IMG/VR virus record: IMGVR_UViG_3300010885_025649
Span: 62,001 to 126,000 of that record
DNA length: 64,000 bases
Reading direction: 5' to 3' (one strand)
Shown here: positions 1-64,000 of the stretch, one piece after another
How positions within the stretch are numbered: the first letter of the stretch is position 1
Layout of the letters: each line of letters starts with the position of its first letter
The notes under the pieces: generated by a model
Databases searched by the model: none
What the model saw: only the letters and a program-made list of their open reading frames with translations
What the model was told of the DNA's origin: nothing
Made by a program: the position numbers and the translations under genes

Positions 1-440
1 ACTTTACTGTAGGAAATAGAATTAGAATTGTTGATGAAGTACAAACCATAGCTACTATAGTTAATGATAGTCAATTAACTACTTCAAATGCTTTTAGTAT
101 CTTTAATAAACAAACTTATGGACAGGTTTATAATTTAACTGGTTGCACTTTTAAAGCACAAATAAGAATTGGAGATAATACTACCGAACTAATAGCAACA
201 TTCACAATAACAATAACTAATGCTTTTAATGGAACATTTGAACTAATCTTACCGGCAATAACAACTGCCAACATTAGTCCGGGTGTTTACCAGTATGATT
301 TATTTATAACATATACTAATGGAGATGTTAGTAGACTTTTATATGGAGATGTTACTGTATTAGCTCAAACAACAGATCCATCAGTAAATAGTAATACAGG
401 TCAGGCCATTGGATTATTACTAGCACTCACACAAGCATAA
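1..440 (+). CDS. 5'-truncated virion structural protein (BppU-N-like/baseplate-type beta domain)
   Basis: Open frame from nt 3 to TAA at 438-440 (…YNLTGCTFKAQIRIG…GVYQYDLFITYTNGDVSRLLYGDVTV…). Not in the ORF track because the start lies outside the window. Confidence 0.6.
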   Translation, partial: FTVGNRIRIVDEVQTIATIVNDSQLTTSNAFSIFNKQTYGQVYNLTGCTFKAQIRIGDNTTELIATFTITITNAFNGTFELILPAITTANISPGVYQYDLFITYTNGDVSRLLYGDVTVLAQTTDPSVNSNTGQAIGLLLALTQA

Positions 441-449
441 GAGGTATTC

Positions 450-1559
450 ATGTCAATTCAAGTAACACCAGGATCAGGAGTTAGCGTAGCCACAGATCTA
501 GCTGCTGGAGATAATTACCAAATAGTTAAATTAAACTGGGGAGACCTGGGAGCTACACAGCCAGCTACCTTAAGCAATCCATTCCCTATGCAAGCGCCTA
601 ATGGCATCCTAACTCTTCATACGGATGCAACTCCTGCTACTCAAACTATTACTGCTGCTGATGTGGCCTCTTCAACGGGTAGTGGAGCTAACTCTCAGAC
701 CATTATTACGGGAACACCCACAGCTAACTCTACTGCAACTTTTACAGTAAGTAACTATGATACAGCAACTGTACAAGTTACAGGTACTTGGGTAGGAACA
801 TTACAAAGTGAAATCTCTTTAGATGGTGGAGTTACTTGGTATTTAAGAACTGTACACCAAGCAGGTACTACAAGTTATACTACCTCATTTACTGCTAACT
901 TTGCTGGCGGTGTTGTAGTTGGTGGCTATACTACTTATAGAATAAGATGTACAGCATATACTTCCGGAACCGCTACCGTAAAACTTATCACAAGTCTAAA
1001 CCCTAATCTAGTACATATTTCCAGTGGATTACCTCCGGGTACTAATAGTATTGGAGCTATTACTAATACTACATTTGCAGCCACTCAAAGCGGCACATGG
1101 AATATCGGAACGATAACTACATTACCCTCATTACCTGCTGGAGCAAATGCTATTGGATCTATTACCAATACCACCTTTGCATCCACACAAAGTGGCACAT
1201 GGACAGTAAGAACGCAAGACGGCGCTGGAACAGCTTTAACCTCTACTAGTGGAGTATTAGATGTTAATACTAAACCCACTATTAGCTTTACTACTCCCAG
1301 TGCTACCGGAGCTACTGTTACTACAACAAGTTCCACAGTATTAGCTTCAAATGCTAGTCGTAAATATGCTTCTATTATTAATTATGGAGCTGTGGATTGC
1401 TTTCTTAACTTAACTAGTGCCGCCACATTAACTACAGGTATATACCTTAAAGCTGGTGGAGGTCAATATGAAATTACCACAGGAACACTACATGGATTAG
1501 CAGTTACAGGAATTGTAGCCAGTGGAACAACAACACTTTGTATTTTAGAAGGAACCTAA
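450..1559 (+). CDS. Thr/Gly-rich virion/tail-fibre-like protein
   Basis: 369 aa, beta-rich low-complexity T/G/S composition, internal repeat (GTNSIGAITNTTF/GANAIGSITNTTF), RBS GAGG. Confidence 0.55.
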   Translation: MSIQVTPGSGVSVATDLAAGDNYQIVKLNWGDLGATQPATLSNPFPMQAPNGILTLHTDATPATQTITAADVASSTGSGANSQTIITGTPTANSTATFTVSNYDTATVQVTGTWVGTLQSEISLDGGVTWYLRTVHQAGTTSYTTSFTANFAGGVVVGGYTTYRIRCTAYTSGTATVKLITSLNPNLVHISSGLPPGTNSIGAITNTTFAATQSGTWNIGTITTLPSLPAGANAIGSITNTTFASTQSGTWTVRTQDGAGTALTSTSGVLDVNTKPTISFTTPSATGATVTTTSSTVLASNASRKYASIINYGAVDCFLNLTSAATLTTGIYLKAGGGQYEITTGTLHGLAVTGIVASGTTTLCILEGT

Positions 1560-1561
1560 TA

Positions 1562-4249
1562 ATGCCAGTACGTAATTCAACACAACCAACAAATAGTCAA
1601 TTAGCTTCAGCAATTGCTCAGTATAATCCTGGGGGAATTGCTCTATTAGATAACCGCGGTAATACAGTTAGAGATACTACTAATCCCACAGTAGTTATTG
1701 GCTCAGGTACCGGGGGTAACTATCCTACATCAGCTATTAGTAGTCCTGTCGCAGGGGTACCATTATTTCCTTGGTTAAGAAATGCTAATAGATTAAATAC
1801 TTGTTATAGTTATTCTCATGGTGCTATAGAAAGAGCAGAATCAATTGCTCCCGCTTATAACGCTATAGAAAGTAATGCTGTAAGTAATCCTAATACTAAA
1901 GGTAATGTAAGAGTACATTTCTATTCAGATGCCCCTCAAATAGGTTTCGTTGTTAGAGGTCAAGCAGGTTTACAATATAGAGTTATTGTAGAAGGGGTTG
2001 AGAGATTATATACAGTAGCCGCACCAACAGCAACTGCCCCTTTATGTGTATCAGGTAGTACAACTACAGCTAGATTAGCAGCTAGTGAAGGTAGTGGAAC
2101 AAGTTATACAGGCCAATACTTTACTATTGTCGGTGGAACAGGAGCAGGACAAGCATCTAAGTTAATTACTTCTTATGTAGCTAATACTCAAACAGCAACA
2201 TTTAGTGCTCTTACAACCGCACCTGATACAACTTCTGTATATGTAATTACTGTAGCGCCTATAGTAGTTGGTTCTTCAGCTACAGCATTTGTAATTCCTA
2301 CAGCTTCCGCTTTGTATTATGAAATGCTTATGGATTTTAGCGCAGGTACTGGAAACGTAGATAGAGAATTTATTGTAGAAATTACTGGTGGGTACTTCTT
2401 TGGAGTTAACGTAGCAGGAGTAGCTGTAGGTACAGCCGGAGCAGTTAATACTATTTATTCTGTACGCCCTGCACCCATCAGAAGAGCAGGTAGAGGTTTA
2501 GTTATAGGAGATTCATTTACAGAATCTTCTTATGCTAAAGGTAACTTACAAACCTTAGCAGGTTACTTTGGAGACTTTACTGGATTAGATGCTATTAATG
2601 CTGGAGTAGGATCTACTGGCTATTTAGAGCCAGGAACTATTAACCTGGCAACGGGCGGCGCAGCTATATATCGTAAGATGAATACTATGGATAGAATGCT
2701 ACCACCTCCTGCAAATCCGGCATATCCTAATGGAACCAGTTGGAGAGTTAGATTTAATGAAGCTAATACTGGTGCCAGCGCTAACTTTGATTTAAGTTAT
2801 GGTGGCCAATCTACAGCAGTCACATTTACAGCAACTACTAATGGAACTACATCTGTTACAGGTATTAGTAGTACTTCTATAGGAAGTAACACTGCCGGAC
2901 TATGGCCAGGAATGGTAGTTACGGGTACTAATATTACAGCAGGTACAACTATAGCTACAGTAAGTACAAATAGTATTACTTTAAGTCAAGTTGCTAGTGG
3001 ATCAGGTACACAAACCTTAACCCAATCATTACCCTTTACAACTACTGGAGGTAATATTGGCTTAATGCAATTAGCATTATCACAAATGAGTAGTGTAGGT
3101 AGAACAGTATTAGGTACCTTTACAGGAACTATTTCTAATAACGGTACTACAATAACTAGCATCAGTCCTGCAACAGCAGGTTCTGGTAACTTAGTTGTGG
3201 GCGCGACTATTGAGTGGTTTAATATAGGGACTGGAGTACAAGTATTACCTATAGGAAGTCAAGTAGCTTCGGTTGTAAGTAGCTCTTCTATTACAGTTAA
3301 TGGTGCTGCCGGAAATGCATCAGCACAAACCACTACCACCTTTTATATAGTTACTTATCAAGTAGATGTCTTTGGTCCTTGTTATACTTCAAGTCCTATT
3401 GTAATGTTCAGAAACCCAAGTACTGCTAGCGGAACACTAACAGCTAACTCAGCTAACATGACCTGGACTTCTAGTTTAAGCTCTGCAATTAGTGTAACTC
3501 AATATGTAGGAGATTTAGTACAAAACTTCCAATATAATGGTGCTGGACAAGCTTTACCTATATATGCCTTATTTACTGTAGGCCATAATGATATAACTAC
3601 TAAAAACACTAACTGGGTTAAGAGCACAATACAAACTCAATGCGCTAGTTTATGGGGAACTATACAGAAGTTATATCCTAATGTTACTGTAGTAGTTGTA
3701 GGTGTAATGTGGTTAGGAAGTTTAAGTCCAGTAACTACATTTACTGTTAACAGTGCTACTGTAGCTGCAGGATCTACAAGTATTACAGTAGCATCTAACG
3801 CTGGGGCTACCGCTGGTATAGGATTATTAGGATTTGGCTTAGATGCAGGAACAACTATAACTGGTACTGGAACAGGAACAATTACAATTAATAAACCTAC
3901 AGTTGGTGCTATTCCGGTTAACACAGTATTATATCATGGTACTGTTGCAGATACACATTGTGCATTACAAACCCAAGCGCCACTAACACTAAATACAATT
4001 AATGGACAAGTACCCTTTATAGATACTTACTTCCCTGATTTCTGGTTAACTGGTACAGGAAGTAGAGGTACATTTACTACAGGTATGGCTGCGCCTGGAG
4101 TTAAAAATGATGGAAATTCTGATATCTTATGTTCAGCAATTGATGGCGTTCACCCTGATGGATTAGTGGGACACTATTATTTGGGTAGACGTATTGCTGA
4201 TGCATTTATTAGATTAGTCTGGGGACAACAAGTTCCATATGTTAAATAA
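1562..4249 (+). CDS. Tail-fibre/tailspike-like protein with split SGNH (GDSL) esterase domain
   Basis: SGNH blocks GDSF, GVGSTG, GHND and DGVHP in order, separated by T/G-rich modules. ATG at 1562 preferred to the ORF-track start at 1538. Confidence 0.65.
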   Translation: MPVRNSTQPTNSQLASAIAQYNPGGIALLDNRGNTVRDTTNPTVVIGSGTGGNYPTSAISSPVAGVPLFPWLRNANRLNTCYSYSHGAIERAESIAPAYNAIESNAVSNPNTKGNVRVHFYSDAPQIGFVVRGQAGLQYRVIVEGVERLYTVAAPTATAPLCVSGSTTTARLAASEGSGTSYTGQYFTIVGGTGAGQASKLITSYVANTQTATFSALTTAPDTTSVYVITVAPIVVGSSATAFVIPTASALYYEMLMDFSAGTGNVDREFIVEITGGYFFGVNVAGVAVGTAGAVNTIYSVRPAPIRRAGRGLVIGDSFTESSYAKGNLQTLAGYFGDFTGLDAINAGVGSTGYLEPGTINLATGGAAIYRKMNTMDRMLPPPANPAYPNGTSWRVRFNEANTGASANFDLSYGGQSTAVTFTATTNGTTSVTGISSTSIGSNTAGLWPGMVVTGTNITAGTTIATVSTNSITLSQVASGSGTQTLTQSLPFTTTGGNIGLMQLALSQMSSVGRTVLGTFTGTISNNGTTITSISPATAGSGNLVVGATIEWFNIGTGVQVLPIGSQVASVVSSSSITVNGAAGNASAQTTTTFYIVTYQVDVFGPCYTSSPIVMFRNPSTASGTLTANSANMTWTSSLSSAISVTQYVGDLVQNFQYNGAGQALPIYALFTVGHNDITTKNTNWVKSTIQTQCASLWGTIQKLYPNVTVVVVGVMWLGSLSPVTTFTVNSATVAAGSTSITVASNAGATAGIGLLGFGLDAGTTITGTGTGTITINKPTVGAIPVNTVLYHGTVADTHCALQTQAPLTLNTINGQVPFIDTYFPDFWLTGTGSRGTFTTGMAAPGVKNDGNSDILCSAIDGVHPDGLVGHYYLGRRIADAFIRLVWGQQVPYVK

Positions 4250-4275
4250 CATTTATATTTACTAAGGATAAACAA

Positions 4276-4431
4276 ATGGAATTACTACAATTAAAGTTAG
4301 AGAACATTACTTTAAAGAAAGCACTACTACAATTACAATTCAATGGATTGGAAAAAGATGAAGCTGAGTTACTAGCTAAACTAGAAGAACTAAAAGCACC
4401 ACCAGCAGAAGAAAAGCTACCAAATACATAA
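4276..4431 (+). CDS. Small coiled-coil protein (51 aa)
   Basis: AAGGA RBS, ATG at 4276, MELLQLKLENITLKK…, TAA at 4429-4431. Confidence 0.5.
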   Translation: MELLQLKLENITLKKALLQLQFNGLEKDEAELLAKLEELKAPPAEEKLPNT

Positions 4432-4435
4432 AAAG

Positions 4436-4461
4436 AAGCCGCTTATTAATTTAAGCGGCTT
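4436..4461. terminator. Bidirectional intrinsic terminator between converging modules
   Basis: 10-bp stem AAGCCGCTTA/TAAGCGGCTT with A/T-rich flanks, at the + to - strand switch. Confidence 0.75.
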
Positions 4462-4475
4462 TATAATTTATTAAA

Positions 4476-4661
4476 TTACTGAGGGGGAGTAGCAGGCTTA
4501 TTACTATAATAACCAATAAGACCTACAAACAATGCTGCAAAGAAAGCACTAAGATTAGCAGGAATTAATCCAGCAGTACCCGCAGCAACAGCAACCAATT
4601 GTAGCAATCCAAATAAATTGGTTAGAATATTTGGAGTTAAGAAAGCAGCTAATTTGTCCAT
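4476..4661 (-). CDS. Small two-TM membrane protein (holin-like)
   Basis: 61 aa, two hydrophobic helices, basic/proline C-terminus. Confidence 0.45.
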   Translation of the reverse strand: MDKLAAFLTPNILTNLFGLLQLVAVAAGTAGLIPANLSAFFAALFVGLIGYYSNKPATPPQ

Positions 4662-4704
4662 GAGTATTCTCTAATCAGTACAAATTAACTATACTATAAA
4701 AGAT

Positions 4705-5916
4705 CTAGAGATAACTTAGCACATGAGGATTTACTTTACAAGCTTTAACAAACTGAGAGCCATTACCAACTAAGCGTAATCCTCCGGGATTAGTAGCTCT
4801 GGATAAAGCTGTGTAAAGTAATCCTGGAGTACGAGCACAATGTTGATTTCTAAAATCAACTTGGAGAGAATTAATAGATAAAGATTGACTCGAATGTGTA
4901 GTTAAAGCAAAAGCTAATACTAAAGGTAAATAGGTTATAGTACCAATAACTTTAAAGTCTAGCTTATGAAAATCATATACTTTATTCTGTCTAGAAACCG
5001 GATTAATAACTACCACAGCACTATTACGCAGCAATCGCACCACTACAGAATTTCTATAGAGTTCTTCTACAATAGCTAAATCCCCGTTACTAACACCAAG
5101 ATCAATATTATTAACCTTAATCATTACAAGCGCGCCTAATTTTAGGGATAGCTTCTCGGGAATATTCTTCCAGTTACTATCAACAACTCCTTTAACAATA
5201 GAGGCATATTCAATAATCTTACCAGTAAGTCTATCTAATCTATAAGTATTAACTTGATTAACTTCTTTATTAGTGGAAGCTAATGTAGTACCTACAAAGT
5301 CTGGATCTAACTGGGCATGAAACTTAATAACATCTTTAAAGTAATCAACGCTATCCAAAGCATTACCTTTTCTGACAAGATTAAGTGCATTAACAAAATC
5401 AACATCTGATTGGCGTTTAATCTCTGTTAGCTTAATCTGCGTAAAGTTTCTAAAACATGGTGCATCAATAATTAAATCTCCGTCTACACAAGGTAGTTGT
5501 CCTAGATCATATACTAAAAGAATTCCTAGTTTATGTTTAGAGTCTGCTCCCGGTTTAAGTCTAGTAGAATTATTTACATCTACTAATGCGCTATATATTA
5601 ATTCTAGTTGTTGTCCGGCTAACATAGAAGCTTCTTCAATAACTAGATATTTAACTCCGGATTCTCTTAATGATTTTAACCGGCCATGTAATTCTAGCTT
5701 ACGATAAGAAATCATTAAAGATTCCGTATCAAAATAGCCTAATAGTTTATTAATAGTAGTAGCATCTGGACTAATATTAACTGCACTAATCCCTGTAGTA
5801 CTACTTAATAAGGCAAACTTTGGAATATGTTCGTAGTGTTGCCTTACTAAGTAGCTTTTACCTGAACCCCCTGGTCCAGTCAAGGCTATAAATTGGTCTT
5901 TAAATTGATTCTCCAT
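4705..5916 (-). CDS. PIF1/RecD-like SF1B DNA helicase
   Basis: Walker A GPGGSGKS; IEEASM; GQLPCV; EIKRQSD; ALTTHSSQSLSI; YTALSRA. Confidence 0.9.
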   Translation of the reverse strand: MENQFKDQFIALTGPGGSGKSYLVRQHYEHIPKFALLSSTTGISAVNISPDATTINKLLGYFDTESLMISYRKLELHGRLKSLRESGVKYLVIEEASMLAGQQLELIYSALVDVNNSTRLKPGADSKHKLGILLVYDLGQLPCVDGDLIIDAPCFRNFTQIKLTEIKRQSDVDFVNALNLVRKGNALDSVDYFKDVIKFHAQLDPDFVGTTLASTNKEVNQVNTYRLDRLTGKIIEYASIVKGVVDSNWKNIPEKLSLKLGALVMIKVNNIDLGVSNGDLAIVEELYRNSVVVRLLRNSAVVVINPVSRQNKVYDFHKLDFKVIGTITYLPLVLAFALTTHSSQSLSINSLQVDFRNQHCARTPGLLYTALSRATNPGGLRLVGNGSQFVKACKVNPHVLSYL

Positions 5917-6118
5917 TAATTGCTTTTTCCTTAGTCATACTAACACCATCATTATAACCCATATTAAACGCGAGCGGAATAACCTGCGTTGTTACTAAAT
6001 GTATAAGTCTCATAGCAAATATCTGCCGATTAGTATCATCAGGTTCCTTTGCTAAATTCTCAATCATCGGTTCTAACAATTTAGTAAAGCAATCAGTTAA
6101 ACCAGCGGGCACTTTCAT
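5900..6118 (-). CDS. Hypothetical protein
   Basis: ORF tiles the operon; AGGAG RBS. Confidence 0.5.
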   Translation of the reverse strand: MKVPAGLTDCFTKLLEPMIENLAKEPDDTNRQIFAMRLIHLVTTQVIPLAFNMGYNDGVSMTKEKAINGESI

Positions 6119-6126
6119 GGGAACTC

Positions 6127-6576
6127 CTATTTGGTGAATTGTGCGGTAACATCAAGCAAAGCTTTCCAACCAACTACACGGCCTAGAGTTTCTAGTGGAG
6201 TCGCTCTAGAAACTCCTACAAGGAATTCTTCAGAGCGGGCAGAGATAAGATTATATCCACGCAAACTACCATCTTTATTCTTAACCTCCTCACGTTCAAT
6301 AACCGCATATTCAAAAGGGTTTTGATTATACGCATACTGAAGAGCAGGAGCAATTAAAGGATTTATATAACTAAAAGGCATATTTATAAATCCCGGATTA
6401 ACTTTTGGACCTTTATATAAATAGTGATCAATTTCTCCTAAGAACTGAACATAAATAATATCTGTAGAAGTGTGATTAAAACAACCAGCACCAATAACAA
6501 TAGTCTTACACATGTCAACTAGATCTTGTAGTGATCCAGAGAAGAAGACTTGATTAACAACAGTATTAGTCATCAT
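6127..6576 (-). CDS. Hypothetical protein
   Basis: ORF tiles the operon. Confidence 0.5.
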   Translation of the reverse strand: MMTNTVVNQVFFSGSLQDLVDMCKTIVIGAGCFNHTSTDIIYVQFLGEIDHYLYKGPKVNPGFINMPFSYINPLIAPALQYAYNQNPFEYAVIEREEVKNKDGSLRGYNLISARSEEFLVGVSRATPLETLGRVVGWKALLDVTAQFTK

Positions 6577-6784
6577 TACCTTTTAGTAGTGTATAGTTAA
6601 GAGCACGTAGAGATTGATAAGTAGTCCACCCGGGATTACCCAGGTTATCTGGATTAGGTTTTACCAAGTGAGGAAAGTCTGTATAAGGTTGCCAAGGCTC
6701 GTCGGCCTTATGCCGGATATGTAACACGCGTTGAGTTTGGGAAAGCGAAGGAACAAACATCCAGCACATTTGACCTGAGAACAT
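6566..6784 (-). CDS. Small hypothetical protein (QRVLHIR…EPWQPYT motif, recalled from cyanobacterial hypotheticals)
   Basis: ORF tiles the operon, locally higher GC. Family recognition is from memory only. Confidence 0.45.
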   Translation of the reverse strand: MFSGQMCWMFVPSLSQTQRVLHIRHKADEPWQPYTDFPHLVKPNPDNLGNPGWTTYQSLRALNYTLLKGNDD

Positions 6785-7005
6785 TAGAGCACCTCTTCGT
6801 AGTTGATGGTTGCGAGAGTGTTGTTGTCGTCATCTAGGAAGTCATATTTACCTGGACTAATATATTGTATATCTTCAGGATTAATTGGTTCAATATAATA
6901 AGCCTCTCTATCCCGCTTTAATAGAATTCTATATTTATTAATCTTACCAAATGTAAAGGGCTTCGGTTCTTTAATCCAATTTGTGGTCACTTTTAGTTGA
7001 TGCAT
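6784..7005 (-). CDS. Hypothetical protein
   Basis: ORF with TAATG-type overlap to the next gene. Confidence 0.45.
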   Translation of the reverse strand: MHQLKVTTNWIKEPKPFTFGKINKYRILLKRDREAYYIEPINPEDIQYISPGKYDFLDDDNNTLATINYEEVL

Positions 7006-7060
7006 TATACAAATCCCAAGAGTTTAAATAAACATTATACCAATAAGAGTTTGGATAATC

Positions 7061-8989
7061 TTAACTAACCTGTAGCTCATTATAAGCTTTAAATGTTAGT
7101 GGAAAGATAGGTTCAGCAAGTTGTTTAAATGCTATAGCATATTGACGAATCTCCCATTGTGCATCTTCAGATAAACGTAATCCTAAGAAATGTAATAAAG
7201 ATCTTAGATTAAAAGTGATATATAAACTTGTATAAGTGCAATGTGGTAAAACTCCTCTAGCTTGTTCTCTACACACACCATTAGCTAATAACTGCTCATA
7301 TATTTGATAAGCTTTATTAACTTGTTCTGCATATAATTCTCGTACTAACTCTTGATTAATATCCGGATTAGATACACTAGATTGTCTATTAGTTTTACCT
7401 TGCCCTCGAAACTCTTTAGGAATATAAGCTTGGTTCTTGACTACAATATATCTTGCACTTTCCTGATTAAATGAGTTATGAACCACAATTCCATTAGCTA
7501 CAAAATTATGCCAAGGCTTTGTAACACACAAATCATAAGTATCTTGTTCTCCCATATATTCAATAGCAGTAACTTTAACGGGATGAGCTTTAAGTTTCTG
7601 GCCTATACGTTTATTTACTCGCACTCTAAATAAAACAGGTTTATTCAAAGCTTGTTCTGCAAAAGCAATTTCATTTGCTTGAGATTTATGAACTTCCATA
7701 TGACAAGATTTACAAAGAGTAATAAGATTATCAATGTCATAAGCTTTAGTTATATCAGCAGCAACTGGAATTATATGATGTGCATGAAGTATACTAGAAC
7801 CTTGTCCGCATTGTTGACAAGTATAATCATACTTTTCATGAACGACTTTAGCATTTAGTCTAGTCCATGCACCAATATTAGCCCGTTCAGTCGTAATACC
7901 CCCACGCCAGAAATTGTTCTTCTCGCCTACCTTTTGTTTAGCTCTAATTGATCTAACTTGGCGAGCTTCTGGAGTTAAGTTAATCTTATAACCAGTCTTA
8001 CCTTTATTCCAAGGAGTCTGATTTAGGAAGAGTTTATCTATTTCTTGTTTAGAGAATTTTAGATCATGTATCTTAAGCCATTTCCTAATAGTATGATAAC
8101 TACACTCTGCCTCTGACGCCATTTGTGCAACAGAATATCCATCTTGTCTACATTTCTGCATCCAATCATAATCTCTATATAATCCGCTACCAACAACAAC
8201 ATTACCATTAACCATAAAATAAGAATCTTTAGTCATAAGTACTTCATCATTTATTACTTGTACTCCAAGGGCATGTCCCATAGTTTGCCAACCTTCTGAA
8301 GTATAAACTTTATGATTAGTAGTCATAGTTAAAGTTTTATTATCTTCTAATGTAACTTTATATACTGGCTGTATACCTTGATAAACTACATCTTCAACAT
8401 GACCAGTTGTAAATAAACCAGTACTTTCATCTAAAACCCGCAGCCGCATATTACTAATTCGTTTCTGCTTACTACGAAATCCTGCAGGTAATTTACTATT
8501 ACATACTCTTTGTACTGTGGCCCAACCCACCCCAGTTTTATTAGCTATTTGTCTATAGTTAATATTAGCTGCAGCCATTTCTTTAATTTGGTCTACAACT
8601 ATTTGTGGAGTAGTTAATGGATGTTTTTCTCCAATATGCCAATCTTCATATAATTCTTTAATTGTTTTATTTAAAGATTTAGAAGTTACACCAGTATTAT
8701 TAACAAATGTAACTATAGTATCACCAGTAACACAACAACCAATACGATGTCTTAACATCTCTTGAACTACATATAATGGAGCGGTAGCTCTAAAGGTTAA
8801 TAGATTGTGTTCCACAGGGCTAAAATGTTTGTTCTTAAGTAAATATTTAATTAATTTATAATTATCTTCTTGTGATCTAACTTTAAGATCATTAGCTAAA
8901 GAAACTCTAGCTGCGGCGCAAATCATCGCATCATCACCGACATGCTGAATTAATTCAACATGACTAATATTATCTAATAAAGGATCCAT
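7061..8989 (-). CDS. thyX: FAD-dependent thymidylate synthase ThyX, intein-interrupted
   Basis: AAARVS, HFSPVEH and the signature RHRIGC|…|SFNQESARY; C-terminal REQARGVLP and NLRSLLHFLGLR…AQWEIR. Confidence 0.95.
   Translation of the reverse strand: MDPLLDNISHVELIQHVGDDAMICAAARVSLANDLKVRSQEDNYKLIKYLLKNKHFSPVEHNLLTFRATAPLYVVQEMLRHRIGCCVTGDTIVTFVNNTGVTSKSLNKTIKELYEDWHIGEKHPLTTPQIVVDQIKEMAAANINYRQIANKTGVGWATVQRVCNSKLPAGFRSKQKRISNMRLRVLDESTGLFTTGHVEDVVYQGIQPVYKVTLEDNKTLTMTTNHKVYTSEGWQTMGHALGVQVINDEVLMTKDSYFMVNGNVVVGSGLYRDYDWMQKCRQDGYSVAQMASEAECSYHTIRKWLKIHDLKFSKQEIDKLFLNQTPWNKGKTGYKINLTPEARQVRSIRAKQKVGEKNNFWRGGITTERANIGAWTRLNAKVVHEKYDYTCQQCGQGSSILHAHHIIPVAADITKAYDIDNLITLCKSCHMEVHKSQANEIAFAEQALNKPVLFRVRVNKRIGQKLKAHPVKVTAIEYMGEQDTYDLCVTKPWHNFVANGIVVHNSFNQESARYIVVKNQAYIPKEFRGQGKTNRQSSVSNPDINQELVRELYAEQVNKAYQIYEQLLANGVCREQARGVLPHCTYTSLYITFNLRSLLHFLGLRLSEDAQWEIRQYAIAFKQLAEPIFPLTFKAYNELQVS
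7475..8734 (-). mobile_element. Intein (420 aa) with HNH homing endonuclease
   Basis: Begins CVTGDT, block B LTMTTNHKVYT, ends YDL…HNFVANGIVVHN with +1 Ser. Central CQQCG…HAHHIIP…NLITLCKSCH plus PWNKGK motif and HTH-like segments. Confidence 0.92.
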
Positions 8990-9016
8990 ATAACCTATAT
9001 ATATAATAAAGTATAA

Positions 9017-12000
9017 TTAAAAACCGAGAGCATTAGGAGTTAAATCAAATACATATAAATCTAATACACCATTACCACTACCGGCATTAGTAACCCAACC
9101 TTCTAACTTTAATGTGTGAGTGGTAGTAGTTAAATCTAAACTTCCAATGGAAGTGGCAAAGTTAACTGTAGAGTAATTAGTGGTAGCAGTACCCATAAAC
9201 TTTAACCCACCATTAGCTGTAATTGTAGTACCAACCCCAAAACATCTCATTGTTCCTTGAATAATAATAGGCCCAACTTGACTATCAGTTAAAGTAACTA
9301 GTACAATTTGAGTTTCAGCATTTCCTGCATTATATTGAACTAATCTAATATTCTTAGTATTAGTAGCCGTATTACCACTAGCTTGAGCAACTATTTTAAA
9401 CGCTAACTCAGAACCTACTACAAAGGAGTTTGCAGGAACTGTTCTAATAATAGAAGATCCACCATTATCAACTACCACAGCATTAGCAGTAGTACTAGTA
9501 ATATTAATAACTCCTCTAGTATTATAAGCAGCACTATTAAGTCCTCTAGTTAATAACGTACTATTCCTCTTAAGAACATTAGAGTTAAATACCAAGCTAG
9601 TTACAGATTCATTAGAACTAGGGCAAGTAATATTACCAGCTAATAAAGTACAATCAGAGATATTATTATTACTAGAATTAACATATAAACTTACATCTCC
9701 AACCATAAATAAACATCTATCTAATACATTATATTGTCCTTGAATATACGCACCATAAGTATTACTACCATTATAAGAAGGTGTGCCGTTAAAATCACAG
9801 CCGATAAGTTTATTACTTAAGCATTGATTTCCATTACTATCTTTCTCACTTAACTGTAAGTAATATTTAAAGCCAATATTATTACAAGTAAAACTACTAT
9901 CTCTAACTGTATTAGAAATAGGAGCAATATCAATAATAGGAATAACAGTAAGATTATTAGTAGAACTTGCAGTAGCCGCATTACTAACAACCATAGAACC
10001 ATAATTAACCGCAGCAGATACACTTAACCCTGTGCCGGCTTTAGTAGTTGCTGTCGCAATAGTTAAAGTATATCCACTAATCTTAGTTAACTGGAATGAT
10101 TGGGTGGTAGCATCTCCATAGGTAATAGTTAATGTCATACCTACTACTAGATTAGTAGTAGATGATGCCGCAGTTAATGTGGTTCCATTAACTGTAGAGG
10201 TAGCAGTAAATACAATAGCAGTCGGATTAACAGTAGCAGCTAAAGAAGCATTAGTAGAATTAGCAGCTTTACTTAAGGTTATAGTTGTTCCAGAAACAGC
10301 AGTAATAACTGTACCGCTAGGAAATACTGTATCAGAAGCACTAATAACTAACTGCCCTATATTACCAGAGGTTAATCCACTAGCAGTCATAGTAGTACTA
10401 TTAAGTGTAGTGGCAGCAGTAATACTCGTAGGAGAGCCGGTCTTAGGATATTTAGTTCCTACTATTGTAGAAGCCGGAATACCTGTGCCATATATCTGTG
10501 TAGTTCCTGTAGTTAAAGCAGTAAGAGTGGTGTTTAATATATTAGCTATAAAAGTGCTACCAGAAGTAGTAATTCCATAGAAACTACTGGTATGATCATA
10601 ATTAGTAAGAACATAACCATTACCATTTCTAAGAGAATCACCATTGAATGCTACTAAAGTATCAGAGCTAATTCCATTCTCAACAATCTTAATACGATCA
10701 AATACATTATGGTGTGCACCGCCGGCAATCAAGCATTGATACCAAGTAGAAGTAACACCAGTACTAATAGTACCTGCATCTATAGTAAAGTCTTCATATA
10801 CATTATGGTGAATAGCTTCACTAATCTGAAATAGAGATCCTCTAGGCCCACCCGGAGAATTAGGATCTCCAGGACTTCCATCAGAGTTAACAGTAGCACT
10901 AGAAGTATTAGCATATTGTCCAGACCAACCAACTTGTATATTCTTAAAGTTAGAGTTATGACTGAAGTATGCAGTCTCTATAACTTTCTGGTGGAATAAT
11001 CCGGTTACATTTCTAAAGACAGTATAAGCAAAAGCATTACCATAAATAATCTGTCTAGCTTCTATATAAAGATCTTCAAAGAGACATTCAAAAGTACCAC
11101 CAGTAGCGGACCAAGGACCTAAAGATTTAATAGCAATTCCAGCTATAGTAGAATTACAGGTAACAAACTTCCTATTATATAATCCATCACTAGCATTAGC
11201 AGAAGAAGAAATAGTTAATCCGGTGGCAGTAGTTGTAGCTAAAGCAGGATTACCATTCTTATCTCCAATAGTAAAAGAAGTATTGGGAGTAACAGTCAAA
11301 ACATGACTATTAAGTGGAATACCCACCCCGGTAATTAAATCTCCTACAGTAACACTACGACTGGCTCCTAATGGAGTAGTACCACTAGTACTACCTGTAG
11401 TAATAGTATTGCTATTAAGTGTAATGGCACCTGTAATAGTAACTGTATCTCCAAAGTATCCATCAATCCTAACTGTAGAGCCACTATTAAAAGCAACTTC
11501 TAAAGGATATCTTAGAGTAATTACAGTATTACCCCCATTAATAGTAACCGCTTCCACTCTATTAACATAACCATTTAAAGAAATAGTTCTATTATTACTT
11601 GTAGTGGTATTCAAAGCACTATCATAATACGAAGAATCTTGATAATAAAGATTACTATCCTTTAGGAATAGAATACTACCTGCAGTAAATCTAGGAGTAT
11701 AGGCAGAAGTAACAAGAGTAATAGTTCTTGCACCCGCGCTAGCTGTAAAGCTAAATGGATATAGGAGATCTACCTCTACACCACCATAATTACCATTAAA
11801 GAATACACAAGAGGTTTGAATTCCACTTGTTGTAGGAGTGGTTGGGTTATAGAATAAGGCTGCTTTACCCGGCCCCCACAATTTAATATTATTAGGAGTA
11901 TACAAAGGGGGACTAATTAGATATTGTCCTGCTGGAGCATAAATAGAACCCCCACCAAGATTACTTAAAGTATCAAGAGCTAATTGAATATAAGAACTAT

Positions 12001-12631
12001 CACTAGCAACAAAGTCACCTTTAGCTCCGGCTTGTTTAATGTTCAGATCTTTTAAAGGTCTAACAAACCTACCAGTTGTAATATTAGAACTCTTAAAGGT
12101 TATAAATCCATCATCGGGAGTAGTGGAACCAGAAATCCATTGGACTTCTCCACCACCCCCATCCCCGGGAGTATAATAACCTTCTACATAAAACCAATTA
12201 TTATTAACTTGATTAGCTGTTACACTTCTAAGCGCCGCCACATTAGGAAGAATTACATAAACTTCAGAGTTATAACTATAAAGATTAGTAAAGAATCCTT
12301 GACCTGGAGTAGTAGTTCCTATATCTCCTGGAGTAGCCAAGCTATCAATAATAGTAACTATTGGTCCGGTAGCCACAGTAATATTAATAAAGGTACTAAC
12401 CACAGTAAGACCTGTAGCAGTACCTCTAATTTCAATTAAATAAGTACCTACTGCAATACTATCAGTCCAGGTAAGAGTAGTTACTATTGTAGTAGCAACG
12501 CCAACTACTGGAGTAATAGGGTTAGTAGCAAAAGCACAAGTTAGATTGGGAGGTAATCCAATTGCACTTAAAGTTATTGGGGCTGTGATTCCTGTTGTAT
12601 TAACAGTCACATTAAAGATTTGTTGTCCCAT
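9017..12631 (-). CDS. Large tailspike/beta-helix (pectate_lyase_3-like) receptor-binding protein
   Basis: NIKQAGAKGDF…DSSYIQLALD…GGGSIYAPAGQY motif; T/S/G-rich repeats; 1204 aa. Confidence 0.7.
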   Translation of the reverse strand: MGQQIFNVTVNTTGITAPITLSAIGLPPNLTCAFATNPITPVVGVATTIVTTLTWTDSIAVGTYLIEIRGTATGLTVVSTFINITVATGPIVTIIDSLATPGDIGTTTPGQGFFTNLYSYNSEVYVILPNVAALRSVTANQVNNNWFYVEGYYTPGDGGGGEVQWISGSTTPDDGFITFKSSNITTGRFVRPLKDLNIKQAGAKGDFVASDSSYIQLALDTLSNLGGGSIYAPAGQYLISPPLYTPNNIKLWGPGKAALFYNPTTPTTSGIQTSCVFFNGNYGGVEVDLLYPFSFTASAGARTITLVTSAYTPRFTAGSILFLKDSNLYYQDSSYYDSALNTTTSNNRTISLNGYVNRVEAVTINGGNTVITLRYPLEVAFNSGSTVRIDGYFGDTVTITGAITLNSNTITTGSTSGTTPLGASRSVTVGDLITGVGIPLNSHVLTVTPNTSFTIGDKNGNPALATTTATGLTISSSANASDGLYNRKFVTCNSTIAGIAIKSLGPWSATGGTFECLFEDLYIEARQIIYGNAFAYTVFRNVTGLFHQKVIETAYFSHNSNFKNIQVGWSGQYANTSSATVNSDGSPGDPNSPGGPRGSLFQISEAIHHNVYEDFTIDAGTISTGVTSTWYQCLIAGGAHHNVFDRIKIVENGISSDTLVAFNGDSLRNGNGYVLTNYDHTSSFYGITTSGSTFIANILNTTLTALTTGTTQIYGTGIPASTIVGTKYPKTGSPTSITAATTLNSTTMTASGLTSGNIGQLVISASDTVFPSGTVITAVSGTTITLSKAANSTNASLAATVNPTAIVFTATSTVNGTTLTAASSTTNLVVGMTLTITYGDATTQSFQLTKISGYTLTIATATTKAGTGLSVSAAVNYGSMVVSNAATASSTNNLTVIPIIDIAPISNTVRDSSFTCNNIGFKYYLQLSEKDSNGNQCLSNKLIGCDFNGTPSYNGSNTYGAYIQGQYNVLDRCLFMVGDVSLYVNSSNNNISDCTLLAGNITCPSSNESVTSLVFNSNVLKRNSTLLTRGLNSAAYNTRGVINITSTTANAVVVDNGGSSIIRTVPANSFVVGSELAFKIVAQASGNTATNTKNIRLVQYNAGNAETQIVLVTLTDSQVGPIIIQGTMRCFGVGTTITANGGLKFMGTATTNYSTVNFATSIGSLDLTTTTHTLKLEGWVTNAGSGNGVLDLYVFDLTPNALGF

Positions 12632-12684
12632 TTGTATCCCATAAATATTATATTAACAATGTTAACATAATACAAATGGAATAA

Positions 12685-12951
12685 CTAAGCGGGATTAGAA
12701 TCTCTACGAATTAATTCCTCTGTAACTAATTGCACAAAGTCTTCAATAGGAATTCTAGTATCCGCCAATCCTGCGGGATCTTGTTTAAGAAGTTGTAAGG
12801 TTTCATACTTACTATTTCTTAGCCCTGTCCAAGGTTTATTTGGATGACCATACACAATTTCCTTAACAATTAACTTTGTTTGGTTGCTTGCATCAATTTG
12901 TGCATTAGACTTCTTAAGATTATCATCAGGGCGTTCAGCTAACATGCTCAT
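12685..12951 (-). CDS. Hypothetical protein
   Basis: ORF tiles the operon. Confidence 0.5.
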   Translation of the reverse strand: MSMLAERPDDNLKKSNAQIDASNQTKLIVKEIVYGHPNKPWTGLRNSKYETLQLLKQDPAGLADTRIPIEDFVQLVTEELIRRDSNPA

Positions 12952-13363
12952 GGGTTAATTCTCCTGGAGGTCGAAATTGATCACTAGCTTGTATCATACT
13001 TAATCTGCACTTATCATCACTAAAGAACTGATAAATCATATATCCAAGTTTAGGAAATTCCCTACAATACCCAGCTAGTAATAATCTATGTCCTATTAAA
13101 TAATGGTTATTAAAAGATTTATCTTCCCAACAAGGCGCTAAGAAATCTTTCATTATTGAAATATATTCTGTCTTATCCATTGAAGAATATTTAGGACTCT
13201 GTTCTAATATCTGTTTAGTAAATACAGTAATTGCAAAGACATCTACTATATCAAACCGTCTGGGATTATAACTACCTAAATCCTCCAAATATAAATCTAA
13301 TAGTTTTGCCGCTAAATAAGTTACGGGGATGGCATCATAAAAATTATCGAGATTATCAAACAC
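12935..13363 (-). CDS. Hypothetical protein
   Basis: ORF tiles the operon. Confidence 0.5.
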   Translation of the reverse strand: MFDNLDNFYDAIPVTYLAAKLLDLYLEDLGSYNPRRFDIVDVFAITVFTKQILEQSPKYSSMDKTEYISIMKDFLAPCWEDKSFNNHYLIGHRLLLAGYCREFPKLGYMIYQFFSDDKCRLSMIQASDQFRPPGELTHEHVS

Positions 13364-13545
13364 TTTAAGGCTCCTAATAAAAAATGAGCCTGTGGTAATT
13401 TAATGATACTTAATTCTAACAATACCATCCGAATAACTAGGTTTAGAACAACCAGTAAAATCTTCAGAGCACAAAATATAAATATTAAGTTTCTTAAAAA
13501 CATTTAATGTAAAATAGCTACCATATTCTATAGATTCACAATAAG

Positions 13546-14100
13546 TCATTTATATTTATCTAGTAAGTTGTATAGTAATTCAGGACCATCAGGGCCGTGG
13601 AATACAATATCAGAATGTACTCCAGTGGGTTTATTATCCAATCGTTGTGTTATTAGCCTAGTAACCATTTTATTATTAAGCATTATATAGTCTTTATGTA
13701 ATGGAGTTATTATTTTAGCAGCTTTTGGATAAGCATTAAAAGTATTAAGCGGAGTATAAGTATCTCCAACCTTTGCAACATATATTGGAGTCTTCTGCTT
13801 CGTATAATCTGCAATAGCATATAGTAATTCCTCTTTAGTAAAATGACTAAAGAGACTATTTATAGCATATTTAAAGTCAACTTTCCTAAGATGTCTAGCC
13901 ATATATAATACTCTACCTAATTTAGTATAGGCAGATCTAGTTGTACTTTTAATAGGCTTTAATGTAGAAGTCTTTGTATAGCTAATATAAGTATAATAGT
14001 TATCACATTTAATTACTTTACTATAAGTAGAATTAGGCGAATCCAAAAGAATACATATAATACTACCTTGATATTTAAAGTACGGATTGATCATATTCAT
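13546..14100 (-). CDS. Hypothetical basic protein
   Basis: 184-aa ORF, K/Y-rich. Confidence 0.5.
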   Translation of the reverse strand: MNMINPYFKYQGSIICILLDSPNSTYSKVIKCDNYYTYISYTKTSTLKPIKSTTRSAYTKLGRVLYMARHLRKVDFKYAINSLFSHFTKEELLYAIADYTKQKTPIYVAKVGDTYTPLNTFNAYPKAAKIITPLHKDYIMLNNKMVTRLITQRLDNKPTGVHSDIVFHGPDGPELLYNLLDKYK

Positions 14101-14554
14101 ATAAATAAATATCTACAGATTGTGCAAAGTGTTGAATCATTAATTCAATCAAAGACCAGAACCCGCCGCTACGAACACTACCAATATATGGCATATGAAT
14201 AGTATAAGAGTTCTTTATAGCCTGGGTGGTAATATATTCCAAACACTGATATAACTCTGGGTATCTAATAGGCGGAATATTAGTTCCATCTACTAGAGCA
14301 TTATAACCAACCTTGTGCTGTGCGCACATATTAGCTACATAAATCCCAGGGGTTTCAGTCTTAATAATATCAACTTGTCCTGGAAACATGGGGGAGTGCG
14401 CACGATAAGTTCGTTCCGAAATAGGATAGCGAAGTCCTAATGGAACTACAAATCCACTTCCCCATAATCCGGCATCATTAACAATATGAGCAATGAGACT
14501 ACTCCCGCCAGTTTTTACTGGGAGAGTAGCATCACCTTTAAGTTTAATTAACAT
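14075..14554 (-). CDS. Macrodomain protein (ADP-ribose binding/hydrolase)
   Basis: KGDAT…IAHIVNDAGLWGSGFV…ANMCAQ…IHMPYIGS…GGFW. Confidence 0.85.
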   Translation of the reverse strand: MLIKLKGDATLPVKTGGSSLIAHIVNDAGLWGSGFVVPLGLRYPISERTYRAHSPMFPGQVDIIKTETPGIYVANMCAQHKVGYNALVDGTNIPPIRYPELYQCLEYITTQAIKNSYTIHMPYIGSVRSGGFWSLIELMIQHFAQSVDIYLYEYDQSVL

Positions 14555-14776
14555 TTACACTACCTGAATACGTTCACCAAAATCAATATAACCATCTTGA
14601 GCAAGTTTCTTAAGCACAACCTTTTCAGCAGCATAAGAATAATGTTTAGACTTACGAAAATACAAAATAGCTGACGACCATTCAATTGGAATTTGTAACT
14701 CCTCCGCAATTTGTTGAGATTCAATTTTGATGGACAAGATGTACTCACTGATGGCGGTGTCAATTGCTGTTGTCAT
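14555..14776 (-). CDS. Small helical protein, paralog of 55692-55901
   Basis: QIAEELQI…YFRKSKHYSYAAEK aligns with EIATELNI…LLRAGANYTAQAEI. Confidence 0.5.
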   Translation of the reverse strand: MTTAIDTAISEYILSIKIESQQIAEELQIPIEWSSAILYFRKSKHYSYAAEKVVLKKLAQDGYIDFGERIQVV

Positions 14777-14807
14777 CGGATGAACTGCTCCAAAGGAAAT
14801 GGGGATG

Positions 14808-16100
14808 TTAAATTGTACTTAATGCATAATACATCTGAGATAATAAATGGTAATGTTTAGTCGGAAGATGAACACCTTCCAAGACTGTTCTAATATCTTT
14901 TATAAGATAACCTAATGGGTAACCTACTTGCGCGGCTATTATTTTGGCTTCTTGTAACACGTCTTTATAATCTTTCATAAAGTCCTGTTCATCATAGCCA
15001 AACTCAAATCCTAAAGTTAAGAAATCAATATTAGAATTTATATTATCCGCAATATACTGCACAGATTCTTTAACATCAGCTTCAGTAACCTCTTTTGCTG
15101 GAGGTAACTTTAGTTGTTCTTTAAGACTTGGTGCAGCAGGAAAAGACTTATCTACAATACTATAATCAGGTTTAGCAGTTTTACTACCATTATTATATCC
15201 ACCAATATTATAGTTGCCACTATAAGCAGGATTAGTATAAGTAAAAGGATTACCCAGCTTTTGGCCAGATTTACCTTTACAGTTATCTAGATCCAGATTA
15301 TACATAGTAGTTTCAGTATCCTCAACAGTAGGAACTTCCGCATGATATTTAATATTAGATAACTTATCAATAGTAAATGCCACCTTCCAATTATCAACCC
15401 GTTCTCTAGGAGAAGCATATACAGCATGTCCACCAGTTAAGGCAAAGGAAGTAGCTGTTGCTAGCATAGAGCACATGATAATTGGTTTAGGAATTGTGGC
15501 TGAGTATTGGAAGTTCCAATCCTTAGATTGTTGAACTGCCAATTCCCTAGCATATCCTTCTGGCATCATCTTGATATATTCTTCATTAGAAGTATTACAA
15601 TCAATATTAGCCATAGGATTAACTCCTAAAGCAGCTTGCCAAGCTTTAGTTTCCGCAACGCGAGTGGCAAGTTTCCTATAATATACTGAAGCAATTCCCA
15701 GATCATAAGGTTTAATTAAATCTGAAATAACTGTTAAAGTATAAGATTCATCTAGGCCACCTATAGAAGTTTTAGGGTGTGCATGATACCAATTCTTATC
15801 TGCAGTAGAAAGCCGACCAAGGCATTTACTTTGCATATAATCATCAGTAGCATTAAATGCGCATAGCGCAGCAGTTTTAGCAACTACTTTATAAGCTGCA
15901 TTTTCTGCAGGCATTTGGAATCGAATAACTTTATCTTCTTCAATAAAATCTAATCGCGCTTTATAGAAATCAATCTTAGCTTGAGAAGGATAATCAACTC
16001 CATAAACATTCCCATTAGATAATTCAATGTCAATATCTTTAACAGTACTTATAGGTTTAAAGTAATTCCCAATTTGGGGTGATGCATGTTTCCGTGACAT
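14808..16100 (-). CDS. Hypothetical protein with possible JAB/MPN-like HxH motif
   Basis: WYHAHPKTSIGGLD resembles JAB WxHSHP…D but with shorter spacing; third gene after ThiF. Confidence 0.35.
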   Translation of the reverse strand: MSRKHASPQIGNYFKPISTVKDIDIELSNGNVYGVDYPSQAKIDFYKARLDFIEEDKVIRFQMPAENAAYKVVAKTAALCAFNATDDYMQSKCLGRLSTADKNWYHAHPKTSIGGLDESYTLTVISDLIKPYDLGIASVYYRKLATRVAETKAWQAALGVNPMANIDCNTSNEEYIKMMPEGYARELAVQQSKDWNFQYSATIPKPIIMCSMLATATSFALTGGHAVYASPRERVDNWKVAFTIDKLSNIKYHAEVPTVEDTETTMYNLDLDNCKGKSGQKLGNPFTYTNPAYSGNYNIGGYNNGSKTAKPDYSIVDKSFPAAPSLKEQLKLPPAKEVTEADVKESVQYIADNINSNIDFLTLGFEFGYDEQDFMKDYKDVLQEAKIIAAQVGYPLGYLIKDIRTVLEGVHLPTKHYHLLSQMYYALSTI

Positions 16101-16107
16101 ATTATTC

Positions 16108-17469
16108 CTATTGTAATTTATTTGCAGCGGTTAGAAACTTATTTAATCTTTCAACACGACCTTTTAATTTAGCGCCATAGATAACATTATATCCAGGGAT
16201 TGTATCACTATGACCATTGCCATAGATTCTACTAAATGCAGAATCCACAATCCAAGCATATAAAGATCTAGGACTAGACTTAGGAGTTTGTAGATTATAA
16301 CCTTTATCAAGAGATTTGAGTCTATTCCGTTGGCACCAAGAAGAGCCAATGAATAATAAATCAGACCACGGAACAAAGTTATCTACAATATCAGGACGTA
16401 ACTTACTATAAGCAGCATAGTATTGTTCAGGGGTAGCAAATAAGATTCTACAACCTTCTAATACATCTTTACCACCAATCGTAAAGTAAATTTGATAACA
16501 TTCTCCAAAGTAAATTAGAGGAGAACCTGAACCATTTTTATCATAGAGAACTCTAAGAATATTTTGATTATCATATTCAGTATGAATACTAAGCTTTGGA
16601 GTATGATAATTAACTGCATCTAGAGTACACTCCATAGACCCATCACTAACATAAGCAGCGATATGTTTACGAAGATACACTACTTCAAATCCAGGGATAC
16701 CTTTACAATGTTCTCTAACTTGTTCTAACATTGCAGAGTTATCTTCAAATTCAACTTCATTAGGCGAACTAATAATCCAATAATCTTCCTGCTTATAATT
16801 CTTAGAAGCTTCTTTTAGTAGCGCAGTACGTTGTTCATCAGTTACCTGTGGAGGATTTAAAGAGGCTAAATAATAAGTAGTCTCTACCTTTTTAGAAAGC
16901 TCCTTAGGATTAAAGTAATAATAAAGATTAGTATTAGTAGATAACGTACAACCTTGATTAAAAGCATCTCTTAGGTATGAAGTCATAGGACAATCATATA
17001 AAGTAATATTCGTAATCTTTTGTACTGGCGAATTAGTTGTAGCGGTACATACATTAAATCTATTAAGATTAGCACTAACACCTTTACTAGCCGGAAACAT
17101 ATTATCAAGTTTAACAAGTGCTTTAGTCGTAGTAATTACTTCAGAGATTTCTAAATCTGTTTCTACTTCAGCAGGCATAACTAAATCTTCAACAAACTCT
17201 TCAGATTCAAACTCAATTAAAGGGTGAGTCTTACTTATTAATTGAGATAGAAATGTTTCTACGGTTGGTTTAGTTTTAAACTTCCAACGTTTAGAAGTAA
17301 GATTATAATTAGAAAAATCAACAGTATTTAAGTCAACAACTTTACCACTATAGGGATAAACGTCAAAGCCATTCCCTAAGTTTACATTGACTGTTGTCGG
17401 CCCGCCGTGTAATTTATTACCAATAACTGTACCAAATACAGGTTTATAATCCTTCAATTTATATTTCAT
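16108..17469 (-). CDS. Hypothetical protein (possible E2-like C-terminal part)
   Basis: 453 aa, start coupled to the ThiF stop. C-terminal PW…IGSSWC…AFSRIYGN is a weak E2-like pattern only. Confidence 0.3.
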   Translation of the reverse strand: MKYKLKDYKPVFGTVIGNKLHGGPTTVNVNLGNGFDVYPYSGKVVDLNTVDFSNYNLTSKRWKFKTKPTVETFLSQLISKTHPLIEFESEEFVEDLVMPAEVETDLEISEVITTTKALVKLDNMFPASKGVSANLNRFNVCTATTNSPVQKITNITLYDCPMTSYLRDAFNQGCTLSTNTNLYYYFNPKELSKKVETTYYLASLNPPQVTDEQRTALLKEASKNYKQEDYWIISSPNEVEFEDNSAMLEQVREHCKGIPGFEVVYLRKHIAAYVSDGSMECTLDAVNYHTPKLSIHTEYDNQNILRVLYDKNGSGSPLIYFGECYQIYFTIGGKDVLEGCRILFATPEQYYAAYSKLRPDIVDNFVPWSDLLFIGSSWCQRNRLKSLDKGYNLQTPKSSPRSLYAWIVDSAFSRIYGNGHSDTIPGYNVIYGAKLKGRVERLNKFLTAANKLQ

Positions 17470-18185
17470 TAAAACTCATCCCAATGTGTATATTGTTTAT
17501 CAAAAGTTAAAGTAGTAGTTGTAGCAGACCAATTAGTTAATACCCCAGAACTATTAGCACCTTCTGTTAAATCAGTAACATAATTGCTAACATCTCTACC
17601 TAATGAAATAAATAAAGCTTCTAGTAAACCAAAAACAGTATTCATTATAAGAGGTCTAAAAGAATTCAATTCACATGGCGGTAGTTTAGTTTCCACTGCA
17701 TTAAGAATTACTTGCTTTTGATTATAAGACATTTTAGTAGGATTCAATCCAAAAGTATCATACGTTTTATAAGTCCAAGTTATGGAGCCAGAACCAGAAG
17801 TAGCCATGCCACCATGTAATACTGGCATTTGAGTAGCCATACCATGTTCCCATAGCATCCATCTTGATTCAACATTATCAACTACATCAATAATAATACC
17901 CTTTCCAGGAGGAATTAGATTAAAGATATTCTCCTTAGTAACTCTCACTTCATAAGATTGAAGAGTTACATAAGGATTCTCTTGTGCTAATCGCTCACAA
18001 ATAGAAACCTTAGGTTTACCAATATCAGTATAATCAAAGGCTTGTGCTACCACATTTCTGCGCTCAATTGTATCATCATCAAAAGCGTGAATACTAATAG
18101 GTAACTCTACTGCGAGTGCACGTTTACACATTTCTACTAATAGATTAGATCCTAAAGCACCAACACCAATCAAATATAATTGCAT
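17469..18185 (-). CDS. ThiF/MoeB/E1-like adenylyltransferase
   Basis: LIGVGALGS, DDDTIERRNVVAQ, GKPK, IIDVVDNVESR, PPC. Confidence 0.88.
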   Translation of the reverse strand: MQLYLIGVGALGSNLLVEMCKRALAVELPISIHAFDDDTIERRNVVAQAFDYTDIGKPKVSICERLAQENPYVTLQSYEVRVTKENIFNLIPPGKGIIIDVVDNVESRWMLWEHGMATQMPVLHGGMATSGSGSITWTYKTYDTFGLNPTKMSYNQKQVILNAVETKLPPCELNSFRPLIMNTVFGLLEALFISLGRDVSNYVTDLTEGANSSGVLTNWSATTTTLTFDKQYTHWDEF

Positions 18186-18215
18186 TATGTATATTCCAGA
18201 TAGTATAAAGAATAC

Positions 18216-18248
18216 CTATTAGAGAAGAAAGCAGCTCTTCTCTAATAG
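18216..18248. terminator. Perfect 13-bp hairpin upstream of ThiF gene
   Basis: CTATTAGAGAAGA / TCTTCTCTAATAG with a 7-nt loop. Confidence 0.5.
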
Positions 18249-18260
18249 ATACTTAAGGGT

Positions 18261-18737
18261 TTAACCCCATTGAGCTAGACCAGTTACCAAGTAAGAGACT
18301 TCACCATTTAAGGGGTGACTAATAGTAGCCAATTGCATGTGTTCAACAGCAATATACGGAAGATTCTCTTGAGGATTTAAGGTAAAGGTTTCAGGAGCAG
18401 GCAAAGTAGTAAGATACTTTTGAACACCTAAAAGAATTTGTTCATAAATACTAGTACCACCAAGCTGGCTATAAGCTTGAGAAGCGGTATTGAAATTATC
18501 CATAAGTTGTTTAATTTCAGCAGACTTCTGTTCAGGAGTCAAATTAGGAGAAGCCGCAAGTTCAGCCAACTTTTCAGAAGGAAATACTGGAGCGGGAACA
18601 TTAGAAGCTTCATCAAGTTGTAGATCAGAAAGCAATACCACTTTATGAATATTAATTCTTTTAGAACCAGAATCAGTATTACTTAAATTAATATGAACTA
18701 AGGAATTAGGAAAATACTCAACTTTAGCTGTAGACAT
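18261..18737 (-). CDS. Hypothetical protein
   Basis: 158-aa ORF with GAGG RBS. Confidence 0.55.
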   Translation of the reverse strand: MSTAKVEYFPNSLVHINLSNTDSGSKRINIHKVVLLSDLQLDEASNVPAPVFPSEKLAELAASPNLTPEQKSAEIKQLMDNFNTASQAYSQLGGTSIYEQILLGVQKYLTTLPAPETFTLNPQENLPYIAVEHMQLATISHPLNGEVSYLVTGLAQWG

Positions 18738-18859
18738 AATAAATTAACCTCTTGTAATATAGTAACGTAACCATTGATACACTCAAACTAAATATTAAAC
18801 ATATATAATAAGCGTTTAAACTTCTATAAGTTTTCCGGTAGTATCCACAGAGCTTTTAA

Positions 18860-19756
18860 TCAGAAATTCCCAGGAGCAACTTGAAGGCAAGTTAATCCCA
18901 GAGATCTCCATAATTCTACTACTTGATCTCTATCATCTAGAACGAATAGAATATTATATTTATCTTTTACATAAGTGTTATAAAGTTCTTCTTTAACAAC
19001 ACTATCTTTTCTACCATCTCCCCGACTACGCATATAGAATTCATACTCAGTAATTTCAGGAACACATTGTTTAATTTGTATCACTGAACTTATACGATCA
19101 GTATCATTACGCCCGGACATAAAGATAATCTTATATCCCTGTTTATGAAACTGATTTAAGATTTCAATAACAGGAATATTAGGAATATCCACCAGATAGC
19201 AATTCTTAGCGTCATAAGGACTACGGTCACCTACTTTAACTAGAGTGCCATCCAGATCACAAATAATAGCAGGAAGCCTATCAGTAACTACTTCAGGTAA
19301 TTCCTCTACTACTTGTATTGGATACTTCTTGAACTCATCAATGTATTGATTATACATACGACGAATGATTTGTTCTCCTAGTGGAATTGTACGCATTGCA
19401 TCTCGTTTAATGCATACACTCAACGGAGTAGACATAAAGGAATCATTAACTTCTACAGTAACATCCACTTCAAGATGTTTCATTACAGTTATTAATTCTG
19501 TAGCGCGCTGTAAATGTTTAGGATGTAAATTAGTATCAGACCAAATTACAGATTTCCCTTTCTTTAAAGCTATAATAGTAAGTTCATCCCGAGCATCAGT
19601 AACAAGATTCTCATTACCTTTACCACTAGGGCCAAAGAGCATGGTTCTTAAATCATCTTTATTAATATTAATAGTATCTTTATTCTGTTGTACATATTGA
19701 CTAGCCCAAGTAGTTTTACCTGAAGCTATCAAACCTTTAGTCAGTATTAGTTTCAT
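18860..19756 (-). CDS. pseT: Polynucleotide 5'-kinase/3'-phosphatase (PseT-like)
   Basis: GLIASGKTTWA, NKDDLR, SDTNL; HAD DLDGTL, SGR, RGDGRKDSVVK, DDRDQVV, QVAPGNF. Confidence 0.92.
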   Translation of the reverse strand: MKLILTKGLIASGKTTWASQYVQQNKDTININKDDLRTMLFGPSGKGNENLVTDARDELTIIALKKGKSVIWSDTNLHPKHLQRATELITVMKHLEVDVTVEVNDSFMSTPLSVCIKRDAMRTIPLGEQIIRRMYNQYIDEFKKYPIQVVEELPEVVTDRLPAIICDLDGTLVKVGDRSPYDAKNCYLVDIPNIPVIEILNQFHKQGYKIIFMSGRNDTDRISSVIQIKQCVPEITEYEFYMRSRGDGRKDSVVKEELYNTYVKDKYNILFVLDDRDQVVELWRSLGLTCLQVAPGNF

Positions 19757-20345
19757 CAGTGTTATTTAATATATCAAAAATGGCTCTATCAAGTTTATAA
19801 GGATCTGCATCAGGATTATTAAGATCAGGGGGTAGGTTATCTATAATCTTAAGATAATCTGGTGTAGATAATGTTTCTACTCTAACAATTACATCATCAT
19901 GACTAATCTCACGTTTCCCATAATAGTTTCTATAAGTTTGTTTATAAATACTATTTACAAGAATCTTAGGATCAGAAAACCAATAATTAAATCCAGAGAT
20001 AAACTTGATTAATTCTTCTTGTTGAGGAGAAGTATAATCTTTCTCTTTTAGCTTACGCAGTTGTTTCTTTTCTAGTTCTGCTAAGCGTAAAGCAGTAAAC
20101 AGAACATTTCTAGAAGATTGTTGTATCGGAACAATAGTAGCCATATCTACTTTTAATAAATGTGCTAATCGAATTGCATACCAATAAACATCTCCCGCTT
20201 CATCATATTTACTTTCTAAAGTGGTGGCTTCTAACAACTCACCAAATTCTCCAAGTAATCCCAACGTATAATAATTTACATCTTTAAACTGTTTAGATAA
20301 AGATAAGGTCTTATTATAATAATCAATTAATTTCATAATTACCAA
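19737..20345 (-). CDS. MazG-like nucleotide pyrophosphohydrolase
   Basis: LGLLGEFGEL…DEAGDVYWY. Confidence 0.75.
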   Translation of the reverse strand: MVIMKLIDYYNKTLSLSKQFKDVNYYTLGLLGEFGELLEATTLESKYDEAGDVYWYAIRLAHLLKVDMATIVPIQQSSRNVLFTALRLAELEKKQLRKLKEKDYTSPQQEELIKFISGFNYWFSDPKILVNSIYKQTYRNYYGKREISHDDVIVRVETLSTPDYLKIIDNLPPDLNNPDADPYKLDRAIFDILNNTDETNTD

Positions 20346-20527
20346 ATGGGGTCATAACAGATTATAAGAAAGTCATCCTTATATATATTAACGCAACTTT
20401 CAATTAAATCAGGAGGAATAATTACTGAGCAGTTATAAGAACACAACCGCTCAGTTGTTTTATTTAAAGCAGGCAGAGTATAATTAAGATCAAAAAGACA
20501 ATACTGTAGTGTACTAAAGCTAGTCAT
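20339..20527 (-). CDS. Hypothetical protein
   Basis: ORF tiles the operon. Confidence 0.4.
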   Translation of the reverse strand: MTSFSTLQYCLFDLNYTLPALNKTTERLCSYNCSVIIPPDLIESCVNIYKDDFLIICYDPIW

Positions 20528-20535
20528 TCTAATCT

Positions 20536-20730
20536 TTATAGACCTTCTTCTTCTTGATAAGTAATAATCAATAGGCTAATTAAATCAAGAAACTTTTGCA
20601 GATCTTCATCTTCAACTATAGTAAAAGTTAAATCAAGAAGCTCCCCTTGTATTTGAAGCAGCCGATTATACTCATCCATGGAATTAATAACTTCAGGTTT
20701 ATATTGTACAAGCAGATCAGTATAATTCAT
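20536..20730 (-). CDS. HigA-type antitoxin N-terminal domain without HTH (64 aa)
   Basis: Likely start MNYTDLLVQYKPEVINSMDEYNRLL at 20730 (AAGGA RBS) …FLDLISLLIITYQEE; ends before any HTH. Confidence 0.6.
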   Translation of the reverse strand: MNYTDLLVQYKPEVINSMDEYNRLLQIQGELLDLTFTIVEDEDLQKFLDLISLLIITYQEEEGL

Positions 20731-20791
20731 GATTAATCCTTTATAGTTTAAAAGGGCCTCACTTATTGCAAGGCCCTTAATGAAGTGTAGT

Positions 20792-21421
20792 TTAGTAGTA
20801 ACGTGGAGGAATTGGAGTAGAAGTTTGTACAGCAGGGGCCGCAACAACCGGACGAGGCCGAGATTGTACTACAGGCTTCAACCGAAGATGAATCGTTCTG
20901 GTATTTGCAGTATCCAGCGGCATAAACCCTGCAGTACCAAATTGCTGATCAGAAGCTCCGGTAAGACCGGTGCCCATAGCGCTATTGGTCTCATGCAAAC
21001 CTAAGGACGCAATGGACCTATACGAAATGGGCCTAGTACCCCGCTCACTACCAAGAAAACTCTTAGTGTAATAAGTACGAGGCTCCGGCAGTTTCTCTGG
21101 GGTAAATACTACAGTGATTAGTCCCAAACTAGGATTACTTTCATCCAAGCCCGCATATGCGCCATCAACTGAATTAGCAAATAAAGCAGTGAACTTACCG
21201 GAGTCATGATTACCCGCACATTCCAATGTAGCAATCTCACCGGGGTATAAGCGGTAAGTACCAATAACCTTTCCATCAATAGAGACTTGGGCATTAGCAC
21301 GCCGAGTCCAATCTCCATTATTCAATGTGATTCCATATTGAGTTCCATGTTCAATTTCTACATGCCCGGTGACACGTTCAGTACCTTTAGTCAGACTTAC
21401 CATAAAGTTGCCAAGTTGCAT
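20792..21421 (-). CDS. Conserved-looking hypothetical protein downstream of PspA
   Basis: Probable start MQLGNF at 21421 (GGAGA RBS); GC higher than the flanks. Confidence 0.55.
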   Translation of the reverse strand: MQLGNFMVSLTKGTERVTGHVEIEHGTQYGITLNNGDWTRRANAQVSIDGKVIGTYRLYPGEIATLECAGNHDSGKFTALFANSVDGAYAGLDESNPSLGLITVVFTPEKLPEPRTYYTKSFLGSERGTRPISYRSIASLGLHETNSAMGTGLTGASDQQFGTAGFMPLDTANTRTIHLRLKPVVQSRPRPVVAAPAVQTSTPIPPRYY

Positions 21422-21501
21422 TTTAGATCTCCGTTGTTGTTGTTGTTTCTTGTTGTTCTTCCCATTCAAATAATGAAATAGGACTTTCTTTCTTCGAGGC
21501 A

Positions 21502-22254
21502 TTATTCATGGATTGACTCCTTATTGGACAGTGGGAGATTCAATGGAGAGGAATTACCAGCAGCTAATTGGGCAAGGCGTTGCTCGATAGCATCACCTTG
21601 AACCATATCATCCAGTTGTTTACTAAGAGCATCAGCCGGATTTTCACTCAGATCTAGCTGTGCACTAACCCTAAGGTTCTTTCTTTCCACAGCATTTTTA
21701 GCTGCATCAAATTGTGAACGCGCAGAATCAATACTATAACTGTCATTAACTTTAGCCATTTGTGCTAAGGCCTCGTTAATTTCACTTATATCCTTCATAT
21801 TATCCAGTTGAGTTCTGTAATCTTCAAGCTGCTGTTGTTGCCGAGCTAATTTATCTTTAGCTTTAGCAACAAACGTTTCAGCTTGTTTAACTTGCTCAGC
21901 CATCCCAGGAAGAACTCCTTCAATTTGAAGTAATCTACCCATAGCTAAACGCGCCGCTTCGGTATTACCATTACGTTGAGCAGTTGCAGCTTGCTGCTCA
22001 TAGGTTTTATACTCCTTAACCTTCTCAGCATACTTTTGTTGTGCTCGTTGATACGCAGCAACTTGAGTAGCTACAGCTTGAGTTAACTCTTGCAGCGCCT
22101 GCTTCATAGATATGATAGACTGCTCTGCAACTTCAACAGCAACTTGACCACCTTCTTGAACTGGCTGACCAATCAACCAACTCCACCAACCCACAATAAC
22201 CCGACCTGCTTTCTCACCAAAGAGAAACATAACAGCATTTCTGACTAAACCCAT
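21502..22254 (-). CDS. PspA/IM30 (Vipp1) family protein
   Basis: Long coiled coil with EQSIISMKQAL, ARLAMGR and DSARSQFD…VERK; C-terminal LDDM…IEQRLAQL. Confidence 0.85.
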   Translation of the reverse strand: MGLVRNAVMFLFGEKAGRVIVGWWSWLIGQPVQEGGQVAVEVAEQSIISMKQALQELTQAVATQVAAYQRAQQKYAEKVKEYKTYEQQAATAQRNGNTEAARLAMGRLLQIEGVLPGMAEQVKQAETFVAKAKDKLARQQQQLEDYRTQLDNMKDISEINEALAQMAKVNDSYSIDSARSQFDAAKNAVERKNLRVSAQLDLSENPADALSKQLDDMVQGDAIEQRLAQLAAGNSSPLNLPLSNKESIHE

Positions 22255-22422
22255 GATTCAACTCCTGAGGGGTGACATGAAACGAAGATTGTTTACCAAT
22301 CTTCCAATAGGACTGGTTGGGAACGGGCCAACATCTTTCCCATTATCAGTAGAAAGCTTTACGTTAAGCTACAGTCCCAAGTATTTGAACTACTAACCAC
22401 AATCCTACCTAACACATACCAA

Positions 22423-22629
22423 TTAAGGTTTGGTGCGTTGAATTTCACTTGGTGGATAATAAGATAACGTCTTACATTTATCTTCAAGTTCATATATTCT
22501 ATCTCTTAATCTTTTATTCTCTATATCTGTTTGAAGTAGTAAATGACTAAGCCGCGTATATAAGTTAAGTATAGTAGCATAAGCTTTCTTTAACTCATCA
22601 TAATCCCTAAGCTTCTCAGGATCTGTCAT
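22423..22629 (-). CDS. Small coiled-coil hypothetical protein
   Basis: ORF with GAGG RBS. Confidence 0.45.
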   Translation of the reverse strand: MTDPEKLRDYDELKKAYATILNLYTRLSHLLLQTDIENKRLRDRIYELEDKCKTLSYYPPSEIQRTKP

Positions 22630-22664
22630 GCTACCTCACTCACAAGAATTATTTAGTTTTAAAA

Positions 22665-22747
22665 TAGGTGAGGTCAGATTCGAACTGACTAAGCCGGAGG
22701 CGCCTGTTTTACAGACAGGTGTAGCTAACCATGAATTAATCCCACAA
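22665..22747 (-). pseudogene. tRNA-Tyr(GTA) with degraded 5' end
   Basis: Stem CCTGT/ACAGG, loop CTGTAAA, long V-arm, T-arm GTCAG-TTCGAAT-CTGAC. The 5' acceptor and D-arm are replaced by the last codons of ORF 22736-23155. Confidence 0.7.
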
Positions 22748-23155
22748 ACCTGTGTAATATTTGCCAAATAATCTAAGACCGTTTTGTAACTTCTCCTGAT
22801 AAACCTGATACGCTTCTTTGTTAGGCAAAGTATTCATATAAAACTCATCCTCATTGTCAGGATGAATCTTATCAAAAGACCAAATCATTTGATCTAAGAT
22901 CCAATCACACCTGCGATGGATGTTATCTCCTTCAGGGGTATCATCTGTCTTAGGAGTAGTAGATCTAAGTTCTTCAGGTACATCTTCATCATCACTGTCA
23001 AAGCTACCATGTCTAGTTTCTTTAAGTTGTTTAAGCATGGGTAATATTATAAGAGCTAAGGTGCTATCCATACCCCAAGTATCATAAGGGTCAATCTGCA
23101 CAGATATTTCTCTAGGACTATTATCATCATTATATGGACCAAGTATTACTTTCAT
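22736..23155 (-). CDS. Conserved phage hypothetical protein (LRLFGKYY..LWD C-terminus)
   Basis: C-terminal motif recalled from T4-like phage hypotheticals. Confidence 0.6.
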   Translation of the reverse strand: MKVILGPYNDDNSPREISVQIDPYDTWGMDSTLALIILPMLKQLKETRHGSFDSDDEDVPEELRSTTPKTDDTPEGDNIHRRCDWILDQMIWSFDKIHPDNEDEFYMNTLPNKEAYQVYQEKLQNGLRLFGKYYTGLWD

Positions 23156-23404
23156 ATTATTCCTTAGGAAATTCTAATGGCTCTTTACGTGCAGCATTAT
23201 TAAGGAAAAGCCTTAGCCGCGTGTCAAAGTCTCCTTCTTTACCATCAGTAGCAATAGCTAAGTCTATATTAGTTGCTTTATCAAGTAGTTGTAAAATAGT
23301 TCCATATGCGTCTTTTTACTTAATAATCTATTTTTAATCTTATAACGCAACCATATTTCATACTCGCACATTAAACCTCCAGTTCATAGTGCTGCTTTAA
23401 TTAG

Positions 23405-23668
23405 TTAATTTTCATATCCTTCAAGATCCAAGTTTATTCTTCTAATAGCTTCTAGTTCAGTTCTTATATTAGCCTGAATAGCTTTTATAAAAGCATATCG
23501 TGCTTGTCGTTTAGAGGTGAAAGCTAGTTTAGGATCTATTGGGGTAACTCCTAACCGACCATCTGCATATCTAATATACCAATACTCTCCAATTCGTGTA
23601 GCGGGAACTATAGTTAAGCTACTAAAGTCCACTGCCCAACCTTTCTCCATAGCTATTTCAGGCATCAT
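23405..23668 (-). CDS. Hypothetical protein
   Basis: ORF with GGAGA RBS. Confidence 0.5.
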   Translation of the reverse strand: MMPEIAMEKGWAVDFSSLTIVPATRIGEYWYIRYADGRLGVTPIDPKLAFTSKRQARYAFIKAIQANIRTELEAIRRINLDLEGYEN

Positions 23669-23696
23669 CTGTAGTATCTCCTTAAGAATTGATTAA

Positions 23697-23732
23697 TGGG
23701 CTGTGTAGGAATCAAACCTACCTGAAGGCGTA
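23697..23732 (-). pseudogene. 3' half of an interrupted (outer) tRNA
   Basis: TACGC-CTTCAG-GTAGG-TTTGATT-CCTAC-ACAGCCC-A; pairs with the 5' half at 24483-24512. Confidence 0.8.
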
Positions 23733-23821
23733 TGGGAGTGTAGGGAATCGAACCCTAACACGGGGCCAGTCCAGCCCACTTGAGGATATAAATCTCACGA
23801 TGCTCCATACATCACACTCCC
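23733..23821 (-). tRNA. Class II (Leu-like body) tRNA with UAU anticodon, nested in the outer tRNA
   Basis: GGGAGTG/CACTCCC-A73, loop TTTATAT, about 22-nt V-arm, T-arm TAGGG-TTCGATT-CCCTA; one A-C mismatch at the stem base. Confidence 0.7.
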
Positions 23822-23828
23822 CTATTAT

Positions 23829-24419
23829 TTAAATATCTTTCTCTTTAACTTGTTCAGCAGCTAATTTAGCCCAGTAACCTCTTCCGGGTTTAACTATACC
23901 ATAACTATCACACCACTTACCAATACAACGATCAGATACCAAATAACGTTTAGCAACTTGTATTGTAGGTATTGTCCACACTAACACTTCTAATTCTTCC
24001 TTAGTGGGTCTTTCCGCTTGTCGTCTACTTAAGCCTGCACAAGAAAGACTACAATGTACTGTGTTTTTATTATCACTAAAGAAAGCATTACCACAAGACT
24101 TACATTCTTTAGTATCCTTGGATTGTTTTGCAGTTGTAACAGTTTCACCAATTGGCGCACCCCTATCAATCCAAGCATGTAATTTCATGTGCTGGCCTCT
24201 ATCAATAACTAATAAGTTATCCACAGCATTATTTCCTCGGTTACAATCTAAATGATGAACAACTTCATTAGGCAGTAATCATCTACCTATAAGCGTTTCA
24301 GCAATCATTATATGTTCATATATCCAACCATCCCAATTATCACTACTCATACTTGATATATTACCAGGGGCATAAACTAATTTATAACCATTTAGTTCTC
24401 TAGTTCTTTCTAATGACAT
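23829..24419 (-). pseudogene. HNH homing endonuclease with one in-frame TGA
   Basis: ATG at 24419; …YEHIMIAETLIGR*LLPNEVVHHLDCNRGNNAVDNL…H; TGA at 24279-24281; C-terminal Zn-ribbon and HTH. Confidence 0.85.
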
Positions 24420-24446
24420 TAATTTACCTAACTTTATAATATACTT

Positions 24447-24475
24447 ATTATATCACAGTCGAACATACTAATCAA
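24447..24475 (-). promoter_or_regulatory. Sigma70-type promoter of the HNH/tRNA cassette
   Basis: TTGATT-N17-TATAAT, at the start of the insert inside the outer tRNA. Confidence 0.7.
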
Positions 24476-24482
24476 CCCAACT

Positions 24483-24512
24483 TACGCTGCCTCCTCAATC
24501 GGCCAACAGCCC
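24483..24512 (-). pseudogene. 5' half of the interrupted (outer) tRNA
   Basis: GGGCTGT-TG-GCC-GATTGAGGA-GGC-A-GCGTA; 7/7 acceptor and 5/5 anticodon-stem complementarity to 23697-23732. Confidence 0.8.
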
Positions 24513-24563
24513 GTAAAATGCCCCTCAATAAACATGAACAGCAACTCTAAACCTTCACGCATA

Positions 24564-24698
24564 TTAATTCCTCTGCTCGGTTGTAGTGGGACATTGATAA
24601 TAAGTAATCTTGACATTTTGCATAGCACCAATAGCAATTGTCATCGCAAAGATGAATATCATTATCATCTTGAGACGTTCTGTTGTAAGCCATTCCAT
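24564..24698 (-). CDS. Small membrane peptide (44 aa)
   Basis: AGGAG RBS; MEWLTTERLKMIMIFIFAMTIAIGAM…; one TM helix. Confidence 0.45.
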   Translation of the reverse strand: MEWLTTERLKMIMIFIFAMTIAIGAMQNVKITYYQCPTTTEQRN

Positions 24699-24721
24699 GA
24701 GTAGCTCCTGTGAGGTTAATT

Positions 24722-24746
24722 AACCGCCTAGTTTAGACTCGAACTT
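24722..24746 (-). pseudogene. tRNA 3' fragment (T-loop plus acceptor)
   Basis: AG-TTCGAGT-CTAAA-CTAGGCG-G; no 5' part found nearby. Confidence 0.5.
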
Positions 24747-24785
24747 CATGATATAATATATTTATATCTATATTACGGGGACAAG

Positions 24786-25454
24786 ATGAGGTTATATACA
24801 GACGAAGAATATAAAGCAGCTAAAAATGAAGATACTTTAAAAATGCAATGTGATTATTGCAATCAGGAGTACATAAAGAGTAAAAGATCTATTTATAAGG
24901 GATTACTTAAAGGATCTACAAAACAATACTGTAGTAAAGAATGCCAAAGCGTAGGACAAGTTACTAGAGTTGCTGTTACCTGTACTAATTGTAATACAGA
25001 ATTTACTAAATCTAAATCTACTATTACCAAGAATAACTTTTGTAGTAGTAGCTGTGCAGCTACATTTAATAATAAAGTTACACCTAAAAGATCTCCAGAA
25101 GGAAGTTGCTTTACTTGTAAAGTTGCTATTGCAAAGAGTTTGAAATACTGTAAAGATTGCTATAAAGAAATACATCATGCCGATTGTACTTTAAAAAGTA
25201 TTAAATATGATAAACATCATAAATCCACAGCTTATGCTCTTGTGAGAACTAGAGCTAGAGCAATTGCTAAAAAGTTAGGTTGGTATAAATGCTACAACTG
25301 TGGTTATGATAAACATATAGAAATCGCTCATATTAAAGGAATAACCGATTTTCCAGAAGATACTTTAATATCAGTAGTAAATGATATAAATAACTTATTA
25401 CCTCTTTGCCCTAACTGTCACTGGGAATTTGATAATAATAACTTGATATTATAA
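24786..25454 (+). CDS. Free-standing HNH homing endonuclease with Cys-rich N-terminal repeats
   Basis: CxxC repeats, NNFCSSSCAATFNN; C-terminal CYNCG…EIAHIKGI…NNLLPLCPNCHWEFD; opposite strand to neighbours. Confidence 0.88.
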   Translation: MRLYTDEEYKAAKNEDTLKMQCDYCNQEYIKSKRSIYKGLLKGSTKQYCSKECQSVGQVTRVAVTCTNCNTEFTKSKSTITKNNFCSSSCAATFNNKVTPKRSPEGSCFTCKVAIAKSLKYCKDCYKEIHHADCTLKSIKYDKHHKSTAYALVRTRARAIAKKLGWYKCYNCGYDKHIEIAHIKGITDFPEDTLISVVNDINNLLPLCPNCHWEFDNNNLIL

Positions 25455-25500
25455 ATTTCTATTATTCTGTGATAATTAAGACGGGAATATCATAAACATG

Positions 25501-25522
25501 TCCCCGCACCAAGATTCGAACT
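25501..25522 (-). pseudogene. tRNA 3' fragment (T-loop plus acceptor)
   Basis: AG-TTCGAAT-CTTGG-TGCGGGG-A; breaks at the same T-stem position as 24722-24746. Confidence 0.55.
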
Positions 25523-25523
25523 A

Positions 25524-25600
25524 CGCCCCTGGTCCGAATCGAACGGACATTGACTCCGATTACTCAGCTACGCTTTAGAAGAGCGTTGAGGTACAGGGGC
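25524..25600 (-). tRNA. Atypical D-armless tRNA-Arg(TCT)-like RNA with long extra arm
   Basis: GCCCCTG/CAGGGGC, ACGCT-CTTCTAA-AGCGT, GTCCG-TTCGATT-CGGAC; only 7 nt between acceptor and anticodon stems. Confidence 0.6.
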
Positions 25601-25656
25601 ATGTTTACTATTGTTTGGGTTAGGCACAATAGAAAAAGCCCAGTGAAACTATTAAA

Positions 25657-25730
25657 TCTGACAGGTCGGATTTGAACCGACAACCTTTCCGCCCCAAACG
25701 GAACGCGATACCAAGTTACGCTACTGCCAG
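25657..25730 (-). tRNA. tRNA-Pro(TGG)
   Basis: Full cloverleaf; TTCCG-TTTGGGG-CGGAA; no CCA. Confidence 0.92.
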
Positions 25731-25777
25731 TAATATCAGTGTAGTTTTACACTGATTTATATATCATACCTTATTAT

Positions 25778-26332
25778 CTAGATCTTGTCTATATGTAGTA
25801 AGCGGAATCCAGCTTCTCTAAACTTAGCTTTAGCATCTGTCATTACAGCTTGGTCTCGTTCTATGCGTCTAATTAACTCATCTATTCCGCTCTGTAAATC
25901 ATCAAAACAAGGGACTTTATTAGCGCAGACAATTTCGACATTTCCTCGCCTCCAGTAAGTTGTGGGACAACAGACAATAAGCTGATTATTAGGTTCATCT
26001 CCATAAATTCCAAGCCGCAAACCCAGCTCTAATAAAGTAATAGGAGATTTTGAGTTAGGGGCAAAGTACATTAATATATATCTACTATTCTCTAATCCAA
26101 AGAGTTCCCAATCTACTTGAGCTTTGAATACAGGATTATTTATAGATTGTTCTACAGTAACATCCCATTTATCTCTCCGCGGATTTAGGATATCAATATC
26201 TAAATGATTCAATTGTTGTGTTACTTCTGCTTGCCAATCAATGGAATTACCTTGATCAATAGTTCCTGCAAGAAATACAGAAGGGCGATGATCAGGTTTC
26301 CACGGAGTGGGTGGTTTAAATATATTAGCCAT
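25778..26332 (-). CDS. Nucleoside 2-deoxyribosyltransferase-like protein
   Basis: SVFLAGTI…DWQ…NPRR…QVDWEL…SPITLLELG. True start MANIFKP at 26332; the ORF-track extension runs through tRNA-Cys. Confidence 0.8.
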   Translation of the reverse strand: MANIFKPPTPWKPDHRPSVFLAGTIDQGNSIDWQAEVTQQLNHLDIDILNPRRDKWDVTVEQSINNPVFKAQVDWELFGLENSRYILMYFAPNSKSPITLLELGLRLGIYGDEPNNQLIVCCPTTYWRRGNVEIVCANKVPCFDDLQSGIDELIRRIERDQAVMTDAKAKFREAGFRLLHIDKI

Positions 26333-26350
26333 ATTAATTATCCTATAAAG

Positions 26351-26421
26351 AGACCTCGACTGGAATTGAACCAGCCTAAAGAGTTTTGCAGACTCCCGTA
26401 TACCCAACCTACCCCGAGGTC
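26351..26421 (-). tRNA. tRNA-Cys(GCA)
   Basis: GACCTCG/CGAGGTC, U73, GGAGT-CTGCAAA-ACTCT. Confidence 0.88.
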
Positions 26422-26429
26422 AATGTTAT

Positions 26430-26960
26430 TTAAGTATACACCTTAAATACTTCTATATTCTGTGCAAAGTCACCTTTGCCTTTAAATATATCTATATCAG
26501 TATAAGTAACATATAAAAACACCTGTGCAATTTCATGTCCAGTAGGACCTTCAGTATCAAGTAGTGTTAACTCAGGAGCTAATGGACCTGATAAAACCTT
26601 TAGGGAAATATCAAAGCCACCAGTTTGGTCTAGTTCTTTATATTTTGCCTTATGACTAAAAGTAGAAGATAGACCCTCAAACTGAATGACTAAGAAATCC
26701 TGAAAGATTACAGGATAAGCATTATTAAATTCAGTAGTCTTAAGGATATTTCCTACAGTTAATAAACCATTAAAGGTCGGGGAATGAAACCTTTTAGATT
26801 CCTCTAACTCTACATTAAATGTAGACACCTCTTCTATTAAAATACTATGAGAAGAGTTAAGCTTAGGTAAAATACTAGTAAAGATAACTTCACCAGTTTT
26901 ACCTTTAAGAACTTTGGTATCAATCTTGAGCATGTGCCGACGAGTAAATCCCATAAACAT
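26430..26960 (-). CDS. Hypothetical protein
   Basis: ORF tiles the operon. Confidence 0.5.
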   Translation of the reverse strand: MFMGFTRRHMLKIDTKVLKGKTGEVIFTSILPKLNSSHSILIEEVSTFNVELEESKRFHSPTFNGLLTVGNILKTTEFNNAYPVIFQDFLVIQFEGLSSTFSHKAKYKELDQTGGFDISLKVLSGPLAPELTLLDTEGPTGHEIAQVFLYVTYTDIDIFKGKGDFAQNIEVFKVYT

Positions 26961-26961
26961 G

Positions 26962-28197
26962 TTAAACTCCTTGCTGTTGTTTTAACTGTTGCACTCGGTT
27001 ACATAACCAAGCATAGGCTTCAGCTTGATTAGTAATATAACCTTCAAGTACTAACTCATGTACTTCATCAATTATCTTCTTATAAATAGGCCCAGGAATA
27101 ACACCTCGCACTTGTAAATCCCGGCCTTGAATAAGATAAGGTAATTTATTATCTAGCACACCTGCTTTTTGTGCAAATTGCAAACAAGCATGAAGAGTAA
27201 TACCAGTAATAGCAAAATAGAAATCACATAAGATTCTTATATTAATAGACTTTAATTTGTGAGCTAATTGCCTAACCTTACTAATAGTGTCACAATCTTC
27301 AATAGCTTTATAGTAAAGGTATAATTCCAATGCAGGTTCTTCAATACGCCCGGTATTACAACTAAGAGTATTAAGTCTCCGGCTACCATAATAAGTATGA
27401 ACAACAACTGCAACCATAAATGCATGTTCATGTGCAGTTTTAGAAGCAACTTGTTTAGCCCGCTGTAAAATTATAGCCGGCTCATCTTCATACTTACCCT
27501 CAAACCAATACTTAAACCAGCCTACATCAGATAAGAACTTTAGGCCAAGCTCAGGATGATCACCTTTAACAAGCAACTTCTGGAACTCACCGCCAATTCT
27601 CTCCATAGAAAGGTCATTAGGGTTTAAGGATTTACACATCTCGATAGTAGCTGGATCTACAATCTGCAGATTAAAGCGAGAGATAAATTGCGCTCCGCGC
27701 AGAACCCGCAAGGGATCTTCTGCAAAAGCCGGTCCTACATGGCGTAGAATACCAGCTCGTAAATCTGCTCTACCATTATAAGGATCTAGGAATTCCCCAG
27801 TCACAAGATTAAGACCAATGGCATTAATAGTAAAGTCTCTTCTGGATGCACCTTCAGCAAAGGTCATGTTAGAATCGCCTTGAATAACAAAGCTGCGATG
27901 TTTATCACCAACTTTAGATTCACGACGAGGGAGAGAAACCTCAAGATCATTAACACTATATACTTGGAACTGTGCCCCTAATAGTTTAGGCTCCGAAGCT
28001 TTTACAGTCTCAGCATACCGATATAGTATATGATGTAGCTTCTCCGCTTCAATTCCATATACTTCAATATCTAAATCTTTAGGAGTAATACCCAAAAGCA
28101 TATCTCTAACAAAGCCACCAACTGCATAGACTTTAGCAGTGGGAACAAAGTTAATGACAAACTGAGCAAAGTTGTGGCCTTTCTGTATTAGTTCCAT
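26962..28197 (-). CDS. tRNA nucleotidyltransferase (CCA-adding enzyme, class II)
   Basis: VGGFVRDMLLG…DLDIEV, SRRDFTINAI, DPYNGRADL, FAEDPLRVLRGAQF, GRDL. Confidence 0.92.
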   Translation of the reverse strand: MELIQKGHNFAQFVINFVPTAKVYAVGGFVRDMLLGITPKDLDIEVYGIEAEKLHHILYRYAETVKASEPKLLGAQFQVYSVNDLEVSLPRRESKVGDKHRSFVIQGDSNMTFAEGASRRDFTINAIGLNLVTGEFLDPYNGRADLRAGILRHVGPAFAEDPLRVLRGAQFISRFNLQIVDPATIEMCKSLNPNDLSMERIGGEFQKLLVKGDHPELGLKFLSDVGWFKYWFEGKYEDEPAIILQRAKQVASKTAHEHAFMVAVVVHTYYGSRRLNTLSCNTGRIEEPALELYLYYKAIEDCDTISKVRQLAHKLKSINIRILCDFYFAITGITLHACLQFAQKAGVLDNKLPYLIQGRDLQVRGVIPGPIYKKIIDEVHELVLEGYITNQAEAYAWLCNRVQQLKQQQGV

Positions 28198-28215
28198 GAG
28201 GTTTCTCCAGGTGAA

Positions 28216-28656
28216 TCAAGCTGTGAGTAATTCCTTAGCCACTTTAGAAGCTACTTTCCCATCATACTTACCATTAAAATTAGCTTTAAGATAATTCATA
28301 AGATCGCCTATTTTAGCCTGAGAATCAAACTTAAGTAATGATTCTAATTCACTCTTAATTTGTTCTTCAGTTAATTGCTGAGGTAAGTATTCAGTAAGAA
28401 TATTAATCTCATCAGTCTGTTGATTAGCCACCATAATATGCGCGCCATCACCAAACTGTAATCTCAAACTCTCATTAGCATTACTAATAAACTTCTTAAT
28501 AACTTGAATAACTTCTTCGTCTGTAGGAAGTCTATTACCTTTATTCTTCCCTACCATAGTAGCTTCTGCCACTAAAGTAGTTAGTAGATTATATTTTAAT
28601 TCAGTTCCTTCTTTGCGAGCTATTAATTTATCTTTCTTTAAAGTATCAAGTAACAT
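28216..28656 (-). CDS. YqeY/GatB-domain protein
   Basis: LPTDEEVIQVIKK…EINILTEYLPQQLTEEQI…IGDLMNYLK…YDGK. Confidence 0.85.
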   Translation of the reverse strand: MLLDTLKKDKLIARKEGTELKYNLLTTLVAEATMVGKNKGNRLPTDEEVIQVIKKFISNANESLRLQFGDGAHIMVANQQTDEINILTEYLPQQLTEEQIKSELESLLKFDSQAKIGDLMNYLKANFNGKYDGKVASKVAKELLTA

Positions 28657-28657
28657 T

Positions 28658-29527
28658 TTAGTAATTCCAGTTAAGTTTATAATCTTCTAATGTGCTATCC
28701 ATTGCCGCAGCTCTAGCCTGTATAATATCACACATAGTTTCCATTAGAGTAAAGTGCCAAGCATAACCATAAAACTGACCACCTTTAGCACCACCAGGAT
28801 ACCAACTTCTACGCAGCATACTAATGGCATCTTCTATAGCAGATAATTCACATAGACTCTTAACAAAGCTCATTAATTTAGGATCGCCTAATGGCAGTTT
28901 GTCTACAAGAATTAATTGGTTAAGGATAGTCACATAGCATCTAATATCTCTAGACTCAGAGATTCCTCCGCGTAGTCCAAGACACCTGGAGAATGATAAT
29001 TGAAATATGTCTGCGAAATAAAACTCCCCGATAGCTTTATAACGTTCAATAGGTTCATGTGTAGTTACATGCTTGTAATACTCTGAGAAATCCTCTAAAT
29101 ATCTATTTACAGAAATCTCTGCCAATTTATCCCAAGCATATTTATGGCACATCCATAAACCTAAGCCATCTGTGTATTTATTATCTTCTTTAACCGGCTC
29201 CTCAGGCCAATAGGAGTAATCTTCAGAATAATAATACTCATCACGTTCTACAACTTCGCAAATAAACTTCTCAGCATCTTCAACCTTAAATCTAGTTTCT
29301 ATTTCTTTAGTAATAATATCTTTAGTAATCTCTTCAATCGCACCATAATCATTATAAAATCCAGTAAAGCCTAGAGTAACTGGCCATGCAGCTTCATTAG
29401 GATAACAAGCACCGCTCATATTCTCAACTTTAGCTTTATAAGGAACTCTAATTAGAAGTCCTATTACTGGATCTCCACAGTGAATTGGTAAATTAGTTAA
29501 TGCACAAGTAGCATTCCAATATCCCAT
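28658..29527 (-). CDS. Conserved phage hypothetical protein
   Basis: MGYWNATCALTNLPI…G.YNDYG N-terminus; 289 aa. Confidence 0.6.
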   Translation of the reverse strand: MGYWNATCALTNLPIHCGDPVIGLLIRVPYKAKVENMSGACYPNEAAWPVTLGFTGFYNDYGAIEEITKDIITKEIETRFKVEDAEKFICEVVERDEYYYSEDYSYWPEEPVKEDNKYTDGLGLWMCHKYAWDKLAEISVNRYLEDFSEYYKHVTTHEPIERYKAIGEFYFADIFQLSFSRCLGLRGGISESRDIRCYVTILNQLILVDKLPLGDPKLMSFVKSLCELSAIEDAISMLRRSWYPGGAKGGQFYGYAWHFTLMETMCDIIQARAAAMDSTLEDYKLNWNY

Positions 29528-29571
29528 TATTATATGTCCTTTTATATTATATTATTTTATATTTAATTAAA

Positions 29572-29643
29572 AGCGAACGAGGAGTGTCGATCTCCCTACC
29601 CGATGCTTGGAAGGCATCCGCTCTGCCGTTGAGCTACGTTCGC
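29572..29643 (-). tRNA. tRNA-Gly(TCC) with non-canonical T-loop
   Basis: GCGAACG/CGTTCGC, U73, GATGC-CTTCCAA-GCATC; T-loop ATCGACA. Confidence 0.8.
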
Positions 29644-29656
29644 GTTCGGATATCAG

Positions 29657-29872
29657 TTATACTAACCATTCTAACATATTAGTAGCCACCTGTACAGAGT
29701 CTTCTAGTTTAAACTCTGCACAAGTAGTTTGATCAGAATCTTCTTCCCCAAATAAATAAACTAATTCACCTGAATTACAGAATTCTATATAAGCATATTT
29801 GTTATTATCTTTACCTTTAAATGTAAGCATAATGCCGCCTTCAACAGAATTATCTACGGTATATACCACCAC
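29657..29872 (-). CDS. Hypothetical protein
   Basis: ORF, start uncertain. Confidence 0.4.
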   Translation of the reverse strand: MVVYTVDNSVEGGIMLTFKGKDNNKYAYIEFCNSGELVYLFGEEDSDQTTCAEFKLEDSVQVATNMLEWLV

Positions 29873-29987
29873 TCAGTATCAATAGATGGATTATTAACTA
29901 GAATGTAACTAGTATCGCCCCGAGTAATCCCATATACAAAATAAATGAATTGCGCTTTATTATCCAGAGCAATTTGATTAGGTTCCA

Positions 29988-30194
29988 TTACAGTCCCAAC
30001 TCTTGTTCTAGTCTAAAGGCCACCGCTTCTTCTTCTGTGGGTGCCGCTATAGGATAATGAAGTTCTTCATATTCCTCAATAGCATTAACAAGTATTGTCA
30101 ATTCGCGGCCTTCCTCTGAATCTACAGGAGCTAAGAAGATTTCTTCTACTCTCCTTAAAGCTTCTTCATACATTTCTTCTGATGTAATTTCCAT
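29988..30194 (-). CDS. HigA-type antitoxin N-terminal domain without HTH (68 aa)
   Basis: ITSEEMYEEALRRVEEIF.AP.DSEEGRELTILVNAIEEYEELHYPIAAPT…AFRLEQ..GL matches the HigA N-terminus and stops where the HTH would begin. Confidence 0.75.
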   Translation of the reverse strand: MEITSEEMYEEALRRVEEIFLAPVDSEEGRELTILVNAIEEYEELHYPIAAPTEEEAVAFRLEQELGL

Positions 30195-30325
30195 TAGATA
30201 TCCTTTACAGTAATAAACTTAGCGAACTCCTTTTGAATTTCTTTTACTTCTTGCTTCTGCTCTAATACAGCTTGCTCACGTTTTCTAGCAAAGCTTTCAA
30301 TAGCTAATTCTATTCATTTGATTCC

Positions 30326-30976
30326 TCAAGTTAATAATGCTTCTAGCAATTCCGGATCAATAGGTAATCTTCTAAGATTAGGAACTAGTAATTCATTCAT
30401 CCAATGTGCATGAGTGGTAACATGATTAGCGCGGACATATTTACCCACACTAGTACTAAACTCATCCATAAAGAAAGCTTCTCTTAATCTAACTACATAA
30501 CCTTCACATAAATCTCCATTAACTATATGTAGCGGCTGGAAAGAATTATCCCATATACCTTCATAAAGAACAGGTACAGTAGGCAATCCAAAGTAATTAC
30601 ACCAAGTAACTACATCATCCCAACTTAAACATTCATCATCTTCCCAAATATTAAATACTTGGAAATACGCTATTAAGTTCTTGTAATAAATACTATGTTT
30701 AGCATATAGATTCTCCCCACAAATCCGCATATTTGTGGGGATATCAAAGGAGAATAAACTATGTAATCTACTTACAAAGGTTCTACTTTTATGATAGGGA
30801 GAATCTATAGATCTAGCATGTAAACCATTAGTATACATAGTAGTATTCTCCCCATCCATCTTCGCAGTAATAACTACTTCTTTACCTTCAAAGGGATTAA
30901 AGGTTAATCTTTTATCATCTGAAGTAGCCCCTGGAGAATCGGGTAAATGTAATGTACGAGGATATTTAGTGGCCAT
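30326..30976 (-). CDS. ATP-dependent RNA ligase (Rnl2-like)
   Basis: KYPRTLHLP.SPG.TSDDK, KMDGENTT, ICGENLYAKHSI, EGYVVR, KYVR; start MATKYP at 30976. Confidence 0.85.
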   Translation of the reverse strand: MATKYPRTLHLPDSPGATSDDKRLTFNPFEGKEVVITAKMDGENTTMYTNGLHARSIDSPYHKSRTFVSRLHSLFSFDIPTNMRICGENLYAKHSIYYKNLIAYFQVFNIWEDDECLSWDDVVTWCNYFGLPTVPVLYEGIWDNSFQPLHIVNGDLCEGYVVRLREAFFMDEFSTSVGKYVRANHVTTHAHWMNELLVPNLRRLPIDPELLEALLT

Positions 30977-31055
30977 ATTTACTTTAGCTCTGATAAGTTT
31001 ACTTATATAATCTAGTAAGTTAAACATAAGAATTATACGAGGCTTTTGTCAAGTG

Positions 31056-31298
31056 TTATACCTTTAAGAGGTTAGCGGTGGTTGTAAGCGAGGGATGCCA
31101 AAGATGTACGGTTACCAATTCCTTTATCCCCTCCAACTCGTCCTGCGTCGGGGGCGGTCCCGGCTTCTCTAGCCGCCGATGCAACATCCCGATCAAAGAC
31201 AGCTTCATGGGACGAGGCAACTGCTGGATCTCTTCCGGTGAAAAGACTTTCAGTGCCGCTTTCGAGATATCGCTTGAGGATACTTGTTCTTTCTGCAT
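31056..31298 (-). CDS. Hypothetical protein (GC-rich)
   Basis: AAGGAG RBS, start MQKEQV at 31298. Confidence 0.5.
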   Translation of the reverse strand: MQKEQVSSSDISKAALKVFSPEEIQQLPRPMKLSLIGMLHRRLEKPGPPPTQDELEGIKELVTVHLWHPSLTTTANLLKV

Positions 31299-31370
31299 GT
31301 TAGACTCCTTGAGTAAATGAGGAAGCCCCCTATAGAAACTATAGAAGGCAGCAGTACTGAGATTCAAAGG

Positions 31371-31437
31371 TGCCTGAAGTAGGAGTTGAACCTACGAATG
31401 ACTTGGGTATGAACCAAGCGCTTTACCCTTGGCTCTT
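31371..31437 (-). pseudogene. tRNA-Met(CAT), 5' acceptor strand cut off by the TnpB element
   Basis: CTTGG-TTCATAC-CCAAG, GTAGG-TTCAACT-CCTAC, 3' TTCAGGC-A; first about 5 nt missing at the IS junction. Confidence 0.75.
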
Positions 31438-32740
31438 TGGGTCTAAAGCCCCGTCCCTTTAGGGCGGCTTTTTATCCTCGTTCGTGCTATCATAAGAACA
31501 GGAGGAAACAATGATTGTCTTTGAGTTCAAAACCTACGGCAAAGCAAGCCAATTCACTGCGATTGATGAGGCTATCCGAACGATGCAATTCATTCGGAAC
31601 AAGTCTATTCGTTTGTGGATGGACGGCCAAGCTAAATCTTGGGTAGAACTCTCCCGTCATTGTGCCCTGCTTGCTAAAGAGTTTGAGTTTGCCAACAAGC
31701 TCAACTCTATGGCTAGACAAGCTGCTGCCGAACGCGCATGGGCTAGTATCTCCCGATTCTACGACAACTGTAAAAGCAAAGTACCCGGTAAGAAAGGGTA
31801 CCCTACTTTTCAGAAAGACTGTAGAAGTGTTGAGTACAAAACCTCTGGTTGGAAGCTATCAGAAGACCGGAAAAGAATAACCTTCACCGACAAGATTGGC
31901 ATTGGTTGTTTGAAGTTAAAAGGCACCCGTGACTTAAACTTCTACGCCCCAGAGCAAATCAAAAGGGTGCGGTTAGTCAAACGTGCGGACGGATACTACG
32001 CGCAGTTCTGTGTCTCAGTAGATAGGTCTGAAGAACTAGAGCCAACAGGAAGTGCAGTTGGTTTGGATGTAGGGCTTAAAGAGTTCTACACCGACTCCAA
32101 TAACCAAACTGTTGATAACCCTCGCTTTCTAAGGACTGGTGAGAAAGCTATAAAGCAGACTCAGCGCAGAGTATCTAAGAAAGTAAAAGGCTCAAATAAT
32201 CGACACAAGGCCAAGAAGACACTAGGCAAACGCCACCTTAAGGTAAGTAGGCAACGCAGGGACTTTGCAATCAAGACTGCAAGGTGCGTAATCAGGTCAA
32301 ACGACCTAGTAGCTTATGAAGACTTAAGGATTAAGAACATGGTGAAGAACCATTGTTTGGCTAAGTCAATAAACGATGCCTCTTGGTACATGTTCCGTCA
32401 GTGGTTGGAGTACTTCGGCAAGATATTTGGCAAGGTAACAATAGCAGTACCAGCAGCCAGAACAAGTCAAGAATGCTCAAACTGTGGGGCTATTGTTGTC
32501 AAGTCATTATCCACTAGGACTCACGCTTGTAAGTGCGGGTGCGTGTTGGATAGAGACCACAACGCAGCGATTAACATTTTGATGAGAGGATTGGGTACCG
32601 CAGGGCATGTGGGAACCTTTGCGCTAGACGCAAGAATCGCTTGGGGAGACACGACCTCTACTCTGGTTGGAGCAATCCTGCCCGTGCAAGCCGTCTCGTA
32701 GAACCAAGAATCCCCGCACCTTTAGGTCGGGGAGTGTCAA
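31438..32740 (+). mobile_element. IS200/IS605-family (IS1341-type, TnpB-only) element
   Basis: Left hairpin AAAGCCCCGTCCCTTTAGGGCGGCTTT; right hairpin CCCCGCACCTTTAGGTCGGGG ending GTGTCAA; no tnpA; higher GC. Left boundary +/-3 nt. Confidence 0.85.
31511..32701 (+). CDS. tnpB: RNA-guided endonuclease TnpB
   Basis: RuvC-I GLDVGLKEF, RuvC-II AYEDL, Zn finger CSNCG…CKCG, RuvC-III DRDHNAAIN. Confidence 0.95.
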   Translation: MIVFEFKTYGKASQFTAIDEAIRTMQFIRNKSIRLWMDGQAKSWVELSRHCALLAKEFEFANKLNSMARQAAAERAWASISRFYDNCKSKVPGKKGYPTFQKDCRSVEYKTSGWKLSEDRKRITFTDKIGIGCLKLKGTRDLNFYAPEQIKRVRLVKRADGYYAQFCVSVDRSEELEPTGSAVGLDVGLKEFYTDSNNQTVDNPRFLRTGEKAIKQTQRRVSKKVKGSNNRHKAKKTLGKRHLKVSRQRRDFAIKTARCVIRSNDLVAYEDLRIKNMVKNHCLAKSINDASWYMFRQWLEYFGKIFGKVTIAVPAARTSQECSNCGAIVVKSLSTRTHACKCGCVLDRDHNAAINILMRGLGTAGHVGTFALDARIAWGDTTSTLVGAILPVQAVS

Positions 32741-32807
32741 CAGAAGCCGGAATCGAACCTACACCTCCTCAAACCATTGAGGATTCTTCCATTAAACTAT
32801 TCTGGGG
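32741..32807 (-). pseudogene. Degenerate tRNA at the TnpB right junction
   Basis: CCCAGAA acceptor, CCTCA/TGAGG stem with irregular loop, GG-TTCGATT-CC T-loop; 3' acceptor ends at TTCTG where the IS begins. Confidence 0.55.
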
Positions 32808-32813
32808 ATGTAA

Positions 32814-33779
32814 CTAAACTAGCCTAATAATATCTTTAGATCTATTAAGAAAGTGATCTGCAAATAAACGATTAACTAATATAATATCAGGAGTAATAAT
32901 ATCAAAACTAGGACCGGGTGCATCTTCTTCAAGCCCGCTATCAAATTTACCAAATACAAACATATCTGGAGTAATAATAAGTTCCTTTCTCTTATAAAAT
33001 AAGAGAGAATATGCGGTTCGGGCTGAGCAACCAAACACATCCGCCACATAATTATAATAATCTACTAAAGATAATTCATAACCTTCAGGAGTTTTCCTAA
33101 CTATTTTAACTTCCGGAATACCCATAACCTTTAATTCAATAGTATCATCTCGAAGTAATACAACTGTACCTACAAAGTCAACACAATTATAATAAAGATG
33201 ATGCCCAAGTGCGGGTAAGAATAATTTAGCTAATATAACTTTAGTAAATTTATGCGAGGGTTTAAAGATACCCACACAAGTAAGATTAGATGCAATAACA
33301 GAACTATTATCAAAGCATTCAGAAAAGAGATAGTTTAATTCTTCACTTTTTAAAGCCAGATTAAATAACTTTATATTAGGAAATGTAATACTTAATTGAT
33401 TATCAAATAAGTTAACCTTAACGACATCTCCTTCAGGTAACTTAGTAGGATCTACTGGTAAGTTATGCGCAAAGGCTAATCGATATGCTTCAAATAGCGG
33501 GTGCTCTACCTGAAATAGTTCTAAGGGAATAGGGATTTGTGCAACACCCTTAACCATAACATAGACGTTATACTGACTATTAACTTGAAGATATATAAGA
33601 TCAGTTATCCCCGGTGCATTTTCTACATTACTGCTAATCTGTTCACCTAAATATTCCATGAATACATTATATTTAGCTTTAAATTTATAGAGAATAACAT
33701 CAACATCTTTAGTAGCCAACCACGCTTTAAACAAATCAACTTGTAACAATTCAACAATTTGCTCAATTAAGTCTTTCAT
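32814..33779 (-). CDS. Hypothetical protein
   Basis: AAGGA RBS, start MKDLIEQ at 33779. Confidence 0.55.
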   Translation of the reverse strand: MKDLIEQIVELLQVDLFKAWLATKDVDVILYKFKAKYNVFMEYLGEQISSNVENAPGITDLIYLQVNSQYNVYVMVKGVAQIPIPLELFQVEHPLFEAYRLAFAHNLPVDPTKLPEGDVVKVNLFDNQLSITFPNIKLFNLALKSEELNYLFSECFDNSSVIASNLTCVGIFKPSHKFTKVILAKLFLPALGHHLYYNCVDFVGTVVLLRDDTIELKVMGIPEVKIVRKTPEGYELSLVDYYNYVADVFGCSARTAYSLLFYKRKELIITPDMFVFGKFDSGLEEDAPGPSFDIITPDIILVNRLFADHFLNRSKDIIRLV

Positions 33780-33787
33780 GGATTCCT

Positions 33788-34120
33788 TCAGGAGTTTGTG
33801 GTTTGTATTAACTGGATATACTTTAGAAGTAATCCCGCAGTAACATCTTCCCAACCTTTACTAATCATTAGATTGAGTTCAATCAAATCTTTATCTAATT
33901 CTGGATCAAAGTTTTCCACAATAAAAGTATTTTTATCGTATGCCCAAACTGCATACCAATTTATATTTACAGTAAGAGTTCCAAGTTCTCTAACTTCTCT
34001 AAGATAAGTTACTAAAGGATTATCTTCGCCCACAAAGGGTCTACCTAACTTAAACTTAGGAGGTTTAGTAGCTAACCAAGATTTAATAAGTTCTAACTGC
34101 AGAGCAGGTTTGAATGACAT
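33788..34120 (-). CDS. Hypothetical protein
   Basis: AGGAG RBS. Confidence 0.5.
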   Translation of the reverse strand: MSFKPALQLELIKSWLATKPPKFKLGRPFVGEDNPLVTYLREVRELGTLTVNINWYAVWAYDKNTFIVENFDPELDKDLIELNLMISKGWEDVTAGLLLKYIQLIQTTNS

Positions 34121-34195
34121 GAAATGGTCTCCTAAGAATGTTTAGAAAGCATTGTAATAGTTGATTCTAAATACTTTATAGAGCTATAAGGATAA

Positions 34196-34217
34196 ACAAA
34201 AGCCCCCGTAAGGGGGC
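34196..34217 (-). terminator. Intrinsic terminator ending the tmRNA transcript
   Basis: GCCCCC-TTAC-GGGGGC-TTTT. Confidence 0.8.
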
Positions 34218-34266
34218 CGATGTCTAACTAGTTGGGTAACAAGGCTAGTTAGCAACCCCGCTCAGT

Positions 34267-34317
34267 TTACGCAGCTACAAGAGCGCGCTTACGAGAGAAA
34301 GGATAAATGTTATTGAC
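34267..34317 (-). other. tmRNA tag reading frame (A)VNNIYPFSRKRALVAA*
   Basis: Direct translation; resembles cyanobacterial ANNIV.F.R..AA tags. Confidence 0.9.
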
Positions 34318-34417
34318 CTTTATTTTGTTTGTGTTTCTTCGCTTACACTGCGTTCAGTGGTACTCTTTCCCAATCATGTCGAAACCTGTATATCCCCGAG
34401 TAGTGGAGATAAGGGGA

Positions 34418-34698
34418 CACGTTACCCCCAGTTTTCACTGAGGCGTGGACTATTCCTTCAACCAAATGCGTGTCTTTGGTTGCCAAGCATTTAAAGCATT
34501 ACTGCTTTCCTAGTCACACTTAAAGTTAGACAAAGCTAATCACGCTCGAAGTGCTCTATGAGTCTCTAGACCATCGTTACCATCACTGGTAGTTTTGGTA
34601 CGGTGTTAACATGTCTGGTTACCCAGATTTAGTCTTCGCCGTTTGAGCTTGGTTTACATTCAACCATTACTGATTGAAGCGACTAACTCTTTCGAGTA
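34418..34698 (-). ncRNA. Group I intron (281 nt, ORF-less) in the tmRNA T-loop
   Basis: Exon …TTCGAU| with P1 U-G pair; P3 GCTC/GAGC; R GAGACT; S GAAGGAATAGTCC; P9 GAAA hairpin; terminal G then TCCCCT. Confidence 0.9.
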
Positions 34699-34871
34699 AT
34701 CGAACCCCTGTCCAGTCATAGTACTCAGTACCACCTAGTCCTCTTCTTAATAAGATCTGTTGAGAACAGTTAGACCCACCGTTATAAGGCCACGGACACG
34801 GGCGCCGAAGATTAAACTATCAGGGCCAGGACGAACCTTGGCCCAACAGCTACAAAGCCTTTGCTTTGTAT

Positions 34872-34952
34872 CTAGCTGTCATCACGATTAACACCAATTA
34901 CAGTAACAAGCAGAATGGCCAGTAGAAAAATGAGGCCACATCCAAGATCCAT
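34872..34952 (-). CDS. 26-aa membrane peptide
   Basis: GGAGA RBS; MDLGCGLIFLLAILLVTVIGVNRDDS*. Confidence 0.4.
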   Translation of the reverse strand: MDLGCGLIFLLAILLVTVIGVNRDDS

Positions 34953-34990
34953 GACAATCTCCAGTGTGTGTGTGGTTAACTAAACTAAAA

Positions 34991-35259
34991 CTCCTCGAAA
35001 AGGATTCGAACCTTTGACCAGTCGATTACTTTACCACTACGGTTTTCACCGCCCTTTCAGTTTGTGGTCTGGACTTTCTCTTCATCCTATTTCTAAGAGC
35101 ACTCTATAAAGTCTCTACACTTGCCCGATCTTACGACCTGCTAGCTCGGGATTGGCATTTTAAAGCTTTCCCCGATTTAGGAGTGTTTTCATCTATTCAT
35201 TTCTAAATAGCGCTGCTATCATTTTACAGTCGACCGCTCTACCACTGAGCTACCGAGGA
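34991..35259 (-). tRNA. tRNA-Asn(GTT), intron-containing
   Basis: Exon 1 35226-35259 ends GTCGA-CTGT; exon 2 34991-35028 begins TAA-TCGAC; spliced loop CTGTTAA; TCCTCGG/TCGAGGA-G73. Confidence 0.92.
35029..35225 (-). ncRNA. Group I intron (197 nt) between anticodon positions 35 and 36
   Basis: P1 CUGU/GCAG with U-G; P3 CACTC/GAGTG; P4 TCGGG/CCCGA; P7 GACTTT/AAAGTC; GAAA P9; terminal G. Confidence 0.92.
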
Positions 35260-35313
35260 ATAAAGGAGAGGTAATTAATCTCTCACACAAACTAATTATA
35301 CCACAAGAATTAC

Positions 35314-35541
35314 TTAAGGAGCAATTCCTGTATTCCAATTACGATGGAAATCATCAGAGTTATATGCAGCAATATAATCATCATATACCGTACCTAATAA
35401 CTTCCTAAGCATCTGATCTATAACCCATTGTTTATGGTTAGCACCATCAATACTTCCATATTCAAGGGCCACATCAACAGCTTCATAAACTCTATCTAGT
35501 GGATCATTACCATCTCTATCTATTCGGTCATCATAGTCCAT
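35314..35541 (-). CDS. Conserved phage hypothetical protein (YGSIDG.HHKQWVIDQM…GIAP type)
   Basis: Recognisable motif; GAGGA RBS. Confidence 0.6.
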   Translation of the reverse strand: MDYDDRIDRDGNDPLDRVYEAVDVALEYGSIDGANHKQWVIDQMLRKLLGTVYDDYIAAYNSDDFHRNWNTGIAP

Positions 35542-35869
35542 GTAGAATCCTCTAATTAATTAATAGAAATTGAGTATTGGGAATCAAGTTGCGATTGAAA
35601 GAAGTACTTTGGATAAACACTTCATAACTACCTTTAGTACCACTCGCTGGAGAAATCTTAGTAGCTTGTCCAATAGGCAAACCCAGTAGACTCCTTGCTT
35701 CATTGCCGCTATAAACCTTACCACTAATGGTATGACAAACAGCAATCTTTTTATTTGCTGTGAGAGTTTCAGATTTAGTTAGCTGATAAATTGCTGTGTA
35801 GCTAACATTGTCATGTTCTTCTCCTATTTAAACATCATCAGGATTCATTAGTAAAACTCATGGTATAAG

Positions 35870-36556
35870 TTAGATCTCTAAAACTACATCAACAGGATTA
35901 GTAGCATTACAAATTACTCTAGTATCATAGGCTTCATAGTCACAAGGAGTATGGGTGTGCCCGTGGAGCCAGAATTTAGGTTTATTACTTTGGATAATAT
36001 CCGCGCAGTTATTTACATAAGCGGTATTAGTAGGCTGATTCACATATTCTCTAGCAACACTTGCCCAAGTAGGTAAGTAGTGGGTTAATACCACATCCCC
36101 TTCTTGGATAGCATTCCTTAAGTAATTCCTATGAACAAGTCCTAGAAGTACAAACTCCTCATAGCTTAAGCCAATATATTTAGAATCATTAATTTGAGTT
36201 CTAATCATCTGTTGTTCATGCCAAGAATTTGTAGGGCCGTACCACAAAGTACATCCCACAAATCTCTGATTATTAATAGTAACAGTCTTACCCAAATCTA
36301 ATAAATGAAAGTTACTATACTCACTATCTAAAGTATAAAGCAGCTCTTGTACTCTTTGATAAGTACTTCCATAGTATTCATGGTTGCCTGCTACATACAC
36401 GATATGGTCATAGTTATCACACCAATAAGGAACAATACTTTGTAGTTGATACGCCGCCGCAATATCTCCTACTGCAAGTAAATTAGGTGCGGCAATATTA
36501 GGTAGCACATTCTTACGATGCTCAAGGTGGGTATCTGAATACACTTGGCATTGCAT
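35870..36556 (-). CDS. Calcineurin-like metallophosphoesterase
   Basis: SDTHLE, VGDI, AGNHEYY, LTHYLP, WLHGHTH; start MQCQVY at 36556. Confidence 0.88.
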   Translation of the reverse strand: MQCQVYSDTHLEHRKNVLPNIAAPNLLAVGDIAAAYQLQSIVPYWCDNYDHIVYVAGNHEYYGSTYQRVQELLYTLDSEYSNFHLLDLGKTVTINNQRFVGCTLWYGPTNSWHEQQMIRTQINDSKYIGLSYEEFVLLGLVHRNYLRNAIQEGDVVLTHYLPTWASVAREYVNQPTNTAYVNNCADIIQSNKPKFWLHGHTHTPCDYEAYDTRVICNATNPVDVVLEI

Positions 36557-36583
36557 GTTAAATTCCTTTGGAGTTGAGTGAAA

Positions 36584-36655
36584 TGGGTCTGACAGGACTC
36601 GAACCTGCAACAACCTCCGTGTAGGGGAGGGACTCTACCATTGAGCTACAGACCC
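36584..36655 (-). tRNA. tRNA-Val(TAC)
   Basis: GGGTCTG/CAGACCC-A; CCTCC-CCTACAC-GGAGG (C at position 33). Confidence 0.85.
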
Positions 36656-36722
36656 AGGAAATTACTAACAGTATCACCCATAGTTAGTAATTGAATTGCA
36701 TGGAGGTAACGTGGTGAAAACT

Positions 36723-37337
36723 TTAATTAGTAAATTCTAAACCTCTACCTATTATATCATCTTCTAGGTTTAATGGTTGGTGTTCTCTTAACCAAGTTAA
36801 TTCTTTAATAGCTTCTTCTTCAGTAGCAACTTCCAGACTATAACTCCAGTCATCTAAACCGCCCAGATAAACTCTCCATGTTTTCGCATGTACGTTAGGA
36901 GTTTGAATATAAACATAGACATATTGATCTTCAGATTCCTCAGAATCTTTAAAAGCAGAAACCCAGGAATCATCATCAAATAATAAGAACTCCCCAGTAC
37001 GCGAATTCCCATAACCGGGGCGATCTTGCATCCAACAAGGCAATCCTAATTTAGTTAGCTTAGGTTTACCTGCTTGGGAAAACTTAGCTAATATATCTAA
37101 TAGTTTATTACTATCAGACATATAACGATGCCATAATATTTCTGGATTCTCTTGTGCTTCTGAGTCACCACATACAGTAGATAACCAATTGAATCCGGGT
37201 AATGCATAATTATAATGAAAGTTATACTGCTCGGGAATATACTGCAGGTACAATATAACCCGAGTAGTAACTTCATAACTAAGCTTTTCAATCTTCATGC
37301 TATTTACGAAGAGATCATTCTTAAACTTGAATAACAT
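36723..37337 (-). CDS. Hypothetical protein
   Basis: 204-aa ORF in the operon. Confidence 0.5.
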   Translation of the reverse strand: MLFKFKNDLFVNSMKIEKLSYEVTTRVILYLQYIPEQYNFHYNYALPGFNWLSTVCGDSEAQENPEILWHRYMSDSNKLLDILAKFSQAGKPKLTKLGLPCWMQDRPGYGNSRTGEFLLFDDDSWVSAFKDSEESEDQYVYVYIQTPNVHAKTWRVYLGGLDDWSYSLEVATEEEAIKELTWLREHQPLNLEDDIIGRGLEFTN

Positions 37338-37341
37338 TTAT

Positions 37342-38304
37342 TTAACCAATCGTATGATACTTATCTTTAAATGGGCCAACTAACTCTCGCACTTTATCTA
37401 AAACATAATCCCAATCTTCTATATTCTTAGGATCATAATAGACATATTGCGCCAGCTTTTCCGCCGGATAATCATTGCTATTGTATTTCTGCACTAATTC
37501 TGCAATTATTGCATCCACTTCTTCAAAGTACGCGGTGTCATCCACATCCTCATCTTCCATCTCATCAAAGTCACCACTAAACCGATTAGGTCTTTCATAC
37601 AGGGTTTCATCCAAACGAGGGCGTTCACAAATCGCAACCACTTCAAACCTACACACGCGCATCTTCTGCCCGTTATAATCTGTAGGTACTGCTACTACAT
37701 CTTTAGGATTAACTTTAACTTCCATAGTATAACCATCTGAAGCAAAGTTATGTGCATATTCATAAGCAGCTACGTGAAGCCCTTTAGAACAAGTACGATT
37801 AGGATTATCATCTACTTCTGATCTGGGCATTGCACAAACTGCACCCACAGAATTATCAAAGGTGTGTGTATGACGATCTTTAAACTCTTTAGTAACCCCT
37901 CTATAAGCAATGAAGCAACCATCTTCTGTTAAGGGGTGCCCATTCTGCTCAAGGAATGTAAATAGTTGTTGTCTAGAATTATAACTAGGATTCTTCTTTA
38001 AGTTATCCCAGAATAATAATAGATTATCAAAAGGTAATCCTTCTCTATAGAAAGCTAAGATTCTATCGTGTAATGCTGTAGGAATTTCCTCACCAGCTTT
38101 AGTAAAGATTTTACCATCTGTAACTACAATACCTTGTTGTTCTAATTGTTCTACAACATTTAATAATCCAGGAATCTTATCTAACTCTTTATTCTTAATA
38201 GCTTCATATACAGAAGCATATCTATTATCACCTTTAGTTAAGCTAACAGTTTTACCATCATAGTTAAGGATGATACTACTATTAGTAATCATATAATTTA
38301 CCAT
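37342..38304 (-). CDS. rIIB: RIIB-like protein
   Basis: DGCFIAYRGV, DNSVG…MPRSEVDDNPNRTCSKGLH, VKVNPKDVVAVPTDYNGQKMRVCRFEV. Confidence 0.9.
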   Translation of the reverse strand: MVNYMITNSSIILNYDGKTVSLTKGDNRYASVYEAIKNKELDKIPGLLNVVEQLEQQGIVVTDGKIFTKAGEEIPTALHDRILAFYREGLPFDNLLLFWDNLKKNPSYNSRQQLFTFLEQNGHPLTEDGCFIAYRGVTKEFKDRHTHTFDNSVGAVCAMPRSEVDDNPNRTCSKGLHVAAYEYAHNFASDGYTMEVKVNPKDVVAVPTDYNGQKMRVCRFEVVAICERPRLDETLYERPNRFSGDFDEMEDEDVDDTAYFEEVDAIIAELVQKYNSNDYPAEKLAQYVYYDPKNIEDWDYVLDKVRELVGPFKDKYHTIG

Positions 38305-38306
38305 AT

Positions 38307-38933
38307 TTATATACTCCAGTGTTTAGTTAGACCAATTCTTAATAAACTAGCTACATCTTGTGCATCTGCAACCGCTGTATGTTCCACAGATTTCTGTGTG
38401 CCTGCTCTATCTAAACAAGTTTGTAGGCTAGGCAGGAATTCATCATCTGGTAATACAAAATAAGGTGCAGGATCCATTACTCTACGTCTAAACATATCAA
38501 AGTTATCATTTAGTTTAGCTTTTAGCCAAGGTAAATCAAACCCTGCTACATTCTTACCAGCTACATTAAATTTAGTTCCACCTAAATCTTTAGATAATTT
38601 TAGAGCAATATAGTTCTTTACTTCTTGTCTAGTAATAACATTAGGATCAACTAGTTTAAATGTATCTACATCCATATTAACATATATAACATTAGGAAGT
38701 AATGCACCTCCTTGAACTACATATTCAATATGTTCAATTAGTTCTTTATTTAAATTAAGAGCATAAGATTGCCCAATAATAGTTTTATATAAGAATATAA
38801 ATCTGTATGTGGGAAGTTCTGCTACTGCTATATCTTTATTATTATCTACTACAATTCCTAATTCTAATAGAAGACCCCATTCTGGTTCTATAGATGAGGT
38901 TTCTATATCAATAGAAGCATATTTTAATTTCAT
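38307..38933 (-). CDS. DEDDh 3'-5' exonuclease (DnaQ-like)
   Basis: SIDIETS, GKNVAGFDLPWL, HTAVADAQD. Confidence 0.85.
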   Translation of the reverse strand: MKLKYASIDIETSSIEPEWGLLLELGIVVDNNKDIAVAELPTYRFIFLYKTIIGQSYALNLNKELIEHIEYVVQGGALLPNVIYVNMDVDTFKLVDPNVITRQEVKNYIALKLSKDLGGTKFNVAGKNVAGFDLPWLKAKLNDNFDMFRRRVMDPAPYFVLPDDEFLPSLQTCLDRAGTQKSVEHTAVADAQDVASLLRIGLTKHWSI

Positions 38934-41002
38934 TAATTAATATCCTTTAAAACTTTAGTCTCATATACATAATTAAAATAGTCTATAACATCGTCTAATT
39001 GTTGGATATTATAACACCTAATAGCCTCCAACAAAGTATAATACTTATTAATTCTTTCTTCATAGCTATTAAGAAATTCAATCCCTTTAATATATCTTTC
39101 ATCTTTAATTACATCTGGAAATTCTTTAATTAAGTTAGGTACATAACATCTATACTCAATTAGTTCAGGAGTTCTTTGTAATAAAGGATCTTTAACTTTA
39201 CTAAGAATTTGTGGATTCTGCCCAAGTAAATTTAGTCCTGAGTTAAGTTTGTGTCGGAAAGTGTTAGATATTGTATTATTAACCAGACAAATTATATCAA
39301 GGTCTCTAATCTTAAAGGATTCTTTCCAGGTTTCAAACGGGATAAACTTATCTGTAGGAATAAGAGTCTTAGCAACTTCTTTAGAAACTTCTATAAAGAA
39401 ATATTCAGGATCAGTACCACCAAAATAATCTCCCACATCACAACCATTATACCCAGACATATAAACAATAGTCTTATTCGGATGGTCTTTTTGTATAGAT
39501 TTTAAAGAGCGGGTCTTTTTACCCCAAATATTAGTTAGTTTACATATAAAGTTCTGCTCAGAGTAATCTACCAACTCAGCAGCCCTTTTACTTCTTACTA
39601 CCGGGATATATTCTATAGTTTGTAAACTGGGTATTTCAAAAGCTTCTGCAAAAGTCTGAGCATAATTACCATCAAGAATATATACTGAGTCTGCTTCAGT
39701 ACTATTAAAGTAATTCCTAATTCTGGAATTCATTTTAATAGCGCTTTCATCTTCAGTAGTAAAAGCATGAGCAATTATTTGTGGGGAAAGTCTAACTCCA
39801 GAGTTCTTTACTAAATTCCTAGTCCCGCTGTTAGTAACTTCGATACTATATTCAGTTACAAATACGTGAGAATCTTTAGGTAAAATAATAGCTTCCTGAC
39901 TAAAGGTAAACCCCTTGAAAGTAACCGGAGGCATTACAAATTCTGTAAATAAACTATTGCAAGTTAATACAGCTTCTCTTAAAGTAGCACACTTATTTAT
40001 CTGTTCAGTACAATAAGATGTAATAAACGCCATAGTGTTAGTAGCTATTTTAGTAATAACATTTCGGTTATTAGTAGAGTCATCTATCTTTTCTCTACCG
40101 GGGCCTAATACAATTAAACCTGTAGGAATTTTTATAAAGAGCTGTCTTTCTTTCTTAAAGTAATTTCTTAATGTATGTACTTCAGGAATCTTATCTTCAA
40201 GTTCTGAAGTAATAGGATAGATAATACCATCAATAACTAATACAATAGGAGCATCTATTCTGCCTTGTCTACCATAATAACTATTATCATTAACTATAGT
40301 AGGATTAACTATAGCAAATAAAGAACTCTTAGAAGCTGTTAATAATAAATTATGTACAGTAAACCCAGTAACTTTCTCAACGTTAATATTATTTAACTTG
40401 GGTTGTTCCTGCTTATCCCAAAGAATACAAGCTCTTGTAATAGCCATAGTGAATTCTTTGATGTCACTATTAGCCACAGCAATTTGAACTTCAGTTCCAT
40501 TAGGTTCATTAGTATACTCACAAGATACTAAATCAAGTTGCCCGATATTAGTATCACCAAGATGTGCATAATAAGTATACTTTTGGTTTAGATATCTGGT
40601 AATAATTACAAAAGCGCTTGTATAAGCCCATGCTGATTTAGAACCAATTCCATATCCACCGGTTTCATTATTACTTCCGCGTTTAGTAGAAGCACAATAC
40701 TTTACAAAGACTTCTTTAACTCTTTCAGGAGATAATCCGGGGCCATAATCTTTAACAGTAAAAGTAGGTTCAAATACCGTAGGAGCAGTAACTTCTATAG
40801 GTTTAGTTTGATTAATCTCTCTATGTGCATCTCTAGCATTACACATATATTCTTGAACAAGAGTTCTGATTTTAAATTCATATAGTTTATTTCTAAGAAT
40901 ATCAATAATAACTTCAAAAGAGTTCTCATCAATACCAAAATCTAATGATTGCGCTGGAATAAAATTACTATCTAATTTATTATTCGTAGCTGTTAATAGC
41001 AT
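38933..41002 (-). CDS. rIIA: RIIA-like protein (N-terminal GHKL ATPase)
   Basis: LYE.KIRTLVQEYMCNARDAH, VKDYGPGLS, STKR.SN.ETGGYGIGSKS, NGTEV. Confidence 0.9.
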   Translation of the reverse strand: MLLTATNNKLDSNFIPAQSLDFGIDENSFEVIIDILRNKLYEFKIRTLVQEYMCNARDAHREINQTKPIEVTAPTVFEPTFTVKDYGPGLSPERVKEVFVKYCASTKRGSNNETGGYGIGSKSAWAYTSAFVIITRYLNQKYTYYAHLGDTNIGQLDLVSCEYTNEPNGTEVQIAVANSDIKEFTMAITRACILWDKQEQPKLNNINVEKVTGFTVHNLLLTASKSSLFAIVNPTIVNDNSYYGRQGRIDAPIVLVIDGIIYPITSELEDKIPEVHTLRNYFKKERQLFIKIPTGLIVLGPGREKIDDSTNNRNVITKIATNTMAFITSYCTEQINKCATLREAVLTCNSLFTEFVMPPVTFKGFTFSQEAIILPKDSHVFVTEYSIEVTNSGTRNLVKNSGVRLSPQIIAHAFTTEDESAIKMNSRIRNYFNSTEADSVYILDGNYAQTFAEAFEIPSLQTIEYIPVVRSKRAAELVDYSEQNFICKLTNIWGKKTRSLKSIQKDHPNKTIVYMSGYNGCDVGDYFGGTDPEYFFIEVSKEVAKTLIPTDKFIPFETWKESFKIRDLDIICLVNNTISNTFRHKLNSGLNLLGQNPQILSKVKDPLLQRTPELIEYRCYVPNLIKEFPDVIKDERYIKGIEFLNSYEERINKYYTLLEAIRCYNIQQLDDVIDYFNYVYETKVLKDIN

Positions 41003-41007
41003 AACTT

Positions 41008-41196
41008 TTATATATCCTCTATATTTCTATCTAATATTAACTTACCTGTAGGTTCCATCTTAAACCTAACATACTGTTCTTCAGTAAGCACCGCTACTTG
41101 AGGATGAAACACAAAGTATAGCGGCGCGGTACTATCCACAATAACATCATATTGATTTAATAAATCTTTAAACTTATTTATAAATTCCTGACTCAT
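41008..41196 (-). CDS. Hypothetical protein
   Basis: ORF tiles the operon. Confidence 0.4.
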   Translation of the reverse strand: MSQEFINKFKDLLNQYDVIVDSTAPLYFVFHPQVAVLTEEQYVRFKMEPTGKLILDRNIEDI

Positions 41197-41202
41197 ATAT
41201 TA

Positions 41203-41730
41203 TTATTCTTTCAATTCCTGATAAGCCTTTAATACTTCCGGAATAGGAGTATAGAAAGCAGGAATAGTATTATATTTTATATTATGTGTATCTAACATAT
41301 CTTTAATTTCTTTATCCTTTTGTATAGCTTCTGTAAGAGATTGAACTCTACCTTCTTGTTGATAAACTCCGAAGTCAGTTCTATTAATATAGAAGTTACA
41401 ATTATCATGTAAATTAAATAGATCTAATACAAATGCATCAAAGCTTTTAGGTAACTTAGGGGACTTATAAACTAATCCATAAAGTATAGAGCTATCTATA
41501 ATAGCAATCTCTACTTTATCTAATACTCTAAAGATTCTATGATACTGATTCCCTAAGATTAATACTTGATTATTAAGTAGATCTAAAGCTCCATCCCAAA
41601 CATAATCTTTAGGAACTTCTGTAATTAATTCACAGTTTATATGTTGCTTTTTAATCGCAGCAAAAAGTTCTGCCGCCATTGTAGATTTACCTGTACCCGG
41701 GCCAGCAAATAAGTTAACTAATAATGTCAT
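41203..41730 (-). CDS. P-loop NTPase/kinase (AAA_28, NadR-like)
   Basis: NLFAGPGTGKST…ITEVPK…IIDSS…QEGR. Confidence 0.75.
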   Translation of the reverse strand: MTLLVNLFAGPGTGKSTMAAELFAAIKKQHINCELITEVPKDYVWDGALDLLNNQVLILGNQYHRIFRVLDKVEIAIIDSSILYGLVYKSPKLPKSFDAFVLDLFNLHDNCNFYINRTDFGVYQQEGRVQSLTEAIQKDKEIKDMLDTHNIKYNTIPAFYTPIPEVLKAYQELKE

Positions 41731-41780
41731 ATAACATACCTAAATATTTATTAGATATATTATAGCATTTAACAAGAGGA

Positions 41781-42047
41781 TCAACTAGCTAAGTGTTCAA
41801 AACCTTCATCAACCAAGTGTGCAAAGATATCTAAAGCTTCTTCTTCTGTAATAGTATCTGAGTCCTGAATACAGTTCCAGCTACCATTAGTAACCTCTAC
41901 CAAATTCCAATTCCGCAATTCCATTAACTGATTGTTAACGGTACGTTTAGACATTTGTAAACCAGCGGCAATCTGATCAGGGGTTTGATCATGATTATTA
42001 AACAGGTAAAGGTAAATCGATTTTAAAGGCGTTAGATCTGTGAACAC
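41781..42047 (-). CDS. Winged-HTH DNA-binding protein
   Basis: TPDQIAAGLQMSKRTVNNQLMELRNWNLV. Confidence 0.65.
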   Translation of the reverse strand: MFTDLTPLKSIYLYLFNNHDQTPDQIAAGLQMSKRTVNNQLMELRNWNLVEVTNGSWNCIQDSDTITEEEALDIFAHLVDEGFEHLAS

Positions 42048-42227
42048 AATTCCTCATCATTCAACGGCGACAACAAACTCATCTTTGTAAACTTCATTCC
42101 AATGTTTATATCTATTAGAATTTCTATGTTTATTATATTCAAACTTCTTACCATGAAGCCGGTACACAAATAGCACCGGCCCCAACTGTAATTTATATTC
42201 CGCACCAAAAGAAAACCGGCACATTTA

Positions 42228-42548
42228 TTATCGTTTATCTTTCTTATTCAACGCTTGTTTCCAAGAACTAAATGTCTTATTACTAATAGGACAACTAATA
42301 ATATTATTCCTAAGCGGGGCAGCGACCTTTCCATCAGCAGTAAACCGCCGAGTCTTGCCCGTCTTAGTCGTAATAATATCAGCCATACTTACTTTCTTAG
42401 GACTAATCTGCGCTAAGAAATCATTAAAGGTTAAATTAGACGGCATAATAAAACCGGAGCTACTATGTGCTCCTACTTGATTAACACCTGCCCAAGAAGC
42501 ATTATGAAATTTGTCTCTAATCAGTAATTTACGACGGCTCATTTTCAA
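42228..42548 (-). CDS. Hypothetical basic protein
   Basis: ORF; start uncertain. Confidence 0.45.
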   Translation of the reverse strand: MKMSRRKLLIRDKFHNASWAGVNQVGAHSSSGFIMPSNLTFNDFLAQISPKKVSMADIITTKTGKTRRFTADGKVAAPLRNNIISCPISNKTFSSWKQALNKKDKR

Positions 42549-42558
42549 TTCCTTTTAG

Positions 42559-42834
42559 TTAATCTTCTTCATCATCTTCATCAATATACTTATCTAACTT
42601 TTCAACAGTCCAACCAGAACTTATAAATTCTTCATAGTAACATTCAAGTTGTTCTATTTGTTCAAGCATAGACTCTTGTTGAGATTCAGTAGCTTCATAT
42701 GAAATAGTAAATGTATATTTACTTAATTGAGTATCATAGTCATCATCTTCTTTCTCAGACACTACAGGTTTAGTTACTGGAGCCACTATTAAAGCTTTAG
42801 ATGGCCGCACTATATTAATTTTAATCTCGGGCAT
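42559..42834 (-). CDS. Acidic hypothetical protein
   Basis: ORF tiles the operon. Confidence 0.45.
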   Translation of the reverse strand: MPEIKINIVRPSKALIVAPVTKPVVSEKEDDDYDTQLSKYTFTISYEATESQQESMLEQIEQLECYYEEFISSGWTVEKLDKYIDEDDEED

Positions 42835-42839
42835 AATAA

Positions 42840-43184
42840 TTATTCCTCTATAATATAATTAAAATCAGCAAGATAACCAGTATTTTCATAATCCTCTAAT
42901 ACACTCAGAAGAGCCGCATTAAATGGTGTCTGTGAGGCTTCTTTATTAGTATCTTTCTTAGTTATATCTACTATTACTCTACAAACAACTTCAAAGTTCT
43001 TAAAGTCGCCCTTTGCTTCTAATATAGTAGGGATAGCTTTTATATCATCAACAAATCCCCAAGCATCTTCTGCATCTGTAAAGTCTTTAGAAATAATAGC
43101 TGTATGTGTATATACTTTATCTGGTACTTTAGTTAGACCTTTAGGAGGCCATACTACATTAATATTTAATTCTGTTAAATTCAT
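42840..43184 (-). CDS. Hypothetical protein whose ATGA start overlaps the IsrB stop
   Basis: ORF; N-terminus INVVWPPK resembles INIVRPSK of the next gene. Confidence 0.5.
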   Translation of the reverse strand: MNLTELNINVVWPPKGLTKVPDKVYTHTAIISKDFTDAEDAWGFVDDIKAIPTILEAKGDFKNFEVVCRVIVDITKKDTNKEASQTPFNAALLSVLEDYENTGYLADFNYIIEE

Positions 43185-44323
43185 CTAAAATTCTGCGTGG
43201 AGACCCGCACTGTACCTGTAGTCAGGTCAGTGTCGGGAGGAAACGCAGTCCTCCTTGTATGGTTTACTAATAAATTGCAAGAACGAGAAATAAGTCTCGT
43301 ATTTTTAGCAGTAATGCCCTGCTTAAGTCTTTGACGTTTCGGAAATATTTGATAGAGGTCGCAAGCAGAAACAATCCCAATTAAGTGAAGTTTCTTAGTG
43401 CGATACTCAACCTTGTCTCCGTTTCTGTATGGATGGGTAGATTCAAATCCTCCATAACTATCGCGTCTACCACCTTTGTTAACAGTTAGGTCGTGCATCT
43501 TTCTAGGTCGATTACCTAGTCTAGATAGCACCAGGAAATTAAAGTTAGTTACCTTAACTTCTCCTATCCAGTCAGCACTGTTAGTTAGATTTGAAACTGT
43601 GTACCTAATGAAATGTCTAGCTGCTAAGCTAACACCATCATTAGCATGAGCAGTAGGAGACTGTTCGGCTTTGTTCTTTGACTTAACTAAACCAAGATAT
43701 TGCCGTGTATTAGAAGTCTCATACCCTTTCACCAAATGCACCTTCGTAAATTGATTTAATACTGAAACTAACCAATTCTGTCCTTGTGCGGCTCTTGAAA
43801 AAGCTGGACTGTAAGACTTATTCAGCATCTCTACATACACATGGCTGATTGGATAAATGGCAAACAGTTCTTTGATTACCCGTAATTCTAGCTGTTTAGA
43901 AGCCAGAATGCTAGGCGGAATCTTTGACTGTCTACGATTATTAAATCGTTTCTGCCTATGGTTGCGTAACTTGAATGGAAGATTACGCTTGATGCGTCTA
44001 CCCCTGCGAGTTCGACGCAGTACAGCCCTTTCACTCATTCGCCTTGACACTTCCTTGCGGGGTAGATTTAGGTTGAGTCCCACTAAGGTTTCGTGCTTGG
44101 ATTGTACGGCTAACCCTGTAAAACTACTGCCTGGGTCTACTCCTAGTGCCATGTCTTGTAACTGATTACCCGAAGATTGAGTTAGCTGAATTTGGAAGAT
44201 GCTTAGGTCGTTATGCACTACCTTTGCTTTTCCCTCTGCTAGCCACCTTCTCGCCCTAGATGCCTTAGTTGGCATTAGAGGGTTTCCGTCTACACTTAAT
44301 ACCGCTACTCTTTTGTTTAACAT
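43181..44323 (-). CDS. isrB: IsrB (HNH-less IscB relative; OMEGA nickase)
   Basis: PLMP motif; RuvC-I GVDPGS; bridge helix RRTRRGRR; RuvC-II VYVEM; RuvC-III HANDG; no HNH insert; 380 aa. Confidence 0.85.
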   Translation of the reverse strand: MLNKRVAVLSVDGNPLMPTKASRARRWLAEGKAKVVHNDLSIFQIQLTQSSGNQLQDMALGVDPGSSFTGLAVQSKHETLVGLNLNLPRKEVSRRMSERAVLRRTRRGRRIKRNLPFKLRNHRQKRFNNRRQSKIPPSILASKQLELRVIKELFAIYPISHVYVEMLNKSYSPAFSRAAQGQNWLVSVLNQFTKVHLVKGYETSNTRQYLGLVKSKNKAEQSPTAHANDGVSLAARHFIRYTVSNLTNSADWIGEVKVTNFNFLVLSRLGNRPRKMHDLTVNKGGRRDSYGGFESTHPYRNGDKVEYRTKKLHLIGIVSACDLYQIFPKRQRLKQGITAKNTRLISRSCNLLVNHTRRTAFPPDTDLTTGTVRVSTQNFR

Positions 44324-44329
44324 GATTGG

Positions 44330-44550
44330 AGATAATCCATAAATGTATTTGTCTTTCGACTACCTCTCGCCCACTATGTAGTCCGATTCTCAACAACTGA
44401 TTGAGTCAAACTGGGAACTTCTGCTTAGGTGGCACAGAAGGGAGTGTAAGGCTACATAGCTCTATGGGCTATTCAACTGTTTAGTCTTGCCTTCAGTGTT
44501 GCAAGCCCACGCTATAATCAGTCTTCTGATTTAGCGTTGGGTAGTTGACA
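44330..44550 (-). ncRNA. omegaRNA (HEARO-like) scaffold of IsrB
   Basis: About 220-nt non-coding leader with GTCAACTACCC, GGGCTTG, GTTGAATAGCC and GGGCGAGAGG motifs. Confidence 0.75.
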
Positions 44551-44564
44551 TCCTTATATTATTA

Positions 44565-45641
44565 CTACTCATACTCTCTTACAGAAATACCAGTACAGAA
44601 TTGTAAAGAGAAATCATCTGTATAAGCCTGGAATTTGACCGTAAGCATTTTACCTATTAAAGCTTTGCGCTCTAATAAATACTTTTGTTTTAGTTCAATA
44701 GGACCTTCAGGAGTTACATCACAGATACGCGGCGGAATAGTGTCATCTTCCGGATTAGGAATTAAGCATTTAAACTTACCTAAACCAGGGGCATTATCAC
44801 ACTCAACCACATCTATAATCTCAAACTCCTTATCTAAAAAGTCCTTATACTTTAATAAGTATTTAGATCTATAACCACATTCATAAAAGCCATCAGGAAT
44901 TCTAATCATGATTCCTTCATGACCTTGACCAACATATTTATTAAACTGTTCTTTAATATCTTCTATAGATCTAGCTATATTAGTTTCTATTAATTCTAAA
45001 TTACCCAGATGTTTATTAGCTTCATATACCGCTTGTAGCTCTGCTAATCTATCCGTGTATGAAATGTTTGGAATAACTAAATCATATATAGTATAGATTA
45101 ATAAAGGTGTAGTTTCTTTATAAGCTTTAACAGCAGAAACAGTATCTTGAAATGTATATGGAGGTGGGAGTTTAATCTCCCCATCCAGAATATAATCAGT
45201 ATCTATATCTAATTTAATAGCGCCGAATTCCAAACCTTTCTTAGAGTAAGCTCCTAAAGATTTAGACCAGCACATTCTTAATCCATTATATTTAGGTTGC
45301 GTATACACATACTCAGGAAGTTTATCTCCATAAGCATATGTCTGCGCTTTCATAGGTAAAGGTTTAATAGTAGATACTTCGCCTTCGGCAACATATCCAC
45401 TTTGTCTTTGCTCTAGCCACATAGATTCAGCTTCTTTAAGAGCTTGTTCTACTGGAGTAGTAGCATTCTTCTTACCTATATTTTTACCTTTACGTTGTGT
45501 GACTTTAGTTTGTACTTTACCATCTTGTTGCCAATAGCTAACATGGGTACAACCATCATCACTAACTTCAACTAACCAATACTTTAATTTACCTAACTTT
45601 GTATTGGCATGTAAAACAGGCCATTCTTTTATGATTGTCAT
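44565..45641 (-). CDS. ATP-dependent DNA ligase
   Basis: QPKYNGLR, LDGEI, YDL, EGIMIR, YRSKYLLKYKDF, TVKFQ. Confidence 0.92.
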   Translation of the reverse strand: MTIIKEWPVLHANTKLGKLKYWLVEVSDDGCTHVSYWQQDGKVQTKVTQRKGKNIGKKNATTPVEQALKEAESMWLEQRQSGYVAEGEVSTIKPLPMKAQTYAYGDKLPEYVYTQPKYNGLRMCWSKSLGAYSKKGLEFGAIKLDIDTDYILDGEIKLPPPYTFQDTVSAVKAYKETTPLLIYTIYDLVIPNISYTDRLAELQAVYEANKHLGNLELIETNIARSIEDIKEQFNKYVGQGHEGIMIRIPDGFYECGYRSKYLLKYKDFLDKEFEIIDVVECDNAPGLGKFKCLIPNPEDDTIPPRICDVTPEGPIELKQKYLLERKALIGKMLTVKFQAYTDDFSLQFCTGISVREYE

Positions 45642-45670
45642 CTATAATTTATTTAATATAATATGTTTAT

Positions 45671-46288
45671 TTAAAAGCTCTTACCATCTCTATATCTTTG
45701 TCTTCTACTATGTCTACCATTGCCCACATTTAAAGCTTTATAGGTTGATGTTAATGAGTGACAATTAGGACATAATAAAGTTAAGTTAGAGAGATCATTA
45801 TTAGTACTATTACCATCTATATGTTCTAGTTCAATAGGCACTTTACCACTAGTAGGATTAACTTCACACCATCCACACCTTTGGCATTTATTACCAAGTT
45901 GTAGGATGAGGTACTTTCTAATTGTCTCATTGCACATAATTTTAGTATTATCTGCAGGATTATTAATCTTAGCTATACCTTTATTTAAATTACTTAGCTT
46001 ATAACACTCCACACCACAATACTTACTTGCCTGTCTAGGTTTAGGTTTAGAACAGACCGGACATAAACCAGGATCTTGACCATGTTTTCTTACACCATTA
46101 TTATTAATTGTAGCTGCACATGATCTATTACAGAACTTATTATGTCTTTGCTCATATGTAAGAGCACCGTCACAATTCTTACAAAGAGTAGGATTAAGAT
46201 TATATAAATCTATCCTTTCCTGTTTTTGTCTAGTGGAGGTCTCTTTTGATTTAGCCGCACCTAGTTTACCCGCTTCCGAGTGATTCAT
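45671..46288 (-). CDS. HNH homing endonuclease downstream of tRNA-Thr
   Basis: KFCNRSCAATINN; CQRCGW…PIELEHIDGNSTNNDLSNLTLLCPNCHS; start MNHSEAG at 46288. Confidence 0.9.
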   Translation of the reverse strand: MNHSEAGKLGAAKSKETSTRQKQERIDLYNLNPTLCKNCDGALTYEQRHNKFCNRSCAATINNNGVRKHGQDPGLCPVCSKPKPRQASKYCGVECYKLSNLNKGIAKINNPADNTKIMCNETIRKYLILQLGNKCQRCGWCEVNPTSGKVPIELEHIDGNSTNNDLSNLTLLCPNCHSLTSTYKALNVGNGRHSRRQRYRDGKSF

Positions 46289-46356
46289 AATAATTATACC
46301 TTTGAACTGTAATACTATACTCTTTAAGTATACATCACAGTTCAAAGATAATCAAG

Positions 46357-46429
46357 AGCCGCGAATCGAGACTTGCACCGATAACCTAATAATTACAAAT
46401 TATTTGCGCTACTATTGCGCCACCGCGGC
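46357..46429 (-). tRNA. tRNA-Thr(TGT)
   Basis: GCCGCGG/TCGCGGC; AATAA-TTTGTAA-TTATT; T-loop TGCAAGT with a bulged T-stem. Confidence 0.8.
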
Positions 46430-46460
46430 GTATATAATTATTACTATTATAACACATTAA

Positions 46461-46769
46461 TTAATAAACATGAACCACTTCATCTGCCTGATTCTGCTTA
46501 GCCAATTCCTGTTCAACAATCCGATCCACATTAGCTAAAGCGGCCTGTAGATATGGATCATTATTACAAGGACACGCTTCTGGAAAGCGGCAACCCAATT
46601 CAGGATTGCACGTAGTACAAGTGGAGTTGGTGACTTCTTCAACCTTAGGAAGTACAGTAGGAGCAAGCTTTACTCCATACTTCTGCAGGTATGCCAAGAA
46701 GTCTTCTTGATCAGGGGCATGACCTAAATGAAACACATGCTCACCAACCGTAACCTTAAACACACTCAT
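46461..46769 (-). CDS. Hypothetical protein with Cys-rich C-terminal module
   Basis: CTTCNPELGCRFPEAC…ALANVD…ELAKQNQADEVV. Confidence 0.55.
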   Translation of the reverse strand: MSVFKVTVGEHVFHLGHAPDQEDFLAYLQKYGVKLAPTVLPKVEEVTNSTCTTCNPELGCRFPEACPCNNDPYLQAALANVDRIVEQELAKQNQADEVVHVY

Positions 46770-46780
46770 GAAGAACTCCT

Positions 46781-46954
46781 TTAAGGATTGTAAGTAACAA
46801 CTTCGTCAGCACAATTCTGCTTAGCTAATTCAGCTTTAACATGCTTATCCACATTAGCCAGCGCTTTTTGAAAGTGGGTGTTCTTGTGATAAATACAAGC
46901 AGAAGGCCACATACAACCTTGTGCAGGGGAACATAATCTACATTGCCAATCCAT
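46781..46954 (-). CDS. 57-aa Cys-rich paralog of the neighbouring C-terminal module
   Basis: MDWQCRLCSPAQGCMWPSAC…ALANVDKHVKAELAKQNCADEVV; GAGG RBS; below the ORF-track cut-off. Confidence 0.6.
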   Translation of the reverse strand: MDWQCRLCSPAQGCMWPSACIYHKNTHFQKALANVDKHVKAELAKQNCADEVVTYNP

Positions 46955-46968
46955 AACCTCTTGTATAT

Positions 46969-47256
46969 CTATAGATTGATCTGGATACTGTTAGAAATGT
47001 TCCAGACTTGTAACTTCTCAATTCGGATTGAGTCGTAGGGAGGAAGATCAACCTGCCATAAGTTAGTTCCTGGAACTTCTACCAGCCAAGGCTCTGTCAT
47101 GATCTTAAGAAAGTTAATCCAATAGACCATACCACGCCCTCTAAAGCTTGGCTCATCTGCCATTTCCTCTAATACTTTAATCACATCTTCCTTAGTAGGA
47201 AAGGAAGTAAAGCATAAAGAAAGTCGCCAAAGACGAATCACATAAACCTCAGGCAT
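46969..47256 (-). CDS. Hypothetical protein
   Basis: ORF. Confidence 0.45.
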   Translation of the reverse strand: MPEVYVIRLWRLSLCFTSFPTKEDVIKVLEEMADEPSFRGRGMVYWINFLKIMTEPWLVEVPGTNLWQVDLPPYDSIRIEKLQVWNISNSIQINL

Positions 47257-47661
47257 TGTTAAAAGTCTTCTCTGTTAGTAATCTTGCCTGTTGTTTTAGA
47301 ATAGTAAGTGGATAGTCACTATTAATATCTACTTGAACAGAGGGTAATTCTCCCCATAAATCTAAACTCATACTTTAATCCTCCACTTGAATCTTATCTG
47401 TAATTACCAACCAACTCACGACGCCAATAACCAAACCAAGTAACCCCAACCAGAGACCTTGCATAGATTACTTCCAAGAGTTGTTATCAAACATCGCATC
47501 AAGCCAGAACCAAAGCGCTCATCCAATACCAATTATAAACTCTATAAATAAAGCTATTAATGCTATAGGAATAGTTAGTAATAAAACTAAACAGGCCAAC
47601 CCAACTTTAAGAAATAACCATAAGCCTAGTAAGAAAGCGAGCACACTAAGTAGAGTTGTTA

Positions 47662-47967
47662 TCATGCTATCTCCGCTTGAGGAATCATAATATCTGACTC
47701 ATATAACATAAATTCTATAGGCAGAACTTGCTGGTCATCATCAAATCTTTGAATGAAGTTAATAGCATCTGCAGGAAGTTTGATTCTAAGTTCCTCAGTA
47801 AATGATAAGGCAATAACTAGAAGATTATGATGAACATTAACCTTATAAATTGCTGGCACAAGCTTCTGGATTGCTAAGGATATAGGACACCTACCACAAT
47901 CATTCTTAATTCCTTCACGAATCTCTTCAGCAACTTTAACATGAAGTGGAAATGGAATGGTTATCAT
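47662..47967 (-). CDS. Hypothetical protein (GIK.D…CPI.LAI motif)
   Basis: AGGAG RBS. Confidence 0.55.
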   Translation of the reverse strand: MITIPFPLHVKVAEEIREGIKNDCGRCPISLAIQKLVPAIYKVNVHHNLLVIALSFTEELRIKLPADAINFIQRFDDDQQVLPIEFMLYESDIMIPQAEIA

Positions 47968-47982
47968 GACGAACTCCTGAGG

Positions 47983-48309
47983 TTAATCAACCAAAGTAAA
48001 CCTTTCAACCTTAACAACTAAATCTGGTTTAGGATCTTTAAATACAGGATAGAATCTAGCAGCTTGTTGAAAGTATTGTTCTTTAGTATCAAAGCCATTA
48101 GCTTGTACTTCTTCTAAAGTAATATCTGCAAATAGCTTTGTATAAGCATTAGAGATAACTACATCTAGTTCTGGATTAGCTGATTGAAGATCTTTAACTA
48201 TAGCCGGTCCTACAAATAATGCTTCATGAGTATCAGGAGAAATCTTAGCAGTTTTACGCCGCGTTAAAACTCTATTATACATTTCAGTATCAACAACAAT
48301 CACAGACAT
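47983..48309 (-). CDS. ASCH/PUA-like domain protein
   Basis: RRKTAKI…FADITLEEVQANGF…YP…VERF pattern. Confidence 0.6.
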   Translation of the reverse strand: MSVIVVDTEMYNRVLTRRKTAKISPDTHEALFVGPAIVKDLQSANPELDVVISNAYTKLFADITLEEVQANGFDTKEQYFQQAARFYPVFKDPKPDLVVKVERFTLVD

Positions 48310-48384
48310 AGTAAATCCTTTGAGAATATAAAATGATATTCAGTTTTAGCCGAGCATGATATTATCCTAGCATATAGGAGGATA

Positions 48385-48470
48385 AAGCCGCCATAAATGG
48401 CGGGGCTTGCACCCATTCCCAAGGGTTATAAGAACCTCCGAAGAAAGGTGTGGTTGAATTAGTCTCTAGC
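48385..48470 (+). mobile_element. Orphan IS200/IS605 end / omegaRNA 5' fragment
   Basis: GCCGCCATAAATGGCGGGGCTTGCA…GTTGAATTAGTCTCTAG parallels the IsrB omegaRNA start; no ORF follows. Confidence 0.45.
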
Positions 48471-48483
48471 TTGAGCAAGTTCA

Positions 48484-48792
48484 TCAGGTGATAATATTGT
48501 ATTCACTTTGACTTCTACCTACTCGGGATTGTGCACTAAAGAGCCATTTAATCCGAGGTGCAACATAACGATCAGTTGATTTAACATTCTTAGGATTTAA
48601 GGGAAGATACTGTATAGTAACATCCCAACCACTTATCATTCTTTTAGTAAAATCTATAACATCTTCAGGATAAACATTAGTAATAACTGTTATTGGATTA
48701 CTTCCCCAATAAGCAAGTAATTGTGTATTAATTTCTGCTGCTAATTTCTTACTATTCTCTGTTAAAACTTCAAGCGGCGTTAATACTGCCAT
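48484..48792 (-). CDS. Hypothetical protein
   Basis: AAGGA RBS. Confidence 0.5.
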   Translation of the reverse strand: MAVLTPLEVLTENSKKLAAEINTQLLAYWGSNPITVITNVYPEDVIDFTKRMISGWDVTIQYLPLNPKNVKSTDRYVAPRIKWLFSAQSRVGRSQSEYNIIT

Positions 48793-48813
48793 AATAAATT
48801 CCTTATATATTAA

Positions 48814-49239
48814 TTAATTATCTGGATAAAAATCTTCTACTATAACTTCTTCTCTATTATTTCTAGTAATCTTTGTTTGATGGGAATCATCAAACATAAT
48901 CTCTATAATGTCTTTATTATCTGCTAAAAAACTACAAAGGTCATTTAATATATTACCATCCTCATCAAATATAACAGGTTCATCTCCGTAAAGACTTTGT
49001 TCTACTACAGTATCGTCATCAGAAGTTACTTCAAAGATAACATCATAGATACCAAAAAGACATCTACTTCCATCATTAAAATAAGGAACTCCTCCTTGCC
49101 AACCAATAGAAATAACCTGAGGATTCTCATCAAAGATCTTATTAAGTTCGGCTCTTAATTCAACTTTAAATCTATCTAGCTTTAACTTTAAACTATTAAT
49201 ATGTTCTTCTACTTGATCTACTGCTGTATTAATATTCAT
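48814..49239 (-). CDS. Conserved phage protein (W..Y.PYFNDG..C.F type)
   Basis: IGWQGGVPYFNDGSRCLFGI; paralog of 49229-49612. Confidence 0.6.
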   Translation of the reverse strand: MNINTAVDQVEEHINSLKLKLDRFKVELRAELNKIFDENPQVISIGWQGGVPYFNDGSRCLFGIYDVIFEVTSDDDTVVEQSLYGDEPVIFDEDGNILNDLCSFLADNKDIIEIMFDDSHQTKITRNNREEVIVEDFYPDN

Positions 49240-49612
49240 TATATTCTTCTATAGTAATTTCATCAGGGGTTGCCCGATTAATAATTGCGCTATGATTCTC
49301 TCCACAAAGCATTTGTAGGATTCCTGAATTAGCATATAGGAAGTTTTCCAGATCATATAATAATGGTTGAATAAGATTCTTATAATCCGTAACCTCTAAA
49401 TAATAAGGATCAGGTATCATTTCCATAGAATATATTGCAAAGCTACAAACCTCTCCATCACAATAGCTGGGAGTATAACCCTGCCATGTAATGCCGGTAA
49501 CCTGTTCACTTTGATCAAATATCTTAGTAACTAATTCTTTAAAGGTAAATTTAAATGTATTTACTTGTTCTTTTATATTTTCTATTTGAGTATCAGTATT
49601 AATTATATTCAT
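49229..49612 (-). CDS. Conserved phage protein, paralog of 48814-49239
   Basis: ITWQGYTPSYCDGEVCSFAI. Confidence 0.6.
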   Translation of the reverse strand: MNIINTDTQIENIKEQVNTFKFTFKELVTKIFDQSEQVTGITWQGYTPSYCDGEVCSFAIYSMEMIPDPYYLEVTDYKNLIQPLLYDLENFLYANSGILQMLCGENHSAIINRATPDEITIEEYNEY

Positions 49613-49613
49613 A

Positions 49614-49964
49614 TTAATCCTTAAGGCTAACTGTACGAGAACGAATAATAGGTTGCCCCATCCAAGATTCCAATGGCATAAGATCTAACCATTGACTCAG
49701 AGTAGGAATACATCCCAAATCATCTAAGATATGTTGTTCAGCTACATCTCTAGGAGAATATACTTTATTATCAGAATTAATTCTAGTTACTCCAAAAGCT
49801 AATTCAACTAAATAGCAACCAATAGAATGATGTGTAACTGCACGATGGCGCATATCAGGATGACCGGCTTTAGAGAAGTCTAAGAAGTCATGTATATCTT
49901 GGTAGTCTTCTGATTTACCACCGAACTTCTTAACTGAAATATCTGCATGAATAAAAGGTTTCAT
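49614..49964 (-). CDS. DUF6915-like His-rich phage protein
   Basis: MKPFIHA.ISVKKFGG…IHDFLD.SK…RHRAVTHHS…AEQHILDDLG. Confidence 0.65.
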   Translation of the reverse strand: MKPFIHADISVKKFGGKSEDYQDIHDFLDFSKAGHPDMRHRAVTHHSIGCYLVELAFGVTRINSDNKVYSPRDVAEQHILDDLGCIPTLSQWLDLMPLESWMGQPIIRSRTVSLKD

Positions 49965-50001
49965 TTGTTTTATGTAGCTGCTAAAAGTTTCTTAAACATA
50001 T

Positions 50002-50247
50002 TTATCCTTTGTTATCGTTTATCTTAGTTAACTTACTAATTGTAGTCTGGGGGGCATTTTGTAATATGGTATCAGCCAAACAATCCGGACAAGTAAAATA
50101 AGCTTTTGGAATTCCCTTATCATAAAACGTCGGCTCAAAGTAATCTGCCTGAACGTCTTCTATATCCAAATCCCAGACAGCTTTACAATTATCACAAGTA
50201 ACATCCCGCCGCCAGGAAATATCCCCGGGGGTAATTCTGATAGCCAT
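50002..50247 (-). CDS. Zn-ribbon small protein
   Basis: CDNC…CPDC. Confidence 0.55.
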   Translation of the reverse strand: MAIRITPGDISWRRDVTCDNCKAVWDLDIEDVQADYFEPTFYDKGIPKAYFTCPDCLADTILQNAPQTTISKLTKINDNKG

Positions 50248-50294
50248 TGTTGAGTCCTCTGTTATGGTTTCAAACCTGTGGTTATTAATTTTAA

Positions 50295-50374
50295 TAGGAG
50301 TGAAGAGACTTGAACTCTTAAGCCGAAGCGGCGGAGCTTAAATCCGCTGTGTTTCCCAATTTCACCACACTCCC
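50295..50374 (-). tRNA. tRNA-Leu(TAA), intron-less
   Basis: GGGAGTG/CACTCCT-A; GCGGA-TTTAAGC-TCCGC; V-arm; T-arm. Confidence 0.9.
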
Positions 50375-50482
50375 ATATCCAACACTCAAGTCCTCCAGAG
50401 ACTTGCGGGAACGAGCTGCCCCTCATAGCCACCCATAGGGCAACATACAGCTCGCTCCAGCAAATCCCCTGAACCTAAGTTA

Positions 50483-51040
50483 TCATTCTCTAAATAATTC
50501 AAATCCATTAGCTTCATATTCTACAATATCATATTCGGGAAATCTGCTGACTAAAGCATCCAGAATAATAAAAGTATAAGGTCTAAAGATTGGATCATTA
50601 GGAAGATAATCTTTTAATTCATGAGCTTTATATTGAAAAGCTAATTGATTAGGACTCATATCATCTGTTTCTCTGATATAAACCTGAGTTAAGATCTGAG
50701 TTTCATCAACTCGAATAGTCATCTGGCCTTTAATAACTCTACCAATACTAACTAGAATTAACTTATTAAATATAGTTGATTCAATAGAAGCTAATTGTAC
50801 AGCAAGACTGTTAGGATAATACCAAGTATCAAGTAGTTTATCAATAGCAGTAACTAGCTTAGTATATAAAGCTCGTTGTGATTCGGTATCAGCTACACCA
50901 AGATTAGCATCATACACATCACGATGTTGTTCTAATGCAATTAAATCTTCAGCAGTATAATTTCCACTACCGGCTCTCCGAAGGATAGGAGACATATCTA
51001 CAGCACCATACTGATACAGGAAGTTTAGGAAGTCTTGCAT
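50483..51040 (-). CDS. Hypothetical protein
   Basis: AGGAG RBS. Confidence 0.55.
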   Translation of the reverse strand: MQDFLNFLYQYGAVDMSPILRRAGSGNYTAEDLIALEQHRDVYDANLGVADTESQRALYTKLVTAIDKLLDTWYYPNSLAVQLASIESTIFNKLILVSIGRVIKGQMTIRVDETQILTQVYIRETDDMSPNQLAFQYKAHELKDYLPNDPIFRPYTFIILDALVSRFPEYDIVEYEANGFELFRE

Positions 51041-51070
51041 GAAGTCTCCTTTGGAGTTTGATTAAAAGGA

Positions 51071-51406
51071 TTAGTTGATAATACTTTGTACAGATTGTTC
51101 AGATTTAGTTTTGCTCTCTGCGATTTCGTCAAGTACATATTGTGCCATCTTTATTAAACGTCTGTTGATATTATTATTAGCCATGCTCTTCAAAGGGTTA
51201 CGCGAATATAATTTACAGTCGGGATCAATCATTTCACTCTTTCTAAAACTAATAAACTGTTTGATTGCTTCTACAGAAACCTTATCCAATCGATTATCCA
51301 AAGCATTAAAGAAGGCTTCTGCAGTCTCTTCATACTCACAGTTGGCTATGAGTAAATTGTAATCAATGAACATCTTATATTTCCAAAAAGGGGTGGGAGT
51401 AGCCAA
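51071..51406 (-). CDS. Hypothetical protein
   Basis: ORF. Confidence 0.45.
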   Translation of the reverse strand: MATPTPFWKYKMFIDYNLLIANCEYEETAEAFFNALDNRLDKVSVEAIKQFISFRKSEMIDPDCKLYSRNPLKSMANNNINRRLIKMAQYVLDEIAESKTKSEQSVQSIIN

Positions 51407-51477
51407 GTTACTGCCTCGTAACTTGGCCGATAATTATAATATATATATAATATATTGTTTGCTTTAATTCAGTACAT

Positions 51478-51723
51478 CTAATACTTACCAGCTTTGGATA
51501 CTATAGCAGCCCAATCACAGTTGGAATGTGGCCAATGATAACAAGCAAACAACCGATGAATAACATATTGACCTTCTTTGATAAGAGCTTCTCTAAAATC
51601 GTAACTATCATCAGAATACCTTTCATTATCTAAAAGGGTATTTAATTGTGCTTCAGTTGCAGCAATAGGTTGCATAATTACTTCAGGTAATGCCTCTATC
51701 AAATTAGCAATTACATCACTCAT
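51478..51723 (-). CDS. Hypothetical protein
   Basis: GGAGA RBS. Confidence 0.45.
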   Translation of the reverse strand: MSDVIANLIEALPEVIMQPIAATEAQLNTLLDNERYSDDSYDFREALIKEGQYVIHRLFACYHWPHSNCDWAAIVSKAGKY

Positions 51724-51740
51724 CTAATTTCTCCAAGTGG

Positions 51741-51938
51741 TTAACGAAGTCTACATCGCATATCTTGTGCAGCATCTCTAGGATCAGAACTATTACGCAA
51801 GATATCCAGTTCAGTAATAAAGCGACTAGACATATTAGTTCCATCTATAACAGATAAAACACCAGGAATATCTTTAATATCCACTGCAGCAATTGCATCT
51901 GCTATAAAGAATAGCAAAGACCTTTCTATTTCAGTCAT
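51741..51938 (-). CDS. Hypothetical protein
   Basis: AGGAG RBS. Confidence 0.45.
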   Translation of the reverse strand: MTEIERSLLFFIADAIAAVDIKDIPGVLSVIDGTNMSSRFITELDILRNSSDPRDAAQDMRCRLR

Positions 51939-52064
51939 AAGAACTCCTAAGGTTTTATATCATATGAACTACCTGACCCTAAGTGCAAGCACTATAATGA
52001 TTATGAACTTGGGCAAACCGCTCACAAACTTTTAATGGTGATTGATCAAAAACTGGATACATCA

Positions 52065-52337
52065 TCATGATTGCACATCAACTCCACTATTAAACTTCTC
52101 TACAACTTCTAGAATTATTTCTTCAGACATGCCATAAACATCCTTTAGAACTTTAAGCTGATTACCTATTTGTTCTTCAGAAGAAGTAGCCAAAATTCTT
52201 TGCAGAAACCTTATACCAAGTTCTTCCAGAGTAAACTTAGAAGTCTCTTCTGCTCTAATACCCTGAAGATCAGTAGGAGATGAATCTAGAAAGTATTCCA
52301 TGTAATTATCCTTTAAGTAGTTTCCCAGTAATCCCAA
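52065..52337 (-). CDS. Hypothetical protein
   Basis: ORF; start uncertain. Confidence 0.4.
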   Translation of the reverse strand: MGLLGNYLKDNYMEYFLDSSPTDLQGIRAEETSKFTLEELGIRFLQRILATSSEEQIGNQLKVLKDVYGMSEEIILEVVEKFNSGVDVQS

Positions 52338-52750
52338 ATACCTGTAACCCTTTTATACACCGTGGTATTGGGAATATAATTAGGATCATTAAAGATTATA
52401 TTAGGATCTTGTCCATCCAAATATAAAGCCGCCGCAGCAATAGCTGCTGATCTACTTATACCTGCCTCACAATTAACTAATAAATAATCTACAGTATCTT
52501 TATGGCAATTAATAAAAGCTCTAATAAGTAAAGCTTGTTCTTTAGTAATTGCTTTGAGATATGTACCTATATCTTCTGTAATATCATCAAAGCGTAATTT
52601 AAGTACACCTTTACACTTAGAACTTTGATCAGGAGTTAATGCAAATCCGGCATCATAGTTATCTTCATGCCCTGTAATACTGATCACAATATATGAATTA
52701 TTATCCATAGGTTCATCAGCAAGTAGTCGGCTACTAATTCTTACTTTCAT
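52313..52750 (-). CDS. Cys-based (PTP/DSP-like) phosphatase
   Basis: LRFDD…VNCEAGISRSAAIA…PN. Confidence 0.85.
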   Translation of the reverse strand: MKVRISSRLLADEPMDNNSYIVISITGHEDNYDAGFALTPDQSSKCKGVLKLRFDDITEDIGTYLKAITKEQALLIRAFINCHKDTVDYLLVNCEAGISRSAAIAAAALYLDGQDPNIIFNDPNYIPNTTVYKRVTGIWDYWETT

Positions 52751-52770
52751 TCACTTATCCTGTATGTAAC

Positions 52771-52846
52771 TGGAACATATGAGAATCGAACTCATCTGAA
52801 ATTCTGATTGCAAGTCAGACGACCACTCCTAGCAGTCCCATGCCCC
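52771..52846 (-). tRNA. tRNA-Ala(TGC)
   Basis: G3-U70; TCTGA-CTTGCAA-TCAGA; A73. Confidence 0.88.
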
Positions 52847-52863
52847 AAAGTTAAATTAATCTA

Positions 52864-52949
52864 CGGGGAGCTGGTAGAATCGAACTCCAAGCGCTTCCGC
52901 GCTCCATCCGCTTTCAAGGCGGTGCAGATCCCAGATCTGATAACTCCCC
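52864..52949 (-). tRNA. tRNA-Ser(TGA) with long D-stem and bulged T-stem
   Basis: GGGGAGT/GCTCCCC-G73; D-stem CAGATC/GATCTG; ACCGC-CTTGAAA-GCGG; V-arm. Confidence 0.8.
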
Positions 52950-52958
52950 AATCACCAA

Positions 52959-53047
52959 AGGAAAGCCTGGGATTCGAACCCAGGGGAGCCTCTCGGCCCC
53001 GACACTTTAGTAGAATGTTGCAATCGGCCATGCTCTGCCAGCTTTCC
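52959..53047 (-). tRNA. tRNA-Ser-type body with ACT anticodon
   Basis: GGAAAGC/GCTTTCC; ACATT-CTACTAA-AGTGT; long V-arm. Confidence 0.8.
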
Positions 53048-53330
53048 CTATACTTTTATTATAACATATCTTTACAGCGCTGTTGAATCTCAGAATCTAA
53101 AAGAATTTAATTCTTCCTGACTAACACCTATCAACTCTTGTTCAATTAATAAACTTAATTTATTCATAAGACCTCCTAAGGTTTGATCTCTTGTAAGTAT
53201 TGAACAGCACGCATAATAGTACAACCTAATATAGCTTTTAATTGTATAGCCGCTTCTAAAACATTCATTGATCACCTATAGTTTGTGTAATTGGAGAGCG
53301 GTGTACTTTGGTAGGTGAGCCGCTTTCCTT

Positions 53331-53375
53331 TACCTCTTTATTATACCAAGAGTCTCTTGGTATAATAAAGAGGTA
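53331..53375. repeat. Perfect 22-bp inverted repeat containing two divergent TATAAT boxes
   Basis: TACCTCTTTATTATACCAAGAG-T-CTCTTGGTATAATAAAGAGGTA. Confidence 0.9.
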
Positions 53376-53394
53376 GTCATTCAAGTCTTGCTCC

Positions 53395-54657
53395 GTGCGT
53401 CTTACTCACCAGTACCGAATTAAGCCCTCACCAGAACAGGAAGCCTTGATGCTTCACTGGCTAGAGCTTTTACGTCAGCACTGGAATTATGCACTAGGTC
53501 AGCGTTTGGACTACCTACGTCGTACCCGTAGCCCGATTGACCGTTGTTCCTTGCGTAGTTGCCCGATTGGTGAGATTCCGGAACGACCCAACTACTACAC
53601 TCAGGCTAGAGACCTAAAGCAAACCAAGGCTCTATTCCCCGAGTACAAGGATATTTACCTAGAGGTGCAGCAACAGAACCTCATCCGCTTGGATAAGGCT
53701 TGGGATAGGTGGACTAAACCTGATGCCACAGGGAAGAGAGCAGGACGACCCCAGTTCAAGAAAACTGATGAGCTTCGTTCTTTTACTTTCCCCCGTGTGA
53801 ACTGCCCTAAAGCCGGGGTGCATCTCTTAGGTGAGGTGATAAAGTTCTCTAAAATCGGTGTGATGCCCGTTATCCTGCATCGTCCGATTCCTGAAGGGTT
53901 TGTCATCAAGACCGCTACGGTGGTTCACAAAGTAGACGGTTGGTTTGTTTCTCTGAGCCTGGAAGATACGAGCATCCCCGCTCCAATGCCCTGTGAGGAG
54001 GTCAAGACAGCAGTAGGTGTGGATGTTGGGCTAAAGGAGTTCCTTACTACTTCTGAGGGTGATGCAGTTGCGATACAGCACATCTACCGCAAGGCTCAGA
54101 AGCGTTTAGCCCGTCAGCAGCGCAAGTTAGCCCGTCAACAAAAGGGGAGCAAGAATGCAGTAAAGCAGAAGAAACGGGTAGCCCTGGTACATCAACGCAT
54201 CCAAAGACAGCGTGAGAACTTCCACTACAACACGGCGCATGACTTGTGCAGCAAGTACGACTTGATAGCGGTGGAAGACCTGAACATCAAGGGTTTGGCT
54301 AGAACCCGGCTAGCTAAGTCAATCCTAGATGCAGCTTGGGGAGCGTTCCTACAAAAACTAGAAGCAGTGGCGGTAAAACGCGGCAAGCTAGTCATAAAAG
54401 TCAATCCTTGGGGAACAAGTCAGGATTGCTCGGAGTGTGGGACAAAGGTTCCTAAGACCCTCAGCATCCGTACTCATGAATGTCCGAAGTGTGGGCTAGA
54501 GTTAGACCGGGATGTGAATGCAGCTCGGAATATCCTAGAACGTGCGCTATGCACCGTGGGACTCACGGTGTCAGCCTGTGGAGGCTTAGGGGTTGCCCAG
54601 CCAATGAAGCAGGAAGTCTCTCTAGTGATAGGGAGAAGCCCCCGCCAGACCCGTTAG
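53395..54657 (+). CDS. tnpB: RNA-guided endonuclease TnpB
   Basis: HTH_OrfB start YRIKPSPEQ; GVDVGLK; AVEDL; CSECG…CPKCG; DRDVNAARN. Confidence 0.95.
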   Translation: MRLTHQYRIKPSPEQEALMLHWLELLRQHWNYALGQRLDYLRRTRSPIDRCSLRSCPIGEIPERPNYYTQARDLKQTKALFPEYKDIYLEVQQQNLIRLDKAWDRWTKPDATGKRAGRPQFKKTDELRSFTFPRVNCPKAGVHLLGEVIKFSKIGVMPVILHRPIPEGFVIKTATVVHKVDGWFVSLSLEDTSIPAPMPCEEVKTAVGVDVGLKEFLTTSEGDAVAIQHIYRKAQKRLARQQRKLARQQKGSKNAVKQKKRVALVHQRIQRQRENFHYNTAHDLCSKYDLIAVEDLNIKGLARTRLAKSILDAAWGAFLQKLEAVAVKRGKLVIKVNPWGTSQDCSECGTKVPKTLSIRTHECPKCGLELDRDVNAARNILERALCTVGLTVSACGGLGVAQPMKQEVSLVIGRSPRQTR

Positions 54658-54684
54658 GATTGGCGGTGGGAGCACGTCATAAGT

Positions 54685-54972
54685 TTAACTATCCACTTCA
54701 TCTACATAGAATTCCTTCACAAACGCCATAATATCAGCAGCCGCTTCGATATTACCTGAAGCAACTAATTTAACTGCAGCCTCAGTCAATTTAAGTATTG
54801 CTGGTATAAATAAATTATAGCGTTTAGCAATAAGTCTTGTGATTGCTATTTCTTTATCAAGAGTACATTTAGAAGCAGCTCCGGTAACAACTTCTAAATT
54901 AATTAAGAGGCCATTACCATCATTTAACTGTGTACCATTCGCTGTTAAGGTATCATGAAAAAGAGAACTCAT
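54685..54972 (-). CDS. Hypothetical protein
   Basis: Start MSSLFHD at 54972 (GGAG RBS); the ORF-track extension crosses tRNAs. Confidence 0.5.
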   Translation of the reverse strand: MSSLFHDTLTANGTQLNDGNGLLINLEVVTGAASKCTLDKEIAITRLIAKRYNLFIPAILKLTEAAVKLVASGNIEAAADIMAFVKEFYVDEVDS

Positions 54973-55000
54973 CTTAAGCTCCAGATTGTGTGTTTGAAAG

Positions 55001-55074
55001 GGCGGTTGAAAGGAGTCGAACCTATACACCCCCTGTGCTATATACAGGTGCTCTACCACTGAGCTACAACCGCC
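55001..55074 (-). tRNA. His-type tRNA body with non-His anticodon loop (ATATAGC)
   Basis: G-1 GCGGTTG/CAACCGC C73; CCTGT/ACAGG stem intact. Confidence 0.7.
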
Positions 55075-55091
55075 ATGAATTAAACTAAAAG

Positions 55092-55164
55092 GGTGACATG
55101 AAAGGAATCGAACCAATATCTCCCGCGGATCATGCGGACGCACTACCTTTGTGCTACAGTCACC
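55092..55164 (-). tRNA. His-type tRNA-like gene with loop ATGATCC
   Basis: GGTGAC…GTCAC-C; D-stem GCAC/GTGC; TCCGC/GCGGG; imperfect T-stem. Confidence 0.55.
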
Positions 55165-55208
55165 ATGACTTTAACTAAACGTATCTCTCCTTGTTGTGAA
55201 TGTGTAAG

Positions 55209-55282
55209 GGTGTTTGGTGGGATTCGAACCCACGCCTCTCGCAAATCGGAAGCGAACGCTCTGCCGCTGAGCTACTAACACC
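55209..55282 (-). tRNA. His-type tRNA-like gene with 9-nt loop TTCCGATTT
   Basis: G-1 GTGTTAG/CAAACAC C73; intact D- and T-arms. Confidence 0.6.
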
Positions 55283-55453
55283 AAGATTTGGGGCGCGCCA
55301 TGAAAAGAAGAAACCGCTAAGTCCCAAGGTTGTAACCTAGCGGATGGAGCAAAAGCTTAACGTTTAAAACAGTCGTAAGGAGACTTATCAGTCTTTAAAT
55401 ATCCGGGAGGTCTATATCTAACTGTCACTTGCATTTAAATTCTCAATTAATAA

Positions 55454-55510
55454 CAGCCCCAACCGGATTTGAACCGGTGATCTCTCGCGTGACAGGCGAT
55501 CGCTTTAACC
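55454..55510 (-). pseudogene. tRNA-Asp(GTC) lacking 5' acceptor strand
   Basis: TCGC-CTGTCAC-GCGA, ACCGG-TTCAAAT-CCGGT, TGGGGCT-G73; the D-loop GGTTAA is the stop of ORF 55505-55699. Confidence 0.75.
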
Positions 55511-55699
55511 TACGCATTGTCTAATAACAATATCATCCGAATCTAATTCAACTACAATGCGATCTTGTAAGAAATCACAAGTAAGTGGAGTATATTCTTG
55601 TACAGTTATTCCCAATTCTTTACACAATTCTTTGGCATTAATCCAAGGTAACCCAATTAGATTAGGTAGCTTGATTGTATTATCATATTCATCAAACAT
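55505..55699 (-). CDS. Small protein, potato-inhibitor I/I78-like fold possible
   Basis: PNLIGL…AKE…T.DF..DRIVVELD..DIV pattern. Confidence 0.45.
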   Translation of the reverse strand: MFDEYDNTIKLPNLIGLPWINAKELCKELGITVQEYTPLTCDFLQDRIVVELDSDDIVIRQCVG

Positions 55700-55901
55700 A
55701 AGTTTCCCCGGTAATACTTTGTAGTAATTCTATTTCAGCTTGTGCAGTATAATTTGCACCGGCGCGTAATAAATGAACTTGCTTAGCTAATCCTGTAGAG
55801 ATATTTAATTCAGTAGCTATTTCTAAAATCCTAGCATCAATATCCTCTAATAAGAAATTAGGAATATCTACTGCAGGAATTCCTGGAGGTTTAAATAACA
55901 T
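55692..55901 (-). CDS. Small helical protein, paralog of 14555-14776
   Basis: EIATELNI…LLRAGANYTAQAEI aligns with QIAEELQI…YFRKSKHYSYAAEK. Confidence 0.5.
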   Translation of the reverse strand: MLFKPPGIPAVDIPNFLLEDIDARILEIATELNISTGLAKQVHLLRAGANYTAQAEIELLQSITGETYV

Positions 55902-56428
55902 TACAGTAAATCACTCAGATCTGTTAGTCTATAATCATCTAGATCAGTAGCTTCTTTATTCCACGGCTGATCCATCAGGTAAGCATAATGTCCATTCATA
56001 AGGAATACCCGAATGGTTTCTGGTTTATCATCCACAAATACATCAAAGTTATTTGCGAAGAGAACCTTATCATTACTATTCTTAACAGTAATTACAGGCG
56101 CATTTGCCTGAATATTAAAGATATCTAACCATTGTCTACTAATCTCACTGCTAATAGGACGGTGAGTAATAAACATAGTTACAGGTAATAAGTTAATCAG
56201 ATTAGGATCTACTAATGCTGGGGCTTGTAACCACAATTCAGGATTATCATTCAAAGCTTTCCAGATATCTTTAAATTTCGGAACTGTATCCATAAATCGC
56301 CAGCTATTAACTTCTTTACCTTTAGGAAAATGTGTATAGCCAAAATAAGTCTCAGCTATTTGAGCACACAAAGCATTCCAATCTACTACAACACCATCTA
56401 AATCTAAACCAATGCGATTAAACTTCAT
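55901..56428 (-). CDS. 5'(3')-deoxyribonucleotidase (HAD, NT5C-like)
   Basis: GLDLDGVVVD, ITHR, FVDDKP, PWN. Confidence 0.85.
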   Translation of the reverse strand: MKFNRIGLDLDGVVVDWNALCAQIAETYFGYTHFPKGKEVNSWRFMDTVPKFKDIWKALNDNPELWLQAPALVDPNLINLLPVTMFITHRPISSEISRQWLDIFNIQANAPVITVKNSNDKVLFANNFDVFVDDKPETIRVFLMNGHYAYLMDQPWNKEATDLDDYRLTDLSDLL

Positions 56429-56745
56429 GTTAATTCCAATAAGTAATAATGTGATTGATAACTTAAGACAATATATCCTAACTTACCTTCTTCCAATCTT
56501 TGATACAAACCCATTTGACTATTAAACATAGTAACTGAATCTGCTAATTTAACCCCATCTGTAAGTTCAATAACCACACAATAAGTTCCTGAAAACTTAT
56601 TATAAGGAATAGCTATATTACTTTGATGCTGTTGAAATCCTACTGAAGTTATATCATTAAGTAAGAAGAATCGTTTAATATTCTCAGGTAATACAGAAGC
56701 TTCAGTAATCTCTTTTACTTCTGGGAAATCTATAGTCAAAGCCAT
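56425..56745 (-). CDS. Hypothetical protein
   Basis: ORF tiles the operon. Confidence 0.45.
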   Translation of the reverse strand: MALTIDFPEVKEITEASVLPENIKRFFLLNDITSVGFQQHQSNIAIPYNKFSGTYCVVIELTDGVKLADSVTMFNSQMGLYQRLEEGKLGYIVLSYQSHYYLLELT

Positions 56746-56946
56746 TTATTTATCCTTACTAAAATCACTAACAGTTCGTTCAGTTATAATAATAAGCAGT
56801 AAGGTACTAACAAGATTAGCTAATTGAATAACACCAAAAGGTTGAAATAAAGAACTAACTAAACAGAACACATTTATAAGAGTTAATCCAGTAAAAGCTT
56901 GTGTAGGTAAATAAGACTTGAGAGCAGTAAGATATTTATTCATCAT
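56746..56946 (-). CDS. Small 2-TM protein, paralog of 56946-57158
   Basis: NKYL.ALK…LINV.CL shared between the two. Confidence 0.55.
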   Translation of the reverse strand: MMNKYLTALKSYLPTQAFTGLTLINVFCLVSSLFQPFGVIQLANLVSTLLLIIITERTVSDFSKDK

Positions 56947-57158
56947 TAGTAATCCCTAAAGAAATCATTAACACATTCTTCAGTTAAGAATGCAAGTAGT
57001 AATAGCGCAATAAAATTGTGCAAGCCGGGTATAATAAACAGACAACAAACATTTATCAGAATCAATAGCACACACCATTGAGTTTGTAGATCTACTTTAA
57101 GAGCTATGAGATATTTATTCGTTTGATTCATTTGATTCAATCTCCTTAAAGTAATCAT
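56946..57158 (-). CDS. Small 2-TM protein
   Basis: Hydrophobic; paralog of the previous gene. Confidence 0.55.
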   Translation of the reverse strand: MITLRRLNQMNQTNKYLIALKVDLQTQWCVLLILINVCCLFIIPGLHNFIALLLLAFLTEECVNDFFRDY

Positions 57159-57345
57159 AACAAAGTGCTAACAAACCCCACACCAAACTTGTAGACAAAA
57201 CCCAGCAGAAACTCAACAGGCCTACGAATTGATAACCCCAACTAATATACATAAGTATGTATACTAATAGATTAATCAGAAGAATAAACTGGGTAGTTAT
57301 ATCTTCAATTAACGCGGCGATGAAAAGCCAGAAGACCTTAGACAT
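57115..57345 (-). CDS. Small membrane protein
   Basis: Hydrophobic ORF. Confidence 0.5.
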   Translation of the reverse strand: MSKVFWLFIAALIEDITTQFILLINLLVYILMYISWGYQFVGLLSFCWVLSTSLVWGLLALCYDYFKEIESNESNE

Positions 57346-57358
57346 TTAATCCTTCTTG

Positions 57359-57589
57359 TTAATTAAACCTATACTGACAGTAATCATTTCCAATTTCAGT
57401 AATTAGACCACCAACAGCAATACCTAATATATTACCTATAGTAAGTGCTTGTGGAGTAAATACTGCTAGAAGTATACAACTGATTCCAGTACTTGTTAGA
57501 GAACCCAAAACCCAATCAGTAAGTACTTCTTCATCTTCATATGCTGTTTTAAGATAATCAACAAACAACTCTAATTCATTCGTCTTCAT
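57359..57589 (-). CDS. Small membrane protein
   Basis: Hydrophobic ORF. Confidence 0.5.
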   Translation of the reverse strand: MKTNELELFVDYLKTAYEDEEVLTDWVLGSLTSTGISCILLAVFTPQALTIGNILGIAVGGLITEIGNDYCQYRFN

Positions 57590-57830
57590 GTATATCTTCC
57601 TCTTCTTCGTAGCTGTAATAAATAGAAAGCACAGTAGCCATAGAAGTTACTAAGGTCATAACAGTACTAAATGTAAATACAAATAGTAATGCTAATAGAT
57701 TAGTCCCGCCATAGAATAAAGAATAAACACCAATATTTAATACACCAATACTTGCTATAAGTCCTAGCATAGGTTTATCTTGCCACAGTTCTGTAAAATA
57801 ACCTATTAGAAATGATTTAACCTCATCCAT
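57576..57830 (-). CDS. Small membrane protein
   Basis: Hydrophobic ORF, acidic tail. Confidence 0.5.
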   Translation of the reverse strand: MDEVKSFLIGYFTELWQDKPMLGLIASIGVLNIGVYSLFYGGTNLLALLFVFTFSTVMTLVTSMATVLSIYYSYEEEEDIHEDE

Positions 57831-57832
57831 GA

Positions 57833-58105
57833 TTAAGTTCCTTTAATCTTATATTGTTTACCTTTCTCATCTTCACTTGTTTCTTCTATTAAATGTTTCT
57901 CTACCAGATCTGCAATAAAACCTCTAATCTCCCATACATTTTTAGACTTAGTTAACTTCTTTAATTCCAATGCATTTGAGTTAGGATTATCTTGAATAGC
58001 ATTAAATACTAATTCACTAGTAGTAGATCCTACACGTTGTTTCTCTGTAGGATTAGTCCAAGTTCGCTTTGCCTGTAAGGGCGTTGATATTTTTGCTGTA
58101 ACCAT
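57833..58105 (-). CDS. Winged-helix-like small protein
   Basis: LVFNAIQDNPNSNALELKK…IADLVEKHLIEE. Confidence 0.45.
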   Translation of the reverse strand: MVTAKISTPLQAKRTWTNPTEKQRVGSTTSELVFNAIQDNPNSNALELKKLTKSKNVWEIRGFIADLVEKHLIEETSEDEKGKQYKIKGT

Positions 58106-58496
58106 ATACGTTATAATCCATAATAGTAAAAGCTAATTGTAATTTATCTTGAGCATAAACAACTACAGATACTGCAGTTGTTTCATCAATATTATAATAA
58201 CCTAATAAACTCTTAACACCTTTAGCAGCTCGTAAAACAGGATTCTTCTTAATAGATAGATCAAGAATAATCTGTTTATCAATCTTAGAGAGTTCTATTT
58301 GATAATAAAACTCTAATGGAAGTTGTTCAATACTTTCTACTTGAGTAGCATCATCCACACAAATGGCTATATAAGTAGCCTTTGGTTGTGTATGACTAAA
58401 CCTAAGCTGTTTAATCCGAGGGAGCTGCATAAGCTTATACGACTCCCCGTATTGCTCCAAGTACCATTGAGCCAAAGCCAATTGATTGTCCATCAA
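58053..58496 (-). CDS. Hypothetical protein
   Basis: GGAGG RBS. Confidence 0.5.
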   Translation of the reverse strand: MMDNQLALAQWYLEQYGESYKLMQLPRIKQLRFSHTQPKATYIAICVDDATQVESIEQLPLEFYYQIELSKIDKQIILDLSIKKNPVLRAAKGVKSLLGYYNIDETTAVSVVVYAQDKLQLAFTIMDYNVYGYSKNINALTGKANLD

Positions 58497-58507
58497 GCCT
58501 CCTTTGT

Positions 58508-58717
58508 TTAGTCACACAGATCACAACCATAACCCAGTAGTTCTGCAATAGATATATCAGGAGCAACTCCACAAGTCTGCTCAATAATAAGATTGAGATC
58601 ATCTTGTAAGTTAGCAAATAAGGTTGGCACTAGAGATGGAGGTAGCTCTAAATATTGTTTAGGATTTCCAAGATTAGCAGCATCATTATAAAGGCAATCA
58701 GTGTTGCGTGGATTCAT
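58508..58717 (-). CDS. Hypothetical protein
   Basis: AAGGAG RBS. Confidence 0.45.
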   Translation of the reverse strand: MNPRNTDCLYNDAANLGNPKQYLELPPSLVPTLFANLQDDLNLIIEQTCGVAPDISIAELLGYGCDLCD

Positions 58718-58890
58718 GAAAGTTCTCCTTGATTAGTTGAACAGAACGGTTAAACAATGAACTCAAGCAGTCTTCTGAGCCGGAGAGCTACTAGAAGACC
58801 ACTTGAGACCGAAACAATAAGTGCAACATGACCTTTCCTCCATTCCGATTTCTGTGTTATACTTAAATCATATTTGTTTAAAGGATCATA

Positions 58891-59370
58891 ATGCTTTCAC
58901 CAGTATATAAAGTTACTATTAATACTCCCGGGTTATCTAAAGTAACCGGAGCTATTAGATTTACCTTTGCCGATGGCGATACTTCTACCGGAGTTAATTT
59001 AGTTATTGTTAGTAGTGTTTCTTGTAATACTCTTCCTACATTAGATGGTAATGTTACTAAGACTGCTACCAATACTTATAAACTTAATGATGATAACCGT
59101 TTAGGTAATTTCGCTAACCTAACTTTCCCGGTTACATTTACAGATAAGCTTACATTTAGTTTCCAATTTAGTTATAGCGGGCCGTTTAATTCTAATGCTA
59201 CTCCTGATGGCTTCCAAGTAGCTTTACTTAATTCTATGGGTGCTGAAATTGGTACCACAGATCCATCTGGTTCTGGTCTACTAGTTTCTGTTCCTATTAG
59301 TTCTAACAAACCTACTATTGAATTATATAAAGGAAGTCTATATAACTTCTATGCTCAGATTAGTCAATAA
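58891..59370 (+). CDS. Beta-sandwich protein resembling cyanobacterial PEP-CTERM-associated surface domains (no sorting signal); moron
   Basis: FTFADGD…FSFQF…TPDGFQVALL pattern; opposite strand, own TGTTATACT promoter and downstream hairpin. Confidence 0.45.
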   Translation: MLSPVYKVTINTPGLSKVTGAIRFTFADGDTSTGVNLVIVSSVSCNTLPTLDGNVTKTATNTYKLNDDNRLGNFANLTFPVTFTDKLTFSFQFSYSGPFNSNATPDGFQVALLNSMGAEIGTTDPSGSGLLVSVPISSNKPTIELYKGSLYNFYAQISQ

Positions 59371-59436
59371 TTCTTTTAAGTTTATACCTCTTAAAATAGT
59401 AGCCGAGAATTAAATCCCGGCTACTTTCTTTATGTA

Positions 59437-60870
59437 TTAGTCTTTGCGGCTACGAATATCTTCTAGATACCAGTTCTTATATAACAGGCCATCTTGGAAG
59501 ACTACTTGCAGTTCGCCTAACTGTTCTTCTTCTGGAGATACATCATCTACAGTTACATACCCGGCATTAACAGTCTTTACTACTTGGATTAATCCTTTGT
59601 AAGACTTCTTAGAATGATCTGTAGCAGGGTCTTTCTGTAAAGATACTATTTCACCCTTGATAATGGCAAAAGATGCCTTAGAGGCCCAGCCAGCATCATC
59701 TCGGGAATGATTCTGAACTAACAGACCACCAACACCTACAACAAGATTAGAACTAGCATAACCCATACGTTCCATACGAGCCAAGATAGTTTCATACCTA
59801 CCTAAGAACATCCCATCACCATAGATGAGACCAATCTTAGGATTAAGTACTTTATAACCTTTGCTGTTTAAGGTACTACCAAAGAGTTCATCCAGAAGTA
59901 CCAGAGAACCTTTGTATTCAGGACTACCTATAGGAGCATTAGGATCACCACAGATAATAGTCTCAGGATCTCCAGAATCAGGGCGCACAACATACTTACC
60001 ATCTCGGGCTAAGATGCGCTCTTTAACCCGGGGTAATAACTGTGTGAGGGTGCGGTAGTAATCATACGTGTCAGATACTACAGATAAAACTCCTGTAGGA
60101 TATTTATCTAACATGGCATTCATGTATGCCAACTCATTGAGTACAGAATCTTCAGTAGGCTTATAGCTACAAGCCACAGAGTGTTCAGTAGCCGGTACAG
60201 AACCTCCAATAAGAGTATTCGGATTACAAGTAGGATAATAAGTCTGCAGAAACTTAATAGCAGGTAAAGTATCAGTACCTTGGAACTTAATTAAGTGAGC
60301 AGCCCCACCACGCGCAGCAGATTCCTCAGAACTTACACTGCGATAACTAAAATCATGCACAGCCCAAGGCATATGCAGATCATTATCACAAGTAACATCA
60401 GAGAAGTGTTTAGCTACACGATAATACTGAGCACTATAACTAGCAACAGTCGAACTAAACCACACCTTAAGCAAGAGAGATTCTAAGAAGGTTACCGTCC
60501 AAGCAAACTCCGGAAGCGTGTTAGTAATAGTCATACAAGCAGTACCTTTACCAACCACAGCCCCTTCAGGTAGCGCTTTAATCTTTAAAGGCCAGTAACC
60601 TAAATTACCCAATGCTTCCATTTGTTTAATAGTAGTTTCAGGCAGGGGACCTAAAGCTCCAGTAACTAAATCCAGGTATTCCCGAACCATGGCTTTAGTA
60701 ATAGGCTTACATAGATATTCTTTGAGCAATGCTTGTAAGCCAAACCAAACTATTTGATTGTCATAAGCAGCTTTACGCGGGGCGAAATAACTATAGAGTT
60801 GTGTAAGACCATCTGGATATTGGTTACCATGTCCAACTTTATATGCGTCAATTCTATAGAGAGTATTCAT
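59437..60870 (-). CDS. Nicotinamide phosphoribosyltransferase-like (NAMPT/Namat)
   Basis: IDAYKVGH..QYP, VHDFSYR, GTDT, VPATEHSV, SVVSDTYD, VVRPDSGDP, LIYGDG, KDP.TD..KKS.KG. Confidence 0.92.
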   Translation of the reverse strand: MNTLYRIDAYKVGHGNQYPDGLTQLYSYFAPRKAAYDNQIVWFGLQALLKEYLCKPITKAMVREYLDLVTGALGPLPETTIKQMEALGNLGYWPLKIKALPEGAVVGKGTACMTITNTLPEFAWTVTFLESLLLKVWFSSTVASYSAQYYRVAKHFSDVTCDNDLHMPWAVHDFSYRSVSSEESAARGGAAHLIKFQGTDTLPAIKFLQTYYPTCNPNTLIGGSVPATEHSVACSYKPTEDSVLNELAYMNAMLDKYPTGVLSVVSDTYDYYRTLTQLLPRVKERILARDGKYVVRPDSGDPETIICGDPNAPIGSPEYKGSLVLLDELFGSTLNSKGYKVLNPKIGLIYGDGMFLGRYETILARMERMGYASSNLVVGVGGLLVQNHSRDDAGWASKASFAIIKGEIVSLQKDPATDHSKKSYKGLIQVVKTVNAGYVTVDDVSPEEEQLGELQVVFQDGLLYKNWYLEDIRSRKD

Positions 60871-61757
60871 GAAATTACCTCAATAACGTTTGTAGTAATA
60901 AACTTCCGCCAATCCAATAAAACAACAAAATCAGAAACATCTTTAACAAATTCAGGAGTACAGAAAGTATCTGTAACATAAATACTATTAAGATGTGTTT
61001 GTAGTTCTGTAAATCCTTTAGAGAAGATACCATGAGTACAAATCAAGGATACTTCTAAAGCACCAGCTTGACGTAACTCTTTAGCTAATTCTATAAAGGT
61101 TCTACCACCATCAATAATATCATCTACAATCACACAGTATTTACCTTCCACATTACCATTATTAATAGTAACTTTATCTACCCGCCCGCCATTAGGATTT
61201 CTTACTTTACTACAAGCAATAAAATCCTTAGACATGTTAGGATATTTCTGTGTAACAGCAGTCATTAATGAAGGGAACTTCTTAGAAGCACCTGCATCAG
61301 GACATACCAGAACAACATCTTCTTGTACTTCAGTAAAATCATCTAAAGCTTCTAATACTAAGCCATGATTATTAACAACTTTTAGTTTATTAATAACTGC
61401 ACGACTTACATCAGAATGTGGATCAATAGTGTAAATCTTCCTGAAATTACACATGTTTAATAATTGTGCAAAGACTCTTAGAGAATCGGATTCCCCCTCA
61501 CTACAGATTCTATCTTGTCTACCATAAGGAATATAACCTAAGAAATATTCCTTACGCATTTCATCTCCATAGAATTCATCAATGGCATTACTCAGAAGTA
61601 ATAATTCCATGACATCATTACTATTACGAAGTGGTAAATCAATATAGATAATATTCTTATTATCTTTAATCTGTTTACATTTAGTTAACTTAACATAGCG
61701 TTCACCTCCACCAAATTGGGAAGAGGCAAAGCATTTCTTATTAATTAATATTGACAT
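60867..61757 (-). CDS. Ribose-phosphate pyrophosphokinase-like (Prs/Adps)
   Basis: FGGGE, YIPYGRQDR, DPHS, PDAGA, VDDIIDGGRTF, THGIFSKG. Confidence 0.9.
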   Translation of the reverse strand: MSILINKKCFASSQFGGGERYVKLTKCKQIKDNKNIIYIDLPLRNSNDVMELLLLSNAIDEFYGDEMRKEYFLGYIPYGRQDRICSEGESDSLRVFAQLLNMCNFRKIYTIDPHSDVSRAVINKLKVVNNHGLVLEALDDFTEVQEDVVLVCPDAGASKKFPSLMTAVTQKYPNMSKDFIACSKVRNPNGGRVDKVTINNGNVEGKYCVIVDDIIDGGRTFIELAKELRQAGALEVSLICTHGIFSKGFTELQTHLNSIYVTDTFCTPEFVKDVSDFVVLLDWRKFITTNVIEVIS

Positions 61758-61761
61758 TTGT

Positions 61762-61950
61762 TCAGCTCAAGATAAATTCTTCATTATCGATTAATTCAAG
61801 CACATCATATTCAGTTGGGGTTTCAGCAGTGACCAAACTATAAATATGTAAGATATTATAGATCTCATCTTCATACCCGGTATCATCCGATGTAATAACA
61901 GCTTCACAAGCACGGCGGATTAATTCCAAAGCTTTAGTTTGACTATCCAT
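61762..61950 (-). CDS. Hypothetical protein
   Basis: ORF. Confidence 0.4.
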   Translation of the reverse strand: MDSQTKALELIRRACEAVITSDDTGYEDEIYNILHIYSLVTAETPTEYDVLELIDNEEFILS

Positions 61951-62122
61951 TATAGTTCTACCTTAGGAGAATATAGTTGTTCTTGCTGTAGTTTACTTTT
62001 AAGAGCGGCCAAATCATCTTCCAATTCACAAGTTAATGAACTTACATAACCAGCATCAAGATCACTACGATTTTGTAACTGTACTATATCATTTTCAAGC
62101 TTTGCAATCTGATCTATAAGTG

Positions 62123-62596
62123 TCATACTTCCTCTTGATTTGCTAGTAATAACATAGGATGCATTGGTGGGCCGGGTTTACGCATTAATTTCATTCCGGA
62201 TTCTTCTGGAGTTTTATCTGCTTTAAAATTATTACAGGATTTACAAGCAGTAACTACATTATCCCACACATTTCTTCCCCCTCTAGAGGTAGGAATAACG
62301 TGATCAATTGTTAAATACTTCTTATCTCCGCAGTACTGGCAAGTATCTTCATCCCGTTTTATAACCGCTTTGCGGGTAACCTTCGGGATCTTCCATTGCC
62401 GCTCCATATTACTACTAATAAGTCTTAATCTATTAGGAATGAAATAGGTATAGTTATAACCTCTAACAGTAATTCCTTCAGTAGTACCAGGATTTAATGC
62501 TACAACTTTATTTGAATACAATAACATTAAAGCCCTGCGCCACGAAAGCTTACCTAAAGGTAAATAAGTGGCACTATATAAAAATACAGTGTCCAT
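62123..62596 (-). CDS. HNH endonuclease (McrA/HNH_5 type)
   Basis: CQYCG…LTIDHVIPTSRGG…WDNVVTACKSCNNFKADKTP. Confidence 0.9.
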   Translation of the reverse strand: MDTVFLYSATYLPLGKLSWRRALMLLYSNKVVALNPGTTEGITVRGYNYTYFIPNRLRLISSNMERQWKIPKVTRKAVIKRDEDTCQYCGDKKYLTIDHVIPTSRGGRNVWDNVVTACKSCNNFKADKTPEESGMKLMRKPGPPMHPMLLLANQEEV

Positions 62597-62597
62597 T

Positions 62598-62813
62598 TTA
62601 CACCTTTCTTTCAATTCCCAAAAGTTGTTTTAATTGAACTTCTACTTCAACATCAAGTAAATCTGCTACCATTTTCTCAATGCCGCCATAGACTCTACGA
62701 ACTCTATCATATTCTACATATTCATCTTTCTTAAATAACTGAATTACACTAGTAGTAAACATAATATAAGTTACTAATGCTTTTACCTGCCCGGGTGTTA
62801 ATTTTACTTCCAT
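62598..62813 (-). CDS. Hypothetical protein
   Basis: ORF. Confidence 0.45.
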   Translation of the reverse strand: MEVKLTPGQVKALVTYIMFTTSVIQLFKKDEYVEYDRVRRVYGGIEKMVADLLDVEVEVQLKQLLGIERKV

Positions 62814-62844
62814 TTATATTTTACCTATGTACCGTCATCTAAAC

Positions 62845-62880
62845 TTGACATCCTTCCCCTCCCTAAAGAAAGGGGATTCC
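62845..62880 (-). mobile_element. Solo IS200/IS605 right-end hairpin
   Basis: GGAATCCCCTTTCTTTAGGGAGGGGAAGGATGTCAA resembles the TnpB1 end GAATCCCCGCACCTTTAGGTCGGGGAGTGTCAA. Confidence 0.65.
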
Positions 62881-62898
62881 ACAATGTGAACTGTGCTA

Positions 62899-63468
62899 TT
62901 AACTAGGCCACACCGTACTAATAAGCTCTTCTTCACTAATAGGAAAATAATTATTAACATCTACTCCCACATTAAACATAGGAATATTCTTATAGTATTT
63001 TAATCGCCATGCACTATGCACATGTCCATGGATTAGAATATCCTCTTCTCCTCTGACGGCAGCAAAGTGAGGATACCTCATATCATCATAAGGTACATGT
63101 GTTACAAATGCTCGTTTACCATTAGCTAAAACCAAGGATTTAGACAAGGCGACTTTAGTAAAGCCAATGTCTAAATACTGTTGTACTGTAGCAGTTTTAT
63201 CCTTGAACTTAAAGGCGGGATGACAACTATCATGGTTACCCATATATAATTGTTTATTACCTTTTAGTTTGGGTAATACTGCGGCGGCATATCTAAATTG
63301 TAAGGTGAAATCCCCTACAAAATATACCGTATCATCATCACTAATTACACTGTTGTAATTAGCTATTAAACCCGTTGTCATTTCATCAACATCTCGCCAA
63401 GGTCTAGTCTCATAGGTGATGATGTTCTTGTGACCAAAATGTTGATCACTTGTAAAATAAAGTCCCAT
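62899..63468 (-). CDS. Calcineurin-like phosphoesterase
   Basis: FTSDQHFGH, VGDF, GNHD, THVP, IHGHVH, NVGVD. Confidence 0.88.
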   Translation of the reverse strand: MGLYFTSDQHFGHKNIITYETRPWRDVDEMTTGLIANYNSVISDDDTVYFVGDFTLQFRYAAAVLPKLKGNKQLYMGNHDSCHPAFKFKDKTATVQQYLDIGFTKVALSKSLVLANGKRAFVTHVPYDDMRYPHFAAVRGEEDILIHGHVHSAWRLKYYKNIPMFNVGVDVNNYFPISEEELISTVWPS

Positions 63469-63632
63469 GTTAAATTCTCAAATTACTTTCAAGTAGGTTG
63501 TTACCGCGGCCGATTTATAATATACACAATTAAATATAATTACAAATCTATCTGTATATATTACGGTAATATTAAATGTCTCATCATCATTACTAGAATA
63601 AATACCGGGAGGTGGAAAGTTAAAGTATGTCA

Positions 63633-63845
63633 TTATTCCCATCCTCGTTTTACGTATAATTGTATTGCACTATTATGCAAGTAAATATATTTACCCATGT
63701 AAGTATCATACCTATCATGAGGTTTATCTTGCCGGTAATTCCCAACATAATAGTTACCTATATATAATTTAAGATTTCCTGGTGGGGAAACTAATACAAT
63801 ATCAAAATCATCAAAATATTTAGTCTCAAAGAAACAATAAGTCAT
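63633..63845 (-). CDS. Hypothetical protein
   Basis: ORF. Confidence 0.4.
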   Translation of the reverse strand: MTYCFFETKYFDDFDIVLVSPPGNLKLYIGNYYVGNYRQDKPHDRYDTYMGKYIYLHNSAIQLYVKRGWE

Positions 63846-64000
63846 AACAAAAATATATGGTTGTGTAAAAAGATATGAGTAACCGAAAAGCCAACTGTAA
63901 GAAACCCATCTTTAAATACTTGTGTGCCAAAGTTCTCAAATCTAATAGTGAGTTTGTTGATGGTAGTGATATATTGAGGACTTGTGGAGGATTTGAATTT

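What the first reader, a model, noticed from the sequence alone, without database searches (positions are those of the whole stretch)
23697..24512. Nested tRNA: anticodon loop replaced by a promoter + HNH + second tRNA cassette
Seen: two halves 750 nt apart pair perfectly (acceptor GGGCTGT/ACAGCCC 7/7; anticodon stem GCGTA/TACGC 5/5). The whole 7-nt loop is replaced by a TTGATT-N17-TATAAT promoter, an HNH gene and a complete different tRNA. The inner A73 abuts the outer 3' half with no spacer. No group I core motifs were found in the insert. Inference (a): a homing cassette that destroys a resident tRNA at its anticodon and brings a replacement tRNA. Inference (b): 3' processing of the inner tRNA releases the outer 3' half, giving a loop-less two-piece tRNA mimic. 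I do not know of a described element with this design.
Basis: partly seen in the sequence, partly recalled or inferred. Interest (0 to 1): 0.8.

Follow-up and report, generated by a model that had tools for sequence, protein, structure and literature searches.

The report
tRNA gene split by HNH endonuclease
In an uncultured freshwater cyanophage, a selfish HNH endonuclease gene that normally travels inside a self-splicing intron sits, without the intron's ribozyme, in the anticodon loop of a tRNA gene; the split encloses a neighbouring intact tRNA, and this is most likely a scar of mobile-element activity rather than a designed two-piece tRNA.

Summary
On the minus strand, a 30-nt tRNA 5' half (24512-24483) and a 36-nt 3' half (23732-23697) pair 7/7 and 5/5. 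They are separated by exactly 750 nt: a promoter-like leader, an HNH ORF with one in-frame TGA, and a complete 89-nt tRNA(UAU). Two metagenome assemblies and a Logan contig agree, so this is not a chimera.

The design derives from a known kind. Seven homologues of this HNH (about 40% identity) lie inside group I introns at the same place, the anticodon loop of phage tRNA(CAU) genes. The window has a similar leader but no ribozyme and no loop nucleotides, so the outer tRNA cannot be restored by splicing.

The inner tRNA is probably not imported cargo. It is a conserved cyanophage tRNA with compensatory changes. In 8 of 16 related contigs it is followed by a tRNA(CAU) (1-3 nt away in seven, about 22 nt in one) that resembles the outer halves.

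My best reading (0.62) is a ribozyme-less homing-endonuclease insertion plus a local rearrangement, giving a dead outer tRNA, a live inner tRNA and a freshly inactivated HNH. A cargo-cassette reading is not excluded: contig L156 holds a second nested case in which both tRNAs have anticodon UGU. No insert-free allele and no RNA data were found.

The parts
24483..24512 (-). Outer tRNA 5' half: acceptor 5' strand, D arm and anticodon-stem 5' strand (positions 1-31). Probably a tRNA(CAU)-type gene.
   Evidence: Sequence. ARAGORN calls the joined halves a tRNA, against 1 of 20,000 control joins. Found again by my own split-tRNA scan of the whole window.
24420..24482 (-). 63-nt leader with a sigma-70-like TTGATT-N17-TATAAT (-35 at 24475-24470, -10 at 24452-24447, TG-extended).
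   Evidence: It has the same length as the intron leader of L162 (63 nt), and similarly placed hexamers can be read in the printed leaders of L162 and L157 (TTGACT-N17-TATACT) and L008 (TTGTAT-N17-TATAAA) (by eye).
23829..24419 (-). HNH endonuclease ORF of 196 codons with a single in-frame TGA at 24281-24279, eight codons before the intact HH..N..H motif. It has the C-terminal PTKEEL...KPGRGYW tail.
   Evidence: Pfam HNH_3 and phrog_15471/10730. Homologues at 37-46% identity are 170-213 aa and uninterrupted. Read by eye against the translations, the TGA stands where relatives have P, S, Q, A or R. The shared tail is shown.
23822..23828 (-). 7-nt spacer between the HNH stop codon and the inner tRNA.
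   Evidence: In relatives of the ribozyme-less subfamily the HNH stop lies roughly 0-35 nt before the next tRNA or overlaps it.
23733..23821 (-). Inner tRNA(UAU) with a long variable arm. It is complete and conserved, and CCA is not encoded.
   Evidence: ARAGORN. Rfam tRNA 38 bits. It is 85-88% identical to a family in 16 IMG/VR cyanophage contigs and S-CRM01. Seven of 25 pairs carry compensatory changes.
23697..23732 (-). Outer tRNA 3' half: anticodon-stem 3' strand, 6-nt variable loop, T arm (loop TTTGATT, U56), acceptor 3' strand and A73.
   Evidence: Its central part resembles the tRNA(CAU) that follows the inner tRNA's homologue in relatives.
23405..23668 (-). Context: an orphan 87-aa ORF that starts 28 nt after the outer 3' half.
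   Evidence: Only itself was found among 5.8 billion proteins.
24786..25454 (+). Context: a second, unrelated HNH gene (HNH_2, 222 aa) on the opposite strand, 273 nt upstream of the outer 5' half.
   Evidence: Its HNH-motif region is 45% identical over 51 aa to S-CRM01 g201, the HNH that abuts the inner tRNA's homologue there.

Best explanation
This is a tRNA gene fractured by a homing-endonuclease gene that has no ribozyme.

The HNH belongs to a family whose intron-borne members home into the anticodon loop of phage tRNA(CAU) genes. Here the same kind of leader and HNH occupy that position in a tRNA that was most likely the tRNA(CAU) normally lying directly downstream of tRNA(UAU) in this phage group. 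There is no group I core, and the seven loop nucleotides are gone, so the outer tRNA cannot be rejoined and is a dead remnant.

The inner tRNA(UAU) is the resident, functional neighbour. It ended up between the HNH and the outer 3' half through a rearrangement linked to break repair. A 'TA' microhomology at the A73|T39 junction fits a deletion or a template switch.

Expected expression (inferred): the internal promoter-like site, or read-through from upstream, would transcribe the HNH and tRNA(UAU). RNase P and RNase Z would release the tRNA, and CCA would be added afterwards.

The HNH itself has just been inactivated by one nonsense codon.

Shown: the anatomy, the homologies, the absence of a ribozyme, the conservation of the inner tRNA, and the agreement between assemblies.
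Inferred: the identity of the outer tRNA (CAU), the order of events, the processing steps, and the non-function of the outer halves.
For: 1. The HNH family homes into tRNA(CAU) anticodon loops. L007, L008, L157, L159, L161, L162 and L163 all carry a 5' exon ending ...CTCAT, then leader, HNH and core, with the core ending in G before the AA of the 3' exon. Rfam Intron_gpI scores 38-78 bits in six of them. L162 produced no Rfam intron hit and is placed by its exon junctions and its close similarity to L157.

2. The window lacks any intron match at E <= 10. No canonical loop can be rebuilt from the flanks.

3. The window's leader is 63 nt, as in L162. Similarly placed -35/-10-like hexamers can be read in the leaders of L162, L157 and L008.

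4. The inner tRNA family occurs in 16 contigs plus S-CRM01. Seven of 25 pairs show compensatory changes. In 8 of 16 contigs a tRNA(CAU) follows it. That tRNA shares GCAGCG-A / T-CGCCT-CAGGT-GGTT-GAT with the outer halves, including a compensatory A-T to T-A change in the anticodon stem.

5. There is only one copy of the inner tRNA's 19-mer per contig. No remnant of a second copy lies in the flanks.

6. The TGA is the only defect in an otherwise full-length ORF with an intact HNH motif.

7. The tRNA-Sec-like Rfam hit in the window has anticodon UGA (a tRNA-Ser), so it is not a TGA suppressor.

8. The phage carries true group I introns elsewhere, in tRNA-Asn and in its tmRNA, so such elements circulate in it.

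9. Three assemblies agree.
Against: - No insert-free or intron-bearing allele of this particular tRNA was found, so the ancestral state is inferred from relatives that are only 85-88% identical in the inner tRNA.
- The outer acceptor stem and D arm do not resemble the relatives' tRNA(CAU). Over the whole length the outer halves are about as similar to other tRNAs.
- Moving the inner tRNA inside the split needs more than one breakpoint. Insertion of an HNH+tRNA fragment as a unit would need only one event.
- The window's HNH carries the C-terminal tail of the ribozyme-less subfamily, so it may never have been inside an intron.
- Perfect 12/12 pairing of the halves is what recency predicts, but it is also what selection would predict.
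Confidence: 0.62

Rival explanations
1. Cargo cassette. Promoter, HNH and tRNA(UAU) form a mobile unit. The HNH cuts the anticodon loop of a tRNA(CAU) gene, and the unit is captured in the break in one step with loss of the loop. The cargo tRNA reads the same codon (AUA, if the target was the lysidine tRNA-Ile2) and so offsets the damage, doing the job that a ribozyme does for an intron. Its long variable arm could make its own gene immune to cutting.
For: - It needs only one event.
- In the ribozyme-less subfamily the HNH stop is usually followed within about 0-35 nt by a tRNA, so an HNH-tRNA unit is plausible.
- L156 holds an independent nested case: the tRNA-Thr(UGU) 5' part, a long-arm tRNA(UGU), the HNH, then a T arm and acceptor 3' strand that pairs 7/7 with the 5' part. 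The broken and the enclosed tRNA have the same anticodon.
- In S-CRM01 and L150 a different HNH abuts the 5' end of the tRNA(UAU) homologue.
Against: - tRNA(UAU) stands next to an intact tRNA(CAU) with no adjacent HNH in 8 of 16 related contigs, which is the pattern of a resident gene.
- The order of tRNA and HNH is reversed between L156 and the window, so there is no conserved cassette.
- No second site carrying the same unit was found.
- Whether the outer tRNA read AUA is unknown.
- In the HNH tree the window does not group significantly with L156 and L158.
Confidence: 0.2
2. Functional two-piece RNA. After RNase P and RNase Z release the inner tRNA, the outer 5' half (with the HNH mRNA as a tail) and the outer 3' half stay paired. 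They form a tRNA-like acceptor/T-arm module that is processed, CCA-tailed or charged, or that stabilises the HNH mRNA or the downstream mRNA.
For: - The two stems pair perfectly, 12/12, and the D-arm and T-arm elements are intact.
- The minimum-energy and centroid folds of the 816-nt RNA keep the outer acceptor stem and T arm together with the inner cloverleaf.
- The inner tRNA lacks an encoded CCA, so cleavage after A73 would free the 3' half at exactly T39.
Against: - There is no anticodon loop, so the RNA cannot decode.
- The fold is no more stable than shuffled sequence (z = -0.56).
- The T loop has U56, which I recall to be a nearly invariant C. Other tRNAs of this phage are also odd.
- Only one lineage carries the arrangement, so there is no sign of selection.
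- In the comparable case L156 the outer anticodon-stem 3' strand has already been lost, as expected for decay.
- No RNA data were available.
Confidence: 0.06
3. An unconventional intron that is still removed, for instance by a ribozyme acting in trans from one of the phage's other group I introns, or by protein enzymes plus a ligase, so that the outer tRNA is restored.
For: The phage has two other group I-like introns in RNA genes. The insert sits at the family's canonical intron site.
Against: - The seven loop nucleotides are missing from the DNA, so no excision could recreate an anticodon loop.
- There is no U at the end of the 5' exon and no G at the end of the insert.
- There is no ribozyme match.
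Confidence: 0.03
4. Assembly chimera or a strain-mixing artefact.
For: The source is a metagenome. tRNA clusters are repetitive.
Against: The sequence is identical in two IMG/VR contigs from different metagenomes. A separately assembled 12.7-kb Logan contig crosses both junctions with no differences. 100%-identical pieces occur in a second sample and study. Both halves fit each other perfectly, which a chimera would not produce.
Confidence: 0.02

Closest known systems
Group I introns in bacterial and phage tRNA anticodon loops that encode a homing endonuclease. The described example is the cyanobacterial tRNA-fMet intron, whose endonuclease is specific for the anticodon region (Bonocora & Shub 2001, cited in PMC3984707). 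The phage tRNA(CAU)/HNH_3 introns seen here are L007, L008, L157, L159, L161, L162 and L163.
   Same: The insertion point is the same (the anticodon loop of a CAU-type tRNA). The HNH is homologous at about 40% identity. The 5' leader is of similar length with similarly placed promoter-like hexamers.
   Different: The window has no ribozyme core, no splice-site nucleotides and no anticodon-loop nucleotides. A whole tRNA gene stands where the last 83-97 nt of the intron would be. The outer tRNA cannot be rejoined.
Free-standing homing endonuclease genes in phage tRNA clusters, for example T4 SegB (Brok-Volchanskaya et al. 2008, from my own knowledge). Here, also the ribozyme-less subfamily found in cyanobacterial tRNA arrays (L165-L189).
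   Same: A nuclease gene with a possible promoter of its own, wedged among tRNA genes, with a tRNA directly downstream. The C-terminal PTKEEL...KPGRGYW tail is shared.
   Different: Free-standing genes normally lie between intact genes. This one lies inside a tRNA gene and splits it.
Defunct homing endonuclease genes, such as I-TevIII of T4 (PMC2790892).
   Same: A recently inactivated endonuclease ORF left in place.
   Different: In T4 the host intron still splices, so the host gene stays functional. Here it does not.
'Fractured genes': gene halves separated by a free-standing homing endonuclease gene and rejoined by split inteins (Dassa et al. 2009, PMC2677866).
   Same: A gene is split into two collinear pieces by an endonuclease gene, in environmental phage-like DNA.
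   Different: Those halves are rejoined at the protein level. No rejoining mechanism is evident for these RNA halves.
Split and permuted tRNA genes of Nanoarchaeum and Cyanidioschyzon (reviewed in PMC4090602).
   Same: tRNA halves that can pair through the acceptor and anticodon stems.
   Different: By my own recollection, those retain the anticodon loop and a bulge-helix-bulge motif that is cut and ligated by dedicated enzymes. Neither feature is present here.

Membership tests
Group I intron with homing endonuclease in a tRNA anticodon loop | Catalytic core (P3-P9) detectable by the Rfam RF00028 model | tested here: not met
   No Intron_gpI match in 23500-24700 at E <= 10. The same model scores 38-78 bits in six homologous elements.
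Group I intron with homing endonuclease in a tRNA anticodon loop | The 5' exon ends in U, the intron ends in G, and the exons together keep a complete 7-nt anticodon loop | tested here: not met
   The 5' stem is followed by AGTTGGG. The insert ends ...CTCCCA directly before the 3' stem. Relatives read CTCAT|...G|AA.
Group I intron with homing endonuclease in a tRNA anticodon loop | Inserted in the anticodon loop of a tRNA gene | tested here: met
   The insert lies between positions 31 and 39.
Group I intron with homing endonuclease in a tRNA anticodon loop | The ORF is homologous to intron-borne endonucleases of the family | tested here: met
   39-41% identity to the L007 and L008 ORFs over both pieces. 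However, the C-terminal tail is that of the ribozyme-less subfamily.
Free-standing homing endonuclease gene | A nuclease ORF of a homing family with its own expression signals, not inside a splicing element | tested here: met
   HNH_3 and phrog_15471. A promoter-like site lies in the leader. No ribozyme was found.
Free-standing homing endonuclease gene | An uninterrupted ORF | tested here: not met
   In-frame TGA at 24281-24279. The tRNA-Sec-like Rfam hit has anticodon UGA (tRNA-Ser), so it is not a TGA suppressor.
Free-standing homing endonuclease gene | Relatives lack the gene and carry an intact target site | tested here: inconclusive
   No intact allele of this tRNA was found. In 8 of 16 related contigs an intact tRNA(CAU) follows the inner tRNA's homologue, with no adjacent HNH.
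Free-standing homing endonuclease gene | Site-specific cleavage of the empty site | not testable with these tools
   This needs an enzyme assay.
Functional tRNA gene (inner, UAU) | A cloverleaf above the Rfam cut-off, with conservation and compensatory changes | tested here: met
   38 bits against a cut-off of 29. ARAGORN call. Seven of 25 pairs carry changes on both sides across 13 sequences.
Functional tRNA gene (outer) | A contiguous cloverleaf with an anticodon loop | tested here: not met
   The loop is absent and the halves are 750 nt apart. The arms themselves are tRNA-like.
Split or permuted tRNA genes joined by splicing endonuclease and ligase | A bulge-helix-bulge motif at the junction and loop nucleotides kept | tested here: not met
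   Read directly from the sequence: there is no complementarity beyond the two tRNA stems and no loop nucleotides.

The most novel reading that the evidence does not exclude
A ribozyme-free way for a homing endonuclease to live inside a tRNA gene. The element destroys its target tRNA but carries, or recruits into the split, a second tRNA for the same codon. Here that would be UAU for AUA. In L156 both tRNAs have anticodon UGU. The second tRNA's long variable arm would make its own gene immune to cutting. The enclosed tRNA would then do what self-splicing does for an intron. The window would also be a natural intermediate between free-standing and intron-borne endonucleases.
Probability: 0.15. 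Interest if true: 0.8.

Novelty: new variant of a known kind. Interest (0 to 1): 0.48.

Why it matters
Mobile group I introns are thought to arise when an endonuclease gene and a ribozyme come together at one site, and to decay when either part is lost. Here one endonuclease family appears in three states:
- inside group I introns of tRNA(CAU) genes;
- free-standing between genes of cyanobacterial and phage tRNA arrays;
- in this window, at the intron's canonical site with an intron-like leader but without a ribozyme.

This gives a concrete natural case for studying how such elements gain or lose their ribozyme, and what happens to a dispensable host gene when they do. It also warns annotators that tRNA finders miss fractured tRNA genes, and that nested tRNA calls in phage tRNA clusters can mark endonuclease activity.

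If the enclosed tRNA proves to be a compensating partner, that would be a new strategy for a selfish element. On present evidence the outer tRNA is most likely just a scar.

Tried and rejected
- **Insert-free or variant alleles.** I ran exact scans for both halves, and for an intact allele with any 7-nt loop, in IMG/VR. I scanned JGI metagenome contigs for the 5' half. These returned only the window's own phage plus one chance match (L105). BLAST of the halves against GenBank phages gave only generic T-arm hits.
- **Reads.** Two DNA runs hold the sequence. Their contigs show no joints or variants, though contigs hide rare variants. No RNA run was listed.
- **Synteny through neighbours.** The 87-aa neighbour is an orphan. 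The 139-aa neighbour has 422 relatives, but none of the 78 loci examined had an outer-like tRNA.
- **TGA recoding.** The Rfam 'tRNA-Sec' hit at 52865-52949 has anticodon UGA (tRNA-Ser), so it is not a suppressor.
- **Hidden ribozyme.** Rejected.
- **Remnant of a second inner tRNA or of the relatives' tRNA(CAU) in the flanks.** None scored above shuffled controls.
- **Short remnants of the upstream region or leader in relatives.** None were found.
- **HNH tree.** The window's position is unresolved, and my L007 row was mis-framed, so the tree is used only for the L156/L158/L164 clade.
- **More fractured tRNAs among 80 bacterial loci.** Shared acceptor stems in cyanobacterial tRNA arrays gave many false pairs and no convincing new case.
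- **Which amino acid the outer tRNA accepted, and whether the relatives' tRNA(CAU) is Met or Ile2.** This could not be decided.
- **Literature.** No paper on nested or HNH-split phage tRNA genes was found.
Full report
**What is there.** All features lie on the minus strand.

- A tRNA 5' half occupies 24512-24483. It has the acceptor strand GGGCTGT, U8, a 3-bp D stem whose loop carries A14, G18, G19 and A21, and the anticodon-stem strand GCGTA.
- A tRNA 3' half occupies 23732-23697. It reads TACGC, then a 6-nt variable loop, the T arm GTAGG-TTTGATT-CCTAC, ACAGCCC and A73.
- Between them lie exactly 750 nt: a 63-nt leader, an HNH ORF of 196 codons (24419-23829) with one in-frame TGA (24281-24279), 7 nt, and an 89-nt tRNA(UAU) with a long variable arm (23821-23733).
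- The A73 of that inner tRNA touches T39 of the outer 3' half.

ARAGORN calls the joined halves a tRNA with any of four canonical loops. Only 1 of 20,000 control joins of the same geometry gave a call. My own scan of the window for split tRNAs finds the pair again. No choice of flanking nucleotides gives a loop with U33, so the anticodon loop is truly absent.

**Not an artefact.** The region is identical in two IMG/VR contigs from different metagenomes, one of 212 kb and one of 155 kb. A 12.7-kb Logan contig crosses both junctions without a difference. A second sample from another study holds identical pieces.

**What phage.** The nearest named relative is the freshwater Synechococcus myovirus S-CRM01, matched only through the inner tRNA. 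The window holds at least 13 tRNA genes.

**The HNH.** Its two pieces match Pfam HNH_3 and PHROG HNH families. Its homologues are 37-46% identical, 170-213 aa long and uninterrupted. Read by eye against the relatives' translations, the TGA stands where they have P, S, Q, A or R, so a single CGA-to-TGA change would explain it. The HH..N..H motif just downstream is intact. The window's tRNA-Sec-like Rfam hit has anticodon UGA, so it is a tRNA-Ser and not a TGA suppressor. The gene therefore looks like a very recent pseudogene, although low-level read-through cannot be excluded.

**The key comparison.** I examined fourteen relatives' loci and seven show one design: L007, L008, L157, L159, L161, L162 and L163.

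- Each has a tRNA(CAU) gene whose anticodon loop is cut after CTCAT.
- A 29-75-nt leader follows, then the HNH ORF, then a group I core that ends in G directly before AA and the rest of the tRNA.
- Rfam Intron_gpI scores 38-78 bits in six of them. L162 gave no Rfam intron hit, but it has the same exon junctions and is very close to L157.
- In five of them the ORF reads into the ribozyme, and only 83-97 nt follow the stop codon.

The window's leader has the same length as L162's (63 nt). Similarly placed -35/-10-like hexamers can be read in the leaders of L162, L157 and L008. The 96 nt after the window's stop codon, however, are a 7-nt spacer plus a tRNA, not a ribozyme. Rfam finds no intron match there even at E <= 10.

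The window's protein also ends in ...KPGRGYW... This tail is shared with a ribozyme-less subfamily (L156, L158, L160, L164). Further full-length relatives of the window's HNH lie between the genes of cyanobacterial tRNA arrays, usually with the stop codon about 0-35 nt before the next tRNA or overlapping it.

The element thus combines an intron-like position and leader with a free-standing type of enzyme and no ribozyme.

**The inner tRNA.** A 19-mer from it finds 16 further IMG/VR contigs. The family is 85-88% identical to the window's copy. Seven of its 25 pairs carry changes on both sides, including changes in the anticodon stem and variable arm of the window's copy. It is therefore a conserved, presumably functional gene.

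- In 8 of the 16 contigs a tRNA(CAU) follows it. The gap is 1-3 nt in seven contigs and about 22 nt in L153.
- That tRNA shares with the outer halves the stretch around the anticodon stem, variable loop and T arm. The anticodon stem GCGAA/TTCGC corresponds to GCGTA/TACGC in the window, a compensatory change.
- Its acceptor stem and D arm differ. Over the full length the outer halves are no closer to it than to several other tRNAs.

Three lines together suggest that the outer tRNA was the CAU tRNA that normally follows tRNA(UAU): the homing site of the HNH family, the position next to tRNA(UAU), and this partial similarity. I hold this as probable, not shown.

In S-CRM01 and L150 a different HNH abuts the 5' end of the tRNA(UAU) homologue. 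In L150 the CAU and Leu tRNAs lie upstream of it. In S-CRM01 a CAA tRNA does. The region is evidently reshuffled repeatedly around endonuclease genes.

**How it most likely came about and works.** An endonuclease gene of this family entered, or cut and was captured in, the anticodon loop of the CAU tRNA. With no ribozyme and no loop nucleotides left, the outer tRNA is dead. Phage tRNAs are accessory, so this can be tolerated.

The inner tRNA is single-copy, and no remnant of another copy lies nearby. It must therefore have been relocated or captured during the event. The relatives have T, then A, C or T, after A73, and the outer strand starts with TA. That gives a 1-2-nt microhomology at the junction. 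I could not resolve the path: every route from the tandem arrangement needs at least two breakpoints.

Expression is inferred. It would come from the leader's promoter-like site or from upstream, with RNase P and RNase Z release of tRNA(UAU) and CCA addition afterwards.

**Rivals.**
- *One-step cargo-cassette model.* This is the main alternative, and L156 makes it more attractive. There a tRNA-Thr(UGU) 5' part, a long-arm tRNA(UGU), the HNH, and a T arm plus acceptor strand that pairs 7/7 with the 5' part form a second nested case in which both anticodons match. However, the order of tRNA and HNH is reversed in L156. The outer tRNA of L156 has already lost its anticodon-stem 3' strand, which looks like decay. 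And tRNA(UAU) occurs beside an intact CAU tRNA without an adjacent HNH in 8 of 16 related contigs.
- *Functional two-piece RNA.* This is untested. The fold keeps the long-range acceptor stem but is no better than shuffles.
- *Splicing.* Excluded by the missing loop.
- *Assembly chimera.* Excluded by three concordant assemblies.

**Comparison with what is known.** The element works like an intron-less homing-endonuclease insertion. It fails the defining tests for a group I intron (no core, no splice sites). It fits a free-standing endonuclease gene, except that it lies inside its host gene and is itself interrupted. I found no paper describing nested or HNH-split phage tRNA genes. I rate it a new variant of a known kind, of moderate interest. 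Its main value is as a natural intermediate between intron-borne and free-standing endonucleases.

Noticed in passing
window 34991-35259 (-): A tRNA-Asn(GUU) gene that ARAGORN and the default Rfam filters missed. Its anticodon loop is interrupted after ...CTGT by an ORF-less insert of about 197 nt that matches Rfam Intron_gpI (41.4 bits, E 7e-9, below the cut-off of 50). The 3' exon resumes at TAATCGAC.
   Followed up: partly
window 34202-34762 (-): A phage-encoded cyanobacterial-type permuted tmRNA (Rfam tmRNA_permuted 47.9 bits, cyano_tmRNA 48.8 bits). Its T loop carries a 282-nt insertion that matches Intron_gpI (35.9 bits, E 3e-7). This looks like a tmRNA gene with a group I intron.
   Followed up: partly
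window 23733-23821 (-); L140-L155; L054-L056; L156 1347-1433; L158 1398-1487: Phage tRNAs with a long variable arm (class II shape) carry anticodons that normally belong to short-arm tRNAs: UAU (Ile codon AUA) in many cyanophages, and UGU (Thr) in L156 and L158. Which amino acid they accept is unknown. They could be mis-assigning tRNAs. S-CRM01's copy is not annotated as a tRNA in GenBank.
   Followed up: partly
L165-L189 (cyanobacterial genomes, e.g. Tolypothrix, Calothrix, Microseira, Dulcicalothrix): Full-length relatives of this HNH lie inside large tRNA gene arrays of filamentous cyanobacteria. The C-terminal PTKEEL...KPGRGYW domain alone is widespread in Nostocales.
   Followed up: partly
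window 24786-25454 (+): A second HNH gene of a different family (HNH_2), on the opposite strand, 273 nt from the split tRNA. Its motif region resembles S-CRM01 g201.
   Followed up: partly
window 52865-52949, 52958-53048, 55000-55073, 55093-55162, 55462-55515 (-): Several odd tRNA calls. A tRNA-Ser(UGA) is scored by Rfam as tRNA-Sec. ARAGORN reports 'Ser(act)' and 'Tyr(ata)'. Two tRNA hits are Rfam-only, and one of them is partial (model positions 10-63). Many tRNAs of this phage have non-canonical T loops.
   Followed up: no
L164 about 1230-1400: Upstream of its HNH lies a tRNA-like 5' part whose loop is TTCTAGT (anticodon CUA, which would read UAG), followed by an unusual long insert and a T arm. 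This may be another disrupted or suppressor-type tRNA.
   Followed up: no
L158 2101-2128: An orphan T arm, acceptor 3' strand and CCA lie right after the HNH stop codon. No matching 5' strand occurs within the 3.6-kb locus. The T arm is identical to the one in L156.
   Followed up: partly
L150 3463-3668; L148 1853-2063; L151 6869-6967; L155 1757-1855: manA RNA and wcaG RNA motifs (Rfam) lie in these tRNA-cluster loci of related cyanophages. In L150 the manA motif starts directly after the tRNA(UAU).
   Followed up: no

What the first reader, a model, noticed from the sequence alone, without database searches (positions are those of the whole stretch)
34197..34870. Phage-encoded circularly permuted tmRNA that appears to keep its pseudoknots
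Seen: the acceptor piece (T-arm plus TATCTCC-A) lies upstream of the 5' end (GGGGATA…GGTTTCGAC), separated by only 6 nt (CTACTC). The coding piece has pk1, the tag (A)VNNIYPFSRKRALVAA, an intact pk2 (GGGT/ACCC plus CTAACTAG/CTAGTTAG) and a terminator. GC-rich hairpins upstream may be pk3/pk4 remnants. Established: two-piece tmRNAs are known from alphaproteobacteria, some betaproteobacteria and marine picocyanobacteria, usually with pseudoknots lost. Inference: an independent permutation, with the break after pk2, of a cyanobacterial-type tmRNA in a phage.
Basis: partly seen in the sequence, partly recalled or inferred. Interest (0 to 1): 0.85.

Follow-up and report, generated by a model that had tools for sequence, protein, structure and literature searches.

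The report
Intron-split two-piece tmRNA gene in phage

Summary
A circularly permuted tmRNA gene is present on the minus strand at about 34733-34201. It is the 3' end of a 281-nt group I intron (34698-34418) joined to the 3' half of the real T-stem. The real 5' half of the T-arm lies 281 nt upstream. ARAGORN finds nothing in the raw DNA. After the intron is removed in silico it calls a permuted tmRNA with tag VNNIYPFSRKRALVAA. The intron has P1-P9, a U.G 5' splice site, a terminal G, and sits at T-loop position 7, the usual site of known tmRNA introns. "Independent permutation" is not supported. The gene shares its order, spacer length, acceptor motif, post-tag pseudoknot motif and terminal hairpin with the picocyanobacterial and phage two-piece family. 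That pseudoknot covaries across 26 family members. Phage two-piece tmRNAs are already published. What is new is permuted plus intron: the 2025 tmRNA database (97,179 sequences) lists no such form, and my scans found it only in this phage, in two independent assemblies. Splicing and function are inferred, not shown.

The parts
34734..34875 (-). Upstream leader with three hairpins, including GGGCCAAGG-UUCG-UCCUGGCCC. It is uncertain whether this belongs to the acceptor piece.
   Evidence: MFE -45.7 kcal/mol, z = -2.1. There is no counterpart upstream of the L315 tmRNA. The motif GGACUAGGUG at its 3' edge matches the Rfam cyano_tmRNA consensus.
34699..34733 (-). Acceptor piece, 5' exon. It holds the P2 strand UGGUAC (34733-34728), GGAC, the T-stem 5' half AGGGG (34709-34705) and T-loop nucleotides 1-6 UUCGAU (34704-34699). 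The last base is the -1 U.
Evidence: RF04321 alignment. The 17-mer is unique in the window with 0 matches expected by chance.
34418..34698 (-). Group I intron, 281 nt, with no ORF, at T-loop position 7. It has P1 (exon CGAU with GUCG, a U.G at the splice site and a GAAA-capped extension), P2, P3, P4, P5/P5a (GUAA loop), P6/P6a (GUGA loop), P7 with a bulged A, a 72-nt P7.1/7.2-like insert, P8, P9 (GAAA loop), and a terminal G at 34418.
   Evidence: RF00028 scores 35.9 bits, E = 3.4e-7, below the gathering score of 50. MFE -84.1 kcal/mol, z = -4.0, recovers P2-P6, P8 and P9. All helices were checked as standard pairs. Removing it restores a tmRNA for ARAGORN.
34404..34417 (-). Acceptor piece, 3' exon. 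It holds T-loop nucleotide 7 (U34417), the T-stem 3' half CCCCU (34416-34412), the acceptor 3' strand UAUCUCC (34411-34405, giving G3.U70) and discriminator A34404. No CCA is encoded.
34398..34403 (-). Intervening sequence CUACUC. It is removed when the precursor is cut into two pieces.
   Evidence: A 6-nt spacer is the most common length in host and phage cyano-type genes.
34201..34397 (-). Coding piece. It holds the acceptor 5' strand GGGGAUA (34397-34391), GGUUUCGAC (34386-34378), the P2 strand GUACCA (34363-34358), a hairpin or possible pk1 (34359-34340), the tag frame (34317-34267), the post-tag pseudoknot (34262-34224) and the terminator hairpin (34218-34201).
34267..34317 (-). Tag reading frame. 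The resume codon is GUC, then 16 codons, then UAA: VNNIYPFSRKRALVAA.
   Evidence: ARAGORN on the spliced sequence. The closest relative, L315, encodes ANNIVPFARKRSLVAA at the aligned position.
34224..34262 (-). Helix 1 is AGCGGGG (34262-34256) with CCUUGUU (34244-34238). Helix 2 is CUAACUAG (34252-34245) with CUAGUUAG (34231-34224).
   Evidence: Alignment A1 of 26 family members. The five core pairs of helix 2 each have 6-12 sequences changed on both sides. The covariation score is 0.391 against 0.178 in shuffles, with 0 of 500 shuffles as high.

Best explanation
This is a circularly permuted (two-piece) tmRNA gene of the picocyanobacterial/cyanophage family, carried by a large uncultured phage. 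Its acceptor piece is interrupted in the T-loop by an ORF-less group I intron.

Proposed maturation:
1. The minus strand is transcribed, probably together with the upstream tRNA genes. Transcription ends at the hairpin plus U-tract at 34218-34192. This is inferred.
2. The intron folds. Guanosine attacks after U34699, the exons are ligated after G34418, and the T-arm AGGGG-UUCGAUU-CCCCU is rebuilt. The anatomy is shown in silico; catalysis is inferred.
3. The acceptor stem (GGGGAUA with UAUCUCC, carrying G3.U70) closes over the 6-nt spacer. RNase P cuts before G34397, a 3' end is made after A34404, and CCA is added because the gene reads CUA there. A phage tRNA nucleotidyltransferase gene lies at 26962-28197. 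The result is two RNAs held together by the acceptor stem and P2. This follows from established two-piece tmRNA biology and is inferred here.
4. The RNA is charged with alanine and, with the host's SmpB and EF-Tu, enters stalled ribosomes. It adds (A)VNNIYPFSRKRALVAA, whose LVAA end marks the protein for proteolysis. This is inferred.

The likely benefit to the phage is to keep ribosome rescue running during infection.
For: - RF04321 tmRNA_permuted scores 47.9 bits (gathering score 47) with a 282-nt insertion placed inside the T-loop.
- RF01851 cyano_tmRNA aligns over model positions 1-288, E = 6.7e-12.
- RF00028 group I intron covers the inserted stretch, E = 3.4e-7.
- ARAGORN finds nothing in the raw DNA. 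After deleting exactly 34698-34418 it calls a permuted tmRNA with a 16-residue tag.
- The boundaries obey the intron rules (-1 U paired to G in P1, terminal G) and rebuild a canonical 7-nt T-loop at position 7. That is the main site of the 883 known tmRNA introns, which average 293 nt.
- All core helices are made of standard pairs, and the fold has z = -4.0.
- A second assembly differs by 19 SNPs in 22 kb but is identical across the locus.
- Family membership is shown by the shared motifs and the covarying pseudoknot.
- The closest relative, L315, has an uninterrupted T-loop.
Against: - There is no expression or splicing evidence.
- The intron score is below Rfam's gathering score (35.9 against 50). 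The tmRNA_permuted score is only just above its threshold, and cyano_tmRNA is below its threshold (48.8 against 70).
- No diverged copy of the intron-bearing gene was found, so neither the intron nor this gene's own helices could be tested by covariation.
- The resume codon is GUC (Val), whereas every family member collected here starts with an Ala codon.
- P2a pairing near the T-arm is poor.
- No SmpB gene was seen among nine ORFs tested. The host is unknown, and RIIA has no relative above 31% identity among isolates.
Confidence: 0.82

Rival explanations
1. This is an intron-less permuted tmRNA whose T-arm is the hairpin GGGGG-UAACGUGU-CCCC directly upstream of the acceptor strand. The GC-rich hairpins further upstream are decayed pk3/pk4.
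For: That hairpin can form 5 pairs. The cyano_tmRNA model used it and still scored 48.8 bits.
Against: - The loop is 8 nt and lacks the UUCRA consensus.
- ARAGORN rejects the unspliced sequence.
- The sequence 5' of it pairs poorly with the coding-piece P2 strand (-7.8 against -15.9 kcal/mol).
- A perfect family-consensus half T-arm plus P2 strand sits 281 nt upstream.
- The stretch in between has a complete group I core.
Confidence: 0.03
2. A dead gene. The tmRNA was inactivated by an insertion that resembles a group I intron but no longer splices, or the tmRNA has otherwise decayed.
For: The branch in the family tree is very long, with at most 60% identity to any other member. The resume codon is non-Ala. 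P2a is weak. The Rfam scores are sub-threshold.
Against: - Every core intron helix, the U.G splice site and the terminal G are intact.
- The excision point restores a canonical T-loop exactly.
- G3.U70, GGUUUCGAC, an open tag frame ending in LVAA, the pseudoknot and the terminator are all intact.
- The locus is invariant between two populations that differ elsewhere.
Confidence: 0.1
3. An independent permutation. The phage gene arose from a one-piece cyanobacterial tmRNA by its own rearrangement, separately from the picocyanobacterial two-piece lineage.
For: The tag ending RKRALVAA resembles tags that I recall for one-piece cyanobacteria. The sequence is very divergent. My tree contained no one-piece references, so the tree cannot exclude this.
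Against: - It has the same gene order, the same end point just after the post-tag pseudoknot plus a terminal hairpin, the same short spacer, and the same CCUUGUUACCCAA and GGACAGGGGUUCGA motifs as the two-piece family.
- The single one-piece reference, L316, lacks the pseudoknot motif and is less similar.
- ALVAA endings also occur in two-piece genes (L042, L241).
Confidence: 0.07
4. An assembly artefact or chimera that joined unrelated fragments.
For: Both sources are short-read metagenome assemblies.
Against: Two contigs from different metagenomes (3300010885, 212 kb; 3300009154, 155 kb) carry the same arrangement while differing at 19 positions elsewhere. The join points are exactly the positions expected for an intron.
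Confidence: 0.01

Closest known systems
Two-piece (permuted) tmRNA of marine and freshwater picocyanobacteria (Rfam RF01851 cyano_tmRNA; Gaudin et al. 2002, cited in PMC3968760; Williams 2002 from my own memory, not read)
   Same: - Gene order: acceptor piece, then spacer, then coding piece.
- CCA is not encoded, and the spacer is short.
- The acceptor motif GGACAGGGGUUCGA.
- A tag of the NNI..F.R...VAA style.
- A post-tag pseudoknot with the CCUUGUUACCCAA motif, followed by a terminal GC hairpin.
   Different: - The T-loop is split by a 281-nt group I intron.
- The resume codon is Val, not Ala.
- Helix 2 of the pseudoknot is 8 bp, against about 5 bp.
- The sequence is very divergent (at most 60% identity).
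- It lies on a phage genome.
Phage-encoded two-piece tmRNAs (Buchholz et al. 2022, PMC9004378: 53 in isolate phage genomes, mostly marine or aquatic; many more in IMG/VR)
   Same: A permuted tmRNA carried by a large aquatic phage. It is of the cyanobacterial type, like those of cyanophages. No phage SmpB gene was found among the nine window ORFs tested.
   Different: None of the roughly 90 IMG/VR permuted genes I examined has an intron. This phage has no close relative among isolates.
Intron-form tmRNA genes (Williams 2002; 883 sequences in 21 phyla, PMC11915505)
   Same: - A group I intron in the T-loop at position 7.
- A -1 U paired with G, and a terminal G.
- Length close to the 293-nt average.
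- An insert in the P7.1 position, as in the intron alignment of that paper.
- No homing endonuclease, as in 96% of them.
   Different: Those are described as standard one-piece genes. Here the host gene is permuted, so the intron lies in the upstream (acceptor) piece and splicing must come before or accompany cleavage into two RNAs. Direct sequence homology to that intron family was not tested.
L315, IMGVR_UViG_3300003878_000001 (119 kb): the closest relative found
   Same: A permuted gene with tag ANNIVPFARKRSLVAA, the same pseudoknot motif, and an acceptor part 80% identical. RF04321 scores 57 bits.
   Different: Its T-loop is intact. Instead, its intervening sequence is 341 nt long and holds an HNH_3 endonuclease ORF. 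It has no terminal GC hairpin of the same kind.

Membership tests
Permuted (two-piece) tmRNA | A tRNA-like domain: a 7-bp acceptor stem with G3.U70, a T-arm with a canonical 7-nt T-loop, and the GGUUUCGAC D-loop analogue. | tested here: met
   Met only after in-silico removal of 34698-34418. ARAGORN then calls a permuted tmRNA. In the raw DNA the T-arm is split.
Permuted (two-piece) tmRNA | The acceptor (3') part is encoded upstream of the 5' and coding part. | tested here: met
   The spacer is 6 nt.
Permuted (two-piece) tmRNA | A tag reading frame with a resume codon, a stop codon and a hydrophobic C-terminus. | tested here: met
   VNNIYPFSRKRALVAA followed by a stop. The resume codon is GUC rather than GCN.
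Permuted (two-piece) tmRNA | The Rfam curated score for RF04321 (gathering score 47). | tested here: met
   47.9 bits, which is marginal. The model spans the intron as an insertion.
Cyanobacterial two-piece lineage (RF01851) | The Rfam curated score (gathering score 70). | tested here: not met
   48.8 bits, E = 6.7e-12, with a full-length alignment. The model had to use a false T-arm because of the intron. The spliced sequence could not be scored with the tools available.
Cyanobacterial two-piece lineage (RF01851) | Lineage-specific architecture: a post-tag pseudoknot and a terminal hairpin end the coding piece. | tested here: met
   The motif is shared, and the helices covary in 26 sequences.
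Cyanobacterial two-piece lineage (RF01851) | Phylogenetic placement inside the two-piece clade relative to one-piece cyanobacterial tmRNAs. | tested here: inconclusive
   The gene falls among cyano-type two-piece genes, but on a very long branch, and the tree holds no one-piece sequences. The only one-piece comparison is pairwise, to L316.
Permuted (two-piece) tmRNA | Two mature RNA pieces, alanine charging, SmpB-dependent tagging. | not testable with these tools
   Needs northern blot or RACE, an aminoacylation assay and a tagging assay.
Group I intron (RF00028) | The conserved core P3-P8 with the P3/P7 pseudoknot, P1 with U.G at the 5' splice site, and a terminal G. | tested here: met
   All helices are standard pairs. 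The MFE fold recovers most of them, z = -4.0.
Group I intron (RF00028) | The Rfam curated score (gathering score 50). | tested here: not met
   35.9 bits, E = 3.4e-7 in a 1.3-kb search. The hit was not listed in the whole-window search.
Group I intron (RF00028) | Self-splicing with exon ligation. | not testable with these tools
   Only the in-silico ligation product could be checked.
Intron-form tmRNA (PMC11915505) | The intron lies in the T-loop at one of positions 2, 3, 7 or 8, with boundaries that rebuild the loop. | tested here: met
   Position 7. The loop UUCGAU|U is rebuilt.
Intron-form tmRNA (PMC11915505) | A standard (unpermuted) gene order. | tested here: not met
   The gene is permuted.
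Intron-form tmRNA (PMC11915505) | The intron is homologous to the tmRNA intron family (the tmRNA_intron covariance model). | not tested
   That model is not in Rfam, and no reference intron sequence was available to me.

The most novel reading that the evidence does not exclude
This is the first tmRNA gene found to be both circularly permuted and intron-interrupted. It would be a fourth gene form beside standard, permuted and intron. Its RNA must be spliced back together at the T-loop and then cut apart at the acceptor stem to give an active two-piece molecule. Mobile elements repeatedly target this phage tmRNA lineage: a group I intron here, and an HNH endonuclease gene in the spacer of relative L315. 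This suggests that the T-loop intron moved, or homed, from one-piece bacterial tmRNA genes into a permuted phage gene.
Probability: 0.5. Interest if true: 0.65.

Novelty: new variant of a known kind. Interest (0 to 1): 0.55.

Why it matters
- **A combination that appears to be undescribed.** Permutation and intron invasion are the two known ways a tmRNA gene departs from the standard layout. The largest catalogue (97,179 sequences, PMC11915505) lists them only as separate forms, and my literature searches found no report of both together.
- **An ordered maturation pathway to study.** The RNA must first be joined by splicing and then split by tRNA-processing enzymes. That makes it a compact system for asking how the order of RNA processing steps is set, and whether RNase P or 3' processing can act before the T-arm exists.
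- **A detection blind spot.** ARAGORN finds nothing here, and the lineage-specific Rfam model falls below its threshold. Intron-bearing permuted genes are therefore probably under-counted in phage and metagenome annotation.
- **Reach of the T-loop intron.** Together with the neighbouring intron-bearing tRNA-Asn and the relative with an HNH gene in its spacer, it extends T-loop position-7 tmRNA introns to a permuted, phage-borne gene.

Tried and rejected
- **Search of isolate phages.** blastn of the locus against INPHARED found no match.
- **Looking for relatives through RIIA.** In IMG/VR this returned only the same two contigs. Against isolate phages the best identity was 31% or less, so no host could be inferred.
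- **Looking for other intron-split permuted tmRNAs.**
  - A brute-force splice-and-ARAGORN test on 22 loci where the acceptor/5'-end pattern matched but no tmRNA was called recovered only the window copy (L001; L002 is the same locus). The rest were cut by contig ends or were a tRNA followed by a standard tmRNA.
  - The pattern for a half T-arm not followed by its stem gave 43 chance hits in coding DNA.
  - A general 3'-junction pattern in IMG/VR found none.
  - The specific 3'-junction pattern in 241 M metagenome records found only the same phage.
- **L015.** It looked like a second case but is a small, unpermuted, tag-less tmRNA-like gene.
- **One-piece cyanobacterial references.** The genome scan returned 120 of 120 two-piece picocyanobacterial genes. 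Only one one-piece sequence, L316, was obtained.
- **Tree.** It has long-branch problems and places the alpha-type group inside the cyano-type, so I do not rely on its topology.
- **The two introns.** The tmRNA and tRNA-Asn introns share only about 19 nt around P7, so they are not recent copies of each other.
- **Synteny with L315.** Judged by eye from the translations, the ORFs downstream of the two tmRNAs show no obvious similarity; no alignment was run.
- **Papers.** Gaudin 2002, Williams 2002 and Sharkady & Williams 2004 are not held in the library.
- **SmpB.** It was not found among nine window ORFs of 150-190 aa. The other 148 kb of the phage were not examined.

Full report
**What is at the coordinates**

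The feature is on the minus strand. Rfam at curated thresholds reports RF04321 tmRNA_permuted at 34267-34733 (47.9 bits, gathering score 47). The alignment is unusual. The model's T-arm is matched as GGGG UUCGAU, then 282 unmatched bases, then CCCC UUAUCUCCA. With relaxed thresholds two more families hit the same stretch. RF01851 cyano_tmRNA covers 34202-34499 over its full length, with E = 6.7e-12 but 48.8 bits against a gathering score of 70. RF00028 group I intron covers 34426-34762, with 35.9 bits and E = 3.4e-7. ARAGORN finds 13 tRNAs in the window, all on the minus strand, but no tmRNA.

**The intron**

I placed the boundaries by the usual rules. The 5' exon ends at U34699, giving ...AGGGG UUCGAU. 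The intron runs from 34698 to 34418 (281 nt) and ends in G. The 3' exon starts at U34417, giving U CCCCU UAUCUCC A. Deleting exactly this stretch makes ARAGORN call a permuted tmRNA with tag VNNIYPFSRKRALVAA. The undeleted sequence gives nothing.

The rebuilt T-loop is UUCGAUU. The insertion point is T-loop position 7. This is the main site of the 883 known tmRNA introns, which average 293 nt (PMC11915505).

The structural elements are as follows:
- P1 pairs exon CGAU with intron GUCG, with U.G at the splice site and a GAAA-capped extension.
- P2, P3, P4, P5/P5a, P6/P6a, P7 (with a bulged A), P8 and P9 all consist of standard pairs.
- An unconstrained MFE fold recovers P2-P6, P8 and P9, with z = -4.0.
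- A 72-nt insert lies between P7 and the 3' strand of P3. This is where subgroup IA introns carry P7.1/P7.2. The subgroup assignment is my inference.
- No ORF lies in the intron.

The hairpin next to the acceptor strand (GGGGG-UAACGUGU-CCCC) has an 8-nt loop without the T-loop consensus. Its G-run is the 3' strand of P9. The sequence before it pairs poorly with the coding-piece P2 strand (-7.8 kcal/mol). The true upstream exon pairs at -15.9 kcal/mol, including a perfect UGGUAC/GUACCA. The 17-mer CUGGACAGGGGUUCGAU at 34715-34699 is unique in the window, with none expected by chance. It matches the family consensus. So most of the "GC-rich hairpins upstream" are intron helices. The hairpins still further upstream (34734-34875) fold only modestly better than shuffles (z = -2.1). 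They have no counterpart in the closest relative, so I cannot assign them.

- The acceptor strand with G3.U70 and discriminator A.
- The 6-nt spacer.
- The 5' end and GGUUUCGAC.
- The tag frame (34317-34267).
- The 8-bp helix CUAACUAG/CUAGUUAG.
- The terminator-like hairpin at 34218-34201.

CCA is not encoded, because the gene reads CUA at that point.

**It is a phage, and the order is not an artefact**

PHROG and Pfam hits include RIIA, a tail protein, a tRNA nucleotidyltransferase, an RNA ligase and NAMPT. The window is identical to IMGVR_UViG_3300010885_025649 (212 kb). A second contig from another metagenome (3300009154, 155 kb) differs at 19 positions in 22 kb but at none in the locus. 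No cultured relative exists. The host is therefore unknown. The example of phage Melnitz shows that tmRNA type does not always match the host (PMC9004378).

**Relation to known two-piece tmRNAs**

Phage two-piece tmRNAs are already described: 53 in isolate phage genomes, mostly aquatic, with cyanophage genes grouping with cyanobacteria (PMC9004378). A loose pattern scan of IMG/VR returned about 90 permuted tmRNAs. About 40 of them have cyanobacterial-style tags and spacers of 4-9 nt. A scan of species-representative genomes returned 120 of 120 permuted genes from Prochlorococcus, Synechococcus, Cyanobium and Vulcanococcus. Six nucleotides is the most common spacer length.

Our gene shares several features with all of these:
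- the acceptor motif;
- the motif CCUUGUUACCCAA after the tag;
- a terminal GC hairpin that ends the coding piece.

In an alignment of 26 such 3' regions, the helix between the hairpin loop and the downstream strand covaries strongly. Each of its five core pairs has 6-12 sequences changed on both sides, and 0 of 500 shuffles reach the observed score. The first helix is GGGG/CCUU plus a covarying pair (CG 10, GC 8, UA 2). So the "pk2" is real, but it is a family trait and not a peculiarity of this gene.

The one one-piece cyanobacterial tmRNA I could obtain (L316, RF00023 125 bits) lacks the motif. It is less similar in the acceptor part, at 0.63 against 0.78-0.83 for two-piece genes. In a tree the gene falls among cyano-type two-piece genes, but on a very long branch and without one-piece references, so the tree alone decides nothing. 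Taken together, common descent with the known two-piece lineage is much the simpler reading.

pk1 is not established. A 5-bp hairpin (CACUG/CAGUG) competes with a small H-type alternative (CACU/AGUG plus CGC/GCG). In family members the homologous element behaves as a plain hairpin with one compensatory change. L315 also has only a hairpin.

**Closest relative**

A tag-based pattern found L315 (IMGVR_UViG_3300003878_000001, 119 kb). It has tag ANNIVPFARKRSLVAA, the same pseudoknot motif and an intact T-loop. Its intervening sequence is 341 nt long and contains an HNH_3 endonuclease ORF. RF04321 scores 57 bits on it. It serves as an intron-less comparison for the T-loop. It also shows a second kind of mobile-element insertion in this lineage.

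**Is permuted plus intron known?**

The 2025 tmRNA database paper lists five categories: standard, permuted, intron, and two classes without a coding sequence. It describes the intron form as a separate gene form from the permuted one, and gives no combined class. Two literature searches found no report of one. My targeted scans of IMG/VR and of 241 M metagenome records found the configuration only in this phage. Those patterns were narrow, so absence elsewhere is not proven.

**Mechanism and verdict**

The best-supported reading has the following steps:
1. A precursor is made.
2. It self-splices to rebuild the T-arm.
3. It is cut by RNase P and a 3' processing activity.
4. CCA is added.
5. 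The result works as a two-piece tmRNA with the host's SmpB.

The gene anatomy is shown by the tools. Splicing, processing, charging and tagging are inferred.

The overlooked intron makes the locus a new variant of a known kind and moderately interesting.

Noticed in passing
window 34990-35259 (-); intron 35029-35225: A tRNA-Asn(GUU) gene just upstream of the tmRNA is split in the anticodon loop, after position 35, by a 197-nt group I intron. RF00028 scores 41.4 bits, E = 3e-9. P1 pairs CUGU with GCAG. ARAGORN finds the tRNA only after the intron is removed. It shares only about 19 nt around P7 with the tmRNA intron.
   Followed up: yes
L315 2101-2421 (-) (IMGVR_UViG_3300003878_000001): The closest relative's permuted tmRNA has a 341-nt intervening sequence between its acceptor and coding pieces. 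That sequence holds an HNH_3 homing-endonuclease-like ORF of 106 aa (Pfam E = 2.1e-13). ARAGORN misses this gene too.
   Followed up: partly
window 26962-28197 (-), 30326-31027 (-), 35870-36613 (-): The tRNA-rich region also encodes a tRNA nucleotidyltransferase (CCA-adding enzyme), an RNA ligase (PF09414) and a metallophosphoesterase. Together these may form a phage tRNA maturation or repair set. This is relevant because the tmRNA gene does not encode CCA.
   Followed up: partly
window 31511-32701 (+) and 53395-54657 (+): Two TnpB/IS605 OrfB-like genes (OrfB_IS605 plus the Cas12f1-like TNB domain; PHROG transposase) lie on the strand opposite to nearly all other genes of this phage region.
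   Followed up: no
window 7061-8989 (-): A 642-aa ORF matches thymidylate synthase at both ends and HNH endonucleases in the middle (residues about 345-470). This may be an intein or an endonuclease fusion.
   Followed up: no
window 52865-52949 (-), 23733-23821 (-), 52958-53048 (-), 55000-55073 (-): The tRNA set is odd. One hit just reaches the tRNA-Sec threshold (47.9 against 47). ARAGORN also calls tRNAs with anticodons UAU (Ile), ACU (Ser) and AUA (Tyr).
   Followed up: no
L020, L022, L023, L024, L058, L067 and others (IMG/VR): Many IMG/VR cyano-type permuted tmRNAs encode much longer tags than host genes, up to 31 residues. The usual ANNIVAFSR core is embedded between added N-terminal and C-terminal extensions.
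   Followed up: no
L015 about 11470-11565 (contig IMGVR_UViG_3300020045_003401): A roughly 75-nt unpermuted tmRNA-like gene. It has only a tRNA-like domain (GGGGUUG...GGUUUCGAC, a short helix, a T-arm, ...CUCCA) and no tag frame.
   Followed up: partly
window 34871-34951 (-): A 26-codon hydrophobic mini-ORF (MDLGCGLIFLLAILLVTVIGVNRDDS) lies between the tRNA-Asn and the tmRNA. It is followed by two strong hairpins without a U-tract.
   Followed up: no

What the first reader, a model, noticed from the sequence alone, without database searches (positions are those of the whole stretch)
34418..34698. Group I intron in the T-loop of the permuted tmRNA
Seen: splicing at TTCGAU|…G|UCCCCU restores the canonical TTCGATT loop; P1, P3, P7 and P9 elements are visible; no ORF. 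From memory, T-loop group I introns are reported in a few one-piece tmRNAs. I know of no case combining intron, permutation and phage origin. Maturation would need self-splicing, RNase P, 3' trimming and CCA addition, and the phage encodes a CCA enzyme.
Basis: partly seen in the sequence, partly recalled or inferred. Interest (0 to 1): 0.75.

Follow-up and report, generated by a model that had tools for sequence, protein, structure and literature searches.

The report
Group I intron splitting phage two-piece tmRNA
A large freshwater phage carries a ribosome-rescue RNA gene (tmRNA) that is both circularly permuted and interrupted in its T-loop by a 281-nt group I intron of the known tmRNA-intron family; this combination is absent from the main tmRNA catalogue, but splicing has not been shown by any RNA data.

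Summary
On the minus strand, window 34698..34418 is a 281-nt insert between T-loop nucleotides 6 and 7 of a cyano-type permuted tmRNA.

- Removing it in silico lets ARAGORN call the gene (tag VNNIYPFSRKRALVAA*). It also recreates a 31-nt stretch identical to uninterrupted viral tmRNAs.
- The insert has the elements expected of a group I intron: a −1 U·G wobble in P1, P2 to P9 with P7.1/P7.2, a terminal G and no ORF.
- A profile built from 56 other tmRNA T-loop introns matches it end to end (E 2.8e-26).
- Across that family, 35 of 44 consensus base pairs show compensatory changes.

The intron family is already known (883 sequences in 21 phyla, with a self-splicing member in Clostridium botulinum). 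Phage two-piece tmRNAs are also known. The combination is not listed in the 2025 tmRNA catalogue. I found two more viral examples (L245, L488), plus five phage one-piece tmRNAs with related introns.

No RNA data exist, so splicing is inferred. The phage's "CCA enzyme" is supported only at family level.

Verdict: a real feature, a new variant of a known kind, of moderate interest.

The parts
34699..34733 (-). 5' exon: start of the acceptor piece. It contains the helix-2 strand GGUGGUACU, the T-stem 5' strand AGGGG and T-loop nucleotides 1-6 (UUCGAU). U34699 is the -1 nucleotide.
   Evidence: RF04321 alignment; ARAGORN 3' tRNA domain after in-silico splicing; the sequence itself.
34418..34698 (-). 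Group I intron, 281 nt, no ORF, ending in omega-G at 34418.
   Evidence: Insert in RF04321. RF00028 gives 35.9 bits, below its gathering score of 50. Leave-one-out family profile: 86.6 bits, E 2.8e-26, model positions 1-264 of 265. Matches 59 of 61 conserved family positions.
34680..34702 (-). P1: exon CGAU plus intron UA pair with the internal guide UAGUCG. U34699 pairs with G as the wobble at the 5' splice site. There is a CUC/GAG extension capped by GAAA.
   Evidence: MFE fold; hand check. The U.G pair is present in 56 of 56 family members, and the exon G-to-A change is matched by a guide C-to-U change in 3 members.
34659..34678 (-). P2 hairpin, UUCAAUC/GGUUGAA.
   Evidence: compensatory changes at all 7 family pairs.
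34570..34652 (-). P3 5' strand (CCAAGC), J3/4, P4, P5, P5a (GUAA loop), P6 and P6a (GUGA loop).
   Evidence: RNAalifold recovers P3, P4, P5, P5a and P6a with covariation.
34559..34564 (-). P7 5' strand, GACU(C)A, with a bulged C. This is the presumed guanosine-binding helix.
   Evidence: Pairs with UAGUC at 34452..34448. Canonical in 57 of 57 family members but invariant, so it gives no covariation signal.
34493..34558 (-). P7.1 (long hairpin) and P7.2 (AAAGCA/UGCUUU with a GUAA loop), the peripheral elements typical of subgroup IA.
   Evidence: the P7.1 base pairs are conserved in 48-51 of 57 members.
34426..34488 (-). P3 3' strand (GCUUGG), P8 (8 bp), J8/7 plus the P7 3' strand (GAAGGAAUAGUCC), and P9 (CCUCAGU/ACUGGGG with a GAAA loop).
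34404..34417 (-). 3' exon, first part: T-loop nucleotide 7 (U), T-stem 3' strand CCCCU, acceptor 3' strand UAUCUCC and discriminator A34404.
   Evidence: The 31-nt stretch across the junction is identical to the uninterrupted genes L005 and L007.
34398..34403 (-). Intervening segment CUACUC between the two tmRNA pieces. CCA is not encoded.
   Evidence: The sequence itself. Homologous 6-nt spacers occur in L005, L007, L245 and L488.
34195..34397 (-). Coding piece. It contains the acceptor 5' strand GGGGAUA (giving G3.U70), GGUUUCGAC, the helix-2 strand AGUACCAC, the tag reading frame 34317..34267 (VNNIYPFSRKRALVAA, then stop), downstream structure, and an intrinsic terminator at 34218..34201.
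   Evidence: ARAGORN; RF04321 and RF01851 alignments; terminator scan.
26962..28197 (-). 411-aa ORF of the class II nucleotidyltransferase family, a candidate CCA-adding enzyme.
   Evidence: PF01743 at 73-76 bits against a cut-off of 23. PHROG 2244, tRNA nucleotidyltransferase, E 5e-56. All NCBIfam equivalogs score below their cut-offs.

Best explanation
Window 34698..34418 (minus strand) is a homing-endonuclease-less group I intron. It belongs to the known lineage that occupies T-loop subsite 7 of tmRNA genes. Here it sits in the acceptor piece of a phage-encoded, cyano-type, circularly permuted tmRNA.

Proposed mechanism (inferred):
1. The locus is transcribed as one precursor.
2. The intron folds, with P1 pairing exon CGAU to the guide GUCG and placing the U.G wobble at the splice site.
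3. Exogenous guanosine attacks after U34699.
4. The freed 3'-OH of that U attacks after omega-G34418, ligating UUCGAU to UCCCC and restoring the 7-nt T-loop.
5. RNase P cuts 5' of G34397, and the 6-nt spacer is trimmed back.
6. CCA is added, by the host enzyme or by the phage nucleotidyltransferase, because the gene reads A-C-U-A rather than A-C-C-A.
7. The two pieces stay together through the acceptor stem and helix 2.
8. The RNA is charged with alanine (the G3.U70 pair is present). With host SmpB, it tags stalled peptides with VNNIYPFSRKRALVAA.

Shown here: the sequence anatomy, the exact junction, family membership and structural covariation. Inferred: every RNA-processing step and the trans-translation activity.
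For: - Exact insert in RF04321.
- ARAGORN calls the gene only after the 281 nt are removed.
- The 31-nt stretch across the junction is identical to the uninterrupted viral permuted tmRNAs L005 and L007, with 29 nt identical in L033.
- An unguided MFE fold gives P1 with the splice site inside it, P2, P3, P4/P5, P6, P8, P9 and T-stem closure; z = -4.9.
- RNAalifold on 57 non-redundant tmRNA introns predicts 44 pairs, 35 with double compensatory changes; the U.G wobble is present in 56 of 56.
- The window's row is canonical at 41 of 44 consensus pairs; P7 pairs in 57 of 57.
- The window matches 59 of 61 positions that are at least 90% conserved in the family.
- The leave-one-out profile gives E 2.8e-26, end to end, at exactly these boundaries.
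- The insertion subsite is the main known one, position 7.
- A family member, the 287-nt C. botulinum tmRNA intron, is reported as self-splicing, with a 5'-CGAU-3' substrate mimic.
- G3.U70, an intact tag frame ending LVAA, and an intrinsic terminator are all present.
- The interrupted allele is identical in a second viral contig and in a second metagenome.
- Two further permuted tmRNAs in viral contigs, L245 and L488, carry related introns at the same subsite.
Against: - There is no RNA evidence; no RNA run was listed, so splicing is unproven.
- The generic Rfam group I model scores 35.9 bits, below its gathering score of 50. A preprint notes that none of that model's seed sequences is bacterial.
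- RF04321 passes by only 0.9 bit, and RF01851 fails (48.8 against 70) because the intron's 3' end is misaligned as a T-arm.
- P4 contains a C.A opposition.
- P10 is weak by eye.
- The resume codon is GUC (Val), not GCN.
- The intron sits on a long branch and has at most 64% identity to any relative.
- The phage has no SmpB.
- No sigma-70-like promoter was found on this strand.
Confidence: 0.85

Rival explanations
1. The insert is a decayed intron that no longer splices, and the tmRNA is a pseudogene carried passively by the phage.
For: No RNA evidence exists. There is a C.A opposition in P4. The resume codon is the unusual GUC. The intron is on a long branch. It has no homing endonuclease to maintain it.
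Against: The window matches 59 of 61 conserved core positions. Its own helices are intact: 41 of 44 consensus pairs are canonical, and two of the three exceptions are alignment slips in a perfect 8-bp P8. The U.G wobble, omega-G, G3.U70, tag frame and terminator are all intact. The C.A is shared with L127 and L245, which suggests a tolerated lineage feature rather than damage. The sequence is identical in two samples.
Confidence: 0.08
2. The intron is functional, but splicing is conditional: it depends on a protein cofactor or on guanosine level. It would then act as a gate that times tmRNA maturation during infection, rather than as a neutral selfish element.
For: The 3' end of the intron plus the 3' exon can form a T-arm-like alternative hairpin, GGGG/CCCC, that would compete with the T-stem. 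Another phage two-piece tmRNA is reported to be under riboswitch control, so regulated phage tmRNA has a precedent. The phage also carries an intron in tRNA-Asn and an intein in ThyX.
Against: Nothing here shows regulation. The alternative hairpin is absent from the other family members in A1. Most members sit in ordinary bacterial tmRNA genes, which fits a selfish element with no host function.
Confidence: 0.1
3. The resemblance is an artefact: either a chimeric assembly that joined an intron to a tmRNA fragment, or a bacterial contig misfiled as viral.
For: The record comes from a metagenome, and IMG/VR classes it as linear.
Against: The same junctions occur in a separately catalogued 155.5-kb contig, and a 202-nt contig from a different study spans the 5' junction. 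Both exon halves match a single gene family. The window encodes RIIA, tail proteins and a cluster of 13 or more tRNAs, and CheckV rates the record 91% complete.
Confidence: 0.02

Closest known systems
Group I introns at T-loop subsite 7 of one-piece tmRNA genes (first described in Clostridium botulinum; 883 unique sequences in the 2025 tmRNA database)
   Same: Same insertion point (UUCRAU|U), a -1 U.G wobble and omega-G. Same core motifs (CUAGAGACU, GAAGGAAUAGUCC). Same helix set including P7.1/P7.2, and a similar length (281 nt against 287 nt for C. botulinum; family median 271). Profile match E 2.8e-26.
   Different: The host gene here is circularly permuted. The 3' exon is therefore only 14 nt up to the discriminator and is followed by the coding piece, rather than by the end of the gene. 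The genome is a phage. The sequence is divergent, with at most 64% identity to any relative.
Phage-encoded two-piece (permuted) tmRNAs, such as methylophage Melnitz and the uninterrupted viral loci L005, L007 and L033
   Same: Acceptor piece before coding piece. T-arm and acceptor sequence identical over 29-31 nt. A 6-nt spacer, CCA not encoded, a cyanobacterial-style tag, and a location in a phage tRNA cluster.
   Different: Those genes are uninterrupted, so ARAGORN calls them directly. The window's gene needs an extra splicing step and is invisible to ARAGORN.
L245 and L488 (IMG/VR): permuted tmRNAs with a 226-nt or 218-nt intron
   Same: The same three-way combination of viral contig, permuted gene and subsite-7 group I intron. 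G3.U70, a 6-nt spacer and canonical tags are present. ARAGORN calls them only after in-silico splicing.
   Different: Their introns are more compact, appear by eye to lack P2, and form a separate lineage (L245 and L488 are 94% identical to each other, with only about 75% identity to the window over 57 nt). L245 is missed entirely by Rfam at E 0.01.
Group I introns in bacterial and phage tRNA anticodon loops, including the neighbouring tRNA-Asn(GUU) intron at 35225..35029
   Same: HEG-less group I introns in tRNA-type genes, with a -1 U, omega-G and shared J6/7-P7 and J8/7 motifs.
   Different: They sit in the anticodon loop, not the T-loop. The neighbour is 197 nt long. It scores only 12.8 bits against the tmRNA-intron profile and has its own family of relatives.

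Membership tests
Group I intron | P1 helix with a U.G wobble at the 5' splice site, formed with an internal guide sequence | tested here: met
   U34699 pairs with G in P1. The wobble is present in 56 of 56 family members, and exon and guide covary at the adjacent pair.
Group I intron | The 3'-terminal nucleotide is G (omega-G) | tested here: met
   G34418; G in all aligned family members.
Group I intron | Conserved core P3-P8, with the P3/P7 pseudoknot and the P7 guanosine-binding helix | tested here: met
   P3, P4, P5, P8 and P9 are recovered with compensatory changes. P7 is canonical in 57 of 57 members but invariant, so it is supported by conservation only.
Group I intron | Reaches the Rfam RF00028 gathering score | tested here: not met
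   35.9 bits against 50. The model misplaces P1. A preprint states that none of its 12 seed sequences is bacterial. This failure reflects the generic model and does not contradict the family-specific test.
Group I intron | Guanosine-dependent self-splicing | not testable with these tools
   No RNA run was listed. Self-splicing is reported for the C. botulinum tmRNA intron.
tmRNA T-loop (subsite 7) intron lineage | Inserted between T-loop nucleotides 6 and 7 | tested here: met
   UUCGAU|intron|U; subsite numbering as described in PMC11915505.
tmRNA T-loop (subsite 7) intron lineage | Sequence homology to other members along the whole intron | tested here: met
   Leave-one-out nhmmer profile of 56 members: model positions 1-264 of 265, 86.6 bits, E 2.8e-26. 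The window matches 59 of 61 conserved columns.
tmRNA T-loop (subsite 7) intron lineage | P7.1/P7.2 peripheral hairpins between P7 and P3' (subgroup IA architecture; the IA3 assignment is from my memory of Williams 2002 and was not checked here) | tested here: met
   Two hairpins at 34558..34493. The P7.1 base pairs are conserved in 48-51 of 57 members. The database paper names a P7.1 region in these introns.
Permuted (two-piece) tmRNA | Acceptor piece (T-arm plus 3' acceptor strand) encoded upstream of the coding piece (5' acceptor strand plus tag frame) | tested here: met
   ARAGORN reports 'Permuted' after in-silico splicing. RF04321 scores 47.9 against 47, a marginal pass. RF01851 scores 48.8 against 70 and does not pass, because the intron misleads the alignment.
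Permuted (two-piece) tmRNA | G3.U70 alanine identity pair, and a tag reading frame with a hydrophobic C-terminus | tested here: met
   Acceptor stem GGGGAUA/UAUCUCC; tag VNNIYPFSRKRALVAA, then stop. The resume codon is GUC rather than GCN.
Permuted (two-piece) tmRNA | Processed into two base-paired RNAs, and active with SmpB | not testable with these tools
   The phage has no SmpB, so a host SmpB would be needed. No RNA data exist.
CCA-adding tRNA nucleotidyltransferase (phage ORF 26962-28197) | Class II nucleotidyltransferase head domain | tested here: met
   PF01743 at 73.3 bits against a cut-off of 23; PHROG 2244, E 5e-56.
CCA-adding tRNA nucleotidyltransferase (phage ORF 26962-28197) | Reaches a curated CCA-enzyme equivalog cut-off, which would separate it from poly(A) polymerase | tested here: not met
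   The best scores are 127 bits against a cut-off of 451, and 109 against 290. PcnB models also match, at about 81 bits.

The most novel reading that the evidence does not exclude
One intron lineage circulates among phage tmRNA genes regardless of gene topology (one-piece in L127; two-piece in the window, L245 and L488), because its target, the T-loop, is the same in both. In the permuted genes, splicing would be an obligatory early step that gates assembly of the two-piece RNA. That would give the phage a guanosine- or folding-dependent timer for taking over ribosome rescue.
Probability: 0.15. Interest if true: 0.7.

Novelty: new variant of a known kind. Interest (0 to 1): 0.5.

Why it matters
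tmRNA genes are catalogued in three forms: standard, permuted and intron-bearing. This locus, together with L245 and L488, shows that the last two can coincide, giving a gene whose product needs self-splicing on top of the cleavage, trimming and CCA addition of a two-piece tmRNA.

Practical consequence: such genes escape detection. ARAGORN misses all of them. Rfam passes the window's gene by 0.9 bit and misses L245 entirely. Surveys of phage tmRNAs and of tmRNA introns therefore undercount them.

Biological consequences:
- It offers a compact natural system for asking in what order splicing and RNase P processing occur in a permuted tRNA-like RNA.
- It could show whether a T-loop-targeting intron moves between gene topologies.
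- It adds to the evidence that large phages carry several self-splicing elements. This phage also has a tRNA-Asn intron and a ThyX intein.

Tried and rejected
- BLASTN of the locus against 50,697 GenBank phages found no match.
- A search with the flanking 346-aa protein in viral contigs returned only the same phage, so no syntenic empty site is available.
- No RNA sequencing run was listed. The two DNA runs showed no intron-less joint.
- MAFFT alignment of the unspliced gene to intact tmRNAs misaligned the intron's 3' end as the T-arm. I redid it with the spliced sequence.
- Loci that had a tmRNA 5' motif but no ARAGORN call were tested as possible intron forms. They proved to be roughly 77-nt mini-tmRNAs, a beta-type permuted gene, or genes cut by the locus end.
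- Four 'permuted' ARAGORN calls (L253, L371, L466, L476) were rejected as spurious. Each also has a proper one-piece call with a canonical tag.
- I did not build a covariance model. I used a leave-one-out nhmmer profile instead.
- I did not send count of structure pairs a 468-character structure string. Pair counts come from fold_alignment and my own script.
- P6 could not be scored across the family because MAFFT's register there is unreliable.

Full report
**What is at the coordinates.** The feature lies on the minus strand.

- Rfam's permuted-tmRNA model (RF04321) matches 34733..34267 at 47.9 bits against a gathering score of 47. It places a 282-nt insertion between GGGGUUCGAU and CCCCU, inside the T-loop.
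- Reading the sequence, the 5' exon ends at U34699, the insert runs 34698..34418 (281 nt, ending in G), and the 3' exon starts at U34417.
- Joining the exons gives a T-stem AGGGG/CCCCU and a 7-nt loop UUCGAUU.
- Requiring a U before the 5' splice site, a G at the intron's 3' end and a 7-nt loop leaves no alternative junction in this sequence.

**The host gene is a permuted tmRNA.**

- ARAGORN finds nothing in the interrupted 801-nt stretch. After the 281 nt are removed, it calls a permuted tmRNA with the tag VNNIYPFSRKRALVAA followed by a stop.
- The acceptor stem GGGGAUA/UAUCUCC contains the G3·U70 alanine identity pair.
- After discriminator A34404 the gene reads CUACUC and then G1 of the coding piece, so CCA is not encoded.
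- An intrinsic terminator follows the coding piece at 34218..34201.
- The spliced sequence aligns with uninterrupted cyano-type permuted tmRNAs from other viral contigs. The 31 nt spanning the junction (15 + 16) are identical to L005 and L007, and 29 nt are identical to L033. These intact relatives fix the insertion point independently of any intron model.

**The insert is a group I intron.**

- An unguided MFE fold recovers P1 with the splice site inside it (U34699·G wobble). It also recovers P2, P3, P4/P5, P6, a GNRA-capped hairpin, P8 and P9, and closes the T-stem around the insert. The z-score is -4.9, and 0 of 200 shuffles fold as well.
- By hand I confirmed P1, P2, P3, P4, P5, P5a, P6, P6a, P7 (GACU(C)A/UAGUC), P7.1, P7.2, P8 and P9.
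- No ORF of 25 aa or more lies within the insert on its own strand.
- The generic Rfam group I model scores only 35.9 bits against a gathering score of 50 and misplaces P1. A preprint notes that none of that model's seed sequences is bacterial.

**Family evidence.**

- I spliced each locus in silico and re-ran ARAGORN. That gave 155 one-piece tmRNAs and, once spurious calls were removed, only the window's gene and L245 as permuted.
- I aligned 57 non-redundant introns. RNAalifold, with no input from my drawing, recovered P1, P2, P3, P4, P5, P5a, P6a, P8 and P9: 44 pairs, 35 of them with double compensatory changes.
- The −1 U·G wobble is present in 56 of 56 sequences. The three genes with a UUCAAU T-loop have a matching U in the guide sequence.
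- The window's row is canonical at 41 of 44 consensus pairs. Two of the three exceptions are register slips in its perfect 8-bp P8, and the third is a C·A in P4 that it shares with L127 and L245. P7 pairs in all 57 sequences but never varies.
- The window matches 59 of 61 positions that are at least 90% conserved in the other 56 introns.
- A profile built without the window hits it at 34704..34419, model positions 1-264 of 265, at 86.6 bits and E 2.8e-26.

**Relation to what is known.**

- The 2025 tmRNA database paper (PMC11915505) lists 883 intron-bearing tmRNA sequences in 21 phyla, all in the T-loop and mostly at internucleotide position 7, which is the position used here.
- That paper tabulates Standard, Permuted and Intron as separate forms. 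Its phylum table gives Cyanobacteriota 1,062 cyano-type permuted genes and no introns.
- PMC2729099 states that the 287-nt C. botulinum tmRNA intron had been shown to self-splice, and it uses 5'-CGAU-3' as the substrate mimic. Those are the four nucleotides that precede the splice site here.
- Phage two-piece tmRNAs are documented in PMC9004378: 53 of 133 unique phage tmRNA structures were two-piece by ARAGORN. ARAGORN cannot see an interrupted gene.
- No paper in the searchable library reports an intron in a permuted tmRNA.

**The combination recurs.**

- L245 comes from a 142-kb viral contig. It has a 226-nt intron at the same subsite, a G3·U70 acceptor stem, a 6-nt spacer and the tag AKNNICRLVRKAAPVAV. 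Rfam and ARAGORN see nothing there.
- A relaxed probe specific to permuted genes added L488. Its 218-nt intron is 94% identical to L245's, but its exons have diverged.
- Five further viral contigs, 61 to 416 kb long, carry one-piece tmRNAs with related introns.
- In a maximum-likelihood tree the window's intron groups with L127 (viral, one-piece; support 99/72) and then L245 (98/76). The branches are long and the support does not reach the tool's threshold, so this is only suggestive. It agrees with the BLAST ranking.

**Genome context.**

- The window is part of a 212,497-bp IMG/VR record rated 91% complete.
- It encodes RIIA, tail proteins, ThyX, NAMPT and at least 13 tRNAs on the same strand.
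- The genome has two group I-like matches: this one, and a 197-nt intron in the anticodon loop of the adjacent tRNA-Asn(GUU). The second belongs to a different lineage.
- The phage has no SmpB.
- It encodes a 411-aa ORF that passes Pfam PolyA_pol and matches the PHROG for tRNA nucleotidyltransferase. It falls far below every NCBIfam CCA-enzyme cut-off, so CCA-adding specificity is not established.

**What is missing.**

- No RNA run was listed.
- Two freshwater metagenome DNA runs hold the interrupted allele. One may be the source sample. The other comes from a different study and spans the 5' junction identically. Neither shows an intron-less form.
- Splicing, the order of processing steps, CCA addition and trans-translation activity are therefore inferences. 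They rest on the anatomy and on established knowledge of group I introns and two-piece tmRNAs.

**Verdict.** The intron is a member of a known family at its usual site, and phage permuted tmRNAs are known. Their coincidence is not recorded in the main catalogue and is rare in my sample: three distinct genes, all viral. It is a new variant of a known kind. Its interest lies in annotation, in RNA-processing order and in intron mobility, and it is moderate rather than high.

Noticed in passing
window 34990-35260 (-); intron 35029-35225: About 260 nt upstream of the tmRNA, a tRNA-Asn(GUU) is interrupted in its anticodon loop (ACUGU|...G|UAAUC) by a 197-nt HEG-less group I intron. RF00028 scores 41.4 bits (below its gathering score), and ARAGORN calls the gene only with its intron option on. 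BLAST relatives exist in 11 or more viral contigs. It belongs to a different lineage from the tmRNA intron.
   Followed up: partly
window 7061-8989 (-): This 642-aa ThyX (PF02511) ORF is split by an intein carrying an HNH endonuclease (Intein_splicing at residues 175-505, HNH at 391-435). It is a third self-splicing element in this phage.
   Followed up: partly
window 34412-34433 (-): The intron's 3' end plus the 3' exon (ACUGGGGGUAACGUGUCCCCUU) mimics a T-arm. It misled MAFFT and the RF01851 alignment. It could form an alternative hairpin that competes with the real T-stem before splicing. It is not seen in other family members.
   Followed up: partly
L245:4044-4269 (+) and L488 (minus strand; intron of 218 nt): Two further permuted tmRNAs with T-loop introns occur in viral contigs. 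L245 is invisible to Rfam (E up to 0.01) and to ARAGORN. The two introns are 94% identical, while the T-stems differ by compensatory changes.
   Followed up: yes
L127, L139, L190, L228, L247: Five large viral contigs (61 to 416 kb) carry one-piece tmRNAs with subsite-7 introns. ARAGORN calls each only after in-silico splicing.
   Followed up: partly
L013, L018, L048, L055, L081, L094: These viral contigs carry 77-80-nt 'mini-tmRNAs'. RF00023 matches model positions 1-374 within about 77 nt at 69-75 bits, meaning a tRNA-like domain with no coding region.
   Followed up: no
window 52865-52949 (-): RF01852 (tRNA-Sec) matches at 47.9 bits against a gathering score of 47, between ARAGORN's tRNA-Ala and an odd 91-nt 'tRNA-Ser(act)'. 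ARAGORN also reports unusual anticodons: Tyr(ata) at 55000-55073 and Ile(tat) at 23733-23821.
   Followed up: no
A1 columns 121/173; window P4: A C·A opposition in P4 occurs only in the window, L127 and L245. The rest of the family has U·G or G-C there. It may be a lineage marker for the phage introns.
   Followed up: no
window 34315-34317 (-): The tag's resume codon is GUC (Val) rather than the usual GCN (Ala). The nearest uninterrupted relatives use GCN.
   Followed up: no
L004:5912-5974 (-): A type-P5 twister ribozyme match (RF02684, 46.7 bits against a gathering score of 37.6) lies in an unrelated viral contig that was fetched for its T-arm sequence.
   Followed up: no
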